64,000 nt of DNA from Gemmatimonadota bacterium. GTDB lineage: Bacteria > Gemmatimonadota > Gemmatimonadetes > Gemmatimonadales > GWC2-71-9. Below are positions 1 through 64,000 of this stretch, piece by piece. The translations under genes and the position numbers were made by a program. Positions within the stretch are counted from its first letter, which is position 1. Every line of letters starts with the position of its first letter. The notes under the pieces are model-generated. The model did no database searches, had not been told where the DNA came from, and worked only from the letters and a program-made list of their open reading frames with translations. The stretch spans positions 1,172 through 65,171 of the forward strand of contig JBLNGI010000198.1 of assembly GCA_050264615.1 (NCBI GenBank), written 5' to 3'.

Positions 1-671
1 GCGGTACCGGAGCACTCAGCCAAACCATCTTGATGAATCAAGCGCCGCGGCGCGTCGTTGCTTGCGATCGGTCGTCGGGATACGTCTCGTACGCTCAGCA
101 ACAGACGGTCGACAACCGCGCTCGGTTTCTCGTCGCGGAGCTTCCCGACTTGCCGCGCATGCCCGAGGGATTCGATGCCGTCGTCGCTGGACTCGTGCTC
201 AACTTCCTGCCCAAGCCACTCGACGGAGTCAGAGCCATGGCGGCCAGCGCCCGCGCGGGTGGCACTGTGGGCGCGTATGTATGGGACTATGCGGACGGGA
301 TGGGGTTGATGCGCGCGTTCTGGGACGCGGCTGTGGCGCTGGATCCTGCCGCTCACAGCCTCGATGAAGGCGTGCGTTTTCCACTATGCCGACCTGTTAC
401 GCTGCGAGCTCTCTTCGAAGACGCGGGACTCCGCGATGTCGTCGTCCAGCCGCTCGTGGTGACAACCGTGTTCCGAGACTTCGACGATTACTGGACGCCC
501 TTCCTCAGCGGTCAGGGCCCGGCCCCCGGATATGCCATGAGCCTGTCGCCAGAACGAAGAGCGCAGCTCCGCGATACCATTCGACGGCGTCTACCCACCT
601 CGCCTGACGGCACCATCCCACTCACCGCGCGCGCGTGGGCAGCGAAGGGGATTGCGGGGGTGCGGGGGTGA
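1..671 (+). CDS. class I SAM-dependent methyltransferase, 5' end outside the window
   Basis: Frame is open from nt 3 with no upstream stop. It reads GTGALSQTIL (SAM-binding motif I context), VVACDRS and FDAVVAGLVLNFL. Stop TGA 669-671. Tracked ORF 30-671 is the in-window part. Confidence 0.7.
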   Translation, partial: GTGALSQTILMNQAPRRVVACDRSSGYVSYAQQQTVDNRARFLVAELPDLPRMPEGFDAVVAGLVLNFLPKPLDGVRAMAASARAGGTVGAYVWDYADGMGLMRAFWDAAVALDPAAHSLDEGVRFPLCRPVTLRALFEDAGLRDVVVQPLVVTTVFRDFDDYWTPFLSGQGPAPGYAMSLSPERRAQLRDTIRRRLPTSPDGTIPLTARAWAAKGIAGVRG

Positions 672-704
672 CCGAAGCGGTTGCCCCCGGTACTTTTAGG
701 GGCC

Positions 705-1784
705 ATGAATCCCCGCGCGACCACCGTGCCCGCTACGCGACCCACGCCAGCAATCGGAAGCGCTCCGGTACCCGCTGGACTGTCGCGCGACCAGCTCCTC
801 GAGATCTACTACTATCTGCGCCTGACGCGGACGCTCGAAGAGCGCCTGGTCGCCCTCTACCGCCAGACCAAGGTCATCGGCGGGCTGTTCCGCTCCCTCG
901 GCCAGGAAGGGGAGTCAGTCGCCTCGGCGTACGCACTGGAACGAGGGGGCAACAAGGACATCCTCTCGCCCCTGATCCGCAACTTGGGATCGCTGCTCGT
1001 GATGGGCGCGAAACCGATCGAGATCCTGCGCCAATACATGGCCAAGGCCCAGAGCCCGACGCGCGGGCGTGAGCAGAACGTCCATTTCAACGACCTCGAA
1101 AAAGGCTACCTCGGCCAGATCTCGCACCTCGGCGATATGGTTCCCGTCATGGCCGGCATCGCCATGACGTTCAAGATGCGCAGCGAGTCGCGCGTGGCGC
1201 TCGTCTACGTCGGAGACGGCGCGACCTCCACGGGCGCGTTCCACGAAGGCCTGAACTTCGCCGCGGTGCAGCGGCTGCCGATGGTGATCATCGGCGAGTA
1301 CAACTACTGGGCCTACTCCACGCCGCCCGAAAAACAGTTCGCCGTAAAAGACCTGGCCGAGAAGGCCAAGGGCTACGGGATCCCCGCCATCACGGTGGAC
1401 GGCAATGACGTGTTCGCGGTCTACGAAGCGACGCGGTTCGCGGCCGAGCGCGCCAGGCACGGCAAGGGCGTGCACTTCATCGAGGTGAAGACCTACCGGC
1501 GCAAGGGCCACGCGGAGCACGACGACCAGCACTACGTGCCGCCCGACGAGATCGAGCGGTGGGCAAAGCAGAACGATCCCGTCGATCGCTACGTCGCGCG
1601 CCTGCTCGACGAGCGGCTCGCGACCGCCGAGGATCTCTCGGGGCTCGACGCGCGAGTCCGCACGGAAGTGGACAACGCGACCGATGCGTGCGTGGACGAG
1701 CCACTCCCCGAGGCCGAGTCGGCGTTGCCCGGTGTCTACCTGGACCCACCGGCCGCCGACCGGCTCTGGTACCGAGGGCTCTGA
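705..1784 (+). CDS. 2-oxoacid (pyruvate/branched-chain) dehydrogenase E1 component, alpha subunit (TPP-dependent)
   Basis: ORF 681-1784 with an internal ATG at 705. TPP-binding region ALVYVGDGATSTGAFHEGLNFAAV. Stop TGA 1782-1784 overlaps the next start (ATGA). Confidence 0.85.
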   Translation: MNPRATTVPATRPTPAIGSAPVPAGLSRDQLLEIYYYLRLTRTLEERLVALYRQTKVIGGLFRSLGQEGESVASAYALERGGNKDILSPLIRNLGSLLVMGAKPIEILRQYMAKAQSPTRGREQNVHFNDLEKGYLGQISHLGDMVPVMAGIAMTFKMRSESRVALVYVGDGATSTGAFHEGLNFAAVQRLPMVIIGEYNYWAYSTPPEKQFAVKDLAEKAKGYGIPAITVDGNDVFAVYEATRFAAERARHGKGVHFIEVKTYRRKGHAEHDDQHYVPPDEIERWAKQNDPVDRYVARLLDERLATAEDLSGLDARVRTEVDNATDACVDEPLPEAESALPGVYLDPPAADRLWYRGL

Positions 1785-2764
1785 TGGGCGAGATCACGTT
1801 CCTCGAAGCCCTGCGCCAGGGGCTGTGGGAAGAGATGGAGCGCGACGAGCGCGTGTTCATTCTCGGCGAGGACGTCGGCCTGTATGGCGGGGCCTTCAAG
1901 GTGACCGATGGGTTCGTCAAGCGCTTCGGGGAATCCCGCGTGATCGATACCCCGATCGCCGAAGCGGCCATCGTCGGTGCAGCAGCCGGGGCTGCGCACA
2001 TGGGGCTGCGGCCGGTCGCCGAGATGCAGTTCATCGACTTCATCTCCTGTGCCTACGACATGCTCACGAACTACGTGGCCACCGCGCGCTACCGGGCTGG
2101 GCTGTCGACGCCGATGGTGGTGCGCGGCCCGTGCGGCGGCTACGTGCGTGGCGGCCCGTTCCACTCGCAGAATCCCGAGGCCGCGTTCCTGCACACGCCC
2201 GGGCTCAAGATCGTCTATCCCGCTACGGCACGCGACGCCAAGGGCCTCATCAAGTCGTCGATTCGCGACGAAGACCCTGTGCTCTACCTCGAGCACAAAT
2301 GGCTGTACCGACGCATCAAGGAGCAGCTGCCCGAGGGCGAAGAGATCCTGACGCCGATCGGCCAGGCCCGCACCGCGCGCGAAGGCAAGCACCTCTCGAT
2401 CATCACCTACGGAGCGACGGTGTGGAAATCGCTCGAGGCGGCGGACAAGCTCGACAAGGACGACGGCCTGTCGGTGGAGGTGCTCGATCTGCGGACGCTG
2501 CTTCCGATGGATGACGCGGCGATCGTTGCGACGGTCCAGAAGACGAACAAGGTCCTGATCGTGCACGAAGACACGCGGACGGGCGGCATCGCGGGCGAGA
2601 TCGCGGCCCGTATCAACGAGCAAGCCTTCGAATGGCTCGACGGACCGATCATGCGCGTGACGGCGCACGACGTGCCGCTGCCGTATGCGCCTACACTCGA
2701 GGATTTCGTCCTGCCGCAGACCGAGGATATCGTTAAAGCGGCACGCTGGCTCGCTCGATACTAG
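1784..2764 (+). CDS. 2-oxoacid dehydrogenase E1 component, beta subunit
   Basis: ATG 1784 lies inside tracked ORF 1559-2764. Reads MGEITFLEALRQGLWEEMERDERVFILGEDVG, typical of the transketolase-like E1 beta family. The upstream part of the tracked ORF overlaps E1 alpha and is Arg-rich noise. Confidence 0.9.
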   Translation: MGEITFLEALRQGLWEEMERDERVFILGEDVGLYGGAFKVTDGFVKRFGESRVIDTPIAEAAIVGAAAGAAHMGLRPVAEMQFIDFISCAYDMLTNYVATARYRAGLSTPMVVRGPCGGYVRGGPFHSQNPEAAFLHTPGLKIVYPATARDAKGLIKSSIRDEDPVLYLEHKWLYRRIKEQLPEGEEILTPIGQARTAREGKHLSIITYGATVWKSLEAADKLDKDDGLSVEVLDLRTLLPMDDAAIVATVQKTNKVLIVHEDTRTGGIAGEIAARINEQAFEWLDGPIMRVTAHDVPLPYAPTLEDFVLPQTEDIVKAARWLARY

Positions 2765-2829
2765 ACGGTCAGTCGGTCAGGCGGTTAGCAACACCACCTA
2801 ACCGGCTAGCCGTCTAACCGACTGACGGG
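2761..2829. repeat. nested imperfect palindrome between E1 beta and E2
   Basis: Inner stem CGGTTAG (2782-2788) / CTAACCG (2798-2804) with a 9-nt loop. Outer stem GTCAGTCGGT (2768-2777) / ACCGACTGAC (2817-2826). In addition TAGACGG (2762-2768) / CCGTCTA (2810-2816). The element ends 7 nt before the E2 start. Confidence 0.6.
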
Positions 2830-2836
2830 AGAAGGT

Positions 2837-4192
2837 ATGGCACGTGTAGATGTTCTCATGCCGCAGATGGGCGAGTCGATCGCCGAAGGCACGCTGAGCA
2901 AGTGGCTCAAGAAGGTCGGCGACAGTGTGAAGCGCGACGAGCCGCTGTTCGAGATTTCGACCGACAAGGTCGATGCCGAGATTCCCGCACCCGCCGCCGG
3001 CACGCTGGCCGAGATCAAGGTGCAGGAGGGGCAGACCGTGCCGGTGCAGACCCTCGTCGCCGTTCTGGAAACGGACGCGTCGGCCGCCGCAACCAAATCT
3101 GCAGCGTCCGCGCCTGCTCCCGCACCCGCCGCCCCGAGACCGGAACCAGCGAAGCCGGCACCTGCGCCCACACCGGCGCCGCGCGCTCAGGCGTCAAGTC
3201 CACAGCCACCTCAGCCCGCGCCAGCCCCCGTGATGAAGAGCGGTGATGGCGATGGCGGAGTTCAAACGGCCGAGCAGCGCCTGCGCACGAAATCCACGCC
3301 GCTCGTCCGCAAGATCGCCGCCGAGCACAGCGTGGATATCTCGCGCATCCCGGGCAGTGGGTACGCGGGCCGCGTGACCAAGCAGGACATCATGGGCTAC
3401 ATCGAGAAGGCACCAGCGGCCGCTGCGCCGCACGCCGCACGCCCCACGCTGCCTGGTACAGTCGAGCATCCCGCGGTGGAACCGTGGCCCGGTGATCGCG
3501 TCGAGCCCTGGTCCAAGATCCGCAAGATCACCGCCGATCACATGGTGATGTCGCGGCGCGTCTCGGCGCACGTCGCGAGCTTCTTCGAGGTCGATTTCAC
3601 GCGGGTGGCGCAGTTGCGAGGCAAGGCCAAGCACACCTACGCCGAACGCGGAGTGAGCCTGACGTTCCTCGCGTTTATCGTGAAAGCGTGCGCCGAGAAT
3701 CTGCGCAAGCATCCGATCGTGAATGCGGCGGTCTCGGGCGACAGCACGATCTATCGCAGCGAGGTGAACATCGGGATCGCGGTCGCGCTCGACTGGGGCC
3801 TCATCGTGCCGGTGATCAAGCGTGCCGACGAGCTCGCGCTCATGGGGCTCGCGCGCACCATCAACGATCTCGGCGAGCGCGCCCGCACCAAGAAGCTGTC
3901 GCCCGACGACATCCAGCGCGGCACGTTCACGATCACCAATCCGGGGGGCTTCGGGCCGTACGCCGGCATCCCGATCATCAATCAGCCGCAGGTCGCGATC
4001 CTGGGTGTGGGGGCGATCGAAAAGCGTCCCAAGGTCGTCACGGCGCCCGACGGAACGGATTCGATCGCGGTGCGCACGATGGGGATGTTGACGATGTCGT
4101 ACGATCATCGCGTCGTGGACGGTGCCGACGCCGACAAGTTCCTGGCCGACGTCAAGCAGACGCTGCAGGAGTTTCCCGAGGGAGCGGTGTGA
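2837..4192 (+). CDS. dihydrolipoamide acyltransferase (E2 component of 2-oxoacid dehydrogenase complex)
   Basis: ORF 2837-4192. Lipoyl domain (EISTDKVDAEIPAP), Ala/Pro linker, E3-binding domain (PLVRKIAAEHSVDISRIPGSG) and catalytic motif DHRVVDGADA. Confidence 0.9.
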   Translation: MARVDVLMPQMGESIAEGTLSKWLKKVGDSVKRDEPLFEISTDKVDAEIPAPAAGTLAEIKVQEGQTVPVQTLVAVLETDASAAATKSAASAPAPAPAAPRPEPAKPAPAPTPAPRAQASSPQPPQPAPAPVMKSGDGDGGVQTAEQRLRTKSTPLVRKIAAEHSVDISRIPGSGYAGRVTKQDIMGYIEKAPAAAAPHAARPTLPGTVEHPAVEPWPGDRVEPWSKIRKITADHMVMSRRVSAHVASFFEVDFTRVAQLRGKAKHTYAERGVSLTFLAFIVKACAENLRKHPIVNAAVSGDSTIYRSEVNIGIAVALDWGLIVPVIKRADELALMGLARTINDLGERARTKKLSPDDIQRGTFTITNPGGFGPYAGIPIINQPQVAILGVGAIEKRPKVVTAPDGTDSIAVRTMGMLTMSYDHRVVDGADADKFLADVKQTLQEFPEGAV

Positions 4193-4194
4193 AG

Positions 4195-4509
4195 ATGCCG
4201 AAAGTGCTGACCGCGGCGCGCGTGCGCGTGCCCACTCAAAACGAGGCGGAGTACGTCAACACGCTGCGCGAGCTGAGTCAGTTCGCCGAGGCGCGGGGCC
4301 AGCGCATCTGGCTGTTCCGCAACGCCAAGGATCCGCGGCTGTTCATCGAGTTCTCGGAGAGCCCCACCGAGATGTCGCACCGCGCGCAGGCGTCGCGGCT
4401 GCCCGAGGAGATCAAGCTCGAGCGGCGGCTCCAGGCGCTTGCGACTTACGCGCCGGACGCGTGGGAGCTGTGGAGCGAGGTTCCCGTCGCCACGACGTCG
4501 CAGGCATAA
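4195..4509 (+). CDS. hypothetical protein (104 aa)
   Basis: ATG 4195 lies 2 nt after the E2 stop, in frame inside tracked ORF 3688-4509. Reads MPKVLTAARVRVPTQNEAEYVNTLRELSQF. GC-rich third codon positions. No motif recognised. Confidence 0.55.
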   Translation: MPKVLTAARVRVPTQNEAEYVNTLRELSQFAEARGQRIWLFRNAKDPRLFIEFSESPTEMSHRAQASRLPEEIKLERRLQALATYAPDAWELWSEVPVATTSQA

Positions 4510-4511
4510 CG

Positions 4512-4778
4512 ATGGTCCGCACGATCGTCGTCGCCGGGGAAACCTGGGAGGCCTATCCATCGGGTCGCGTCACGGTGTACGGCCGGGACCAATTCGGCCT
4601 GATCTTCGAGCGCGGCACGGGGGCGCAACGCACCCGGCGCATCACGCATTACTCCCCGACCGGATCTCGCGTCCCCGAGCGCTCGTTCGCCGAGCTGTCC
4701 GAACGCGAGGTCCTCGACTTGTTCCGCCAGTCACAGCCGGCCTGGACGGCGCCCGAGGTGAACTACGCCGCACGTTGA
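4512..4778 (+). CDS. hypothetical protein (88 aa)
   Basis: ATG 4512 lies 2 nt after the previous stop, inside tracked ORF 4122-4778. Reads MVRTIVVAGETWEAYPSGRVTVYG. No motif recognised. Confidence 0.5.
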   Translation: MVRTIVVAGETWEAYPSGRVTVYGRDQFGLIFERGTGAQRTRRITHYSPTGSRVPERSFAELSEREVLDLFRQSQPAWTAPEVNYAAR

Positions 4779-5655
4779 CCTGCATTGCCATTCGACGGCG
4801 TCCGACGGGGAGGCCGAGCCGGCGGAGGTCGCGCGGCACGCGCGCGCCGCCGGTCTCGCCGCGATCGCCCTCACCGATCACGACACGACCGACGGCGTCG
4901 CGGACGCGACGCGTGAAGCCGGCAGACTCGGCGTTCGGGTCGTTCCGGGCTGCGAATTCAGCGTGCGGGCGCCGTGGGGCGAGCTGCATGTGCTCGCCCT
5001 GTTCCTGCCGCAGGGAAACGAGCGGCTCCAGGACTTCCTGCGTGAGACGCGCGCGGCGCGGCGCGTGCGCGGCGAGCAGATGGTCGCCAAACTCCAGCGC
5101 CTGGGCGTCGCGATCGACCTCGCGGATGTGCAGGCGCAGCTGATCGGCGGCGATGACGGGGCACTGGGTCGGCCGCACGTGGCGCGCGCGCTCGTCGATT
5201 GCGGCGCGTGCGAGGACATCAGCGATGCGTTCCGCCGCTACCTCGGCCGCGGACGTGCGGCGTACGTAGAGAAGCCGCTGCCCAGGCTGTCGGAGGTCAC
5301 GGCGCTCGTTCACGATGTCGGCGGGCTCACCGTCGCCGCGCATCTCGGCGATCACGGCACCGAGGCGCAGCTTCGCATCTTTCAGGATCAGGGGCTCGAT
5401 TGCGTGGAAGTGCGCCATCCGAGCCACGTGCAGTCCGTCGAGCAACGGCTCACGAAGATCGCCGCGCGGCTCGGGCTCGGCATCAGCGGCGGGTCGGATT
5501 GGCACGGCGAGAGCGAGTACGGGGGCAATCACGCCCCGCTGGGCAGCATGCAGGTCCCCGAGGTGTGGCTGGAGCAGCTCGAGCGGCGCCTGGAGCAGGC
5601 AACCATGAAACATGGAGGCATAGGGAATGAGCGATCCGCTACCGATCGGCAGTAA
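4774..5655 (+). CDS. PHP-domain phosphoesterase (TrpH/YciV-like); start codon unresolved
   Basis: Tracked ORF 4963-5655 starts at GTG 4963. The same frame upstream encodes the PHP N-terminal motifs VDLHCHSTASDG (4774-) and AIALTDHDTTDG. An in-frame stop lies at 4759-4761, and there is no ATG/GTG/TTG between 4762 and 4962. Confidence 0.75.
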   Translation, partial: VDLHCHSTASDGEAEPAEVARHARAAGLAAIALTDHDTTDGVADATREAGRLGVRVVPGCEFSVRAPWGELHVLALFLPQGNERLQDFLRETRAARRVRGEQMVAKLQRLGVAIDLADVQAQLIGGDDGALGRPHVARALVDCGACEDISDAFRRYLGRGRAAYVEKPLPRLSEVTALVHDVGGLTVAAHLGDHGTEAQLRIFQDQGLDCVEVRHPSHVQSVEQRLTKIAARLGLGISGGSDWHGESEYGGNHAPLGSMQVPEVWLEQLERRLEQATMKHGGIGNERSATDRQ

Positions 5656-6064
5656 AGCGCCAGCGTTCAGCGCGCCGGCGTCCGACGGCAAAACCTACGC
5701 GCTCGCCGACCTGCTCAAGCAGGGAGGCGTGGTCCTCGTCTTCTATCCGGGCAACAACACCCCCGGCTGAAACCGCCAACTCTCCGCCGTGCGCGATGAG
5801 ATCGCCAAGTTTCAATCCGCCAAGATGCAGCCGCTGGGCGTGAACCCCGCGAGCATCGAGAGCCATCAGAACTACGTGGAAAAGTTTCGCTTCACCTTCC
5901 CACTGCTCTCGGATCCCGAGCGCGCGATCGCCCGCGCCTACCACGCGCTCAAGGACGACGGCAAGGGGATTCAACGCACCGTGTACGTGATCGGGTCCGA
6001 CGGCACGGTGCGGTTCGCGCAACGTGGCGCTCCACCCGTGGACGACATCGTCGGTGCCCGCTGA
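5627..6064 (+). CDS. bcp: Bcp/PrxQ-type peroxiredoxin with in-frame TGA (probable selenocysteine) at the peroxidatic position
   Basis: ATG 5627. Reads MSDPLPIGSKAPAFSAPASDGKTYALADLLKQGGVVLVFYPGNNTPG-[TGA 5768-5770]-NRQLSAVRDE, then continues in frame into tracked ORF 5789-6064 (FTFPLLSD, GKGIQRTVYVIGSDG). It aligns to the E. coli Bcp motif [11 protein letters not shown] with TGA opposite Cys. Confidence 0.7.
5791..5810 (+). promoter_or_regulatory. candidate SECIS-like hairpin downstream of the in-frame UGA
   Basis: GCGAU (5793-5797) - loop GAG - AUCGC (5801-5805). C5792-G5809 and G5791-U5810 may extend the stem across a 3-nt bulge. The loop starts 27 nt after the UGA and contains G. The stem is short, so this is tentative. 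Confidence 0.3.
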
Positions 6065-6776
6065 CCTCCACGGCAAGGTCGCGCTCGTCACCGGCGTGGG
6101 GCGCGTCGGGCAAATCGGTCATGCGGTGGCGCGCGGCCTGGGCCGCGCCGGCGCGAAGCTGCTGCTCGCCGACGTCAATGCGGTCGGGCTCGCCGACCGC
6201 GTCAAGGAATTCGCCGCCGAGGGGATCGCCGCCAAGGCATCGGCCGGCGACCTGACGCAGCCCGAGGTGGCGCGCAGCGCCACCGCCGCGGCCAAGAGCC
6301 ATTTCGGTGGGCTCGACGTGGTCGTGAATGTCGCCGGCGGGTTCTTCAGCTATGGTCCGTTCACCGAAGTGAAACCCGAGATGCTCGACCGTGAGCTGTC
6401 GGTCAACTTCAAGACGGCGTTCTTCATGTGCCAGGCCGCCATGCCGCTCCTGCTCGAACGCGGCGGTGGCGCGATCGTGAACTTCGCCTCCATCGCGGTG
6501 ATCCGCTCGCTCATGCACATGTCCGCCTACAGCGCGGCGAAATCGGCCGTCGCGGCGCTCACGCGCGAGCTGGCTCGCGAATACCGCGATGCCAACATCC
6601 GCGTCAACGCCGTCGCCCCCGCCACCGTGCGCACGGCGGACAACGTCGCGCAGCTGGGGGAGAACCAGCCGCTCGTGGAGCTGGACGAGGTCGTGAGCAC
6701 CGTGTTGTTCCTCGCGAGCGACGAGGCGAGTGCGATTACGGGCCAGATCGTGCCGATCACCGGGAAAGCGTACTAG
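6054..6776 (+). CDS. SDR family oxidoreductase
   Basis: Tracked ORF 6024-6776. In-frame GTG at 6054 gives VPADLHGKVALVTGVGRVGQIG (glycine-rich NAD(P) motif). Catalytic YSAAK is present. Confidence 0.8.
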   Translation: MPADLHGKVALVTGVGRVGQIGHAVARGLGRAGAKLLLADVNAVGLADRVKEFAAEGIAAKASAGDLTQPEVARSATAAAKSHFGGLDVVVNVAGGFFSYGPFTEVKPEMLDRELSVNFKTAFFMCQAAMPLLLERGGGAIVNFASIAVIRSLMHMSAYSAAKSAVAALTRELAREYRDANIRVNAVAPATVRTADNVAQLGENQPLVELDEVVSTVLFLASDEASAITGQIVPITGKAY

Positions 6777-7507
6777 TGCGCCTGGAAGGCGCGGCCGCGC
6801 TCGTCACCGGCGCAGGCCGCCGCATTGGGCAGGCGATTGCGCTCGGGCTCGCGCAAGCGGGCTGTGATATCGCGGTGCATTACCACGGCTCGGCGGAGGG
6901 CGCGGAGCAAACGGCCCGGGCCATCCGGGAGGCAGGTCGCCGCGTCGAGCTGCTCCAGGCCGATCTGAGCGATGCGGTGGCGGCGCGCGGGCTCGCGGAT
7001 CAGGTGGCGCGCGCGTTCAAGCGGCTCGACGTCGTCGTGAATTCTGCGGCGATCATGGTCCGGGAGCCCGTCGAAACGGTCACACCGGAAAGCTGGGACC
7101 GCACGCTCGATCTCAATCTGCGTGCGGTGTTCTTCGTGTCGCAGGGCGCGATCCCGCACCTGCGCCGCGCCAAGGGAAAGATCGTCAACATCGCGGATTT
7201 GGCGGGACTCGAGCCCTGGCCCGCTTACGTGCCGCACTGTGTCAGCAAAGCCGGCGTCATCATGCTCACCAAGGCACTGGCGCGCGCGCTCGCACCCGAG
7301 GTCGCCGTGAACGCCGTCGCTCCTGGCGCGGTGCTCCTCCCGGACGAATGGGACGCCGGAGACCGGGAGCACATTCGTGAGACGACGCCGCTCGCGCGGC
7401 TCGGCTCGCCCACCGACGTCGTGGCCGCGGTCAAGTTCCTCCTGACCGGCACCGACTACGCGACGGGCACTGTTTTGGTGATCGACGGAGGGAGAGTCAT
7501 CCGCTGA
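6776..7507 (+). CDS. SDR family oxidoreductase (pteridine-reductase-like)
   Basis: GTG 6776 overlaps the previous stop TAG 6774-6776, inside tracked ORF 6428-7507. Contains AALVTGAGRRIGQAIALGL and YVPHCVSKAG (YxxxK). Confidence 0.85.
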   Translation: MRLEGAAALVTGAGRRIGQAIALGLAQAGCDIAVHYHGSAEGAEQTARAIREAGRRVELLQADLSDAVAARGLADQVARAFKRLDVVVNSAAIMVREPVETVTPESWDRTLDLNLRAVFFVSQGAIPHLRRAKGKIVNIADLAGLEPWPAYVPHCVSKAGVIMLTKALARALAPEVAVNAVAPGAVLLPDEWDAGDREHIRETTPLARLGSPTDVVAAVKFLLTGTDYATGTVLVIDGGRVIR

Positions 7508-7515
7508 GGGACGTC

Positions 7516-8310
7516 GTGGTGATCGGCGGCGGGTGCTACGGCACGTTTTACGCCGCGCAGCTCGCCAAAGCCAAAGCGCGCGGGAAGACCGACTATCGCG
7601 CCGTGATCGTCGTCGATCGCAATCCCGATTGCCAGGCGCGCCGTGAGCTCGGCGAAGCTCCGGACCGACAGTTTGTCACCTCGGATTGGTCGGCGTTCTT
7701 CGACCAATTCCTACCGGCCGACGGGCCGTCCAGCCGCCCGGCCGGCGATCAGATCGTCCCATCCCCCCACATGCCGCACCTCATGTTCGAATGGGTGCTG
7801 CGGCGCGCGCGGCAGCGCTGGCCCGGACGCGCGGTCTCCGTCGTTGCGGTGCCCGGCACGCTTCCCACGCCGTACGACCGGCCGGGCGGCACCACCGACC
7901 AGACCCGCTACGTCTCGTGGGCCGACTGGATCTGCCCCACCCATTGTATCGAGCCGGCGTTGTGCCCGGCGATCAGCGCGCCCCGGACCTGGGAGATGTC
8001 GGATACGGTGCGCGTGCTCGCGGAGCAGCTGCGCGCCACCGGTCGGCCGGTGCGCGGACCCGCGTTGTTCGTGTGCAAGCATCAGGTCTTTGGCGTGGGA
8101 ATGTTCTCGGCCGACTCGGTGCGCGCCGGGGATCAGCTGGTCGCCGAAGCGGGTGCCGCCGCGGAAGCGGAAGTACTGGTCGGCACGATCTCCAGTTGCC
8201 ACGGGGCGCTGAACCTGTTGACGGTCGGACCGTCGGACGGGCGGTCGGACGGGTTGATTCGCGGGCAGGCGCGTCCGACCCTCCCACAGTCCGACCGACC
8301 GACGTCATGA
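7516..8310 (+). CDS. hypothetical protein with N-terminal GxGxxG dinucleotide-binding motif and a CPxHCxEPxxCP motif
   Basis: ORF 7516-8310. Contains VVIGGGCYGTFYAAQL and WICPTHCIEPALCPAI. GC3 is high. The last ~28 codons are encoded by the GTCGGAC repeat element. Confidence 0.6.
   Translation: MVIGGGCYGTFYAAQLAKAKARGKTDYRAVIVVDRNPDCQARRELGEAPDRQFVTSDWSAFFDQFLPADGPSSRPAGDQIVPSPHMPHLMFEWVLRRARQRWPGRAVSVVAVPGTLPTPYDRPGGTTDQTRYVSWADWICPTHCIEPALCPAISAPRTWEMSDTVRVLAEQLRATGRPVRGPALFVCKHQVFGVGMFSADSVRAGDQLVAEAGAAAEAEVLVGTISSCHGALNLLTVGPSDGRSDGLIRGQARPTLPQSDRPTS
8221..8303. repeat. heptamer repeat palindrome (GTCGGAC x3 / GTCCGAC x2) at a gene junction
   Basis: GTCGGAC at 8224-8230, 8232-8238 and 8244-8250. 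Inverted GTCCGAC at 8273-8279 and 8289-8295. The best stem is GGTCGGACG with its complement in 8271-8280. Confidence 0.6.
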
Positions 8311-8651
8311 GTCCCGAGGATCGCCGCCGCTACCTGGACCACGCCCGCGAGCTGTTTAATGCCGGCGAGTTTTGGCTGGCGCACGAAGCGTTGGAAACAG
8401 TCTGGCGTTCTATTATTAAGGAAGATGAAGCGCGGGTCTGGCAGGGGTTTATTCAAGCTGCCGCGGCGCTGCTGCATCAGGCTCGTGGGAACCGGCACGG
8501 AACGGTCGTCGTTGGAGCGGCGGCCCTCGAGAAGCTGGCCGGACCACAGAGGCCGGAGATCGAGTTCGAAATGGTCGACTTTCGCGCGCAGTTGCTGCGC
8601 GCCCTCGCGGGGGAAGGGAATCCCCCCCGACTGGAATTCACGAGCTCATGA
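8307..8651 (+). CDS. DUF309-like protein
   Basis: ATG 8307 (ATGA overlap with the previous stop), inside tracked ORF 7686-8651. Reads FNAGEFWLAHEALETVWR, typical of DUF309. Confidence 0.7.
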   Translation: MSPEDRRRYLDHARELFNAGEFWLAHEALETVWRSIIKEDEARVWQGFIQAAAALLHQARGNRHGTVVVGAAALEKLAGPQRPEIEFEMVDFRAQLLRALAGEGNPPRLEFTSS

Positions 8652-9619
8652 CAACGCGTGCTGCACTCGTCTACGACGTGATCATCGTCGGTGCCGGTCC
8701 CGCGGGACTGTGCGCCGCGATGTACGCGGGCCGCGGGATGCTCAGGTCCGTGACCATCGAGCGGGGTGCTCCCGGCGGCGAGCTGCTCAACACGGATCTG
8801 ATCGAAGACTACATCGGGTTCGAGAGTATCAAGGGCTGGGAGCTCGCCAAGAAGATGACCGAGCACGCCAAGAAATTCGGCGCCGAAATCGTCACCGATA
8901 CCGTGGAGCGGATCCGGCGGGACGCGGACGGGTGGTTCGACGTCGAGACCGCGCGCGGCGACACCTATCGCAGTCCGGCGGTCATCCTCACCGCCGGTGG
9001 CACCCCCGTGAAGCTCGGCATCCCCGGTGAAAAGGAATACGCGGGGAAGGGCGTCTCCTATTGCGCGGTGTGCGATGGCGCCTTCTTCAAGGGGGAGCAC
9101 CTGGCGGTGGTCGGCGGCGGTGACGCCGCCGTCGAGGAGGCCGACTATCTCACCCGGTACGCCAGCAAGGTGACCCTCGTGCATCGCCGCGAGGAGTTCC
9201 GCGCCTCGAAGATTCTTCAGGAGCGGACCTTTGCCAATCCCAAAATCGAGGTCATCAAGAACACCGTCGTGCCGGAGATCGTGGGCAACGAGAAGGGCGT
9301 TACCCACGCGGTGCTCGAGAACAAGGTGAGCGGGGAAAGGTCCAATCTCGATGTGGGCGGCGTGTTCATCTTCGCGGGATTCAAGCCGAACACGCAAATC
9401 GTCGAAGGGCACGTGGACCACGACGCGGGCGGCTATCTCATCACCGACAACAAGATGATGACGTCGATGGCCGGCCTGTTCGCGGCGGGCGACGTGCGCA
9501 GCCAGCTCACCCGCCAGATCACCACCGCGGTGGGTGACGCGACGACGGCAGCGATTGCGGTGGAGAAGTACCTCAAGGCCCTGCGCGAGCAAACTGACGG
9601 CAAGCCGGTCAAGGTATGA
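8648..9619 (+). CDS. trxB: thioredoxin-disulfide reductase
   Basis: ORF 8648-9619. Contains VIIVGAGPAGL (FAD), redox CAVCDG, and GGGDAAVEEA (NADPH). Confidence 0.92.
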   Translation: MTTRAALVYDVIIVGAGPAGLCAAMYAGRGMLRSVTIERGAPGGELLNTDLIEDYIGFESIKGWELAKKMTEHAKKFGAEIVTDTVERIRRDADGWFDVETARGDTYRSPAVILTAGGTPVKLGIPGEKEYAGKGVSYCAVCDGAFFKGEHLAVVGGGDAAVEEADYLTRYASKVTLVHRREEFRASKILQERTFANPKIEVIKNTVVPEIVGNEKGVTHAVLENKVSGERSNLDVGGVFIFAGFKPNTQIVEGHVDHDAGGYLITDNKMMTSMAGLFAAGDVRSQLTRQITTAVGDATTAAIAVEKYLKALREQTDGKPVKV

Positions 9620-10263
9620 ACGTCGTTCCGATCCCCAACGGCGTGTTCGCCGAGAACTGTTATCTCATCGTCGATGAGCAGGCGAAGCAGTGCGCCGTGG
9701 TCGACCCGGGCGAAGAAGCCGAACTGATTCTCCACAAGATCGAGGAGACAGGCTCCACGCTGGCCGGAATCTGGCTGACGCACGCGCACCTCGACCATGT
9801 CGTCGGCGTCGCGCGGGTGGCGGAGGAAACGGGGGGAGAGGTTCCGGTCTGGCTCCATCCGGGCGACCGGCCGCTCTATGATGCGGTGCCGCAGCAGGCC
9901 GGAGCGTTTGGGCTGTCCCCGCCGCCGGACTTGCCGGCTCCGAACCGCGACATGGTGCACGGCGCGCAGCTGACCGTGGGCCAGCTGCGCTTTGAGATCC
10001 GGCACGCGCCCGGCCATTCTCCCGGGAGCGTCTGCCTGATCGGCCACGGCGCGGCGTTCAGCGGGGACGTGCTGTTTGCCGGATCCATCGGGCGCACCGA
10101 CCTTCCCGGTGGCGATTTCGAGACCCTCATCGCCAGTATCGAACGCGAGTTGCTCTCGCTTCCCGACGACACCATCGTGTACAGCGGACATGGACCCGAA
10201 ACGACCATCGGACGAGAGCGCCGTACCAACCCCTTCCTCACCGGCGTCCACCGGATCGGGTAG
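9616..10263 (+). CDS. MBL-fold metallo-hydrolase (glyoxalase II-like)
   Basis: ORF 9616-10263. Contains the metal motif THAHLDHV plus HAPGHSPGS and GRTDLPGGD. Confidence 0.85.
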   Translation: MNVVPIPNGVFAENCYLIVDEQAKQCAVVDPGEEAELILHKIEETGSTLAGIWLTHAHLDHVVGVARVAEETGGEVPVWLHPGDRPLYDAVPQQAGAFGLSPPPDLPAPNRDMVHGAQLTVGQLRFEIRHAPGHSPGSVCLIGHGAAFSGDVLFAGSIGRTDLPGGDFETLIASIERELLSLPDDTIVYSGHGPETTIGRERRTNPFLTGVHRIG

Positions 10264-10303
10264 GCGCCTCCCCACTCCGGGTGCGCGGCGCCGCCCGCAG
10301 TGC

Positions 10304-10402
10304 ATGCGCTGCGGCGCCGAGGTCCAGCCCAAGCCGTGGGGCTGCAAGAATCCGTGTCGCAATTGCGGATTCATCTACCCGCTCGGCGACTGCTCCGATT
10401 GA
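10304..10402 (+). CDS. small Cys-rich protein (32 aa), possible zinc-ribbon peptide
   Basis: ATG 10304. Encodes MRCGAEVQPKPWGCKNPCRNCGFIYPLGDCSD. About 27 of 32 codons end in G/C, clearly more than in the overlapping frame of ORF 10300-11289. Stop TGA 10400-10402 overlaps TTG 10399 of the next gene. Confidence 0.4.
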   Translation: MRCGAEVQPKPWGCKNPCRNCGFIYPLGDCSD

Positions 10403-11289
10403 ATCACGCGCTCGCCGTGTTGTTGCTTGCCATCGACTGCATCGCGCGCGCGGGGCGCATTCAGCTCGCCGGCCGCGCCGCCGGCGGCGCGCTCTCGTTT
10501 CGTGATGCGTTACGCCTGAATCTGTATGGCGAAGCCGCGTCCACCGTCACCCCCAACCGGCTGGGTGGGGAGCCGGCGCGCTTTCTCGGCATGACCTGGT
10601 CCGGGATGCGCGTGGTGACGTCGCTGGTGGCGCTCGGGGTTGAAGTCGCCGCGGAATGGCCCGTGTTCGGGGTCATCGCGGTCGCGCTCGCCGCCTACTA
10701 CGTGCCCGATTGGAGCGCAGCGGTCGGGCGGTTCCTGACCCACAATCTCGCGCGCGATCTGCTGGCGATCGAGCTGGTCGCGCTGCTGGTGCTGATCATC
10801 ACCTGGGCATTGCAGCGATTAGTGCGTGCCGGCGCGGTCCGGCATCGCGTGCGGCGCCAGTGGCGCGTCGCGCTCGCGCATGTGCGCCGCGCGCCGTGGT
10901 GGGTCCTGTTCGCCGGCGCACTGCTCACCGCGATCAGTCTCGCGGCGCGCGCGCTGATCCTGCCGGCGCTCGTCTGGGGCCATCCCGACGCGCCGCCGTT
11001 CGCCGTCATGTTTTTCGGATCGCTCGCGCTCCTGCACGCGCCGCTGGTCGTGCCGCTTCCGTCGGGCGGCGGCGGCATCGAAGTCGCGTTCCTGTCCGGA
11101 TTCGCGGGCGACTTCGGCCCCGGCCACCAGGTGACGATGCTGCTGCTCTGGCGCTTCTACACGACGATTCTCCTGACCGCGCTCGGCGTGTACCTGTTGG
11201 TACGGACGCACGGGGTGGCGGCGGCGAAAGAGGTGTTCACCGTGGGGTGGTTTCGGCGGAAGCGGTCGGCGCGGGGGCCATCGCCATGA
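10399..11289 (+). CDS. flippase-like / lysylphosphatidylglycerol-synthase-TM-region family membrane protein
   Basis: Tracked ORF 10300-11289. In-frame TTG at 10399. Contains the family motif TPNRLGGEPARFLGM and multiple hydrophobic helices. The start could be GTG 10300 instead. Confidence 0.65.
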   Translation: MNHALAVLLLAIDCIARAGRIQLAGRAAGGALSFRDALRLNLYGEAASTVTPNRLGGEPARFLGMTWSGMRVVTSLVALGVEVAAEWPVFGVIAVALAAYYVPDWSAAVGRFLTHNLARDLLAIELVALLVLIITWALQRLVRAGAVRHRVRRQWRVALAHVRRAPWWVLFAGALLTAISLAARALILPALVWGHPDAPPFAVMFFGSLALLHAPLVVPLPSGGGGIEVAFLSGFAGDFGPGHQVTMLLLWRFYTTILLTALGVYLLVRTHGVAAAKEVFTVGWFRRKRSARGPSP

Positions 11290-11590
11290 GGACGACCGTG
11301 CGTTTGTGCGCGCGCGCGACCCCGTGGGGCACACCCGCGGGGGCGGCAACGAAATCCCCGGACCCGGCGACGATTTCATGATCGGCGATGAGGAAAGTGG
11401 CCTTTCCGCTGAGCACCAGATAGAATTTGTCGGCGCCCGCATGCGTATGGAGCGCCTGCGACTGTCCCGGCTCGAAACAGTTGAGCCCGACGATCAGGCG
11501 ATGCGATCGGAAGCAATCGACTTTCGTCATGGCGTCGCGGCGAAAACTCGCGCGGTCAACGAGATGCTGCACCAATTCGTGGGATTCCAT
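11237..11590 (-). CDS. cupin domain protein
   Basis: Tracked ORF 11237-11626 (-). Internal ATG at 11590 gives MESHELV. The cupin motifs are GQSQALHTHAGADKFYLVLSG and VPHGV. The 3' end overlaps the convergent gene by 53 nt. Confidence 0.75.
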   Translation of the reverse strand: MESHELVQHLVDRASFRRDAMTKVDCFRSHRLIVGLNCFEPGQSQALHTHAGADKFYLVLSGKATFLIADHEIVAGSGDFVAAPAGVPHGVARAHKRTVVLMAMAPAPTASAETTPR

Positions 11591-11639
11591 GGGTGATTCC
11601 TGGCTCGAGACGGACGGTCGCCGCACAGATGGAGGCGTA

Positions 11640-13046
11640 GTGGCTCAAACGCGCATCGAACGTGATCCGCTGGGGGAGCTCCCCGTGCCCACTGAGGCGC
11701 TCTGGGGCATCCAGACCGAGCGGGCCCGGCAAAACTTCCCGATCTCCAATCTGCGCCCCCTCCCCGCCTTCGTCGATGCCGTCGTGTGGATCAAGAAAGC
11801 CGCCGCACTGACGCACCGCGAGACCGGCCGGCTCGACCAGAAACTCGCCGACGCGATCATCGCGGCCGCCGATGAAGTGCTCGCGGGCGCTCACCGCGAC
11901 CAGTTCGTGGTCGATCCGTACCAGGCGGGCGCCGGCACATCGCACAACATGAACGTGAACGAGGTGCTCGCCAATCGCGCCAACGAGCTGCTCGGCGGCA
12001 AGCGCGGCGAGTACAAACCGGTGCATCCCAATGACCACGTCAACATGGCGCAGTCCACCAATGACGTGATCCCCACGGCGATACGGGTCGGCGCGTTGTC
12101 GCAGCTGGCCGCGCTCACGGAGGCCCTGACGCGCCTCGCCCGCGCGTTCCTCGCGAAAGGGAAAGCGTTCGACACGATCGTCAAGTCGGGCCGCACGCAC
12201 CTCCAGGACGCAACCCCGGTCCGCCTGGGCCAGGAATTCACGGCGTGGGGGCACACGGTCGAACGCAATCGCGACCGCATCGTGCGGGCCGCGGACGATC
12301 TGCGCGACCTCGGCATCGGCGGCACCGCTGTGGGGACGGGGCTCAATGCCGAGCCCGAGTATCCCAGGCTGATGATCAAGCACCTGCGCGCGCTGACGGG
12401 ACTGGAGCTGCGCGAGGGCAAGGATCGCGTGCAGTTGATGCAATCGATGGGGGATGCGGCCGGGTTTTCGGGTGCGGTCCGCACGTACGCGGCCGATCTG
12501 GGAAAGATCGCGAGCGATCTGCGGCTCCTGGCATCAGGACCGCGGACCGGTTTCGCCGAGCTGGTGCTGCCGGCGGTGCAGCCAGGTTCGAGCATCATGC
12601 CGGGGAAGGTGAATCCCTCGATTCCGGAAATGGTCAACCAGGTCTGCTTCCAGGTGATCGGCAACGATGTGACGGTCGCGACGTCGGCCGAAGCCGGGCA
12701 GCTCGAGCTGAACGTGATGATGCCGGTGATCGCGCACAACCTTCTGTTCTCGATGATGATCATCTCCAACGCGTCGGGGGTGCTCGCCGAGCGGTGCGTG
12801 GAGGGCATCGAGGCCGACCAGGCGCAATGCGAGTACTGGCTCGAGCGCAGCCCCGCACTCGTCACCGCGCTTGCGCCCAAGATCGGATACGCGGAAGCGG
12901 CAAAACTCGCCAAAGAAGCAGTGGCCAAGAACGTCACCGTGCGGCAGCTGGTGCAGGAGAAGGGATTGTTGAAGGGGAAGGAACTCGACGAAGTGCTCGA
13001 CGTGCGGGCGATGACGGAGCTGGGTGTACCCGGAGAGCGGAAATAA
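11640..13046 (+). CDS. aspA: aspartate ammonia-lyase (fumarase/aspartase family)
   Basis: Tracked ORF 11427-13046. In-frame GTG 11640 gives VAQTRIERDPLGELPVP. Signature GSSIMPGKVNPSIPEMVNQVCFQVIGND is aspartase-like. Confidence 0.85.
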   Translation: MAQTRIERDPLGELPVPTEALWGIQTERARQNFPISNLRPLPAFVDAVVWIKKAAALTHRETGRLDQKLADAIIAAADEVLAGAHRDQFVVDPYQAGAGTSHNMNVNEVLANRANELLGGKRGEYKPVHPNDHVNMAQSTNDVIPTAIRVGALSQLAALTEALTRLARAFLAKGKAFDTIVKSGRTHLQDATPVRLGQEFTAWGHTVERNRDRIVRAADDLRDLGIGGTAVGTGLNAEPEYPRLMIKHLRALTGLELREGKDRVQLMQSMGDAAGFSGAVRTYAADLGKIASDLRLLASGPRTGFAELVLPAVQPGSSIMPGKVNPSIPEMVNQVCFQVIGNDVTVATSAEAGQLELNVMMPVIAHNLLFSMMIISNASGVLAERCVEGIEADQAQCEYWLERSPALVTALAPKIGYAEAAKLAKEAVAKNVTVRQLVQEKGLLKGKELDEVLDVRAMTELGVPGERK

Positions 13047-13068
13047 CTCTCACAGCGGAGACGCACCT

Positions 13069-13485
13069 ATGAACAGCTGGCTCGTTGCGGGGCTGATCGC
13101 AGGCGTCGTAGTGTACATCGTAGACTACGTGATGTGGGGGAAGGTGTTCACCAAGGGGATGGAATCGTTCGCGGATCAGCTGTCGCCGGAACAGATGAAA
13201 GCGTTCATGGGTCCGGCACTCATGAAGTCCGCGGTCCTTGCGCTGCTATTCGGCCTCGTCTTTGCCTACGTGTACGGCCGGCTCCGGACCGCGCTCTGGG
13301 TGACAGGCGGCGGGCCGCTCGCGGGGATGGAATTCGGCACGGTGTTGTGGCTGCCGGTTCTCTTTGCCACGGTGGGCGGCAGCGTCTGGTACACACGCGT
13401 ACGCGCGCTGCACCGCGCGACGATGTGGGCGTGGCTGGCGCGCCTCAATGCGGCGGGACTCGTGGTGGGTTTCCTCATGAAGTGA
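13069..13485 (+). CDS. small integral membrane protein (DUF1761-like)
   Basis: ATG 13069 inside tracked ORF 13024-13485. Reads MNSWLVAGLIAGVVVYIVDYVMWGKVF. About four hydrophobic segments. Confidence 0.6.
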   Translation: MNSWLVAGLIAGVVVYIVDYVMWGKVFTKGMESFADQLSPEQMKAFMGPALMKSAVLALLFGLVFAYVYGRLRTALWVTGGGPLAGMEFGTVLWLPVLFATVGGSVWYTRVRALHRATMWAWLARLNAAGLVVGFLMK

Positions 13486-13553
13486 CAAGAGTCACGGCAT
13501 GAATTGACCGGCTGTCACGGCACCCGCGAGCGCGGCGGAGTAGAAGTTGCACC

Positions 13554-14576
13554 ATGCGTACTTTTTCGATTCTCCTCGCCGCACTCGTGCTTGCCGGCAG
13601 CGCCACTGCCCAGCGGCGCGCGCGGATCGGCCCCACCGTTTCGATCATCGCCCTCGAAGACGAATCAGGTACTCACACATTCCCGTCGTTCGGCGCGAAT
13701 CTGGCCCTGCTATCGGGCGATGACGGCGAGCTCGGTCTCGCCGTGTCCCGTTACAACGATCTGTCGAACAGCACCTGCCAGCGGCAGATGACCTTCTTCG
13801 GCGCCGAATCCAATTACTATCCGGTGGGCTCGAGTGGCGTCGCCCCGTTTGCGTCGACGGCGCTCGGTCTCGCTCGCGTCCTCGATCAAAATCCCGGCCT
13901 GTTGCCCCTGGGCTGCGCCACCGGCGCCGTGCCGAGCAACGAGATCGGCTTCGGTTTCGGCATGGGCATCCGTTTCAATCTCGGTGCCCAGGCGGCTGCC
14001 GTGTTCGAGGGCCGGTTCTTCCAGGTGCCCAATAGCGCGATTCAGACGCTCGAAGGCCGGGCCAACTTCTCGTTCCTGTTGGGACCGCCGCGCGAAACGC
14101 AGCTCCTCAACGGCACGCTCGGACCGACGGTGGGCCTCCTGGGTCGGCTGAGCGGGGCGTTCGAAGGCCGTGGTCCGACGCTCGGCGCGCGGTTCCGTCG
14201 CGATACCAAGAAGGCCGGGTCGCTGGGGCTCCAGGTCGAATACGCGCCGCTGCGCGTCACGTCGAGCTGCACCAGCGGCTGCGAGCCGTTCGCGATCTTG
14301 TTCGCGCCCGGGTATGAGCCGTCCCTCAAGCCGGCCTGGGGCCGGCTGTATCTCGACCTGGGGCTCCTGCTGGCGGGATTCCCCGAGCGTGGGGATGATC
14401 GTGGCATGGCCCAGGGCCTGCACGGCGGCATCGGTGCCGACATCCTCAGCGGTCGCTCGCTCATGTGGAGCATCAACACGCGCGTGTTGTGGCTGCAGCG
14501 GAGTACGGACGCGGATCGCAATGCGTTTATGCTCCAGGCGGGAGTCAGCCTCAGCCCGGCGATCGAATCCCGCTAA
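13554..14576 (+). CDS. secreted beta-rich protein, possible outer-membrane beta-barrel
   Basis: ORF 13554-14576. Signal peptide MRTFSILLAALVLAGSATAQ. Gly/aromatic alternating segments. No named family recognised. Confidence 0.6.
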   Translation: MRTFSILLAALVLAGSATAQRRARIGPTVSIIALEDESGTHTFPSFGANLALLSGDDGELGLAVSRYNDLSNSTCQRQMTFFGAESNYYPVGSSGVAPFASTALGLARVLDQNPGLLPLGCATGAVPSNEIGFGFGMGIRFNLGAQAAAVFEGRFFQVPNSAIQTLEGRANFSFLLGPPRETQLLNGTLGPTVGLLGRLSGAFEGRGPTLGARFRRDTKKAGSLGLQVEYAPLRVTSSCTSGCEPFAILFAPGYEPSLKPAWGRLYLDLGLLLAGFPERGDDRGMAQGLHGGIGADILSGRSLMWSINTRVLWLQRSTDADRNAFMLQAGVSLSPAIESR

Positions 14577-14618
14577 CGGGAGACGAAGCGCGCCCGCACC
14601 CCACGACGCCTCCGGACA

Positions 14619-14648
14619 TTGACTGGCGAAGTGCGCCACGACTAAATA
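14619..14648 (+). promoter_or_regulatory. candidate sigma70-type promoter
   Basis: TTGACT (14619-14624), 18-nt spacer, TAAATA (14643-14648). GTG start at 14655 is only 6 nt after the -10, so the mRNA would be leaderless or nearly so. Confidence 0.3.
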
Positions 14649-14654
14649 AATAAC

Positions 14655-15860
14655 GTGCGTCGAATTTCACTCTTGTTCTTGTGTCTCGCGGGATGCATTG
14701 ATCCCGCGACCCCGCTCCCGGAGTTCGAGGCCCGCCTATCCTCGGGGCACGTCTGGTCTGGCGGCACACTCGAGATCATTTCAGCGGATTTCGGAGGACG
14801 CGATCTTCCGAGCGTTGTGATCGCCGGCGACACACTTGCCGGTGTCCTCGTCAATGACACGACGATGCGGGTGGAGGTACCGGTGCTCGATGCGGGCGAG
14901 TATCCGGTTCGGTTGCTCGGAACCGGATTTGGTAAGGTCATCGCTGAAGTGGTGGTTCATGGTCTCATCGACGTTAGACCCGCGCCCCGCATCGATCGCT
15001 ATCCCATGCTGTGGCCGTCACCCTCGCTCAACCCCACTCTGCTCGCCAACCAAGACGATCATCTCGCGTTCATAGATCTGCGCACCGGCCTGTCAGTCGC
15101 ATTTCCGGACTCCGTCCACAGTCCTTTGTGCGTAGACGGTCCAGGTCCGACTTACGATGCCAGCCGCATCCTGCTGGCCCGAAAGACCTCCCCGGGCGGC
15201 TGCCATCGATTCGACGCGTGGACGTTATCTCCTGATCTCAAGCTGACGCGGGTGGACACCGCCGTCGTGTATGGCACTTTGGCCGCGCAAATAAGCCGAT
15301 CGGTTACGATGGGTTTGGACGCCCACGATCTCTGGACAACCGGAGGGACCGGGACGTTCCGGGGCCGGTACGAAGACACCCGTGGCTTCCGTCTCTGTCC
15401 CCGAGGCAACATTGCGACGATCGTCATGGCCTACACGATCTCGGGAGGACTTCCATTCTTCGACGGCACGACGGGCCTACTGCGTTTTGAGGCTCCGCAA
15501 ATCGTAACCGGAAATGGCGCGGCATTCACGCCGGCTCGTGATACGGTCTATGTAGCCGGGCAGGACAACTCAGCCTCGACTCGGTTTATCATAGGGATCA
15601 CTACTGCGGATGGACGACAGTTCGCTGTCGACACCATACCGGAATATCCTACCGACCTCGCGCTCGATCCCTCCGGTCGTTGGCTGTTCGTTTTGACGGC
15701 CGACGTCATTCTCGTAATCGACCGCCCAACGCTGAAGCCCGTGGGGAGAATGTCAAACCCTATCCTTGGTTACTTCCCGCTCGCATTGAGTGGGGCATAT
15801 CAGGAGCTGTACGCAGTCGACTGGGCGCACGTCGCCCGTTTCGACATAGCGATGCCCTAG
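14655..15860 (+). CDS. lipoprotein with IPT/TIG-like domain and beta-propeller-like repeats
   Basis: ORF 14655-15860. Lipobox LFLCLAGC. GC content is visibly lower (sampled lines 50-62%) than in neighbours (about 65-70%). Confidence 0.65.
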   Translation: MRRISLLFLCLAGCIDPATPLPEFEARLSSGHVWSGGTLEIISADFGGRDLPSVVIAGDTLAGVLVNDTTMRVEVPVLDAGEYPVRLLGTGFGKVIAEVVVHGLIDVRPAPRIDRYPMLWPSPSLNPTLLANQDDHLAFIDLRTGLSVAFPDSVHSPLCVDGPGPTYDASRILLARKTSPGGCHRFDAWTLSPDLKLTRVDTAVVYGTLAAQISRSVTMGLDAHDLWTTGGTGTFRGRYEDTRGFRLCPRGNIATIVMAYTISGGLPFFDGTTGLLRFEAPQIVTGNGAAFTPARDTVYVAGQDNSASTRFIIGITTADGRQFAVDTIPEYPTDLALDPSGRWLFVLTADVILVIDRPTLKPVGRMSNPILGYFPLALSGAYQELYAVDWAHVARFDIAMP

Positions 15861-15864
15861 GCCA

Positions 15865-15893
15865 TTGAATCCCGATAAGGCCTGTCCCATATT
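15865..15893 (+). promoter_or_regulatory. candidate sigma70-type promoter
   Basis: TTGAAT (15865-15870), 17-nt spacer, CATATT (15888-15893). ATG 15900 lies 6 nt after the -10. Confidence 0.3.
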
Positions 15894-15899
15894 CCTCCC

Positions 15900-16352
15900 A
15901 TGCGCGTGACAACCTGGGCGGAATACGGCTTGATCGTATCGATCCATCTCGCCAAGCGCGCGGGGCAGGGCCCCGTCGCGGCGCGCGAGCTCTCCGATCA
16001 GGAACGACTCCCGCACGATTACGTCGAGCAAATCCTGCTGCGCATGCGGCGCGCAGGACTGGTCGATTCAGTCCGGGGAGCGCGCGGCGGCTACCTGCTC
16101 GCCCGCCCGCCGCACCAGGTGAGTGTGAAGGATGTCATCGAGGCATCCGAGCACGTGACGTTCGAGGTGAATTGTGACCTCCATAAGGTGGACGAAGAGC
16201 GCTGCGATCCGGCGACCGCCTGCAGCATTCGTCCCGTCTGGCGCCTGCTCGAGCGCCGCATCAATGAGGTGCTCGCGGGCGTGAGTCTCGCCGACCTCCT
16301 GCATGACGAGCCACAGGTCTATCAGATCGCCGGAGTAGCGTCGGTCCATTGA
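15900..16352 (+). CDS. Rrf2 family transcriptional regulator
   Basis: ORF 15900-16352. Contains MRVTTWAEYGLIVSIHLAK and LVDSVRGARGGYLLARP (wHTH of Rrf2/IscR type). Confidence 0.85.
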   Translation: MRVTTWAEYGLIVSIHLAKRAGQGPVAARELSDQERLPHDYVEQILLRMRRAGLVDSVRGARGGYLLARPPHQVSVKDVIEASEHVTFEVNCDLHKVDEERCDPATACSIRPVWRLLERRINEVLAGVSLADLLHDEPQVYQIAGVASVH

Positions 16353-17500
16353 CGTCGCTGTCGCATGAGGAGCTGCTGCGCTACTCGCGGCACCTCACGC
16401 TTCCCGAAGTAGGTCTCGCCGGCCAATCCAAGCTCAAACAGGCGCGTGTGCTGCTCGTCGGGGCAGGCGGACTCGGGTCTCCGGCGGCGCTGTACCTCGC
16501 AGCGGCCGGAGTCGGCACGCTGGGCGTCGTCGATTTCGATCTCGTGGACCGAACCAACCTGCAGCGGCAGATTCTCCACGGCACGTCCACCATCGGCATG
16601 GCGAAGACCGACTCGGCACGGGCACGCCTGCACGAGACAAACCCGCATGTGGCCGTCGAGACATTTCCCGAACGGCTTTCGTCGACCAACGCGCTCGAAA
16701 TCCTGAAGCGGTTCGACATTATCGTCGATGGGTCGGACAACTTTCCGACGCGCTACCTCGTCAACGATGCCTGCGTGCTGCTGGGCAAGCCGAATGTGTA
16801 TGGAGCTGTGTTCCGGTTCGACGGGCAGGTCTCCGTCTTTTTCGCGAAGGATGGCCCCTGTTACCGATGCCTCTATGCCGAGCCACCGCCTCCGGATCTC
16901 GTGCCGTCCTGCGCCGAAGGCGGCGTCCTCGGCGTGTTGCCAGGCATCATCGGCTCACTCCAGGCGCTCGAAGCGATGAAGCTGATCGTCGGCGTCGGGG
17001 AGACGCTGGTTGGACGGCTCCTGTTGTTCGACGGCCGGCGCATGCAGTTCCGTGAGCTCGCCCTCGAGAAGGATCCGGATTGTCCCGTGTGCGGCGCACG
17101 CCCAACCGTGACGTCGCTGATCGACTACGAGGCGTTCTGCGGCGCCGCCCCCGGGAATTCGGGACGCAACGGGGGGGGCGCGGGCGTCGAGATTACGCCG
17201 CAAGAGCTGCGGCGGGAGCGCGGGCGAAAGCCGAATCTCGTCCTGATCGATGTGCGCGAGCCGCGGGAGGCCGAGATCGCCCGGATCGAAGGCTCGCAGC
17301 TGATTCCGCTGCGCGACTTGCCGCGTGCCATTCCGCACCTGCCACCCCAGGCTGAAATCGTGACGTTCTGCCATCACGGGCCGCGCTCATTGAAAGCGCG
17401 CGAGCTGCTCACCGGAGCGGGGTTTGCGAACGTGCGCAGCCTGGCGGGTGGGATCGACGCGTGGTCGAGGGAAGTAGATGCAGAAGTGCCGCGATACTAG
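16349..17500 (+). CDS. moeB: MoeB/ThiF-type adenylyltransferase with C-terminal rhodanese domain
   Basis: ORF 16349-17500. Contains LLRYSRHLTLPEVGLAGQSKL, VGAGGLGSP, CxxC pairs (CYRC, CPVC) and a rhodanese-like C-terminus (FCHHGPRS). Confidence 0.88.
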   Translation: MTSLSHEELLRYSRHLTLPEVGLAGQSKLKQARVLLVGAGGLGSPAALYLAAAGVGTLGVVDFDLVDRTNLQRQILHGTSTIGMAKTDSARARLHETNPHVAVETFPERLSSTNALEILKRFDIIVDGSDNFPTRYLVNDACVLLGKPNVYGAVFRFDGQVSVFFAKDGPCYRCLYAEPPPPDLVPSCAEGGVLGVLPGIIGSLQALEAMKLIVGVGETLVGRLLLFDGRRMQFRELALEKDPDCPVCGARPTVTSLIDYEAFCGAAPGNSGRNGGGAGVEITPQELRRERGRKPNLVLIDVREPREAEIARIEGSQLIPLRDLPRAIPHLPPQAEIVTFCHHGPRSLKARELLTGAGFANVRSLAGGIDAWSREVDAEVPRY

Positions 17501-17508
17501 ACGTTCAG

Positions 17509-17592
17509 TGCCGAAGGGGGGACTCGAACCCCCACGGGCTTGCGCCCACTGGCTCCTGAAGCCAGCGCGTCTACCAGTTCCACCACTTCGGC
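17509..17592 (-). tRNA. tRNA-Leu (anticodon CAG)
   Basis: The reverse complement reads GCCGAAGTGGTGGAACTGGTAGACGCGCTGGCTTCAGGAGCCAGTGGGCGCAAGCCCGTGGGGGTTCGAGTCCCCCCTTCGGCA. Acceptor GCCGAAG/CTTCGGC. Anticodon stem CTGGC/GCCAG with loop TTCAGGA. Long variable arm. T-loop GGTTCGAGTCC. CCA is not encoded. Confidence 0.9.
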
Positions 17593-17597
17593 CATTA

Positions 17598-17630
17598 CTA
17601 GACGTCTAGACGTGTAGACGTCTAGGTTTT
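17598..17630 (+). terminator. perfect 11-bp hairpin plus short T-run (terminator-like)
   Basis: CTAGACGTCTA (17598-17608), loop GACGTG, TAGACGTCTAG (17615-17625), then GTTTT. Lies between tRNA-Leu and smpB. Confidence 0.5.
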
Positions 17631-17691
17631 GAGGAACGGCAATCTAGATTGTTGTATAACCCCAAGTCAATGCGTATCTTGCCGAGTCATC

Positions 17692-18147
17692 GTGGAAAAA
17701 GTCTCTATTGCCAGGAACCCGCGCGCCCGTCACGACTACCACCTCCTGGAGACATGGGAGGCCGGTCTCGTGCTCACTGGAACAGAGGTGAAATCGCTGC
17801 GTGACCGCAAAGCGAGCTTGAACGAGGCGTACGCCCACGTGCGCAACGGCGAGGTCTGGCTGGAAGGGATGACCATTTCGCATTACGGGCCGGGGAGCTA
17901 CAACAATCCACCGCCCGCCCGCTCTCGGAAGCTGCTGCTCCACAAACGCGAAATCCGCAAGCTGTTCGGAGCGACCACGCAGAAGGGGCTCACCGTCGTG
18001 CCGCTCGAGGTCTACTTCAAGGACGGCTTGGCCAAGGTCGCGATCGCCCTGGCGAAAGCGAAGAAGGCCCACGACAAGCGCGAAGACCTGAAACGGCGCG
18101 TGGCCGAGCGCGAGATGGCACGCGTTGTGAAGGGTAGGCGATCATGA
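17692..18147 (+). CDS. smpB: SsrA-binding protein
   Basis: Tracked ORF 17629-18147. In-frame GTG at 17692. Reads IARNPRARHDYHLLETWEAGLVLTGTEVKSLR. Confidence 0.88.
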   Translation: MEKVSIARNPRARHDYHLLETWEAGLVLTGTEVKSLRDRKASLNEAYAHVRNGEVWLEGMTISHYGPGSYNNPPPARSRKLLLHKREIRKLFGATTQKGLTVVPLEVYFKDGLAKVAIALAKAKKAHDKREDLKRRVAEREMARVVKGRRS

Positions 18148-19364
18148 TGGTCCTCATGCTTCTGGCCATGCTGATTCCCGAGCAGGTGGTAATCGCGACA
18201 CCGCGCGGGCAGGTCAGCATTCCTGTGACGAACGAGCGCGGGGCGGCGGCGGTGGCTGGCGTCCTGCTGGCGCAACCGTTGGGCGTGTCGTTGTCGCTCG
18301 ACGGCTCCACGCTCCGTGTGACGCTGAGCGAGCAGAGTTTCGAGTTCGAGCTTGGCTCGCCATTCGTGCGATATGCCGGCGTCGCGTATCCGCTCGTGGG
18401 TGCGCCGTATGTCGCGCGGGACACGGTGTTTCTCCCGCTCCAGTGGCTTTCGGGACACGTTCCTCGGCTCCTGGCCAGCCGCTATCGCTGGGACCCATGG
18501 CTCGCGCGGCTCGATGAGATCGCGCCATCCCCCGCTGCTGCAGTGGTCACGAGACCGCCACCGCCTCCCCCGGTGGTCGCAGCGGTTGTTCCGCCGATTA
18601 CCGCACCCAATCCACTGACGGGCTTGCGGCTGACGCATACGGTGGTCGTGGACCCGGGACATGGTGGCATCGATCCGGGCAATCCGGGGATGAATTTTCC
18701 CCGCGGACTCACCGAGAAGGACATCACGCTGGGCATCGGCCGGTTGCTGCGCGCCGAGCTGCAGCGCCGGGGGTTGAGTGTCGTGCTCACGCGGTCGACC
18801 GACACGCTCATCGATCTCGCGAGCCGTCCGACATTCTGCCGCGCCGATTGTGACCTGTTCGTGAGCATCCACATCAACGCGATGCCCGCTGGCCGGCGCC
18901 AGACACAGGTCAACGGCGTCGAGACCTACTTCGTCTCGGACGCGAAGACCGAAGATCAGAAACGCGTGGCGGAGATGGAAAACGACGCGCTCCGCTTCGA
19001 GACCGCGACTGTTTCCGGGCAGGGCAGCGGCCCGCTGGGCTTCATTCTGAACGACCTCCAGCTCAACGAGTACCTGCGCGAGTCGGCGCGGCTCGCCGAG
19101 CTGGTGCAGGGCAAGGTCGCGGCGATTCACCCGGGCGAGAACCGCGGCGTTCAGCAGGGTCCGTTTCTGGTCCTCGCTGCGGCGCGGCGGCCGGCGATTC
19201 TCGTCGAGGCGGGATTTGCGACCAACCGCCACGATGGAGCGTTTATGGCATCGGCTGACGGGCAGCGGAAGATCGCGACAGCGGTTGCTGACGGCATCGT
19301 CGCGTACCTGCTCGAGTTCGAGCGCAAGCTCGCGATCGGCACGGGTGGAGGGCCCTCGCGATGA
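18144..19364 (+). CDS. N-acetylmuramoyl-L-alanine amidase
   Basis: ORF 18144-19364. Amidase_3 motifs VVVDPGHGGIDPG, VSIHINA and ILVEAGFATN. The N-terminus has an AMIN-like region. Confidence 0.85.
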   Translation: MMVLMLLAMLIPEQVVIATPRGQVSIPVTNERGAAAVAGVLLAQPLGVSLSLDGSTLRVTLSEQSFEFELGSPFVRYAGVAYPLVGAPYVARDTVFLPLQWLSGHVPRLLASRYRWDPWLARLDEIAPSPAAAVVTRPPPPPPVVAAVVPPITAPNPLTGLRLTHTVVVDPGHGGIDPGNPGMNFPRGLTEKDITLGIGRLLRAELQRRGLSVVLTRSTDTLIDLASRPTFCRADCDLFVSIHINAMPAGRRQTQVNGVETYFVSDAKTEDQKRVAEMENDALRFETATVSGQGSGPLGFILNDLQLNEYLRESARLAELVQGKVAAIHPGENRGVQQGPFLVLAAARRPAILVEAGFATNRHDGAFMASADGQRKIATAVADGIVAYLLEFERKLAIGTGGGPSR

Positions 19365-20842
19365 AGCGTGCGCTGACGCTGCTACTGGCCGTCCTGACTG
19401 CGGGCTGCGCCTACTACAACGCCATGTGGAGCGCGGAACGCTATGCCAAGGACGCGCGTCGAGCCGAACGCCGCGGCCAGGCCGCGGAGGCGCGTTCCTA
19501 CTGGGCGCAGGCAGCCACGAAAGCCGAGCGCGTCGCGCTCCGGCATCCGCGCTCCCGCTGGGCCGATGACGCGCTCACGCTTCAGGCCGAGGGGCTGGCG
19601 CGCTCGGGCGCTTGCGATGAGGCGGGTGACGTCATCAAGCACGTTCGCGAGAGCGTGTACGATCGCGTGCTATTGGAGCGCGTGTCCCTGGTCGACGCGG
19701 AATGTGCGGTGAACGCGCGGCAGCCGGTTCCAGCCCAGGCAGCGCTCGGACCGGCACTCGCATCCAAGGACGAATCGCGACGCTCGCGCGCGGAGCTGCT
19801 CGCGGGGCAGGCCGCCACCGCGCTGCTGGATTACGACGGTGCTGTCACCCACTTCGAGCGGTCCCGCGAGACCGCGGCCCGCCCCGCGCTCGCCCACGTG
19901 CTGATAACGGCCGATCGCCCCGCCGACGCGACCCGCGTCATCGAGTCGCTGACAGGGGCGGAGTACGCGACCGACCGGCCAGATCTCCTGGCGCGCCTGG
20001 CGGTCGCCGCCGGGCCCCCGGCAGCGTCGACGGCGCTCGACCGCCTGCTCGCGCGCGGCACCCGCATTCCGCTTCAGGAGCAATCCCGGCTACTGATTGC
20101 CGATGCGGACCGGCGCTTTGCGAACGGTGACTACGAGGCGGCGGCCCGGCGGTATCAGCGCGCGGCGATTCTCGCGCCGGCGGCAACCAGCGAGGCCGGC
20201 CTGGCGGCGCTCGGCACACAACGCGTGCTGCTGACCGGCGTGTCGGACCGGGCCGATCTCGATCCTATTGAGGCGTCGCTCGCCCGTCTGAGCCTGGAGC
20301 CGGGCGCGGTGGAGGCGAAGCGCGTGCTCGATCTCGTGAGACACGTGACGATTCTCCCGGAGACACCGGCGGCCGGTTTTCGCGCGGCCGAGCTCGCGCG
20401 CGATTCCCTGAAGGCACGCGCGTTAGCCGGCGCGTTGTTCCTGGCTGTTTCCGACCGCGATACGGCATCGATCTACGCGCCCAAGGCACTCGTAGGGGCT
20501 ATATCGATGCTGCCTGACCGGCGAGACTCGATTGTGGCTGTGCTCGAGGCCCGATACGCGACGTCCCCTTACACCCGCGCCTTTTATGGCGAGGCCAGTG
20601 TCGCGTACGCGGCGGCCGAGGACTCACTGGCGCGGGAGATGGGCGTGCAAATCGCACGCACAACGGTCCCGCTTGCCGGCCGGCGAGTCGATATGCCGCT
20701 CCCGGGCCCTCGCGGTCCACACCTCGAGGATGTCGAGGAGGCGCGCGGAGCGGTCCGCGGGCGCGCGCCTCCGGCCAGTCGCGCGGTACCCGCTGCGGGT
20801 CGCGACCGGCCTCCCACACCCGCACGACCCGAGCGTCCGTGA
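19361..20842 (+). CDS. lipoprotein, helical/TPR-like, function unknown
   Basis: ORF 19361-20842. Lipobox LLAVLTAGC. Ala/Leu/Arg-rich helical repeats. Pro/Arg-rich C-terminus. Confidence 0.6.
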   Translation: MKRALTLLLAVLTAGCAYYNAMWSAERYAKDARRAERRGQAAEARSYWAQAATKAERVALRHPRSRWADDALTLQAEGLARSGACDEAGDVIKHVRESVYDRVLLERVSLVDAECAVNARQPVPAQAALGPALASKDESRRSRAELLAGQAATALLDYDGAVTHFERSRETAARPALAHVLITADRPADATRVIESLTGAEYATDRPDLLARLAVAAGPPAASTALDRLLARGTRIPLQEQSRLLIADADRRFANGDYEAAARRYQRAAILAPAATSEAGLAALGTQRVLLTGVSDRADLDPIEASLARLSLEPGAVEAKRVLDLVRHVTILPETPAAGFRAAELARDSLKARALAGALFLAVSDRDTASIYAPKALVGAISMLPDRRDSIVAVLEARYATSPYTRAFYGEASVAYAAAEDSLAREMGVQIARTTVPLAGRRVDMPLPGPRGPHLEDVEEARGAVRGRAPPASRAVPAAGRDRPPTPARPERP

Positions 20843-21678
20843 GCGCGGTGCAGCTGTTCGGCACCTCCTTCCAAAATCCGATTTTGCTAGCCGCTGGCAC
20901 TGCCGGCTTTGGCCGGGAGCTCGATCACGTCATCGATCTCGAGCTGCTCGGCGGCATCGTGACCAAAGCAGTCACTCCCGAGCCTCGCCGCGGGCACGCG
21001 CCGCTGCGCGTCGCCGAGTTTCGCGGTGGAATGCTCAACGCGGTCGGGCTGGCGAATCCAGGGGTCGAGCGCGTCGCTGAGCATGAGCTGCCCTGGCTGG
21101 CGCAACGGCTGCGGCGCGCGCGCATCCTGGTGAACGTCGCCGGGGCGACGGTGGCGGATTACGTGCAGGTGATCGAACGACTCACATCGAACGAGGCGAT
21201 CACGGCATTCGAGATCAACGCCTCGTGTCCCAATACCAGCGCCGGGGGTCTGGAGTTTGGCGCAGAGCCGGGTGGTCTCGCCGAGCTGGTACGGGCCTGC
21301 CGGCGCGCCTCGACGCGGCCGCTCACCGTCAAACTCTCCCCCGTGGTGCCGGATATTCCCGCCATGGCGCGAGTGGCGCGCGATGAAGGAGCCGAAGCGG
21401 TAACGTTAGTGAACACGATGCCGGGATTGCTCGACCAGCGGCTTGGCAATGGCAGCGGGGGCCTCAGTGGCCCCGCGCTGCTTCCGATCGGCGTGCTCGC
21501 GACCCGCCGCGTGTGCGAGCGCGTGCACATGCCGGTGATCGGCGTCGGTGGAGTGCGCACGACGGCCGATGCGCGTGAATACCTCGCGGCGGGGGCGTCG
21601 TTGGTCGCCATTGGCACCGCCGCGCTCGCCGACCCGCGAGTGCCGGTTCGGATCGCGCGCGAGTTGAGCCGTGGCTGA
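20839..21678 (+). CDS. pyrD: dihydroorotate dehydrogenase (class 1)
   Basis: ORF 20839-21678. Contains FQNPILLAAGTAGFG, NAVGLANPG and the active-site region EINASCPN. Confidence 0.88.
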   Translation: MSAVQLFGTSFQNPILLAAGTAGFGRELDHVIDLELLGGIVTKAVTPEPRRGHAPLRVAEFRGGMLNAVGLANPGVERVAEHELPWLAQRLRRARILVNVAGATVADYVQVIERLTSNEAITAFEINASCPNTSAGGLEFGAEPGGLAELVRACRRASTRPLTVKLSPVVPDIPAMARVARDEGAEAVTLVNTMPGLLDQRLGNGSGGLSGPALLPIGVLATRRVCERVHMPVIGVGGVRTTADAREYLAAGASLVAIGTAALADPRVPVRIARELSRG

Positions 21679-22351
21679 GCTGATCGTCGCGCTGGACCTG
21701 CCAAGCGGACGTGAAGCCGGCACGCTCGCCGGCCGGCTTCCGGGGCTCAAGTGGGTGAAGCTTGGTCCCGTCCTGTTCGCGCGCGAAGGGCCCGCTTTGA
21801 TTCGCGAATTCACGGGGCGCGGTCTGCGCGTATTTCTGGATCTGAAGTGGCACGATATCCCGAACATTGTCGCGAGCGCGGTCACCGCGGCGCGCGAGCT
21901 CGGCGTCGCCATGACGACGGTGCACACGCTGGGAGGCCGCACCATGCTCGCCGCCGCGGCGCAGGCGGCAGGAGCCGAGGTCGCGGTGGTCGGTGTGACG
22001 GTCCTGACGTCCCATGACGCCGGCGAGTTGGAGAGTGTGCTGGGACGCGGCGTCCCCGACGTGGGGTTCGAGGCCGAGCGGCTGGCGCGGACGGCACTTC
22101 AGGCTGGGCTCCGAGGTGTGGTAGCGTCCGGACAGGAGCTCGCGTTGTTGCGGGAGGCGCTGGGCTCCGATCCCTGGATCGTGGTACCGGGAATCCGGGC
22201 CCCGGGCGACCCCGCGGGCGATCAGGTCCGCACCATCGAGCCCGCTGAGGCGGTCCGGCGGGGCGCGACGCACCTCGTGGTGGGACGACCGATAACCGCG
22301 GCGCGGGACCCCGTGGCCGCATATCACCGCCTGGTCGAGTCACTCGATTGA
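21671..22351 (+). CDS. pyrF: orotidine 5'-phosphate decarboxylase
   Basis: ORF 21671-22351. Contains LIVALDL and FLDLKWHDIPN. Confidence 0.88.
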   Translation: MAELIVALDLPSGREAGTLAGRLPGLKWVKLGPVLFAREGPALIREFTGRGLRVFLDLKWHDIPNIVASAVTAARELGVAMTTVHTLGGRTMLAAAAQAAGAEVAVVGVTVLTSHDAGELESVLGRGVPDVGFEAERLARTALQAGLRGVVASGQELALLREALGSDPWIVVPGIRAPGDPAGDQVRTIEPAEAVRRGATHLVVGRPITAARDPVAAYHRLVESLD

Positions 22352-22368
22352 GTGTATTAAGCCTTCCT

Positions 22369-22782
22369 ATGCGATGGACTGTCCTGGCGTTGTGCGGGAT
22401 GCTGGCGGTCTCCCGTGCGGAGTCCCAGGGGACCCTGAGCGCGGCCGCCGAACGGGCCAAACAGGCACTCTCGGTCCACGACGCTCAGGCGTTGGTGGGG
22501 CAGAGCTCGAACGTCGTGCTCCAGATTCCTGGTGCGGACCCCTCGTCGCCACTGGGCCGGCCCCAGGCGGTCGAGTTGCTGCGCCGTTACCTCCGGCCGG
22601 CCGAGGAGCGGGGGCTCGACGTGACGGCGATCCGGGAGGTCGAGCCGGGGAAGGGATTCATCGAGCTCACCCGTCGGTATGTGGTCTCGGGGACCACTGA
22701 ATTGCGACATGAGACCCTGTACCTGGGGTATCGGAAAATCGATCGCGAATGGCGTCTGGTGGAACTGCGGAGCGCGCCCTAA
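22369..22782 (+). CDS. secreted hypothetical protein
   Basis: Tracked ORF 22348-22782. ATG 22369 gives signal peptide MRWTVLALCGMLAVSRAESQ. No motif recognised. Confidence 0.55.
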   Translation: MRWTVLALCGMLAVSRAESQGTLSAAAERAKQALSVHDAQALVGQSSNVVLQIPGADPSSPLGRPQAVELLRRYLRPAEERGLDVTAIREVEPGKGFIELTRRYVVSGTTELRHETLYLGYRKIDREWRLVELRSAP

Positions 22783-22791
22783 TCCCGCCCC

Positions 22792-22820
22792 TTGCGTGAA
22801 CTTACGGGCCCGTCTATTGT
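22792..22820 (+). promoter_or_regulatory. candidate promoter of the ribosomal alpha operon
   Basis: TTGCGT (22792-22797), 17-nt spacer, TATTGT (22815-22820), in an AT-richer gap upstream of rpmJ. Confidence 0.45.
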
Positions 22821-22863
22821 TCAAGACTCAGCCAGAAAATTTTCACTTTTCCGGAGCACCCTG

Positions 22864-22980
22864 TTGAAGGTACGTTCGAGCGTGCGCCCCATCTGCGAGC
22901 ACTGCAAAGTCGTGACGCGGCGGGGCGTGATTCGCGTGATCTGCAAACGCAACCCCAAGCATAAACAGCGGCAGGGTTAA
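22864..22980 (+). CDS. rpmJ: 50S ribosomal protein L36
   Basis: TTG 22864 inside tracked ORF 22792-22980. Encodes (M)[41 protein letters not shown] lies 8 nt upstream. Confidence 0.85.
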
Positions 22981-22983
22981 CGC

Positions 22984-23367
22984 ATGGCACGTATCGCAGG
23001 CGTGGATTTGCCACGCGACAAAAAGATCCAGTTCGCGCTTCCGTACATCTTCGGCATCGGTCCCAGCAACTCAGTTCGCATCCTCGCGGAGACGGGAATC
23101 AGCCCCGATGCGCGCGTACGCGACCTGCGGGACGCCGAAGTCGCCCGGCTGCGCCAGGTGATCGAGCGGGACTACAAGGTGGAAGGCGCGCTGCGCACCG
23201 AGGTGGCGATGAACATCAAGCGTTTGATGGACATCGGGACCTATCGGGGCACGCGTCATCGCAAGAATCTGCCGGTGCGCGGCCAGCGCACGCACACCAA
23301 CGCGCGCACCAAGAAGGGACCGCGGCGCGCTATCGCGGGCAAAAAGAAGCCCGTCCTGAAAAAGTAG
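22984..23367 (+). CDS. rpsM: 30S ribosomal protein S13
   Basis: ORF 22984-23367; [26 protein letters not shown]. Confidence 0.95.
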
Positions 23368-23373
23368 AGGCAC

Positions 23374-23805
23374 ATGGCCGAAGAGAAGCCGCAGGAAAAG
23401 CCGCAAGAGAAGCCGAAACCGGTTCGGGCCGCGGGCGCGAAGCGCGCCAAGAAAGTCGTCGAGGCCGAGGGCGTCGCGCACATCACGGCGACGTTCAACA
23501 ACACGCTCATCACGATCGCCGACCTGCAGGGTAACGCGATCACGTGGGGCTCGTCCGGCAAGGCCGGCTTCAAGGGCTCGAAGAAGTCCACGCCGTTCGC
23601 CGCAACGGTGGCCGCGGAGCAGGCGGCGCGCGAGGCGCTGAACCTCGGCGTGAAGCGCGTGCACGTGCGTGTGCAGGGTCCCGGCTCGGGTCGCGAGTCC
23701 GCGATTCAGGCGCTCGCCAGCGCGGGGCTGCAGATCCGCTCGATCCGCGACGTGACGCCGATTCCGCACAACGGGTGCCGGCCGCCCAAGAAACGGCGGG
23801 TCTAG
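23374..23805 (+). CDS. rpsK: 30S ribosomal protein S11
   Basis: ORF 23374-23805. Contains [18 protein letters not shown]. The N-terminal extension carries three 12-nt tandem repeats (EKPQ). Confidence 0.95.
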
Positions 23806-23808
23806 GCG

Positions 23809-24440
<632 letters not shown>

Positions 24441-24444
<4 letters not shown>

Positions 24445-25508
24445 TCAATACTCTTGATTTGACGGGGTTGGTCCGGCCGCATCTGGTCGAAATGACCAAG
24501 CGCGAGGACAACCCGAATTCGGCCGAGTTCCGCCTCCAACCGCTGGAGCGGGGCTATGGCTACACGTTGGGCAATTCGCTGCGCCGGCTGCTGCTCTCCT
24601 CGCTGCGCGGCGCGGCCGTGTGGGCGTTCCGGATCGATGGCGTCGTCCATGAGCATCAGACGATTCCGGGCGTGGTCGAAGACGTGCATCAGATCATTCA
24701 GCGTCTCAAGCAGCTGACGCTGGTGCTCGTGCCTGAAGTCGACGAGGCCGTGCTGCGCTTCAAGGTGGAGAAGGCCGGTCCGGTGTACGCGCGCGACCTC
24801 GAGCAGCACGGCTCGGTGCAGATCGTGAACCCCGAACAGCTGTTGTTCACCGTGCAGGACGACCGGGATATCTCGGGCGAGCTCTACGTGAACAAGGGCC
24901 GCGGCTACGTCGAGGCCGAGCAGCATCCCGTGGACCGCACGCTCGCGGTCGACGTCGTGCGGATCGACTCGATCTACAATCCCGTCCGCCGCGCGAACTT
25001 CACGGTGGCGGAAACCCGCGTCGGCCAGCGCACCGACTATGACCGGCTCACGCTGACGGTCGAGACCAACGGCACGATTTCGCCCGAAGACGCCGTCGCG
25101 TACGCCGCGGCGCTGGCGCAGGAGCACTTCCGCTTCTTCGTCGACTTCGGCAAGGTGCCGATCGTGTCCGGCGAGCCGGGCAGTCCCGGCAACGGCGGGT
25201 CCGAAAGCGGCCGGCTGCGTGACGTGCTCAACCGCGCGATCGATGACGCCGGCTTGTCGGTGCGGTCGGTCAATTCGCTGAAGAATTCCAATATCCGCAC
25301 CCTCGGCGACCTGGTCCGCTACAAGGAAGACGATCTCCTCAAGGTCAAGAACGTCGGCGAGAAGGCGCTGGGCGAAATCGCCGAGCTGCTGCGCCGCGAG
25401 GGTCTGAATTTCGGGATGCAGCTCGAGGAGACACCCGGGGGTGAGGTCCGGATCATCGATGAAGGCGTCGCACCGCAGGCCCAGTTGACCGTGGGCGAGG
25501 ACGAATAA
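24441..25508 (+). CDS. rpoA: DNA-directed RNA polymerase subunit alpha
   Basis: ORF 24441-25508. Contains [19 protein letters not shown] and C-terminal domain [20 protein letters not shown]. Confidence 0.95.
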
Positions 25509-25864
25509 TGCGCCACCGTGCCAAGGGACGGCAGCTGTCGCGGACGTCGAGCCACAAGAAGGCGACGCTGAACAACATGGCGACGAGCCTCTTCATGCAC
25601 GGCGGCATCCGGACCACCGAGGCGAAGGCGAAGGAGCTGCGTCCGTTCGCGGAGCGGTTGATCACCCTCGCGCGCCGCGGCGACCTGCACGCGCGCCGCC
25701 TGGTCGAGCGCCGGCTCAAGGACAAGGCAGTGACCACGAAGCTGTTCGCCGAGATCGGGAAGCGGTTTGCCGCGCGTCCCGGCGGCTATACGCGCATCGT
25801 GAAACTCGGCCATCGCGTCGGCGATGGCGCCGACGTGGCGCGCATCGAGTTGTTGGCGGAGTGA
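25508..25864 (+). CDS. rplQ: 50S ribosomal protein L17
   Basis: ORF 25508-25864; [24 protein letters not shown]. Confidence 0.95.
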   Translation: MRHRAKGRQLSRTSSHKKATLNNMATSLFMHGGIRTTEAKAKELRPFAERLITLARRGDLHARRLVERRLKDKAVTTKLFAEIGKRFAARPGGYTRIVKLGHRVGDGADVARIELLAE

Positions 25865-25887
25865 CCGGGGAAAGCGTCGAGACAACA

Positions 25888-25916
25888 AAGGGACCCGGAT
25901 GGGTCCCTTTTTTTCT
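25888..25916. terminator. bidirectional Rho-independent terminator between rplQ and rpmB
   Basis: AAAGGGACCC-GGAT-GGGTCCCTTT followed by TTTTTC. An A-run lies on the other side, serving the convergent rpmB. Confidence 0.75.
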
Positions 25917-25928
25917 TACGCGCGCTGC

Positions 25929-31358
<5,430 letters not shown>

Positions 31359-32268
31359 CGAAGGGTGCCGCCAAATCGCCCAGGGCCACCAAAGCACCGG
31401 AGCCGCCGCCTCAGCCGAAAACCAAATTCCGCGGTAAGCTGCTCGAAAACGAGCCGCTGGCGCGGTACACGACCTGGCGCATCGGCGGGCCGGCGCGGTA
31501 TCTCGTGCTGCCCGCCGAGACCGAGGACGTGGCACGCGCGCTGGAGCTGGCCCACGACCGCGGGCTGCCCTGGGTCGCGCTCGGCCTCGGCTCGAATGTG
31601 CTCGTCAAGGACGGCGGGTTCCCCGGCGTCGTGATCCGGCTGGGGAAGGGGATCGACCGCTTCGAAATGAAGGGTGCGACCGCGATCGTCGGCGCGGGAA
31701 TGCCGACACCGATTCTGGCGCGCCGCACCGCCGAAGCCGGTTTCGTCGGCGTCGAGCGGTTCGTGGGGATTCCCGGCACCCTGGGTGGCGGCATCTTCAT
31801 GAACGCGGGCTGCCATGGCGCGGAGTTCGCCGAGATCGTCACGGAAGTGACCGTGATGGACGCGCGGGGCAAGGTCAAACAACTGTCGCGCAAACAGATC
31901 TCGTTCAAGTATCGCTCGAGCAACATCGAGGGCATCGTCCTCGAAGCGAAACTGGGATTGGGCGAGGAGTCTCCCGCCAAGCTGAAGGAGCTCCAGGCCA
32001 AGCTGTTCCGCTGGCGCAAGGCGGGCACGCCGTTCGACCAGCCCTGTTGCGGCTCGACGTTCACCAATCCCAGCGGCACCAAAACCGCGGGCATGCTGAT
32101 CGACGAGTGTGGCCTCAAGGGCTTCACGATCGGCGGCGCGCAAGTCTCCACCATGCACGCGAACTACATCATCAACAAAGGCACTGCCACCGCGAGCGAC
32201 GTGCTGAAGGTCATCGAGCACATCCGCAAGACCGTCGCCAAAAAGACCGGCATCACTTTGGAGCTCGA

Positions 32269-32892
32269 GTGCAAGATCATCGGAGTGTAGGGTACTTCGC
32301 ACACGAGTCCAGTTACATCGACGATGGCGCGAGAATCGGCAACGGGACCAAGATCTGGCATTTCTCGCATGTGATGCCCGGGGCCGTGATCGGCGAGCGC
32401 TGCAACCTCGGCCAGAACGTCGTCGTGATGCCCGGCACGAAAATCGGCAACAACGTCAAAATCCAGAACAACGTCTCGATCTACGAGGGCGTCGAGCTGG
32501 AAGACGACGTGTTCTGCGGGCCCTCGTGCGTGTTCACCAACGTGATGAATCCGCGCAGCCACGTGCCCCGCAAGAACGAGTATCGGCGCACGCTGGTGAG
32601 GCGCGGCGGCTCGATCGGCGCGAATGCGACCATCGTGTGCGGCGTAACGCTGGGCGAGTACGCCTTCATCGGCGCCGGCGCCGTCGTCACGTCCGACGTT
32701 CCCGCCTACGGCCTCATGGTCGGCGTGCCCGCGCGGCGCGTGGGCTGGATGTGCCAATGCGGCGAGCGGCTGCACCCCGGGGCGGGACGGGCGGCGTGCA
32801 GCGTGTGCGGGGCGGCATACGAAGAGGCGTCCGGATCACTGCGCCAGACCCAGCCGCCCCAGCCGTCACGCGTGAAAGCGGGCGCCTCATGA
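32269..32892 (+). CDS. left-handed beta-helix (hexapeptide) N-acetyltransferase, WbpD/WlbB-like
   Basis: In-frame GTG 32269 inside tracked ORF 32047-32892. Contains [27 protein letters not shown] and hexapeptide repeats. C-terminal CxC...CxxC tail. Confidence 0.8.
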
Positions 32893-34004
32893 ACGTTCCG
32901 ATGCTGGATCTGGTCGCCCAGTACCAGACCATCAAGCATGAAGTCCTCCCGGCCATGATGCAGGTCATCGAGACGCAGCAGTTCATCATGGGGAAGGAAG
33001 TTGCGCAGTTGGAAGCGGAGTGCGCCAAGGTGTCGCACGCCAAGCACGGCATCGGGTGCGCGAGCGGCACCGACGCCCTGCTGCTGCCGCTCAAGGCGCT
33101 GAACCTGAAGCCGGGCGACGAGGTCATCACTACGCCGTTCACGTTCTTCGCGACGGCCGGCACGATTCACAATGCCGGCGGCACGCCAGTATTCGTCGAC
33201 ATTCAGCCCGACACGTTCAACATCGACCCGGCCGCGGTGAAGCGCGCCGTCACCTCGCGCACGCGCGCCATCATGCCGGTGCATCTGTACGGGCAGATGG
33301 CCGACATGCTCGAGCTGATGGCGATCGCCAAATCGCGGGGCATCAGGCTGATCGAAGACGCCGCCCAGGCCATCGGCGCCCGGCGCAAGATCGACGGCGA
33401 GTGGCGGGTGGCCGGTGAGCTCGGGTGGGTGACGGGCTATTCGTTCTTCCCGAGCAAGAACCTGGGCGCCTGGGGGGACGGTGGGATGATGGTCACCTCC
33501 GACGATGCGGCGGCCGAGCGGTTGCGCAGGCTGCGACTGCACGGGGGCGCCAAGCAGTATCACCACGATGAAGTCGGCACCAACTCGCGGCTCGATACGC
33601 TTCAGGCGGCTGTGCTCCTCGCCAAGCTGCCGCATCTGGCCCAGTGGTCGGCCCAACGGCGCGAGCACGCCGCGTACTACACGAAAGCATTCGCCGAAAT
33701 TCCCCAGGTCAAACCGCCGTATATAGACCCGGCGAACGACCACATCTTTCATCAGTACACGTTGCGGGCCGAACGTCGCGACGAGCTCCAGGCGCACCTG
33801 AAGAAGGAAGGGATCGGACACGCCGTGTATTATCCGATCCCGCTGCACCGGCAGCCGTGCTTCGCGCACCTGGGATACAAGGATGGGAGCCTGCCACAGT
33901 CGGAACGGGCATCCCGGGAAGCGATCTCACTCCCGATCTATCCGGAGCTGACCCGAGCGCAGCTCGACCGGGTCATCGATACGATCCGCGGATTCTATCG
34001 GTGA
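32889..34004 (+). CDS. DegT/DnrJ/EryC1/StrS family aminotransferase, WbpE-like
   Basis: ATG 32889 (ATGA overlap) inside tracked ORF 32526-34004. Contains [26 protein letters not shown] and the FFPSKNLG (PLP Lys) region. Confidence 0.88.
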
Positions 34005-35005
34005 CGCGGCTCAAAGTCGGCGTTGTCGGAGCCGGCGCGTGGGGTCGTAACCACGTCCGGACCGTGGCGGGGCTGGCCGACGCCGAGCTGGCGGCCGTGT
34101 GTGACACGGACGGGAAGGTCCGGGACCGGGTAGCGCGCCAATATCCGGGCGCGCTGGTCACCGGGGATGTGGCGGCGCTTCTCGGGGCCGTGGATGCAGT
34201 GATCGTCGCCTCCCCGGCCGCCACGCATGCGAGCGTGGCGCGGCAGGTCATCGAGGCCGGGAAGCCGGTTCTGGTCGAAAAGCCGTTCGCGCTGAACGCC
34301 GCGGATGCCGAGGCCGTGGCGAGGGCGGGGGCCAAGCGGGGGGTGCCGGTGCTCGCCGGGCACCTGCTCGTGTATCATCCGGCCGTCGAAAAGCTGCGGG
34401 ATATGGTGCAGAAGGGGGATCTGGGCAGGGTATTTTACCTCTATAGCCTGCGGGTGAATCTGGGTCAGGTGCGAAAGGACGAAAACGCGCTCTGGAGCTT
34501 TGGACCCCATGATGTGTCAGTGGCACTTTACTTGCTTGACGAGCCGCCAGTACGGGTCGCTGCGCATGGCAAGAGCTATTTGCAACCGGCGATCGAGGAC
34601 GTCGTGTTCTTGACGATGGAGTTCGCGAGCGGCGTGCTGGCACACGTTCAGATGTCCTGGCTCGATCCCCATAAAGGACGGAAACTCACCGTCGTGGGCG
34701 CCAAGAAGATGGCGGTATTCGACGACATGGAGCCGCGCGAGAAGCTGCGGATCTACGATAAGGGTGTGGATCGCCCGCCGGAGTACGGCTCGTTCGGCGA
34801 GAGTTTGGCGATTCGCGAAGGCGACATCTTTATTCCTCGTATCCCGGCCGTGGAACCGCTGGCGGCCGAATTGACGCATTTTGTTCGTGTCGCGCAGGGC
34901 CGCGAGACCCCTCGCGCGAGCGCCGAGGACGGCGTGCGCGTCGTCCGCGTGTTGGAAGCTGCTTCGCGCTCGCTCGCGCGTGGCGGCGCTCCGGAGGCTC
35001 CATGA
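34001..35005 (+). CDS. Gfo/Idh/MocA family oxidoreductase, WbpB-like
   Basis: GTG 34001 (GTGA overlap) inside tracked ORF 33644-35005. Contains LKVGVVGAGAWGRNH and VLVEKPFA. Confidence 0.85.
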   Translation: MTRLKVGVVGAGAWGRNHVRTVAGLADAELAAVCDTDGKVRDRVARQYPGALVTGDVAALLGAVDAVIVASPAATHASVARQVIEAGKPVLVEKPFALNAADAEAVARAGAKRGVPVLAGHLLVYHPAVEKLRDMVQKGDLGRVFYLYSLRVNLGQVRKDENALWSFGPHDVSVALYLLDEPPVRVAAHGKSYLQPAIEDVVFLTMEFASGVLAHVQMSWLDPHKGRKLTVVGAKKMAVFDDMEPREKLRIYDKGVDRPPEYGSFGESLAIREGDIFIPRIPAVEPLAAELTHFVRVAQGRETPRASAEDGVRVVRVLEAASRSLARGGAPEAP

Positions 35006-36327
35006 CGGCGACGGTGGCGGCACCCACGATGGTCGAGGCACTGCTCACCAAGGCCAAGGACCGGAGCGCCGTCTTCGGCGTGGTCGGTCTGGGCTACGTC
35101 GGACTGCCGCTCGCCATGGAGATCGTGCGCGCCGGCTATCCCGTGATCGGTTTCGACGTGAATCCGCGCGTCGTGGACCTGCTGAACGGCGGGCGCTCGC
35201 ACATCCAGGACGTCCCCGGCGCCACCGTGGCCGATGCGGTGCAGGCCAAGAAATTCTCGACGACCACCGACCTGTCGCGGCTGAAGGAGCCGGACGTCAT
35301 CTCGATCAGCGTGCCGACCCCGCTCTCCAAGACCAAAGATCCGGACGTCAGCTACGTGCTCGCGGCGACGGAGTCCGTGAAGCGGGCGCTGCGCAAGGGC
35401 CAGCTCGTGGTGCTCGAGTCGACGACCTACCCCGGCACGACGCGTGAGCTGATCCTGCCCGCGCTCGAGGCGACGGGGCTGAAAGTCGGCGAGGATTTCT
35501 TCCTCGCGTTCTCGCCGGAGCGCGTGGATCCCGGCAACGAGCGCTTCAATACCCGCAACACCCCCAAGGTCGTGGGCGGGATCACGCCCAACTGCCTCAA
35601 GGTCGCGCTGGCGCTGTATCAACCGGCGATCGAAACGTTGGTGCCGGTCTCGTCACCCGAGGCCGCCGAGCTGGTGAAGATTCTCGAGAACACTTTCCGC
35701 AGCGTGAACATCGGGCTGGTCAACGAAATGGCGATCGTGTGTGACAAGCTCGGCGTGGACGTCTGGGAAGTCATCGAAGCCGCCGCCACCAAGCCGTTCG
35801 GATTCATGAAATTCACCCCCGGGCCCGGCGTCGGCGGGCACTGCATCCCGCTCGACCCGCACTATCTCGCCTGGAAGATGCGCACGCTCAACTACAAGAC
35901 GCGCTTCATCGAGCTGGCCGGTGAGCTCAACGCCGAGATGCCGGAATTCTGGGTCGGGAAGGTGGTGGACGCGCTGAACGAGCAGAGCAAGGCGGTGCGC
36001 GGCAGCAAGGTGCTGCTCCTGGGCGTCGCATACAAGAGGAACATCGACGACATCCGGGAGAGCCCGGCGCTGGATGTGATCCGCCTGCTGCAGCAGCGCG
36101 GCGCGCAGGTGTCGTACCACGATCCGCATGTCGCCACGATCGAGGACGACGACATCAGGATGAGCTCCGTGCCCCTCAGCGCCGAGACGCTGCGGGCGGC
36201 CGACTGCGTCATCATCATCACCGATCATAGCGCCGTCGATTACAAGCTGGTCAAACGGCACGCACGCGCCACGGTCGATACGCGCCACATCCTGGCGCGC
36301 GAGCCCAACAGCGGAGATCGCGCATGA
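35002..36327 (+). CDS. nucleotide-sugar (UDP-N-acetyl-hexosamine) 6-dehydrogenase, WbpA/WecC-like
   Basis: ORF 35002-36327. Contains VFGVVGLGYVGLPLA and the catalytic GVGGHCIPLDP. Confidence 0.85.
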   Translation: MTATVAAPTMVEALLTKAKDRSAVFGVVGLGYVGLPLAMEIVRAGYPVIGFDVNPRVVDLLNGGRSHIQDVPGATVADAVQAKKFSTTTDLSRLKEPDVISISVPTPLSKTKDPDVSYVLAATESVKRALRKGQLVVLESTTYPGTTRELILPALEATGLKVGEDFFLAFSPERVDPGNERFNTRNTPKVVGGITPNCLKVALALYQPAIETLVPVSSPEAAELVKILENTFRSVNIGLVNEMAIVCDKLGVDVWEVIEAAATKPFGFMKFTPGPGVGGHCIPLDPHYLAWKMRTLNYKTRFIELAGELNAEMPEFWVGKVVDALNEQSKAVRGSKVLLLGVAYKRNIDDIRESPALDVIRLLQQRGAQVSYHDPHVATIEDDDIRMSSVPLSAETLRAADCVIIITDHSAVDYKLVKRHARATVDTRHILAREPNSGDRA

Positions 36328-37640
36328 AGGTCGCCGTCGTCGGCACCGGGTACGTCGGCCTCGTCGTAGGCGCGTGCCTCGCGGAGACGGGCAATGACGT
36401 GATTTGCGCCGATGTCGACGCGTCCAAAATCGCCCAGCTCAAGCAGAACAAGCTGCCCATCTACGAACCGGGCCTCGAGCCCATGGTGCTCAAGAATCAG
36501 CGCGACGGCCGCCTGACGTTCACCACCGACGTCGCCGAGGCGGTCGAGCGGTCCGCCGTGATCTTCATCGCCGTCGGTACCCCGCCGGATGAAGACGGCT
36601 CCGCCGATCTCCAGCACGTGCTCGCCGTCGCGCGCACCATCGGCGACCATATGAACGAGCGCAAGCTCGTCGTCACGAAGAGCACGGTCCCCGTCGGCAC
36701 CGCCGAGAAAGTCCGCGCCGAGATCGCCAAGCGTACGAACACGCCGTTCCACGTGTGCTCGAACCCCGAGTTCCTGAAGGAAGGCGCCGCGGTCGAGGAT
36801 TTCATGAAGCCGGACCGCGTGGTGGTCGGCGTGGATTCCGACGACGCGGCCAAAGTGATCGAGGAGCTGTACGCGCCGTTCGTCCGCACCGGCAATCCGC
36901 TCGTCGTGATGGACATCCCGTCCGCGGAGATGACCAAGTACGCGGCGAACGCGATGCTGGCGACACGCATCTCGTTCATGAATCAGATCGCCCAGTTGTG
37001 CGAGGCCGTCGGGGCCAACGTCACGCACGTGCGCCGCGGTATCGGCAGCGACCGCCGCATCGGCCAGGCGTTCCTGTTCCCGGGTCCCGGGTACGGCGGC
37101 TCGTGTTTTCCGAAGGACGTCAAGGCCTTGATCCGCACGGCGAGCGACAACGACGTGCCGTTCGACGTCATGCGGGCCGTCGAATCCGCCAATGACGCCC
37201 AGAAGAACGTCCTGTTCGGGAAGCTGAAGCGTCATCTCGGGAGCCTGAAGGACAAGACGGTGGCCGTCTGGGGTCTCGCCTTCAAAGCCGAGACCGACGA
37301 CGTGCGCGAGAGTCCCGCGCTCGTGCTCGTGGAATCGCTGCTGTGCGAGGGCGTGCACGTCCACGTGCACGACCCCGCCGCCATGAAGACCGCGGCCCGC
37401 CAGCTGGGATCCCGTGTGACCTACGCGCCCCACGCCTACGACGCCCTCGGGGGCGCCGATGCGCTGGCGATCGTGACCGAATGGCTGGAGTACCGGAACC
37501 CGGACTTCGCGCGGATCAAGCAGCTGCTGCGCCGGCCGCTGATTGTGGACGGCCGAAACCTCTACGATCCGGAGAAGCTCGGCCGGCTCGGATTCACGTA
37601 CGATAGCATCGGCCGTCCGCTCGGATGCGCGTCCTCGTAA
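36324..37640 (+). CDS. ugd: UDP-glucose 6-dehydrogenase
   Basis: ORF 36324-37640. Contains [20 protein letters not shown] and [10 protein letters not shown]. Confidence 0.9.
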
Positions 37641-38578
37641 CGGGCGCCGCCGGATTTCTCGGTTCACATCTCGTCGACAAGTTCCTGGGCCTCGGCTACG
37701 AGGTGCTGGGAATGGACAATCACATCACCGGCAGCCCGGCGAACCTCGAGCATCTCAGCGCCCACCCGCGGTTCCGCTTCGCCAATCAGGACGTCACGCG
37801 CTACATCGAGGTGGAAGGTCCACTGGATGGCGTGCTGCACTTTGCCAGTCCGGCGAGCCCCATCGATTATCTCGAGCTGCCGATTCAGACGCTCAAGGTT
37901 GGCGCGCTCGGAACGCACAAGGCGCTCGGACTCGCCATGGCGAAGGACTCCCGCTTTCTCCTGGCGTCGACGTCCGAGGTGTACGGCGACCCCCTCGTGC
38001 ATCCCCAGCCGGAGTCGTACTGGGGCAACGTGAACCCGGTGGGGCCGCGCGGCGTGTACGACGAAGCCAAGCGGTTCGCTGAAGCGCTCACCATGGCCTA
38101 CCATCGCTTCCACAAGCTCGACACCCGCATCGCCCGGATCTTCAACACCTATGGCCCGCGCATGCGTCCTAACGACGGCCGGGTTGTTTCGAACTTCATC
38201 GTGCAGGCGCTCCGCGGTGAGCCGCTGACCGTGTACGGCGACGGCTCGCAGACCCGGTCGTTCTGCTACGTCGATGATCTGATCGAGGGGATCGTCCGGT
38301 TGTTCGAGCGCGGCACGCCCGAGCCGACCAACATCGGCAACCCGCACGAGTTCACGGTCCGGCAGCTCGCCGACCGGGTGCTTGCCCTGACCGGCAGCAA
38401 CAGCAAGCTCGTCGAGCGGCCGCTTCCCATCGATGACCCGCACGTCCGCCAGCCCGACATTTCCTATGCTCGCGCCACGCTCGACTGGGAGCCGAAGATC
38501 GAACTGGATGACGGCCTGCGGCGTACGATCGAACACTTCCGCGGTGTAGTCGCGCGCCAGGGAGCAATCGCCCGGTGA
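37625..38578 (+). CDS. UDP-glucuronate decarboxylase (UDP-xylose synthase)
   Basis: ORF 37625-38578. Contains [31 protein letters not shown] and [10 protein letters not shown]. Confidence 0.88.
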
Positions 38579-39573
38579 GTCCTGCGTCGCAGCACCACTA
38601 TCTCGTCACCGGCGCCGCCGGCTTCATCGGATCGCACCTGTGCGAGACGCTGATCAAGCGCGGGAACGCCGTCACCGGCGTGGACAACTTCGATCCGTTT
38701 TACGCGCGCGACGTGAAGGAGCGGAATCTGTCGGGCCTGCGCAAGCTCGCGGACTTCCACTTTGTCGAAGCCGACGTCGCCCGGGACCCGCTGCCGCTCG
38801 ACGGGATCGAAGCGGTCCTCCATCTCGCGGCCAAGCCCGGAGTCCGGCCGTCCCTGGAAGATCCCGGCGCGTATATGGAGGCCAACGTCACCGCGACCGC
38901 CCGGCTCATCGACGCGGCTCGCCGCATAGGCATCACGCGCATCGTGTTCGGCTCCTCCTCATCGGTCTACGGCAACGCGACCCCGGCGCCGTTTGCCGAG
39001 GACAAGCCTGCGGTGTCGCCCATCTCCCCCTACGCCGCGAGCAAACGGGCGGGAGAGCTGCTCGCGCACGCGTTCGGCCATCTGTATCCGCTGAAGATCA
39101 TCTGCCTCCGCTTCTTCACGGTGTACGGGCCGCGGCAGCGTCCTGATCTGGCGATCCACAAGTTCACCGACCTCATCGCCCGGGGGCGGCCGATCCGGAT
39201 GCATGGCGACGGGTCCAGCGAGCGCGACTATACCTATATTACCGACTGCCTGGACGGCATTCTCGCGGCCCTGGAGTGGACGGCCGGCGCCGCCCCGGGA
39301 ACGGTGGAGACCGTCAACCTCGGCGGGGGCGAGCGCGTGCGGCTCGACCGGCTCATCGCGCTGATCGCCGAGACACTGCGGCAGGAGGCGCATATCGAGC
39401 GCCACCCCGATCAGCCCGGCGATGTGCGGTTGACCGATGCCGATCTCGCGCACGCCGGTCGCGTGCTCGGCTTCAAGCCGCGCGTCGGCATTGCAGAGGG
39501 CGTCCGGAAGTTCGTCGATTGGTACGAGGAGGTTCATGGACGTCAGTCCAGAGCGTCTGGTCGAGCAGGCTAA
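38575..39573 (+). CDS. NAD-dependent epimerase/dehydratase (UDP-glucuronate 4-epimerase-like)
   Basis: ORF 38575-39573. Contains [28 protein letters not shown] and [13 protein letters not shown]. Confidence 0.8.
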
Positions 39574-40279
39574 CGAACGGTTTCAACTTCAGGACTATTA
39601 CGGCGCGATTCATCTCCTCGAAGAGGTGGTGGCGACGGGCCGCGCCTTTGCGGACGCCCATCACCTGCTGGGCCTGTCCTACTCGCTCGCCGGACAGCCC
39701 GAGAAGGCACTCGACCAGCTCGATCGCGCGCTCGCGCTCAATCCCAATTACATCGAGGCACTGATCCATCGCGCGCTCGTCCTGAACGAGATGGGCCGTG
39801 AGGAGGAAGCCAACGCGGTGCTGCGCCGCGCGCGCAACGTCGGCTCCGCGCGCCGCGGGGGATTCCATGGACACGTCGCGGCCAAGCTGGCAAATCAGCA
39901 CGCGGCGCTGGGCAACGCGTATTACGAGGCCGGCGGGTTGAACGAAGCCATCGGGCAGTACGAGGTGGCGCTCAACCTCGGCCCCGGGTTTCACGATCTG
40001 CGCTACAAGCTGGGTCGCCTGTTGCTGGAGGCGGGCCGCGCGCTCGATGCGCACGAGCAGTTCCAGGTCATCGTCCGGGATCGCCCGTCCTTCCTCGATG
40101 CCGCCGCGATGCTGGGGCTCGCGAGCTATCTGGCGGGGGACGGGTTGGCGGCGCGCTCGGTGTGGGAGGAGCTGCGGGCTCGGCGGCCCGAGGACCCGCG
40201 GGTCGAAGCCTATCTCGCCCTGCTGTCGCGCTCCGACGTCGAAACCGTCCCAGCCTCGGGAAAGAAGAGAAAGCAGTGA
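39536..40279 (+). CDS. tetratricopeptide repeat protein
   Basis: ATG 39536 inside tracked ORF 39437-40279. TPR-like units (AHHLLGLSYSLAGQPEKALDQLDRALALNPNY). Confidence 0.65.
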   Translation: MDVSPERLVEQANERFQLQDYYGAIHLLEEVVATGRAFADAHHLLGLSYSLAGQPEKALDQLDRALALNPNYIEALIHRALVLNEMGREEEANAVLRRARNVGSARRGGFHGHVAAKLANQHAALGNAYYEAGGLNEAIGQYEVALNLGPGFHDLRYKLGRLLLEAGRALDAHEQFQVIVRDRPSFLDAAAMLGLASYLAGDGLAARSVWEELRARRPEDPRVEAYLALLSRSDVETVPASGKKRKQ

Positions 40280-41169
40280 GGCGTCTCCTCCCGGCACTGC
40301 TGGTGGTCCTGCTGTCCTGCACGCGTGCCGCCGCCAACCATGAAGAGCTCGGAGACCGCGCCTACGCGGCCGGGCAGTACGCGGATGCGCTGGCCGAGTA
40401 TCAGCTGGGCCGGCGCGCGAGTCCGGGAAGCGGCGCCTTGCTCGCCAAGGTTGGCGCGGCCGCGCTCCACGCCGAGGATTACGGGCTGGCCGCCGAGGCG
40501 TACCGCACCTTGGCCCGCCGGGATCGCTCCCGCGCGGAGGAGGCGGCCGACGGGCTCGATCGCGTGGCGCGGGCGGCGCTCGGGGCCAACGACCGCACAG
40601 CCCTCGCCAGCGCCCTGACCGGATTGCGGGAGATCGCCCCGCGGCGCCCCCTGGGGCGCTATGTCGTCCTGGCTGCATTGGATGCGGTGGATCGCGGCGA
40701 TACGGCGGAGGCCGCCGCGCTGCTGCCCGTGGCGGCCGCCTCCGCCCCGGACGTTTCGCGGGCCGACTCATTACTGTTCGTGTATGGCCGGGCGCTCGTT
40801 CGGGTCCGCGACTGCAGCACGGCGGTGCGCGTCTTTGAGGGTGTGATCCGGCGCCAGCGGGCCGCCTCGGTGGTCGAGCAGGCCCGTGAGGGACTCGGGC
40901 TCTGTGCGCTCGTGGAGGGCCAAAAGGCCCTCGAGCAGGGACGTCCCGCCGACGCCGAAGGCTGGTTCCGGCGCGCCACGGCGCCCGGCGCTTCGACCGA
41001 CGTGACGCGTGCGGCGTTCCTGGGTCTCGGTGACGTGCGCATGGCGGAGGGTGATCTGGCCGGAGCGCTGGAGAGCTATCAACAGGCGCTGCTCGGCGGG
41101 ACGCCCGGGGATACGATTTCACAACGGGCGCAGGAAAAGCTCAACGCATTGGGAAAGGTTGAACCGTAA
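40276..41169 (+). CDS. TPR-like lipoprotein
   Basis: GTG 40276 (GTGA overlap) inside tracked ORF 40162-41169. Lipobox-like VVLLSC. Ala-rich helical repeats. Confidence 0.6.
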   Translation: MRRLLPALLVVLLSCTRAAANHEELGDRAYAAGQYADALAEYQLGRRASPGSGALLAKVGAAALHAEDYGLAAEAYRTLARRDRSRAEEAADGLDRVARAALGANDRTALASALTGLREIAPRRPLGRYVVLAALDAVDRGDTAEAAALLPVAAASAPDVSRADSLLFVYGRALVRVRDCSTAVRVFEGVIRRQRAASVVEQAREGLGLCALVEGQKALEQGRPADAEGWFRRATAPGASTDVTRAAFLGLGDVRMAEGDLAGALESYQQALLGGTPGDTISQRAQEKLNALGKVEP

Positions 41170-41933
41170 TGACGAGGCGGCAGATCGTCGGCATGCTCGC
41201 ATGTGTTGTGCTGGGCGCCGGCGCCGCGTGCGGTGGTCCAAAACAGGCGAAGCCTGCTCCGGTCGTGCAGCCCGAAGCCGAGCTGGCGCGCGGCATGCAG
41301 CTGTTCCGGAAAGGGCAGTTCCGCAAGGCGCAAGTCGTCTTTCAACGGCTGACGTTCGAGTTCAGCGTGACGCAGGACGAGCTCGCACAGGCGCACTACT
41401 ATGTCGCCGAGTGCAACTTCCAGCTCGGGGACTACGTCCAGGCTGCCTCGGACTTCCGAAAAGTTGCGGACGAGTTTTCGACCACGCAGTACGCCCCGAC
41501 CGCGCTGCTGCGCGCCGGCGATTCGAATCTGCGGTTGTGGCACCGTCCCGAGCTCGACCCCAGCTATGGCGAGACCGCGCTCGCGATCTATCAGGAGCTC
41601 GCGGGCCGCTATCCCGACAGTGACGCCGCGGGGCGCGCGCGGCTGCACGTCCGCCGGCTCGAGAACCAGTTTGCGGAAAAGGCGTACAAGACCGGCATCT
41701 TTTACATGCGACGCAAGGCGTTCGACTCGGCGATCATTTATTTCAAGGATGTGATCGCGAACTATCCCAACGCGCAGCGCGCGCCCGACGCACTGCTGCG
41801 CCTGGTCGACAGCTATCGCGCGATCGGCTACACGCAGGAGGTGCAGGAGACCTGCGAGCATTTGCGCCGCTTCTACCCGAATGCGTCGCGGCTCCAGGCG
41901 AGCTGTCCCGCGCCTCCGGCGACTCCCACCTGA
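41169..41933 (+). CDS. bamD: outer membrane protein assembly factor BamD (YfiO-like lipoprotein)
   Basis: ORF 41169-41933. Lipobox GAGAAC. Contains AHYYVAECNFQLGDYVQAASDF and YPNAQRAPDALLRL. Confidence 0.8.
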   Translation: MTRRQIVGMLACVVLGAGAACGGPKQAKPAPVVQPEAELARGMQLFRKGQFRKAQVVFQRLTFEFSVTQDELAQAHYYVAECNFQLGDYVQAASDFRKVADEFSTTQYAPTALLRAGDSNLRLWHRPELDPSYGETALAIYQELAGRYPDSDAAGRARLHVRRLENQFAEKAYKTGIFYMRRKAFDSAIIYFKDVIANYPNAQRAPDALLRLVDSYRAIGYTQEVQETCEHLRRFYPNASRLQASCPAPPATPT

Positions 41934-41936
41934 GGC

Positions 41937-42503
41937 GTGACCCGCGAAGCGCTGTTCGGGGGCTCGTTCGACCCCGTGCACGTTGCGCATCTGATGGTGG
42001 CGGAAGCGGCGGCCGACGAGCTCGGGACCCGCGTTCGCTTCCTCCCCGCGCGGGAACAACCGTTCAAGCGTGCGCGCCATCAGGCGAGCCCGGAGCAGCG
42101 CGTGGCGATGCTGGAGCTCGCGGCCCAGGGAAACCCGCGTTTGGGCGTGGAACCGATCGAGCTCGGCCTGCCGACGCCTTCCTATACCGTGCGAACCCTG
42201 CGTGCCCTGGCGGAGCGGCAGCCCGGGAACCGCTTCATGTTATTGTTAGGGGCGGACGCCGCGCGAGACCTCGCGGCGTGGTGGGAAGTTGAAGCGCTTC
42301 CGGGACTTGCCGACGTCGTCGTCTTTGCGCGGCCGGGCGCCGCCGTACCGCAGCATCCCCTGATCAGCCGGGTGATTCCGGTGCCGTCGCTTGACCTGTC
42401 CGCGACGCAGGTCCGCGAGCGCGTCAAGCAGGGGCATTCCATTCGATATTTAGTGCCCGACGCGGTGCGCGAATACATCGCCACCCACGGGCTGTATCGC
42501 TAG
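41937..42503 (+). CDS. nadD: nicotinate-nucleotide adenylyltransferase
   Basis: ORF 41937-42503; [14 protein letters not shown]. Confidence 0.88.
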
Positions 42504-42510
42504 AGGGGTA

Positions 42511-45813
<3,303 letters not shown>

Positions 45814-45836
45814 CGCGGTGAGAAGGTACGAGGAGA

Positions 45837-45873
45837 GGAGCGGCATGGGGTTAGGTTCGCCCCATGCCGCTCC
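45837..45873 (+). promoter_or_regulatory. perfect 14-bp hairpin covering the radC start codon
   Basis: GGAGCGGCATGGGG (45837-45850), 9-nt loop TTAGGTTCG, CCCCATGCCGCTCC (45860-45873). The radC ATG 45864-45866 lies inside the 3' arm. Confidence 0.6.
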
Positions 45874-46547
45874 GTCTATCCGAGCACCTCGAACACGACC
45901 GTCCGCGCGAGCGTTTCTGGGCCGTCGGCCCCGGCGCGTTGACGGGGCAGGAGCTCGTGGCCATTCTCCTAGGAACCGGGACACGGGGACGGGATGCGCT
46001 AACCGTCGCAGCCGACGTCCTGGCGCGTGGGGAGGGGTCATTACGCCGCCTGGCCTCGCGACCGTGGGCCGAGCTGGCGCGAGTGCCCGGCGTGGGGCGG
46101 ATCAAGGCTGCGCGCGTGGCGGCGGCGATCGAGCTCGGCCGGCGCATCGGCAGCGAGCTGGAGCCCCCCCCGGAGCGCGTTCGTGGACCCGGTGACGTGC
46201 AGCGGTATTACGCGTTGCGGCTGCGTGACTTAGCGGTCGAGGAGTTCCATGTCCTGGCCCTGGGGAGCCAGAGTCAGATTCTGACGGATTTGCTCATCAC
46301 ACGGGGCATACTGAATAGCTCCCTGGTGCACCCGCGGGAGGTGTTTCGGGCGGCTATTGCGGAAGCCGCGGCAGGCATCATCGTCGTACATAACCACCCG
46401 AGCGGCGACCCGACGCCCTCGGCGGATGATCGCGCGGTGACCCGCCAGCTGGTCGATGCGGGACGCCTGCTCGACGTCCCGGTGTACGACCATGTGATCA
46501 TTGGAGGAGAGCGGTACGTGAGTTTCGCGGAAGCAGGGCTGTTGTGA
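45864..46547 (+). CDS. radC: RadC-family (JAB/MPN domain) protein
   Basis: ORF 45864-46547; HNHPSGDPTPSADD. Confidence 0.85.
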   Translation: MPLRLSEHLEHDRPRERFWAVGPGALTGQELVAILLGTGTRGRDALTVAADVLARGEGSLRRLASRPWAELARVPGVGRIKAARVAAAIELGRRIGSELEPPPERVRGPGDVQRYYALRLRDLAVEEFHVLALGSQSQILTDLLITRGILNSSLVHPREVFRAAIAEAAAGIIVVHNHPSGDPTPSADDRAVTRQLVDAGRLLDVPVYDHVIIGGERYVSFAEAGLL

Positions 46548-48730
46548 CGAGTACGGTGCCGATTCTGGCGCCCGAGCTGGCTAAGGCCGTGGCGGCGCAA
46601 CGCGACCGCCTCGACCTCGAAGTGCTGTCGCGCGCCTACCGGATCAGCGCCCAGGCGCATCACGGGCAGAAGCGGCTGTCCGGAGACGACTTCGTGTCGC
46701 ACAGCGTCGCGGTGGCGACGATTCTCGCCGAGCAGCAGATGGACACCACGACGATCGCGGCTGCTCTGTTGCACGATGTCGTCGAGGACTCCGATGTCAC
46801 GCTCGACATGCTGCGGCGCGATTTCGGGACCGAAGTTGCCGATCTCGTCGATGGCCTCACCAAGATCAAGGCACTCACGTTCCGCTCGACCGCCGAGGAG
46901 CAGGCGGAGAACTATCGCAAGCTCCTGATGTCGGTGGCGCGCGACGCGCGGGTCATCATCATCAAGCTCGCCGACCGCCTCCACAACATGCGCACGCTGG
47001 ATCCGCTTCCGGCGGAAAAGCGGCGCCGCATCGCGCAGGAGACGCGCGAGCTGTACGCGCCGCTCGCGCACCGCTTCGGAATGGCGGGCGTGAAGGCCGA
47101 GCTCGAGGATCTGTCGTTCCGGTATCTCGAGCCCGATGACTACAAGCAGCTCGCGCGGCAGGTGAAGGCCAAGCGCGTCGAGCGGGACCGCACGATCGAG
47201 CGGATGCGGGGACCGCTGTCCGACGAGCTGCGCCGCGCCGGGATCGTGGGCTGGGAGATCGTAGGCCGGCCCAAGAACCTCTGGTCCATCTTCAAGAAGA
47301 TGCGCAAGCGCGGCAAACCGTTCGAGGAGATCTACGATCTGCTCGCGGTGCGCGTGCTCGTGAACAGCATCACCGACTGCTATCACGTGCTCGGGATCAT
47401 CCATCACACGTGGACGCCGCTCCAGGAGCGGATCAAGGACTACATCGCGAGTCCCAAGTCCAACGGGTACCAGTCGCTCCATACGACCGTGTTCGGGCCC
47501 GGCGGCCAGCTGTACGAGATCCAGATCCGCACGCGCGACATGCATCGCACGGCGGAGTACGGGATCGCGGCGCACTGGCTCTATAAGGAAAACGGCAAGG
47601 GTGCCGACGAGCTCGATCACCATCTCTCGTGGTTCCGGCAGCTGATCGAGCTCCAGCAGGAAGCCCACACCCCCGAGGAGTTCCTCGAGTTCCTGAAGAT
47701 CGACCTCTATCAGGACGAGATCTTCGTGTTCACTCCCAAGGGCGACGTCAAACGACTCCCCAAGGGCGCCACGCCGCTCGATTTCGCCTTCATGGTCCAT
47801 ACCGAGGTCGGCCAGCACTGCAACGGCGCGCGCGTCAACGGACGCATCGCCCCACTGCATCGGCCGCTGCGCAACGGGGACACGATCGAGGTGCTCACCA
47901 GTCCACAGGCGAAGCCGTCGCGCGACTGGCTGGCGCACGTCCAGACCGGGCGCGCCCGGCAGAAGATCCGGCAGTGGATCAAGCAGGAAGAGCATGAGCG
48001 CAGCGTCACACTCGGACGCGAGATTCTCGCCCGCGAGGTACGGCGCCGCCGCCTCGACGCGCCGACGCCGGACCGATTGGCGCAGGCGGCCGAGACGCTG
48101 TCCCTGGGCGTCGGAGCACAGGTAGAAGCCTCGATCGGGCGCGGCGACGTGCAGCTCGGCCAGGTGATGAAGGCGCTGTATCCCGAGCTGCCGCCCGAAG
48201 ACACCCAGTCGCCGCCCAAGCCCACGGCATTCGGCCGGGTCATCGAGCGGCTGCGCCTGGGCCGCGGTATCAAGATTCACGGCGTCGAAGGCCTGATGGT
48301 ACGCTACGCGCAGTGCTGCCAGCCCGTCCCCGGCGACCCCGTGGTGGGCTACGTCACGCAGGGGCGAGGGATCTCGATCCACCGGAACGACTGCCCCAAC
48401 CTCCTCACCCTCTCGGGCGATGAAGAGCGTCGCGTGGAGATCGACTGGCGGGAAGTGGAGGGGGAGACGTTCGTCGTGCGGCTCGCGGTGAGCGGCGAAG
48501 ATCGCCGCGGCCTGTACGCCGACATCTGTGAGGCGATCAGCGGCACCGGCACCAACATTCGCAGCGCCGAGCTGGCGTCCAAGGACGGCGTGGTGTTCGG
48601 GTCGGTGCTGGTCGAAGTCGAAAACAACACGCATCTGCACAAGGTGTTGAAGGCGGTCCGCAAGGTAAAAGGCGTGACCGAGATCGCCCGGCGGGACTCG
48701 AGCGGTCCCGCTGAAGTCGTCGTCGGTTAA
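46544..48730 (+). CDS. relA: bifunctional (p)ppGpp synthetase/hydrolase (RelA/SpoT family)
   Basis: ORF 46544-48730. HD domain (HDVVEDS), synthetase domain (YQSLHTTV), TGS and ACT regions. Confidence 0.93.
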
Positions 48731-48741
48731 CTTTCTCTCTT

Positions 48742-50748
<2,007 letters not shown>

Positions 50749-51120
50749 GGAGCTCGGCGCCGAGCTCCGCGCCCCTGCCGTAATCGGGCTGTCGGGAGAG
50801 CTGGGGACAGGGAAGACCACCCTGGTTCAGGCAATCTGCCGGGGCCTGCGTGCCCAGGCGCGTGCCACGAGCCCCACCTACGCGCTGGTCCATCACTACG
50901 ACGCCGGACCGACGGCGGTCTATCACGTCGATTGCTACCGGCTCCGTCATCCCGACGAAGCCCGTGACCTCGGCTTCGACGACATGATGCGCGAGCGTGC
51001 GATCGTCCTGATCGAATGGCCGGCGCGCGCGGGCCCGTGGGCGCCACCGCTCGATCGACATTTCCGGCTCTCGTACGACGATGATCCAGCGCGCCGTATC
51101 GTCGAGGAAACTCCCGGCGT

Positions 51121-51840
51121 ATGAGGCTCGCCATCGACACGGCGACGGACATCGCGAGCGTCGCCGTGGGGAGGCCGGGGCGTTCCCCAGTCGCAGCGCG
51201 GTCAATGCGCGGCGCGCGCCAGCACGCGGCCCAGCTCCTTGTATTGATTCAGCAGGTGCTCGCCGACTCGGGCGTGACACTCCAAGACGTGACCGAGATC
51301 GTCGTCGGCGACGGGCCGGGAAGTTTCACGGGATTGCGGATCGGCTGGGCCGCGGCGAAGGGCCTCGCGCACGAGCGCGAGCTTCCCCTGGTTGCGGTCC
51401 CCTCATTGCTCGGTGCCGCCCATGCGGCCTCTGAGCTCGAGCGGGAGTCCCGGGCGATCGCCGCTTGCTACGATGCCCTGCGCGGCCAGGTGTTCGGCGC
51501 GATTTATACGATTCATCCCGGCCGGATCGAGGCGGTTCTGGGGCCCGGTCTGTTCACGATCGCCGAGCTGGCGCGCGTGAGTCCCACGCGACCCGCGCTG
51601 GCCGTGGGCGATGGGGCGGAGCGCTACCGGGCCGCAGTCGAGACCTGGACGGGAAAGCCGCCAGTTCTATTGGACGCTGTGCCGACGATCGCCCGGTCGC
51701 TGCTGGTGCTCGCGGACGATGTTGCGGCGCGCCGGCCACTCGACGATCCACTGGCCGAGCCGGTGTATGGTCGGCCCGCCGAAGCGCAGGTGAAATGGGA
51801 GGCGCGCCATGGCCGACCGCTTCCGAATTCGCCCCGCTGA
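51121..51840 (+). CDS. tsaB: tRNA t6A biosynthesis protein TsaB
   Basis: ORF 51121-51840. Contains MRLAIDTATD and GPGSFTGLRIG. Confidence 0.85.
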   Translation: MRLAIDTATDIASVAVGRPGRSPVAARSMRGARQHAAQLLVLIQQVLADSGVTLQDVTEIVVGDGPGSFTGLRIGWAAAKGLAHERELPLVAVPSLLGAAHAASELERESRAIAACYDALRGQVFGAIYTIHPGRIEAVLGPGLFTIAELARVSPTRPALAVGDGAERYRAAVETWTGKPPVLLDAVPTIARSLLVLADDVAARRPLDDPLAEPVYGRPAEAQVKWEARHGRPLPNSPR

Positions 51841-52249
51841 GCTCACCGACGTCCCCGCGGTTCACGCGATCGAGCAACGCGTCTTTGCCGATCCGTGGTC
51901 GACGCAGGACTTCCGCGACTGCGTGTCGTTCGCGCTGTTCCTGGTCGCCGAAGAGCACGCCCAAATCGCCGGATACGTCGTGGCGCTCGACGCCGCGGAT
52001 GAGGGAGAGATCCTCAACCTCGCGGTGGCGGAGGGAGGGCGCCGTCGCGGGTTGGGACGTGCCCTGGTGGAGGCGATCATCGCTGCCCTGTCGGAGCGCG
52101 GTGTCCGGCAGGTCTATCTGGAGGTCCGGGAGTCGAATGCCGCCGCCCGGGCCCTGTACGCGGCGTTCGGGTTCAAGGACGTCGGCCGCCGCAAGGCGTA
52201 TTACCGCCGCCCGGTGGAGGACGCGATCGTGCTCAGAGTTGATGCATAA
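51809..52249 (+). CDS. rimI: ribosomal-protein-alanine N-acetyltransferase
   Basis: ORF 51809-52249. GNAT motif RRRGLGRALV plus LEVRESNAAARALY. Confidence 0.85.
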   Translation: MADRFRIRPAELTDVPAVHAIEQRVFADPWSTQDFRDCVSFALFLVAEEHAQIAGYVVALDAADEGEILNLAVAEGGRRRGLGRALVEAIIAALSERGVRQVYLEVRESNAAARALYAAFGFKDVGRRKAYYRRPVEDAIVLRVDA

Positions 52250-52275
52250 CTTCGGTACAAGTGGCGTATCTTTGA

Positions 52276-52304
52276 TTGACAGAACGACTTGCGATTTATA
52301 TAGT
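52276..52304 (+). promoter_or_regulatory. near-consensus sigma70 promoter upstream of ssb
   Basis: TTGACA (52276-52281), 17-nt spacer, TATAGT (52299-52304), in the AT-richer 100-nt gap. GGAGG at 52341-52345 precedes the GTG start. Confidence 0.55.
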
Positions 52305-52349
52305 GTTGGGCACCCTTGGACCCAAACCCGCATAATTGCTGGAGGTTGT

Positions 52350-52844
52350 GTGAGCCGCAGTCTCAATAAAGTCATTCTGATCGGGAACTTGGGTGCCGAT
52401 CCCGAGGTGCGCAGCACGAATAGCGGTTCCCGGGTGGCCACCCTGTCCGTGGCGACGAGCCGGCAGTGGACGGGGAGCGGCGGGGAAAAGCAGGAAAAGA
52501 CGGATTGGCATCGAGTTATCTGCTGGAACAACAAGGGCGGATCGGGCCTGGCCGATGTGTGCGAGAAGTACCTGAAGAAAGGCGACAAGGTCTACATCGA
52601 AGGCCGGATCGAGTACCGGACCTGGGAAGACAATAACAAGCAGACGCGCTACGTCACCGAGATCATCGCGCGCGAGCTGATCATGCTGGGCTCGAGAGGC
52701 GGAGCCGCTCCGGTTGGAGCGGGGGCAGCACGAGGGGCCGCAGCAGCCGGGGCAGGTGCGGAAGCCGGCGGGAAGGGGGCCCCCGAATCGCTCGACGCGT
52801 TCCCGGAGGCGCTGGATGAGGAGGACGACGATCTCCCGTTCTAG
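52350..52844 (+). CDS. ssb: single-stranded DNA-binding protein
   Basis: GTG 52350 inside tracked ORF 51465-52844. Reads SLNKVILIGNLGADPEVR. Gly/Ala linker and acidic tail EEDDDLPF. Confidence 0.92.
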   Translation: MSRSLNKVILIGNLGADPEVRSTNSGSRVATLSVATSRQWTGSGGEKQEKTDWHRVICWNNKGGSGLADVCEKYLKKGDKVYIEGRIEYRTWEDNNKQTRYVTEIIARELIMLGSRGGAAPVGAGAARGAAAAGAGAEAGGKGAPESLDAFPEALDEEDDDLPF

Positions 52845-54093
52845 CCGCGTTGCAGTCTTAGCCCTGGCGGCGACGTTGTCATGGCGTGTCCTGCCGGCGC
52901 AGGACACCACGCAGGTCGTGCAAGATACGACGCAGTTCCCTCAGGACACGCAGGCCGTCGCCGCTTTTCAGGGGCAGGTACCTACCTCACACACCGTCGT
53001 GCGCGGTGAGACCCTGTGGTCCATCTCGCAGATGTATTTCAACGATCCCCTGCTGTGGCCCGAGATCTACCGCCTCAATACCGCCATCGTTGAAGACCCG
53101 CATTGGATATACCCGGGCGAGGTGCTGAATCTCGCGGCGATGTCGGTCGTGGCGCAGAGTGGTGACACCGTTGCGAGGGTGCAGGACACCACGGCGCTGG
53201 CCGCCGACACCGTTGTCGCCATCGTGCCGCTCGACACCAACATGGCGCCGATCGACACCATTCCCGCCGACACGGCCGGGCTCATCGTCGAGCAGCCGCC
53301 GCCGTCGATTACGGAATCGAACGAGACGATTTTCGACCGGCGCCGCACGAATCGGCAGATCGTCCAGGACGTGCTGCGGGCCTACACCAACCAGCCGTAT
53401 CGTCCGCTGCGTCCCGGCGAGTTCTACGCCGCCGGATTCCTGACGGAATCCGAGCAGCTGCCGTGGGGCCGTGTGCTCGGCGCGACGGCGACGTCCGCCA
53501 TTCACCGGCTGTCGCAGACGTCTTCCGCGCAGATGTTCCAGGAAATCTCTGTCCGGCCGCCGCGCAACGCGTCTTACCACGTCGGCGACTCGCTGCTGCT
53601 CGTGCGCATCGATCGCCCGATCGAGTTTGGACGCTGGGGCGAGGTGATCGTGCCCACCGGCATCGCGCGCGTGACGTCGATCGAGGAGCAGCAGGTGCTC
53701 GCGGAAGTCGTGTCGCAGTTCGGTCTGGTCCATGACGGCGAGCTGGCGATGCCGCTCGAGCCGTTCCGCGATCCAGGTCAGGTGCGGCCCGTCCCCGTGG
53801 CACAGGGACTCAGCGGCAAGCTGATCGCGCCGCGGGATGCCAGGGTGATCGCGGGTGCGCAACAGTATTTCTTCATCGACCGGGGTCGGCGCGACGGCGT
53901 CACGCCGGGCGACGTGTTCGAGGCCTACAAGCCGGCGGAAGGCGCCATCGGCACGCCGTCTGAGGAAGTGCGTGCGGTGCTGATGATCGTTCACACGCGC
54001 GAGCGCTCCGCCACTGGCCTGTTGCTACAGATCATGCATCCTGGACTCGATCGAGACCTGCCGGTACGCTTGATCAAGAAGATGCCTTCCTAA
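52816..54093 (+). CDS. LysM domain-containing secreted protein
   Basis: ATG 52816 inside tracked ORF 52714-54093. Signal-like RVAVLALAATLSWRVLPAQ. LysM region HTVVRGETLWSISQMYFNDPLLWPEIYRLN. Confidence 0.7.
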   Translation: MRRTTISRSSRVAVLALAATLSWRVLPAQDTTQVVQDTTQFPQDTQAVAAFQGQVPTSHTVVRGETLWSISQMYFNDPLLWPEIYRLNTAIVEDPHWIYPGEVLNLAAMSVVAQSGDTVARVQDTTALAADTVVAIVPLDTNMAPIDTIPADTAGLIVEQPPPSITESNETIFDRRRTNRQIVQDVLRAYTNQPYRPLRPGEFYAAGFLTESEQLPWGRVLGATATSAIHRLSQTSSAQMFQEISVRPPRNASYHVGDSLLLVRIDRPIEFGRWGEVIVPTGIARVTSIEEQQVLAEVVSQFGLVHDGELAMPLEPFRDPGQVRPVPVAQGLSGKLIAPRDARVIAGAQQYFFIDRGRRDGVTPGDVFEAYKPAEGAIGTPSEEVRAVLMIVHTRERSATGLLLQIMHPGLDRDLPVRLIKKMPS

Positions 54094-54097
54094 AAGG

Positions 54098-54127
54098 CGG
54101 CCGGGCCTGCCTGGGCGGGCCCGGCCG
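54098..54127 (+). terminator. GC-rich hairpin after the LysM gene (no U-tail)
   Basis: CGGCCGGGCC (54098-54107), 10-nt loop, GGCCCGGCCG (54118-54127). Confidence 0.3.
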
Positions 54128-54136
54128 GTATCTGCC

Positions 54137-54943
54137 GTGATCGTCACGCTCCATCTTGTTGCCCTGGCGCTTTACGCACTCGCGACGACCCTCGCGTTGG
54201 CTCCGTTCGTGGGATTCCGCAGCACACCGCGTGCGCTCGCCATCGCGTTCCCGTGCGCCGGTGCGGCGGCGCACGTCGTCGCCCTCTCCCAGCTCACGCT
54301 CGTCGGCCTCGGTCCGGCGTTGTCGATGCTGGCGTTCTGTCTCGTCCTCCTGCAGCTCGCCAGCGAGCGCTTGCTGCGCGGCTCGGCCGTCTCATTCTTC
54401 GCGGCGCCGCTGGCGACGGGGCTCGTCGGGCTGGCGGTACTGAGCGGGCTGAGCACCGGAACCGAGATCGTCCCCCCCCCCGGCCGTGGCGCGTGGTTGA
54501 TTCTGCATGTCGCGCTCAGCGTGCTGGGACTCGCCCTGCTGGCGCTCGCGTTCATCGCCGCGGCGCTCTATCTGCTCCAGTTCCGCGAGCTCAAGGCGCG
54601 TCACTTTGGTCAGGTGTTCCTGCTGTTCCCGCCGCTCGAGCGACTCGACCAGCTCAATCGCATCGCGCTCGTCGCCGGATTTCCGGCGTTGACCCTCGGC
54701 CTGCTGCTGGCGGTCGGGTACGGCGCGCGATTCTCCGGCGGCGCCGGGCTGCACGTCGCCAAAGCACAGCTGGTGTGGGGCCTCTTCACCTGGGTGGTGC
54801 TGGGCTGGGCCGTCTGGGTCCGCGTGGTGCGCCACTGGGGCGGCCGGCGCGCGGCGCTCGCGAGCATCGCCGGGTTCTCCGCGGTGCTCCTGGTCTACGT
54901 CGCGCTGAAGCTCGTACAGCCCGGCGCCGAACGGTTCCTGTGA
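54137..54943 (+). CDS. cytochrome c assembly family membrane protein (HemX/CcsA-like)
   Basis: ORF 54137-54943. About 8 hydrophobic helices. The position immediately upstream of hemA resembles hemX arrangements. Contains a C10 homopolymer (PPP). Confidence 0.6.
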   Translation: MIVTLHLVALALYALATTLALAPFVGFRSTPRALAIAFPCAGAAAHVVALSQLTLVGLGPALSMLAFCLVLLQLASERLLRGSAVSFFAAPLATGLVGLAVLSGLSTGTEIVPPPGRGAWLILHVALSVLGLALLALAFIAAALYLLQFRELKARHFGQVFLLFPPLERLDQLNRIALVAGFPALTLGLLLAVGYGARFSGGAGLHVAKAQLVWGLFTWVVLGWAVWVRVVRHWGGRRAALASIAGFSAVLLVYVALKLVQPGAERFL

Positions 54944-54957
54944 CGGATCCCGCGGCC

Positions 54958-56220
54958 ATGAGCATCAAAGTCCTGGGGGTCAATCATCGGACCGCCCCGC
55001 TCGAGGTGCGGGAACGGTTTGCACACGGTGCGCACGAGGTACCGGGCGCGCTCGCCCGCGTCATCGCAGCGGGCGCAAGCGGCGGCGTGTTGCTCTCCAC
55101 GTGCAACCGTACCGAGTTCTATCTGGTGACCGACGACGAGCCCGCGCTCGAGACGGTCTGGTCCCTGCTGGGCGAGCGGCTCGACCCAACGCCAACCGCG
55201 GGGGTACGCGAGTACGGGTACATCGCGCGCGATCGCGACGCGGTGCGCCATCTGTACCGGGTTTCCGCCGGCCTCGACTCGATGATCCTCGGCGAGTCAC
55301 AGATTCAGGGGCAGGTGCGCGACGCGTGGGAAGCGTCACGCGCGCAAGCCGGCCCTGTGCTGCACCGGCTGTTTCAAACAGCCCTGCATGTCGGCTCGCG
55401 CGTGCGCACCGAGACCGGGTTGGGCATGGGGACGGCATCCGCGGCGTCCGCCGCCGCCCAGCTCGCTGGCAAGATCTTCGGCGATCTCGCCGGCCGGCAG
55501 GCGCTGATTCTCGGCGCGGGCGACATGGCGGAGCTCGCCGCCACGTGCCTGAGCGACCAGGGCGCGCAAATCACGCTCGTCGCCAATCGCACGCAAGAGC
55601 GCGCGCGGGCGATCGCCGAGCGCTTGGGTGGGCGCGCGGTGTCGCTGGAGGAGGCCTGGGCCCACTTTGCAACGACCGACATCGCGCTGTGCTCGACTGC
55701 GGCGCCGCACGCCGTGGTCACCTGGGAGCGCGTCGGCCCGGTGATCGCGCAACGTCGCGGCCGCCCGCTGTGCATTCTGGATCTCGCGGTGCCGCGCGAC
55801 GTCGATCCCGCGATCGCGCAAATCGAAAACGTGTTTCTGTATGATGTGGATGACCTGCAGAAGGTAGCGGCGCAGGCCACCGCCCGTCGCCGGGACGAGA
55901 TCCCCGCCGCCGAGCGCATCGTCGAGGAGGAGACCGATCTGTTCTGGGCCTGGTACGGGGGCCTCGCCGTCGTTCCCACCATCAAGGAGCTGCGCAGCCG
56001 TATGGATCAACTTCGCGCCGCGGAGCTCGAGCGCGCGCTGCGACAGCTTGGGGCGCTGGGTCCCGAGGACCGCGCGCGGGTGGAGCAGTTCAGCCAATCC
56101 CTCATGAACAAGTTCCTGCACCAACCCACACTCGTGCTGAAAGCCGCCGCCGAGGAAGGGCGGGGCTACGGCCTGCTGGATGCGCTGCGTCGGCTGTTCG
56201 GAATGGAGCCTCCCGAGTGA
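54958..56220 (+). CDS. hemA: glutamyl-tRNA reductase
   Basis: ATG 54958 inside tracked ORF 54253-56220. Contains MSIKVLGVNHRTAPLEVRE, LSTCNRTEFY, GESQILGQV and GAGDMAE. Confidence 0.92.
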   Translation: MSIKVLGVNHRTAPLEVRERFAHGAHEVPGALARVIAAGASGGVLLSTCNRTEFYLVTDDEPALETVWSLLGERLDPTPTAGVREYGYIARDRDAVRHLYRVSAGLDSMILGESQIQGQVRDAWEASRAQAGPVLHRLFQTALHVGSRVRTETGLGMGTASAASAAAQLAGKIFGDLAGRQALILGAGDMAELAATCLSDQGAQITLVANRTQERARAIAERLGGRAVSLEEAWAHFATTDIALCSTAAPHAVVTWERVGPVIAQRRGRPLCILDLAVPRDVDPAIAQIENVFLYDVDDLQKVAAQATARRRDEIPAAERIVEEETDLFWAWYGGLAVVPTIKELRSRMDQLRAAELERALRQLGALGPEDRARVEQFSQSLMNKFLHQPTLVLKAAAEEGRGYGLLDALRRLFGMEPPE

Positions 56221-57215
56221 GCGGTCGAGTTCTGGTGACGGGCGGCGCAGGGTACATCGGCAGTGTCATCGTCGACCAGCTTCTGGGGCTCGGGGTGGGA
56301 GTGGTGGTGCTCGACGACCTCAGCACCGGCCATCGGGCCGCCGTCGCTCGGCGAGCCGGATTCATTCAGGGCGGGGTAGGTAATCGTGAGCTGATCGAGG
56401 CGATCCTGGAGCGCGAGGCCATTGGCGCGATTATCCACATGGCGGCCTTTGCCCTTGTGGCGGAATCAGTTGCGCAGCCTCAGAAGTACGTGACCAACAA
56501 TGTCACCGCCGCCCGTGTACTCTTGGAGGCAGCTGGACGCGCCAAGATCCGCCGCTTTGTCTTCTCGTCATCGTGCGCGGTCTATGGCCATCCCGCCAGG
56601 ATCCCGATTACGGAGGATTCGCCGCAGGCGCCGGTGAACCCATACGGCGAGACCAAACGGGATTTCGAACGACTGCTCGCGGAGTTTGCGCCGGCGCACG
56701 GGATCGAGGTCGTGAGTCTGCGCTACTTCAATGCGTCCGGCGCGACCGAACAACGCGGGGAAGATCACAATCCCGAGACGCACCTGATTCCGAATGTGCT
56801 CGCGGCGGCGGCGGGCAAACGGGCGGCGGTCGATGTGTTTGGGACCGACTATCAGACGCCCGACGGCACCGCCGTGCGCGACTATGTGCATGTGGCTGAT
56901 ATCGCGGATGCGCACGTGCGCGCGCTGAACGTCAACGTGGATGCGCGCAGGCCCGTCGCGCTGAACCTGGGAACGGGTACGGGCCGTTCGGTGCGCGAGG
57001 TCATCGAGGCGGCACGCCGCGTGACCGGCAAACCGGTGCCGGCGACGGAGCGGCCGCGCCGTCCGGGTGATCCGCCCGCACTCGTGGCCGCGGTGAACCG
57101 GGCGCGTGACGCCCTGGGCTGGCAGGCCACGCGCTCGAGTCTCGAGGAGATCATCCAGAGCGCCTGGCGCTGGCATCAGGCGCACCCGAACGGCTATCGA
57201 GCCGGGGGAGGTTAG
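56217..57215 (+). CDS. galE: UDP-glucose 4-epimerase
   Basis: ORF 56217-57215. Contains VLVTGGAGYIGS, YGETK and RYFNASGA. Confidence 0.88.
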   Translation: MSGRVLVTGGAGYIGSVIVDQLLGLGVGVVVLDDLSTGHRAAVARRAGFIQGGVGNRELIEAILEREAIGAIIHMAAFALVAESVAQPQKYVTNNVTAARVLLEAAGRAKIRRFVFSSSCAVYGHPARIPITEDSPQAPVNPYGETKRDFERLLAEFAPAHGIEVVSLRYFNASGATEQRGEDHNPETHLIPNVLAAAAGKRAAVDVFGTDYQTPDGTAVRDYVHVADIADAHVRALNVNVDARRPVALNLGTGTGRSVREVIEAARRVTGKPVPATERPRRPGDPPALVAAVNRARDALGWQATRSSLEEIIQSAWRWHQAHPNGYRAGGG

Positions 57216-57956
57216 GTGGGCTTTCTGCTACAGGTGCGCGGAGCGATTCCCACAACGCCGTGGGAGTTGGTGCTCACATCCAGTCGCGAAACGCAATTCG
57301 TGCTGGCCGTGCTCGTCATCTTCTCCGTGGTGTCCTGGTACCTGATCGTTCTCAAATGGTGGCAGTTCCGGCGCATGCGGCAGCTCGGCGATCGCTTCAT
57401 GACAGAAGTCGAGAAAGCGCCGCGGCTCGACGATGCGTATCACGCCGCGATGCGGCTGCCGGCGTCGCCCTACAATCGCCTGCTCCGGGAAGCGGTGCAC
57501 TTCTTCACCGAGCTGAAGCCCGGCGCGCTGAAGGGCGGGGCGGTGGCGACTACCGCTGCCGCGCCCGCCGCGTCGACGACGCTGACGACCACCCAGCTCG
57601 AAGCGCTGCGCATGATCCTCGCCAAAGAAGTCGCGGCGGAGCGTGATCTGGCTGCCCGGTTCATTCCGTGGCTCGCCACGTTCGGCTCGGTGAGCCCACT
57701 CCTGGGATTGCTGGGTACGGTCCTCGGCGTGATGGATGCGTTCATCGGCATCGCGGTGGGCGGCTCGGGTAACATCGCTGCCGTCGCGCCGGGCGTCGCC
57801 GAGGCGCTGGTGACCACGGTCGCCGGGCTGGCGGTCGCGGTCCCCGCGGTGATGTCCTACAACCTGTACGTGAACCGGCTCGGTCTGTTCGCCGGTGAGC
57901 TCGAAGGATTCGCGCAGGAGATCGTCGGGACGCTCGCGCGGGAAGGGCGGATCTGA
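57216..57956 (+). CDS. tolQ: MotA/TolQ/ExbB proton-channel protein
   Basis: ORF 57216-57956. Contains LATFGSVSPLLGLLGTVLGVM and the first position in the Tol-Pal cluster. Confidence 0.88.
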   Translation: MGFLLQVRGAIPTTPWELVLTSSRETQFVLAVLVIFSVVSWYLIVLKWWQFRRMRQLGDRFMTEVEKAPRLDDAYHAAMRLPASPYNRLLREAVHFFTELKPGALKGGAVATTAAAPAASTTLTTTQLEALRMILAKEVAAERDLAARFIPWLATFGSVSPLLGLLGTVLGVMDAFIGIAVGGSGNIAAVAPGVAEALVTTVAGLAVAVPAVMSYNLYVNRLGLFAGELEGFAQEIVGTLAREGRI

Positions 57957-58393
57957 TGGCCGGGCTCCTGGGCGGCGGCGGGGGCTTGCGGGGCCACGGG
58001 GAGCTGCCCCTCAATGCCGACATCAACGTGACCTCGCTGGTGGACGTCGCGTTCGTGCTGCTCATCATCTTCATGATCACCGCCCCGATCATGCAGGGCG
58101 GGGTGGACGTGCGTCTGCCGCGCGCCCAGGTGCGCGCGATCGAGCCCAAAGAAGGGCTGGTGGTGACCGTGGACAGCGACGGCCGGATCTATCTGGATCA
58201 GGCGGCGCTCTCCTATGAGGATTTCCGGGCCACATTTCCCGCGTTTGTGCGAACGAAACGGCCCACGGGGGTGTATCTGCGTGCCGATGGCCGCGTCCCC
58301 TACGCCCGGGTCGTTCAGGTGCTGGCGGTGATTCGGGGGGCCGGCGTACAGGATGTCGGACTCGTAGCCGAACCGGAGTCTATCGACCGATGA
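57956..58393 (+). CDS. tolR: ExbD/TolR biopolymer transport protein
   Basis: ORF 57956-58393; INVTSLVDVAFVLLIIFMITAP. Confidence 0.88.
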   Translation: MAGLLGGGGGLRGHGELPLNADINVTSLVDVAFVLLIIFMITAPIMQGGVDVRLPRAQVRAIEPKEGLVVTVDSDGRIYLDQAALSYEDFRATFPAFVRTKRPTGVYLRADGRVPYARVVQVLAVIRGAGVQDVGLVAEPESIDR

Positions 58394-59070
58394 GACGACA
58401 CGGCCGCACCCCGGCCCCGGTAGGGATGGCACTCACTGGTACGCTGTTTGTACACAGCGTGGTGGGCCTGTTGCTGTTCTCGTCGCCATCGGCGCATCGG
58501 AAACTGCCCCCGACCTACACCGTCCGGCTGATCGCGGCGCCGGCTGCCGATCTCGAGCAGCGCAAGGCCCCCGAGGCGCTCGAGCGTCCGGCGGAGGAAA
58601 AGCCGGCGCCCGCCGCTACGAAGGCGCCGCGCAGCACCGTCTCACGGGCCACGCCACCACCGACGCGCGATCAGACCAAGCGGGAAGCCGCGCCGCGCAC
58701 CACGCCGACCACGCAGCCGCTGCCGGGAGAACGGCCCTCGACCGGGAACGACATCGCCACCGTGAGCACCGAAGGAATCGCATTTCCGTTCCCGGAGTAT
58801 CTGCAGAACATCGTGTCGCAGGTGTTGCGCCGCTGGCAGCGCCCCGGCCAGAGCACCCCGCTCGAGGCGGAAGTGTCGTTCTTCGTGCATCGCGACGGCT
58901 CGGTGACGGATCTGCAGTTCATCCGGCGCTCGGGCAATTTCACGTTTGACCTCGAGGCGCAGGGGGCCGTCGAGGAGGCCGGCCGGTTCAAAGCGTTTGG
59001 CATGCTCCCGGACGGGTGGACCGCGGACGTGCTGTTTGTGCGTTTCTATTTTTCCGGGCAACGGCAATGA
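58390..59070 (+). CDS. TolA/TonB-like energy transducer
   Basis: ORF 58390-59070. N-terminal TM, Pro/Ala/Lys-rich spacer and TonB_C-like end (EAEVSFFVHRDGSVTDLQFIRRSG). Confidence 0.75.
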   Translation: MRRHGRTPAPVGMALTGTLFVHSVVGLLLFSSPSAHRKLPPTYTVRLIAAPAADLEQRKAPEALERPAEEKPAPAATKAPRSTVSRATPPPTRDQTKREAAPRTTPTTQPLPGERPSTGNDIATVSTEGIAFPFPEYLQNIVSQVLRRWQRPGQSTPLEAEVSFFVHRDGSVTDLQFIRRSGNFTFDLEAQGAVEEAGRFKAFGMLPDGWTADVLFVRFYFSGQRQ

Positions 59071-60497
59071 CGGCCCGACGGCCGGACGGCCGGACGGCCG
59101 GAATTGTCGCGGTGTTGTTGCTGGCCGTCGGGCCGTCGGGCCGTCCGGCCGCCGCTCAGGACACCTCGGCCATCGATCGCGGCGTCCGCATCGGCATCGT
59201 CTACCGTCCTGGCGTGCGGCCCGGCCTCGTGATGCTGCCCCGGAGCGGTGGCGGCACGGGACTCGATTCCGTCCGCGCGATGATTACGCGCGATCTCGAC
59301 TACAGCGACCGCTTCGAAATCATCACCCTGCCCGGCGGCGACTCGATCCGCTTCGCGACATCGTCCTCGCCGACGCGGAACCCGCCCCCGGCGTCGCGAC
59401 GCTCCTCCTCGGCGGGAACCTCGCGCGCCGCGCCCGCGAATCCCGGAGGACTCAACTATCCGCTGTATCAAGCCCTGGGCGCCGATTTCGCGCTCGACGT
59501 TACGCGCACCGGCGACACCACGCTCGCGACGCTGCACGACGTCGGCGCTGCGGACGTCCGGCGTACGCTCCGCGCCGCCTTGCCGCCCCCCACGAGTGCC
59601 GATTACCGGCAGGCAGTGCATCGCCTGGGCGACCAGGTCGTCCAGGCCGCGCTCGGCATCGCCGGCATCGGGGCGACGCGGGTGTTATTCGTCCGGGAGG
59701 GAAAGGTGTATCAGATCGACCAGGACGGCGCCGAGCAGAAGCTCGTGTCCTCGACCAACCGGCAGGCCATGTCGCCGGCGTGGGCCGCCGACGGCCGGCA
59801 CTTCGCGTACATGGAATTCCAAGCGGGAAAAGGTTGGCTCTATCTGCAGGATATGGCGACCGGCAAGCGCATCCCGGTCTCGACGACCGGAACGGCCCTC
59901 GACTTCACCCCCGCGTTTTCGCCGGATCAGCAGACGATGGCGTTCAGTCGCGCCACGGAGGAAGGCACCGATCTGTACTCGATTAACATCAGGAGCAACT
60001 GTTGTTTACGCCGCTTGACCGTGGGGCGCTTTTCAGACAACTTGTCCCCGACGTTCAGCCCTGACGGGCAGCGCATTGCCTTTGTCTCGACGCGCCCGGG
60101 TCTGCCGCAGATCTATGTGATGGCGGCGGATGGAACGGACCAGCAGTTGTTCGCCCCATTCGATTACGGCGTGACCGGGTCGTCGAATGCGCCGGAGTGG
60201 TCGCCCGACGGGCAGTCGGTGGCGTTTCACCGGGATGTGGCGGGCACACTACAGGTGTTCGTGCTGGATGTGCGGACGCGGACCGTCCGGCAGCTCACCT
60301 CGGTGGGGCGTAACGAGGATCCGACCTGGGCCCCCGACAGCCGTCATCTCGCCTTCGTGTCCGACCGCTCGGGCTACCGTCAGTTGTGGATTATCGATCT
60401 TGACACCGGCCGAATCCGGCCGCTGCTGCAGCAGAGCGGTGCGCGTTTGCCGGCCTGGTCTCCACGGCTTTCGGAGGCTACTTCAACCACCCCATGA
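59067..60497 (+). CDS. tolB: Tol-Pal system beta-propeller protein TolB
   Basis: ATG 59067 (ATGA overlap) inside tracked ORF 59016-60497. Repeated WD40-like PD40 units (PAWAADGRHFAY, PTFSPDGQRIAF, PEWSPDGQSVAF, PTWAPDSRHLAF). Confidence 0.85.
   Translation: MTARRPDGRTAGIVAVLLLAVGPSGRPAAAQDTSAIDRGVRIGIVYRPGVRPGLVMLPRSGGGTGLDSVRAMITRDLDYSDRFEIITLPGGDSIRFATSSSPTRNPPPASRRSSSAGTSRAAPANPGGLNYPLYQALGADFALDVTRTGDTTLATLHDVGAADVRRTLRAALPPPTSADYRQAVHRLGDQVVQAALGIAGIGATRVLFVREGKVYQIDQDGAEQKLVSSTNRQAMSPAWAADGRHFAYMEFQAGKGWLYLQDMATGKRIPVSTTGTALDFTPAFSPDQQTMAFSRATEEGTDLYSINIRSNCCLRRLTVGRFSDNLSPTFSPDGQRIAFVSTRPGLPQIYVMAADGTDQQLFAPFDYGVTGSSNAPEWSPDGQSVAFHRDVAGTLQVFVLDVRTRTVRQLTSVGRNEDPTWAPDSRHLAFVSDRSGYRQLWIIDLDTGRIRPLLQQSGARLPAWSPRLSEATSTTP
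59069..59151. repeat. octamer array palindrome at the tolA-like/tolB junction
   Basis: Four tandem GACGGCC(C/G) units at 59069-59100, then a 21-nt spacer. Three inverted units follow: TGGCCGTC, GGGCCGTC and GGGCCGTC (59122-59145), then CGGCCG. The array starts 2 nt after the tolB ATG. Confidence 0.7.
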
Positions 60498-60511
60498 TCG
60501 GGAGAGTTCGG

Positions 60512-61129
60512 ATGAAATCGGTATCGTTGCTCCTCATGCTCGGCTTGAGCGTCGCGACCGTCATGAGCGCGTGCGGCAAGAAAGCCGCCCCGGAGCAAAC
60601 GGCGCCAGCGGTCGACACCGCGGCCGAGAACCAGCGGGTGCGCGATTCCATCGCCGCGGCACAGGCTGAAGCCGACCGCCTGGCGCGCGAGGAAGCGGAA
60701 CGGATCGCGCGGCAGCGGGAAGCGGATTCGCTTGCGGCGCTGAGCCGCTCCGCGGAAGAAGTCCGCAACATGCTGGCGTCGATGATTCACTTCGACTACG
60801 ACAAGTCGAACATCCGTCCCGACGACATGGGCGCGCTGGATCAGAAGGTCGCGATCCTCCAGGCCAATCCCGATCTGCGGATCCGCGTCGGCGGGCACTG
60901 CGACGAGCGCGGCTCGGACGAGTACAACCTGGCGCTCGGCAACCGGCGGGCGCAGGCGGCCAAGCAGTATCTCGTGAGCCACGGCATCGATGCCAGCCGC
61001 ATCGAGACCCAGTCGTGGGGCGAGGAGCGGCCGCTGGTGGACGGGCACGATGAGGGCGCCTGGTCGCAGAACCGCCGGGCCGAGTTCGAAGTGACGGCCG
61101 GTGGTGATAATCTCCGCCGCCCGTCGTAA
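60512..61129 (+). CDS. pal: peptidoglycan-associated lipoprotein (OmpA family)
   Basis: Tracked ORF 60494-61129. ATG 60512 gives MKSVSLLLMLGLSVATVMSAC (lipobox). OmpA_C motifs are GHCDERGSDEYNLALGNRRA and NRRAEF. Confidence 0.88.
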   Translation: MKSVSLLLMLGLSVATVMSACGKKAAPEQTAPAVDTAAENQRVRDSIAAAQAEADRLAREEAERIARQREADSLAALSRSAEEVRNMLASMIHFDYDKSNIRPDDMGALDQKVAILQANPDLRIRVGGHCDERGSDEYNLALGNRRAQAAKQYLVSHGIDASRIETQSWGEERPLVDGHDEGAWSQNRRAEFEVTAGGDNLRRPS

Positions 61130-61880
61130 CGCGCTGCTGCTGAGCCTGGGGCTCACCGCCGGTTGCGCCCTCAAAGGCGACGTCCGGAAGGTCGAGCTCC
61201 AGGTGCAGACGCTGCAGGCGCAGCTCGCCAAGAGTGACACGGCACGGGCGGCGGAACAGGACACGGTCCTGGCCGCCGTTCGCCTGCTGCAGCAGGCCTT
61301 GGCCACCCAGCAGGCGTATCTCGTCCAGCTGCGCGGCGACTTGCGCACGGAGCTCATCTCCGTCCAGCAGCAGCTCGTGTCGGTGCAGGAATTGACCGGT
61401 CAGAGCCAGCAGCGTCTGACCGAGCTGCGGTCTCGGTTGGAAACCCGGTCGCAGCAGCCGGACCCCCATGCGGTCCCCGTGGGACCCTCCGGGAACCCGG
61501 CCGGCCCCGGGCCCGACCAGATGTACGATGCCTCGTTGCAGCAGTACCGGCGCGGCAGCACCGCCACGGCCCGCCTCGGCTTCCGCGAATTCCTGCGGGT
61601 GTACCCCACCGACGAGCGGGCTCCTGATGCGCTGTACTACGTGGGTGAGAGCTTCGAGCAGTCCGCGTCCGATTCGGCGGCCGCGGTGTACGATCAACTT
61701 GTGAAGGCCTATCCCAATTCCTCGCGCGCCCCCTCCGCGCTGTACAAGCTCGGCCGTCTCGCCGAGCAGCGGGGTGACCGCACCGCAGCGCGGAACTACT
61801 ACTCTCGCGTGATCGCCGGCTACCCGCGCTCACCCGAGGCCGATCTCGCGCGGCAGAATCAGCAACGCCTCCGGCCCTAG
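61101..61880 (+). CDS. cpoB: Tol-Pal system protein YbgF/CpoB
   Basis: ORF 61101-61880. Lipobox LGLTAGC, coiled-coil Gln/Leu-rich N-half and TPR C-half (YPTDERAPDALYYVGESF, YPNSSRAPSALYKLG). Confidence 0.75.
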   Translation: MVIISAARRNALLLSLGLTAGCALKGDVRKVELQVQTLQAQLAKSDTARAAEQDTVLAAVRLLQQALATQQAYLVQLRGDLRTELISVQQQLVSVQELTGQSQQRLTELRSRLETRSQQPDPHAVPVGPSGNPAGPGPDQMYDASLQQYRRGSTATARLGFREFLRVYPTDERAPDALYYVGESFEQSASDSAAAVYDQLVKAYPNSSRAPSALYKLGRLAEQRGDRTAARNYYSRVIAGYPRSPEADLARQNQQRLRP

Positions 61881-61908
61881 CCGGGGAGATCCAGTCGTAC
61901 CGCCGACG

Positions 61909-62640
61909 ATGCCACCACGCGGTGAGATGCCGTTCCTCGATCATCTCGAGGAGCTGCGCTGGCGCATCCTGTGGAGTTTGCTCGCGCTGGTCGTCGGCAC
62001 GATTGTGGGTTGGTTGCTGCTCGACCGCATCGACCTCATCGAGATCCTGAAGCGCCCGATCGCCCCCTACCTGCCCGGCGGGCGCCTCATCTTCACAAGT
62101 CCCGCCGAGCCGTTCATGCTCACGCTCAAGGTGGCGTTCGCGCTCGGCTGCCTGCTCGCCTCACCAGTCGTCATCTACCAGATCTGGGCGTTCCTCGCGC
62201 CGGCGCTGTACGAACGCGAGAAGAAGCTGATCCTGCCGGCACTGGCGGTGGGGGTCGTGCTGTTCCTCGGCGGTGCGATCGCCTGTTATGAGTGGCTGTT
62301 GCCCGCTGCGCTCAAGGTCTTGCTGAACTTTCAACGCACCGATCTGACCGCGATGATCACGATCGATCGCTATTTCGGCATGGCGGTCCCGTTCGTGATC
62401 GGCTGCGGCCTGGTCGCCGAGCTGCCGCTGGTCGTGACGATCCTGGCCGCGCTCGGGATCGTCACGCCGCAGTTTCTCGGCCGCCAGCGGCGCTATGCCA
62501 TCGTGATCGCCGCATTTCTCGCGGCGCTGCTCACGCCCCCGGACGCGGTCTCGATGCTGCTCATGCTCGGGCCGCTGCTGCTCCTGTATGAGGTCAGCAT
62601 CTGGTGCGCCTGGGTCGCGAGCCGGCGGCGCGCACGCCGG
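61909..62640 (+). CDS. tatC: Sec-independent translocase TatC (TatC-homologous part of an ORF that has no stop codon in this window)
   Basis: ATG 61909, not in the ORF track because the frame never closes. Contains MPPRGEMPFLDHLEELRWRIL, YQIWAFLAPALYEREKK and LLTPPDAVSMLLMLGPLLLLYEVSIW. Six TM segments. No stop after TM6. Confidence 0.85.
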
Positions 62641-64000
62641 ATCGCGGCGGCCGCGGTCGTGCTGCTCGTGTTGGGGATGGGGGGGATGGGGTCACTCCAG
62701 GCGCAGAATCCACCGCCGCCGCCGACGCCTCCACCCGGACAGCGTCCCGTTCAGCGCGACACACTGGCGGGACGGGGGGGGGGGGGCGGCCAGACCGTCG
62801 ATACCGCGACCGCTCGACGCTTGGGACTGCCCACCGCACCGACCCGCACGTTTCCCACCGCAGACCGCATCATCGACTCGCTGCTCAAGCTTGAGGGCTT
62901 TCGCGTCACGCGCTATGTCGCGGAAACGCTGGTCGTCGAGGGCGACAGCCAGACGATCTTTCTGCGCCGTGAGGCATTTGTGGAGCGCGAGGGCACCCAG
63001 CTGGAGGCCGACTCCATTCGCTACCACGAAGCGAGCTGCCGGCTCGATGCGGTGGGCGACCCGCATTTGTTCGACCAGGGCACCGTGCTGGTCGGGGATG
63101 GGATGCGCTACGACACGTGCGAGCGCCGCGGAACCGTGCGCGACGCGCTGACCGATTTCCAGCAGGGCGGAGCCAAGTGGTACGTGCGCGGCGACATCGC
63201 CGCGGACTCGGGAAATCGTCGCGTCTATGTCCACGAGGCCGAGTTCACCTCCGATCCGCAGCCGGTGCCCGACTATCACTTCGCCGCGGCACAGGTGAAA
63301 TGGATCAACAAGAGCACCATGGTGGCTCGGCCCGCGGTGCTGTACGTGCGAGACGTCCCGATCTTTTGGCTGCCGTTCATCTTTCAGGATATCCGGGGCG
63401 GCCGCCGCAGCGGCATCCTGTTTCCGCGCTTCGGCCTGAACGACATCGTGCGGCCCACGCGCACGTATTCGCGGCACATCACCGACTTCGGCTACTACTT
63501 CGCGGTCAATGATTACGTGGACGCCCTGGTCAGCGCCGACTGGTTCGCCGGGCGCAGCGCCTCGCTGCACGCCCAGGCGCAGTATCGCTGGATCGACCGG
63601 TTCATCACCGGACGGCTGAGCTACACCCAAACCAAGCAGCTCGATCAGCCGGCCACCAACAGCCGCATCGCCTGGAGCCACTCCCAGCGCTTCAATGCGA
63701 GCACCGACTTCAACGCCAGCATCGACTACATGACGAACGGACGGGTGGTCCAGCGCAATTCCATCGACCCCTATGAGGTGACGTCGACGGTCGGCTCGAC
63801 CGCGTCGTTCAATAAGCGGTTCTCGTGGGCGACGTTGAACATCGGCTTCAGCCGGCGTCAGGATTTGTCGTCGAACTTCACCGACCAGCAGTTCCCTGTC
63901 ATTACCTTGACCCCAACGACCGTCACGCTCGCACCGTGGCTCACCTGGTCGCCCGGCTTCACGTACACAAACTCGCAAAGCTTCAACAACCTCGGGCCCG
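62641..64000 (+). CDS. LptD/OstA-like outer-membrane protein region (same frame as tatC, 3' end outside window)
   Basis: Same frame, read manually with no stop to nt 64000. Signal-peptide-like RRRARR-IAAAAVVLLVLGMGGMG-SLQAQ, then a Pro-rich linker. OstA-N-like region EADSIRYHEASCRLDAVGDPHLFDQG. Barrel motifs ILFPRFGLND, GYYFAVNDYVDALVSADWF and QYRWIDRF. Confidence 0.6.
   Translation, partial: MAAAAVVLLVLGMGGMGSLQAQNPPPPPTPPPGQRPVQRDTLAGRGGGGGQTVDTATARRLGLPTAPTRTFPTADRIIDSLLKLEGFRVTRYVAETLVVEGDSQTIFLRREAFVEREGTQLEADSIRYHEASCRLDAVGDPHLFDQGTVLVGDGMRYDTCERRGTVRDALTDFQQGGAKWYVRGDIAADSGNRRVYVHEAEFTSDPQPVPDYHFAAAQVKWINKSTMVARPAVLYVRDVPIFWLPFIFQDIRGGRRSGILFPRFGLNDIVRPTRTYSRHITDFGYYFAVNDYVDALVSADWFAGRSASLHAQAQYRWIDRFITGRLSYTQTKQLDQPATNSRIAWSHSQRFNASTDFNASIDYMTNGRVVQRNSIDPYEVTSTVGSTASFNKRFSWATLNIGFSRRQDLSSNFTDQQFPVITLTPTTVTLAPWLTWSPGFTYTNSQSFNNLGP
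62774..62786 (+). repeat. 13-nt poly-G homopolymer
   Basis: Counted directly: GGA CGG GGG GGG GGG GGC GGC, encoding GRGGGGG in the linker between the signal-like segment and the OstA-like domain. Confidence 0.95.

Follow-up and report, generated by a model that had tools for sequence, protein, structure and literature searches.

In the 64-kb stretch of DNA analysed here (the window), a gene resembling BCP/PrxQ peroxiredoxins is interrupted by a TGA at the very codon where the catalytic residue is expected. This raises the question of whether the locus encodes two short proteins, a broken gene, or a single enzyme in which the UGA is read, and if so, as which residue. Judging from sequence comparisons, we consider it highly probable that positions 5627 to 6064 encode one 145-residue BCP/PrxQ-like peroxiredoxin, a small antioxidant enzyme, with selenocysteine (Sec) inserted at the UGA at 5768-5770.

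One reading frame and one active site

The predicted 1-Sec peroxiredoxin gene (5627-6064; this and all other features described here are on the + strand) comprises 145 codons plus a stop. It starts with an ATG (5627-5629), has a Shine-Dalgarno-like GGAGG 8 nt upstream by direct reading (5614-5618), and ends with a TGA (6062-6064). The sole interruption of the frame is the TGA at 5768-5770, codon 48, which comparative evidence marks as the putative Sec codon. The read-through frame runs through VVLVFYPGNNTPG, the TGA, and then NRQLSAVRDE. A 47-aa ORF (5627-5770) and a 91-aa ORF (5789-6064, with a GTG start) share this frame. Public gene calls split the peroxiredoxin into these 47 aa and 91 aa pieces, labelled peroxiredoxin Q/BCP, as the original prediction expected ORF callers to do; the window's own 91-aa ORF has no record in the assembly index. 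Because the gene is stored as fragments, the catalytic residue is lost and the Sec trait of the genomes would be overlooked.

The original prediction also took both halves to be one frame and one peroxiredoxin, with the TGA at the peroxidatic Cys of a Bcp/PrxQ-like enzyme, and both claims hold. The read-through product matches the Pfam AhpC/TSA family end to end (PF00578, 118.3 bits against a cutoff of 26, E = 2.6e-34, profile positions 1-123 of 124). In 78 full-length homologs the position of the TGA is occupied by the Cys of TPGC, and the solved BCP structures 5enu and 2cx3 have the same Cys there. Alignment gives the active-site motif P41-G-N-N-T45-P-G-U48 (5747-5770), in which P41, T45, P46, and G47 are invariant across 83 DNA sequences. 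Its general form, PxxxTxxU, is cited as the defining motif of Sec-containing peroxiredoxins (PMC13188914). The conserved peroxiredoxin active-site Arg, Arg117 by alignment (5975-5977), is invariant both in the homolog alignment and in the 83 DNA sequences, and lines up with the GIERS Arg of 5enu.

No Cys codon is found in the gene for the window protein, and a resolving Cys of the BCP type is absent from its whole 145-residue sequence. In atypical 2-Cys BCPs, for example E. coli Bcp, the resolving Cys lies five residues past the peroxidatic Cys, and some Cys orthologs of the window protein have a Cys at +6. The window protein would be a 1-Cys-type variant, because no second Cys is present. A thioredoxin-disulfide reductase gene, trxB (8648-9619; TIGR01292, 361 bits versus a cutoff of 343), is located 2.6 kb downstream in the same conserved gene string, and this synteny is kept in Sec as well as Cys lineages. 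TrxB is likely part of the reducing system for the peroxiredoxin.

Conservation of the UGA and of the RNA that follows it

TGA is kept at codon 48 in all 161 of the closest relatives examined, which include 80 Gemmatimonadales species genomes (species representatives). It is present in 82 of 82 genome-derived loci and in 78 of 80 metagenome loci. Codons 2-47 have a dN/dS of 0.171 and codons 59-140 one of 0.169 (dS about 1.1), which indicates that both gene halves are under equal purifying selection. In one contig (L049) the frame is lost after residue 127; the other relatives are without further stops or frameshifts.

Nine distinct syntenic orthologs have TGC or TGT (Cys) at codon 48. These share the gene order PHP-Prx-SDR...TrxB and are single continuous proteins. 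The tree is rooted in Cys and contains a single large Sec clade, inside which some Cys forms are nested, and Sec-to-Cys switching has occurred repeatedly. An ortholog alignment at this column had been suggested as a check on the original prediction; it returns either TGA with a conserved downstream structure or Cys codons. The proposed Cys/Sec pairing is supported by the TGA in 161 of 161 relatives, by the syntenic Cys orthologs, and by an RNA element conserved only in TGA forms. Codon-level comparison thus identifies a genuine Sec/Cys peroxiredoxin pair, and demonstrates a conserved UGA whose flanks are both translated in one frame.

Synonymous substitutions are almost absent from the 33 nt past the UGA, where dS is 0.11 compared with about 1.1 on either side. 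Codons 49-58 have a third-position entropy close to 0 (1-1.9 bits elsewhere), and across the 161 TGA forms only four sites in the stretch vary (codons 50, 51, 57, and 58). This freezing is restricted to TGA forms, whereas Cys orthologs vary freely, with 1-5 codons of the same stretch changed synonymously and 0-2 non-synonymously. Frozen codons are altered in one of 161 Sec forms and in eight of nine Cys forms (p = 5.5e-12, with no phylogenetic correction). The stretch begins with a 9-nt spacer between the UGA and a hairpin, AACCGCCAA (5771-5779), also conserved at synonymous sites, where the rare Gln codon CAA is used by 156 of 161 Sec forms versus two of nine Cys forms.

The hairpin, a candidate bacterial SECIS element, is CUC-UC-CGC[CGUGC]GCG-AU-GAG (5780-5800, +13 to +33). 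It is the sole structure in the consensus fold of the 161 sequences, appears in the minimum free energy (MFE) fold of every one of them, and has all six pairs canonical in 160. Its loop (5788-5792) carries G22 and U23 at 5789-5790, and its GUG is read by ORF callers as the GTG start of the 91-aa frame. The original prediction had put forward another hairpin as the SECIS, GCGAU-GAG-AUCGC at 5793-5805. That sequence is present, but it is not a conserved element (5/5 pairs in only 23 of 161 sequences), and it competes with the conserved hairpin at 5780-5800.

Published bacterial SECIS criteria comprise a loop of 3-9 nt, an upper stem of 4-16 bp, a G among the first two loop positions, a distance of 16-37 nt from the UGA, and an MFE of -7.5 kcal/mol or lower (PMC13188914). 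The candidate falls within them: the loop is CGUGC (or CGU), 5 or 3 nt with G at the second position followed by U, the stem of 6-8 bp contains an internal loop or bulges, and 17 nt separate the loop from the UGA. Over the segment reaching from the UGA to +45, the MFE is -13.3 kcal/mol in the window and -11.4 kcal/mol on average, and is at or below -7.5 kcal/mol in 89% of the 161 sequences. The hairpin is short (-5.4 kcal/mol by itself), and it does not stand out when the single window sequence is compared with shuffles (z = -1 to -2). Since it is invariant, there is no covariation to back its pairing. The MFE fold of the window also contains a long lower stem, UGAAAC/GUUUCA, that is not conserved: A3 is opposite C45 in most relatives. 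No Rfam family matches at the gathering threshold, and a CRISPR-DR9 match from a permissive Rfam search was rejected as chance (E = 1.2). Outside the peroxiredoxin gene, the window and related loci contain no other TGA followed by the hairpin core.

Like the E. coli fdhF SECIS and the bacterial consensus, the candidate is a hairpin just past the UGA in the coding region with a small apical loop containing G then U. The G-U of the fdhF loop is at +23/+24 and that of the candidate at +22/+23, within one base of the E. coli geometry. Unlike the fdhF SECIS, the candidate helix is shorter and interrupted (6-8 bp in total), with no conserved lower stem and no covariation. As Sec and Cys forms encode the same peptide, the former under the RNA constraint and the latter free of it, a minimal, sequence-invariant candidate SECIS is pinpointed, and this Sec/Cys natural experiment is useful for SECIS models and engineering.

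The residue inserted at the UGA

TGA terminates 23 of the 44 coding-like frames in the window and is therefore an ordinary stop in this genome, which rules out a reassigned genetic code. Neither the 64-kb window nor 1.7 Mb of related loci yielded selA, selB, selD, or tRNA-Sec; the sequence covered is only a small fraction of each genome. Searches by tblastn with E. coli SelA, SelB, and SelD (queries validated against PDB entries 8uzw, 5lzb, and 3u0o) gave no match in the window plus 174 loci. ARAGORN reported a tRNA-SeC in locus L057 (13192-13268); this 77-nt candidate lies inside a 670-aa GGDEF/EAL-type ORF, matches neither Rfam tRNA nor tRNA-Sec, and was rejected. Among accessible papers on Gemmatimonadetes or Gemmatimonadota and selenocysteine, none documents a Sec trait in this group. 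The host genome presumably carries the Sec machinery.

The comparative evidence proves decoding and not the identity of the inserted residue, and known systems read selenoprotein UGA codons as Cys (PMC5389517). The UGA and its hairpin could accordingly be decoded as Cys or another residue, by a selC*-type tRNA-Cys(UCA) with SelB*/CysRS* or by an allo-tRNA suppressor, and finding no Sec machinery in the window or related loci fits this explanation. We consider it improbable. The selC* genes are reported from anaerobic Firmicutes, Thermodesulfobacteria, Nitrospirae, and Proteobacteria, and allo-tRNAs from Clostridia, Proteobacteria, and Acidobacteria, but neither is reported for Gemmatimonadota (PMC5389517), and no such tRNA occurs in the window or related loci. 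For Cys insertion a plain TGC would suffice without the costly 33-nt constraint, yet 161 lineages keep TGA. By analogy, the residue inserted at 5768-5770 is almost certainly Sec.

Even less probable is that the TGA is a real stop, so that translation yields a peptide of 47 aa and then restarts at the GTG at 5789 to make a C-terminal fragment of 91 aa. These are exactly the ORFs that gene callers predict, and the GTG, codon 55, is invariant; however, such a pair would have no catalytic residue, yet the PxxxTxx just before the stop is invariant. Codons 49-54 (NRQLSA), which would lie between the fragments, keep the same peptide as in the continuous Cys orthologs, themselves single unbroken proteins. 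The sequence upstream of the GTG, CUCUCCGCC, contains no Shine-Dalgarno motif, and the nucleotide freezing runs 3' of the GTG, which fits the hairpin and not a start site.

A decaying pseudogene, or a stop created by sequencing or assembly error, could look like a lone in-frame stop in one sequence, but the same TGA in 161 independent assemblies (including the 80 species representatives), the dN/dS of 0.17 on both sides, and the lack of the scattered stops or frameshifts that the original prediction named as a sign of decay (L049 apart) make this explanation extremely unlikely.

Proposed mechanism and relation to known selenoproteins

If the UGA is decoded as Sec, SelB with Sec-tRNA(Sec) would bind the hairpin at 5780-5800, whose apical loop carries G22-U23, and would thereby outcompete RF2 once the UGA occupies the A site. 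Thr45 and Arg117 would activate the selenolate, which would reduce peroxides and be converted to a selenenic acid. Because the protein has no other Cys, an external thiol would be needed to recycle the selenenic acid; this would most likely be thioredoxin, kept reduced by the TrxB encoded downstream.

Peroxiredoxins with TxxU are an established bacterial selenoprotein family (PMC1794560, PMC5029168, PMC13188914). The gene is a known kind of selenoprotein, of the Prx family, and is distinct from the curated PrxU type. It shares with the bacterial Sec-peroxiredoxin family the PF00578 domain, the U at the peroxidatic position of PxxxTxxU, known Cys orthologs, a SECIS (here a candidate) in the coding region directly 3' of the UGA, and dynamic Sec/Cys interconversion. 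Unlike the described members, it comes from soil Gemmatimonadales, a lineage absent from accessible texts on the family, and encodes a 145-aa protein of the BCP/PrxQ-like subfamily without a resolving Cys. As a Sec-containing and presumably thioredoxin-dependent peroxiredoxin it would resemble PrxU (NF040737), but it scores 43.5 bits against the PrxU cutoff of 270 and is therefore not a member; the PrxU profile has 233 positions, compared with 145 residues in this BCP/PrxQ-like enzyme. PrxU is a Sec-containing thioredoxin-dependent peroxiredoxin described in Eubacterium acidaminophilum, and we take it to be AhpC/Prx1-like.

The best sequence matches, including all of the best PDB matches, are BCP/PrxQ proteins (E. 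coli Bcp model NF006960; structures 5enu, 3drn, and 2cx3), which are similar in size and have in common the fold-defining TPGC, FPLLSD-like, and Arg motifs. The window protein differs from these in the predicted replacement of Cys by Sec, in having no second Cys, and in falling below the equivalog cutoffs (best NCBIfam matches NF006960, 69 bits versus 140, and NF053650, 62.8 bits versus 260).

The Sec peroxiredoxin reveals no new mechanism. It is a predicted selenoenzyme conserved over at least 80 species-level Gemmatimonadales genomes and many soil metagenome contigs. This raises the possibility, which we hold only tentatively and regard as rather doubtful, that soil Gemmatimonadales keep an order-wide Sec decoding system largely for one 1-Sec BCP-type peroxiredoxin, using an unusually sequence-specific 33-nt SECIS, and that lineages losing the trait return to Cys and retain the hairpin as a relic. 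In a rarer variant of this scenario, the element may drive SelB*-type insertion of Cys, not Sec. Soil Gemmatimonadales are generally held to be aerobic; order-wide Sec decoding, if true, would run counter to the view that aerobic bacteria seldom retain selenoproteins, and selenium would then matter as a micronutrient to a major soil phylum.

The in-frame TGA at 5768-5770 is more than a chance occurrence. Screening the entire window for TGA codons with coding signal on both sides turned up only one other instance, at 41931. This was rejected as a second Sec codon: it is a normal stop, after which an nadD-like gene follows in the same frame.

One reading frame across the TGA codon

The peroxiredoxin (Prx) gene lies on the forward strand and runs from ATG 5627, preceded by a Shine-Dalgarno-like GGAGG (5614-5618), to a stop TGA at 6062-6064, with one interruption, the TGA at 5768-5770 (codon 48). 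The sequence is as originally described, and a 47-aa ORF (5627-5770) and a 91-aa ORF with a GTG start (5789-6064) share this frame. The 145-residue read-through product matches Pfam AhpC/TSA end to end (profile 1-123 of 124, E 2.6e-34), includes Arg117 and contains no further cysteine. The in-frame TGA closes the PxxxTxxC peroxidatic motif, here P41-G-N-N-T45-P-G-[UGA]. Its proposed placement on the catalytic cysteine holds: the TPGC of the closest solved structures, the BCP-type peroxiredoxins 5enu, 3drn and 2cx3, aligns on the TGA column, as does the Cys of full-length homologs.

In a protein search, the database entries for all close relatives (81-98% identity) are 91-aa C-terminal fragments, and remoter relatives (51-77% identity) are full-length (147-152 aa) with Cys at the TGA column. 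ORF callers do split the gene, as had been anticipated, and it is mis-annotated in all places where we looked. Our DNA sample comprised 80 species-representative genomes, all Gemmatimonadales/Gemmatimonadota MAGs, together with 80 metagenome contigs and two other contigs. Codon 48 is TGA in 161 genes, the window's own included (identity down to about 71%), and TGC or TGT in the nine distinct Cys orthologs recovered. No other stop or frameshift occurs among the 161 TGA forms, with one exception, and dN/dS (Nei-Gojobori, 1,500 random pairs) is 0.171 in codons 2-47 and 0.169 in codons 59-140, with dS about 1.1 in these flanks. These near-equal values indicate that both halves are kept as protein in one frame. 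The exception is the sole damaged copy seen (locus L049, 4959-5339), in which the Prx frame breaks off after residue 127, the sequence then running out of frame into the next SDR region, through either a deletion or an assembly artefact.

A reassigned genetic code is excluded because TGA is an ordinary stop elsewhere, terminating 23 of the 44 coding-like frames in the window (this gene included). The TGA at 41931-41933 (forward strand) was rejected as a read-through candidate: it is the ordinary stop of an upstream gene, followed without a gap and in the same frame by a nadD-like gene (with a 12-residue motif), an arrangement that mimics candidates in GC3-based scans.

Frozen codons and a candidate SECIS hairpin

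In a per-codon analysis, third positions are nearly invariant from the TGA to codon 58 (5768-5800, UGAAACCGCCAACUCUCCGCCGUGCGCGAUGAG), and codons for amino acids that are just as invariant show third-position entropies of 1-1.9 bits in other parts of the gene. dS falls to 0.11 in codons 49-58, ten times below the flanks. Variation among the 161 TGA forms is limited to CGC>CGT/CGA (12), CAA>CAG (5), GAT/GAC (about half each) and GAG>GAA (one); the rare Gln codon CAA is retained in 156 of them, though CAG dominates elsewhere in the gene. The Cys orthologs likewise encode the peptide NRQLSAVRDE, each with 1-5 synonymous and 0-2 non-synonymous codon differences from the TGA-form consensus, and the codon of Val55, a GUG situated in the loop of the hairpin described below, becomes GCC, GTA, GCG, GTC or GTT. 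Overall, frozen codons are changed in one of 161 Sec forms versus eight of nine Cys forms (Fisher p = 5.5e-12, uncorrected for phylogeny). The constraint on this stretch, frozen in TGA forms and altered in Cys forms, therefore acts at the RNA level and is coupled to the TGA.

Folded as a consensus, the TGA forms together give one helix, which spans +13 to +33 counted from the first base of the UGA (5780-5800), CUC-UC-CGC[CGUGC]GCG-AY-GAG. A second fold of equivalent energy forms 8 bp, with two single-base bulges and a CGU triloop; Y30, the only base that varies, stays unpaired either way. The six core pairs are all canonical in 160 of 161 TGA forms, and the hairpin lies within the minimum free energy (MFE) fold of the UGA-to-+45 segment in all 161. 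The published bacterial SECIS consensus allows loops of 3-9 nt and upper stems of 4-16 bp, with a UGA-loop distance of 16-37 nt, a G in the first or second loop position, usually followed by G or U, and an MFE of at most -7.5 kcal/mol (PMC13188914, Fig. 2 legend). As folded, the candidate element fits this consensus: its loop has 5 or 3 nt and carries G22-U23, its stem has 6-8 bp, the spacing is 17 nt and the mean MFE of the UGA-to-+45 segment is -11.4 kcal/mol (at or below -7.5 in 89% of sequences). Its geometry is nearly equal to that of the E. coli fdhF SECIS, in which G and U at +23/+24 are essential. The hairpin by itself reaches just -5.4 kcal/mol. Shuffles do not set the window's single sequence apart (z = -1 to -2), and no Rfam family matches the element. 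Covariation is absent from the hairpin because the element never varies. The hairpin at 5793-5805 proposed originally was rejected as a SECIS, since it is fully paired in only 23 of 161 relatives and competes with the conserved helix; it uses the variable codons 59-60, where ATC and ATG are about equally common.

The exact 17-nt hairpin core CTCTCCGCCGTGCGCGA also occurs in three loci with a TGC or TGT codon, representing two distinct genes (L163, 830-846; L164, 10154-10170, and L165, 3452-3468). The core appears to be left over from a recent reversion to Cys and could alternatively be a pre-adapted hairpin. The protein of locus L036 (10001-10432) has an N-terminal half identical to that of L086 and a C-terminal half identical to that of L004, and the two halves join at the invariant stretch after the UGA. 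The cause is either recombination or an assembly chimera for which these invariant 33 nt served as the seed.

Decoding, catalysis and selenocysteine machinery

Most likely, the UGA at 5768 is read as Sec by SelB with Sec-tRNA(Sec), tethered to the hairpin at 5780-5800, which yields a 1-Sec BCP/PrxQ-like peroxidase. Its selenolate would attack peroxide, and, as no resolving Cys is available, an external thiol protein would reduce the selenenic acid via a mixed selenenylsulfide. This thiol protein is plausibly thioredoxin, regenerated by TrxB (8648-9619; TIGR01292, 361 bits versus a cutoff of 343). At the level of gene comparison, the data demonstrate a decoding event and an RNA constraint; we infer which residue is inserted, that SelB binds and what the reductant is.

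A selC*-type tRNA-Cys(UCA) that inserts Cys in a SECIS-dependent way, as documented in other phyla (PMC5389517), is an unlikely alternative; a costly TGA plus hairpin would then be pointless compared with TGC. It is very improbable that the protein is genuinely split, with re-initiation at the GTG: the catalytic residue would be missing, the GTG lacks a Shine-Dalgarno sequence and the conservation on both sides of it would be left unexplained. This GTG, where ORF callers begin the 91-aa fragment, forms the apical-loop GUG of the hairpin at 5780-5800. A pseudogene or sequencing error is refuted by retention of the TGA in 161 genes and by the dN/dS values around it.

The host genome presumably carries the Sec machinery. 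A tRNA-Leu(CAG) (17508-17592, reverse strand) was the sole RNA gene to be detected across the window, and no tRNA-Sec was found there. E. coli SelA, SelB and SelD queries, confirmed as full-length matches to PDB 8uzw, 5lzb and 3u0o, gave no tblastn match in the window and 174 loci (1.76 Mb in total), which says little on whole genomes because the loci are mostly one neighbourhood repeated. An ARAGORN tRNA-SeC(tca) call in a relative's locus (L057, 13192-13268) is a false positive of 77 nt inside a 670-aa GGDEF/EAL-type ORF, without Rfam support, and is worth bearing in mind for screens of high-GC genomes.

Known selenoproteins, cysteine forms and gene neighbourhood

The TxxU peroxiredoxins are an established bacterial selenoprotein family, with 12 genes and five inferred Cys-to-Sec events in 2006 (PMC1794560) and 91 genes from 78 organisms in 2016 (PMC5029168); a 2026 review lists peroxiredoxin with a PxxxTxxU motif (PMC13188914). 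The gene described here is a further member, real and cleanly supported, but mechanistically ordinary. It falls outside the curated PrxU type (NF040737, 43.5 bits versus a cutoff of 270), and the BCP/PrxQ models are nearest, yet score under their cutoffs. We found no mention of Gemmatimonadetes or Gemmatimonadota as Sec users in accessible texts or supplements. BSepDB, for which more than 64,000 genomes were scanned for known families, may already list these genes.

On long contigs, the Cys orthologs sit in a gene string shared with the window: 2-oxoacid dehydrogenase E1/E2, two small conserved ORFs, a PHP-like gene, Prx, two SDRs, an AF_1314_C-like gene, DUF309, thioredoxin reductase and metallo-beta-lactamase. 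The small ORFs (about 104 and 89 aa; 4195-4778, forward strand), between the E2 and PHP-like genes, and a 264-aa ORF downstream of the SDR pair (7516-8310, forward strand) keep their synteny across both Sec and Cys lineages. The window copies of all three have no Pfam match, and in relatives the counterpart of the 264-aa ORF carries the label AF_1314_C.

A rough neighbour-joining tree of 231 distinct proteins, indicative only given the 145-residue protein, places Cys at the root and a single large Sec clade (152 sequences) with about 25 Cys forms nested inside it at several points, requiring at least nine state changes by parsimony. This topology agrees with Sec having arisen once from Cys and then reverted repeatedly. 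In P0035, a full-length homolog in the Cys clade, the catalytic column holds Arg (TPGR). This singleton derives from a read-assembly source and represents either an error or a variant without activity. A second Cys, six residues past the peroxidatic one (CNRQLSC), occurs in some Cys orthologs (L084, at codon 54, and the proteins P0004 and P0005) and could be a resolving Cys. The SECIS stem includes codon 54 and thereby holds it at GCC (Ala) in all Sec forms.
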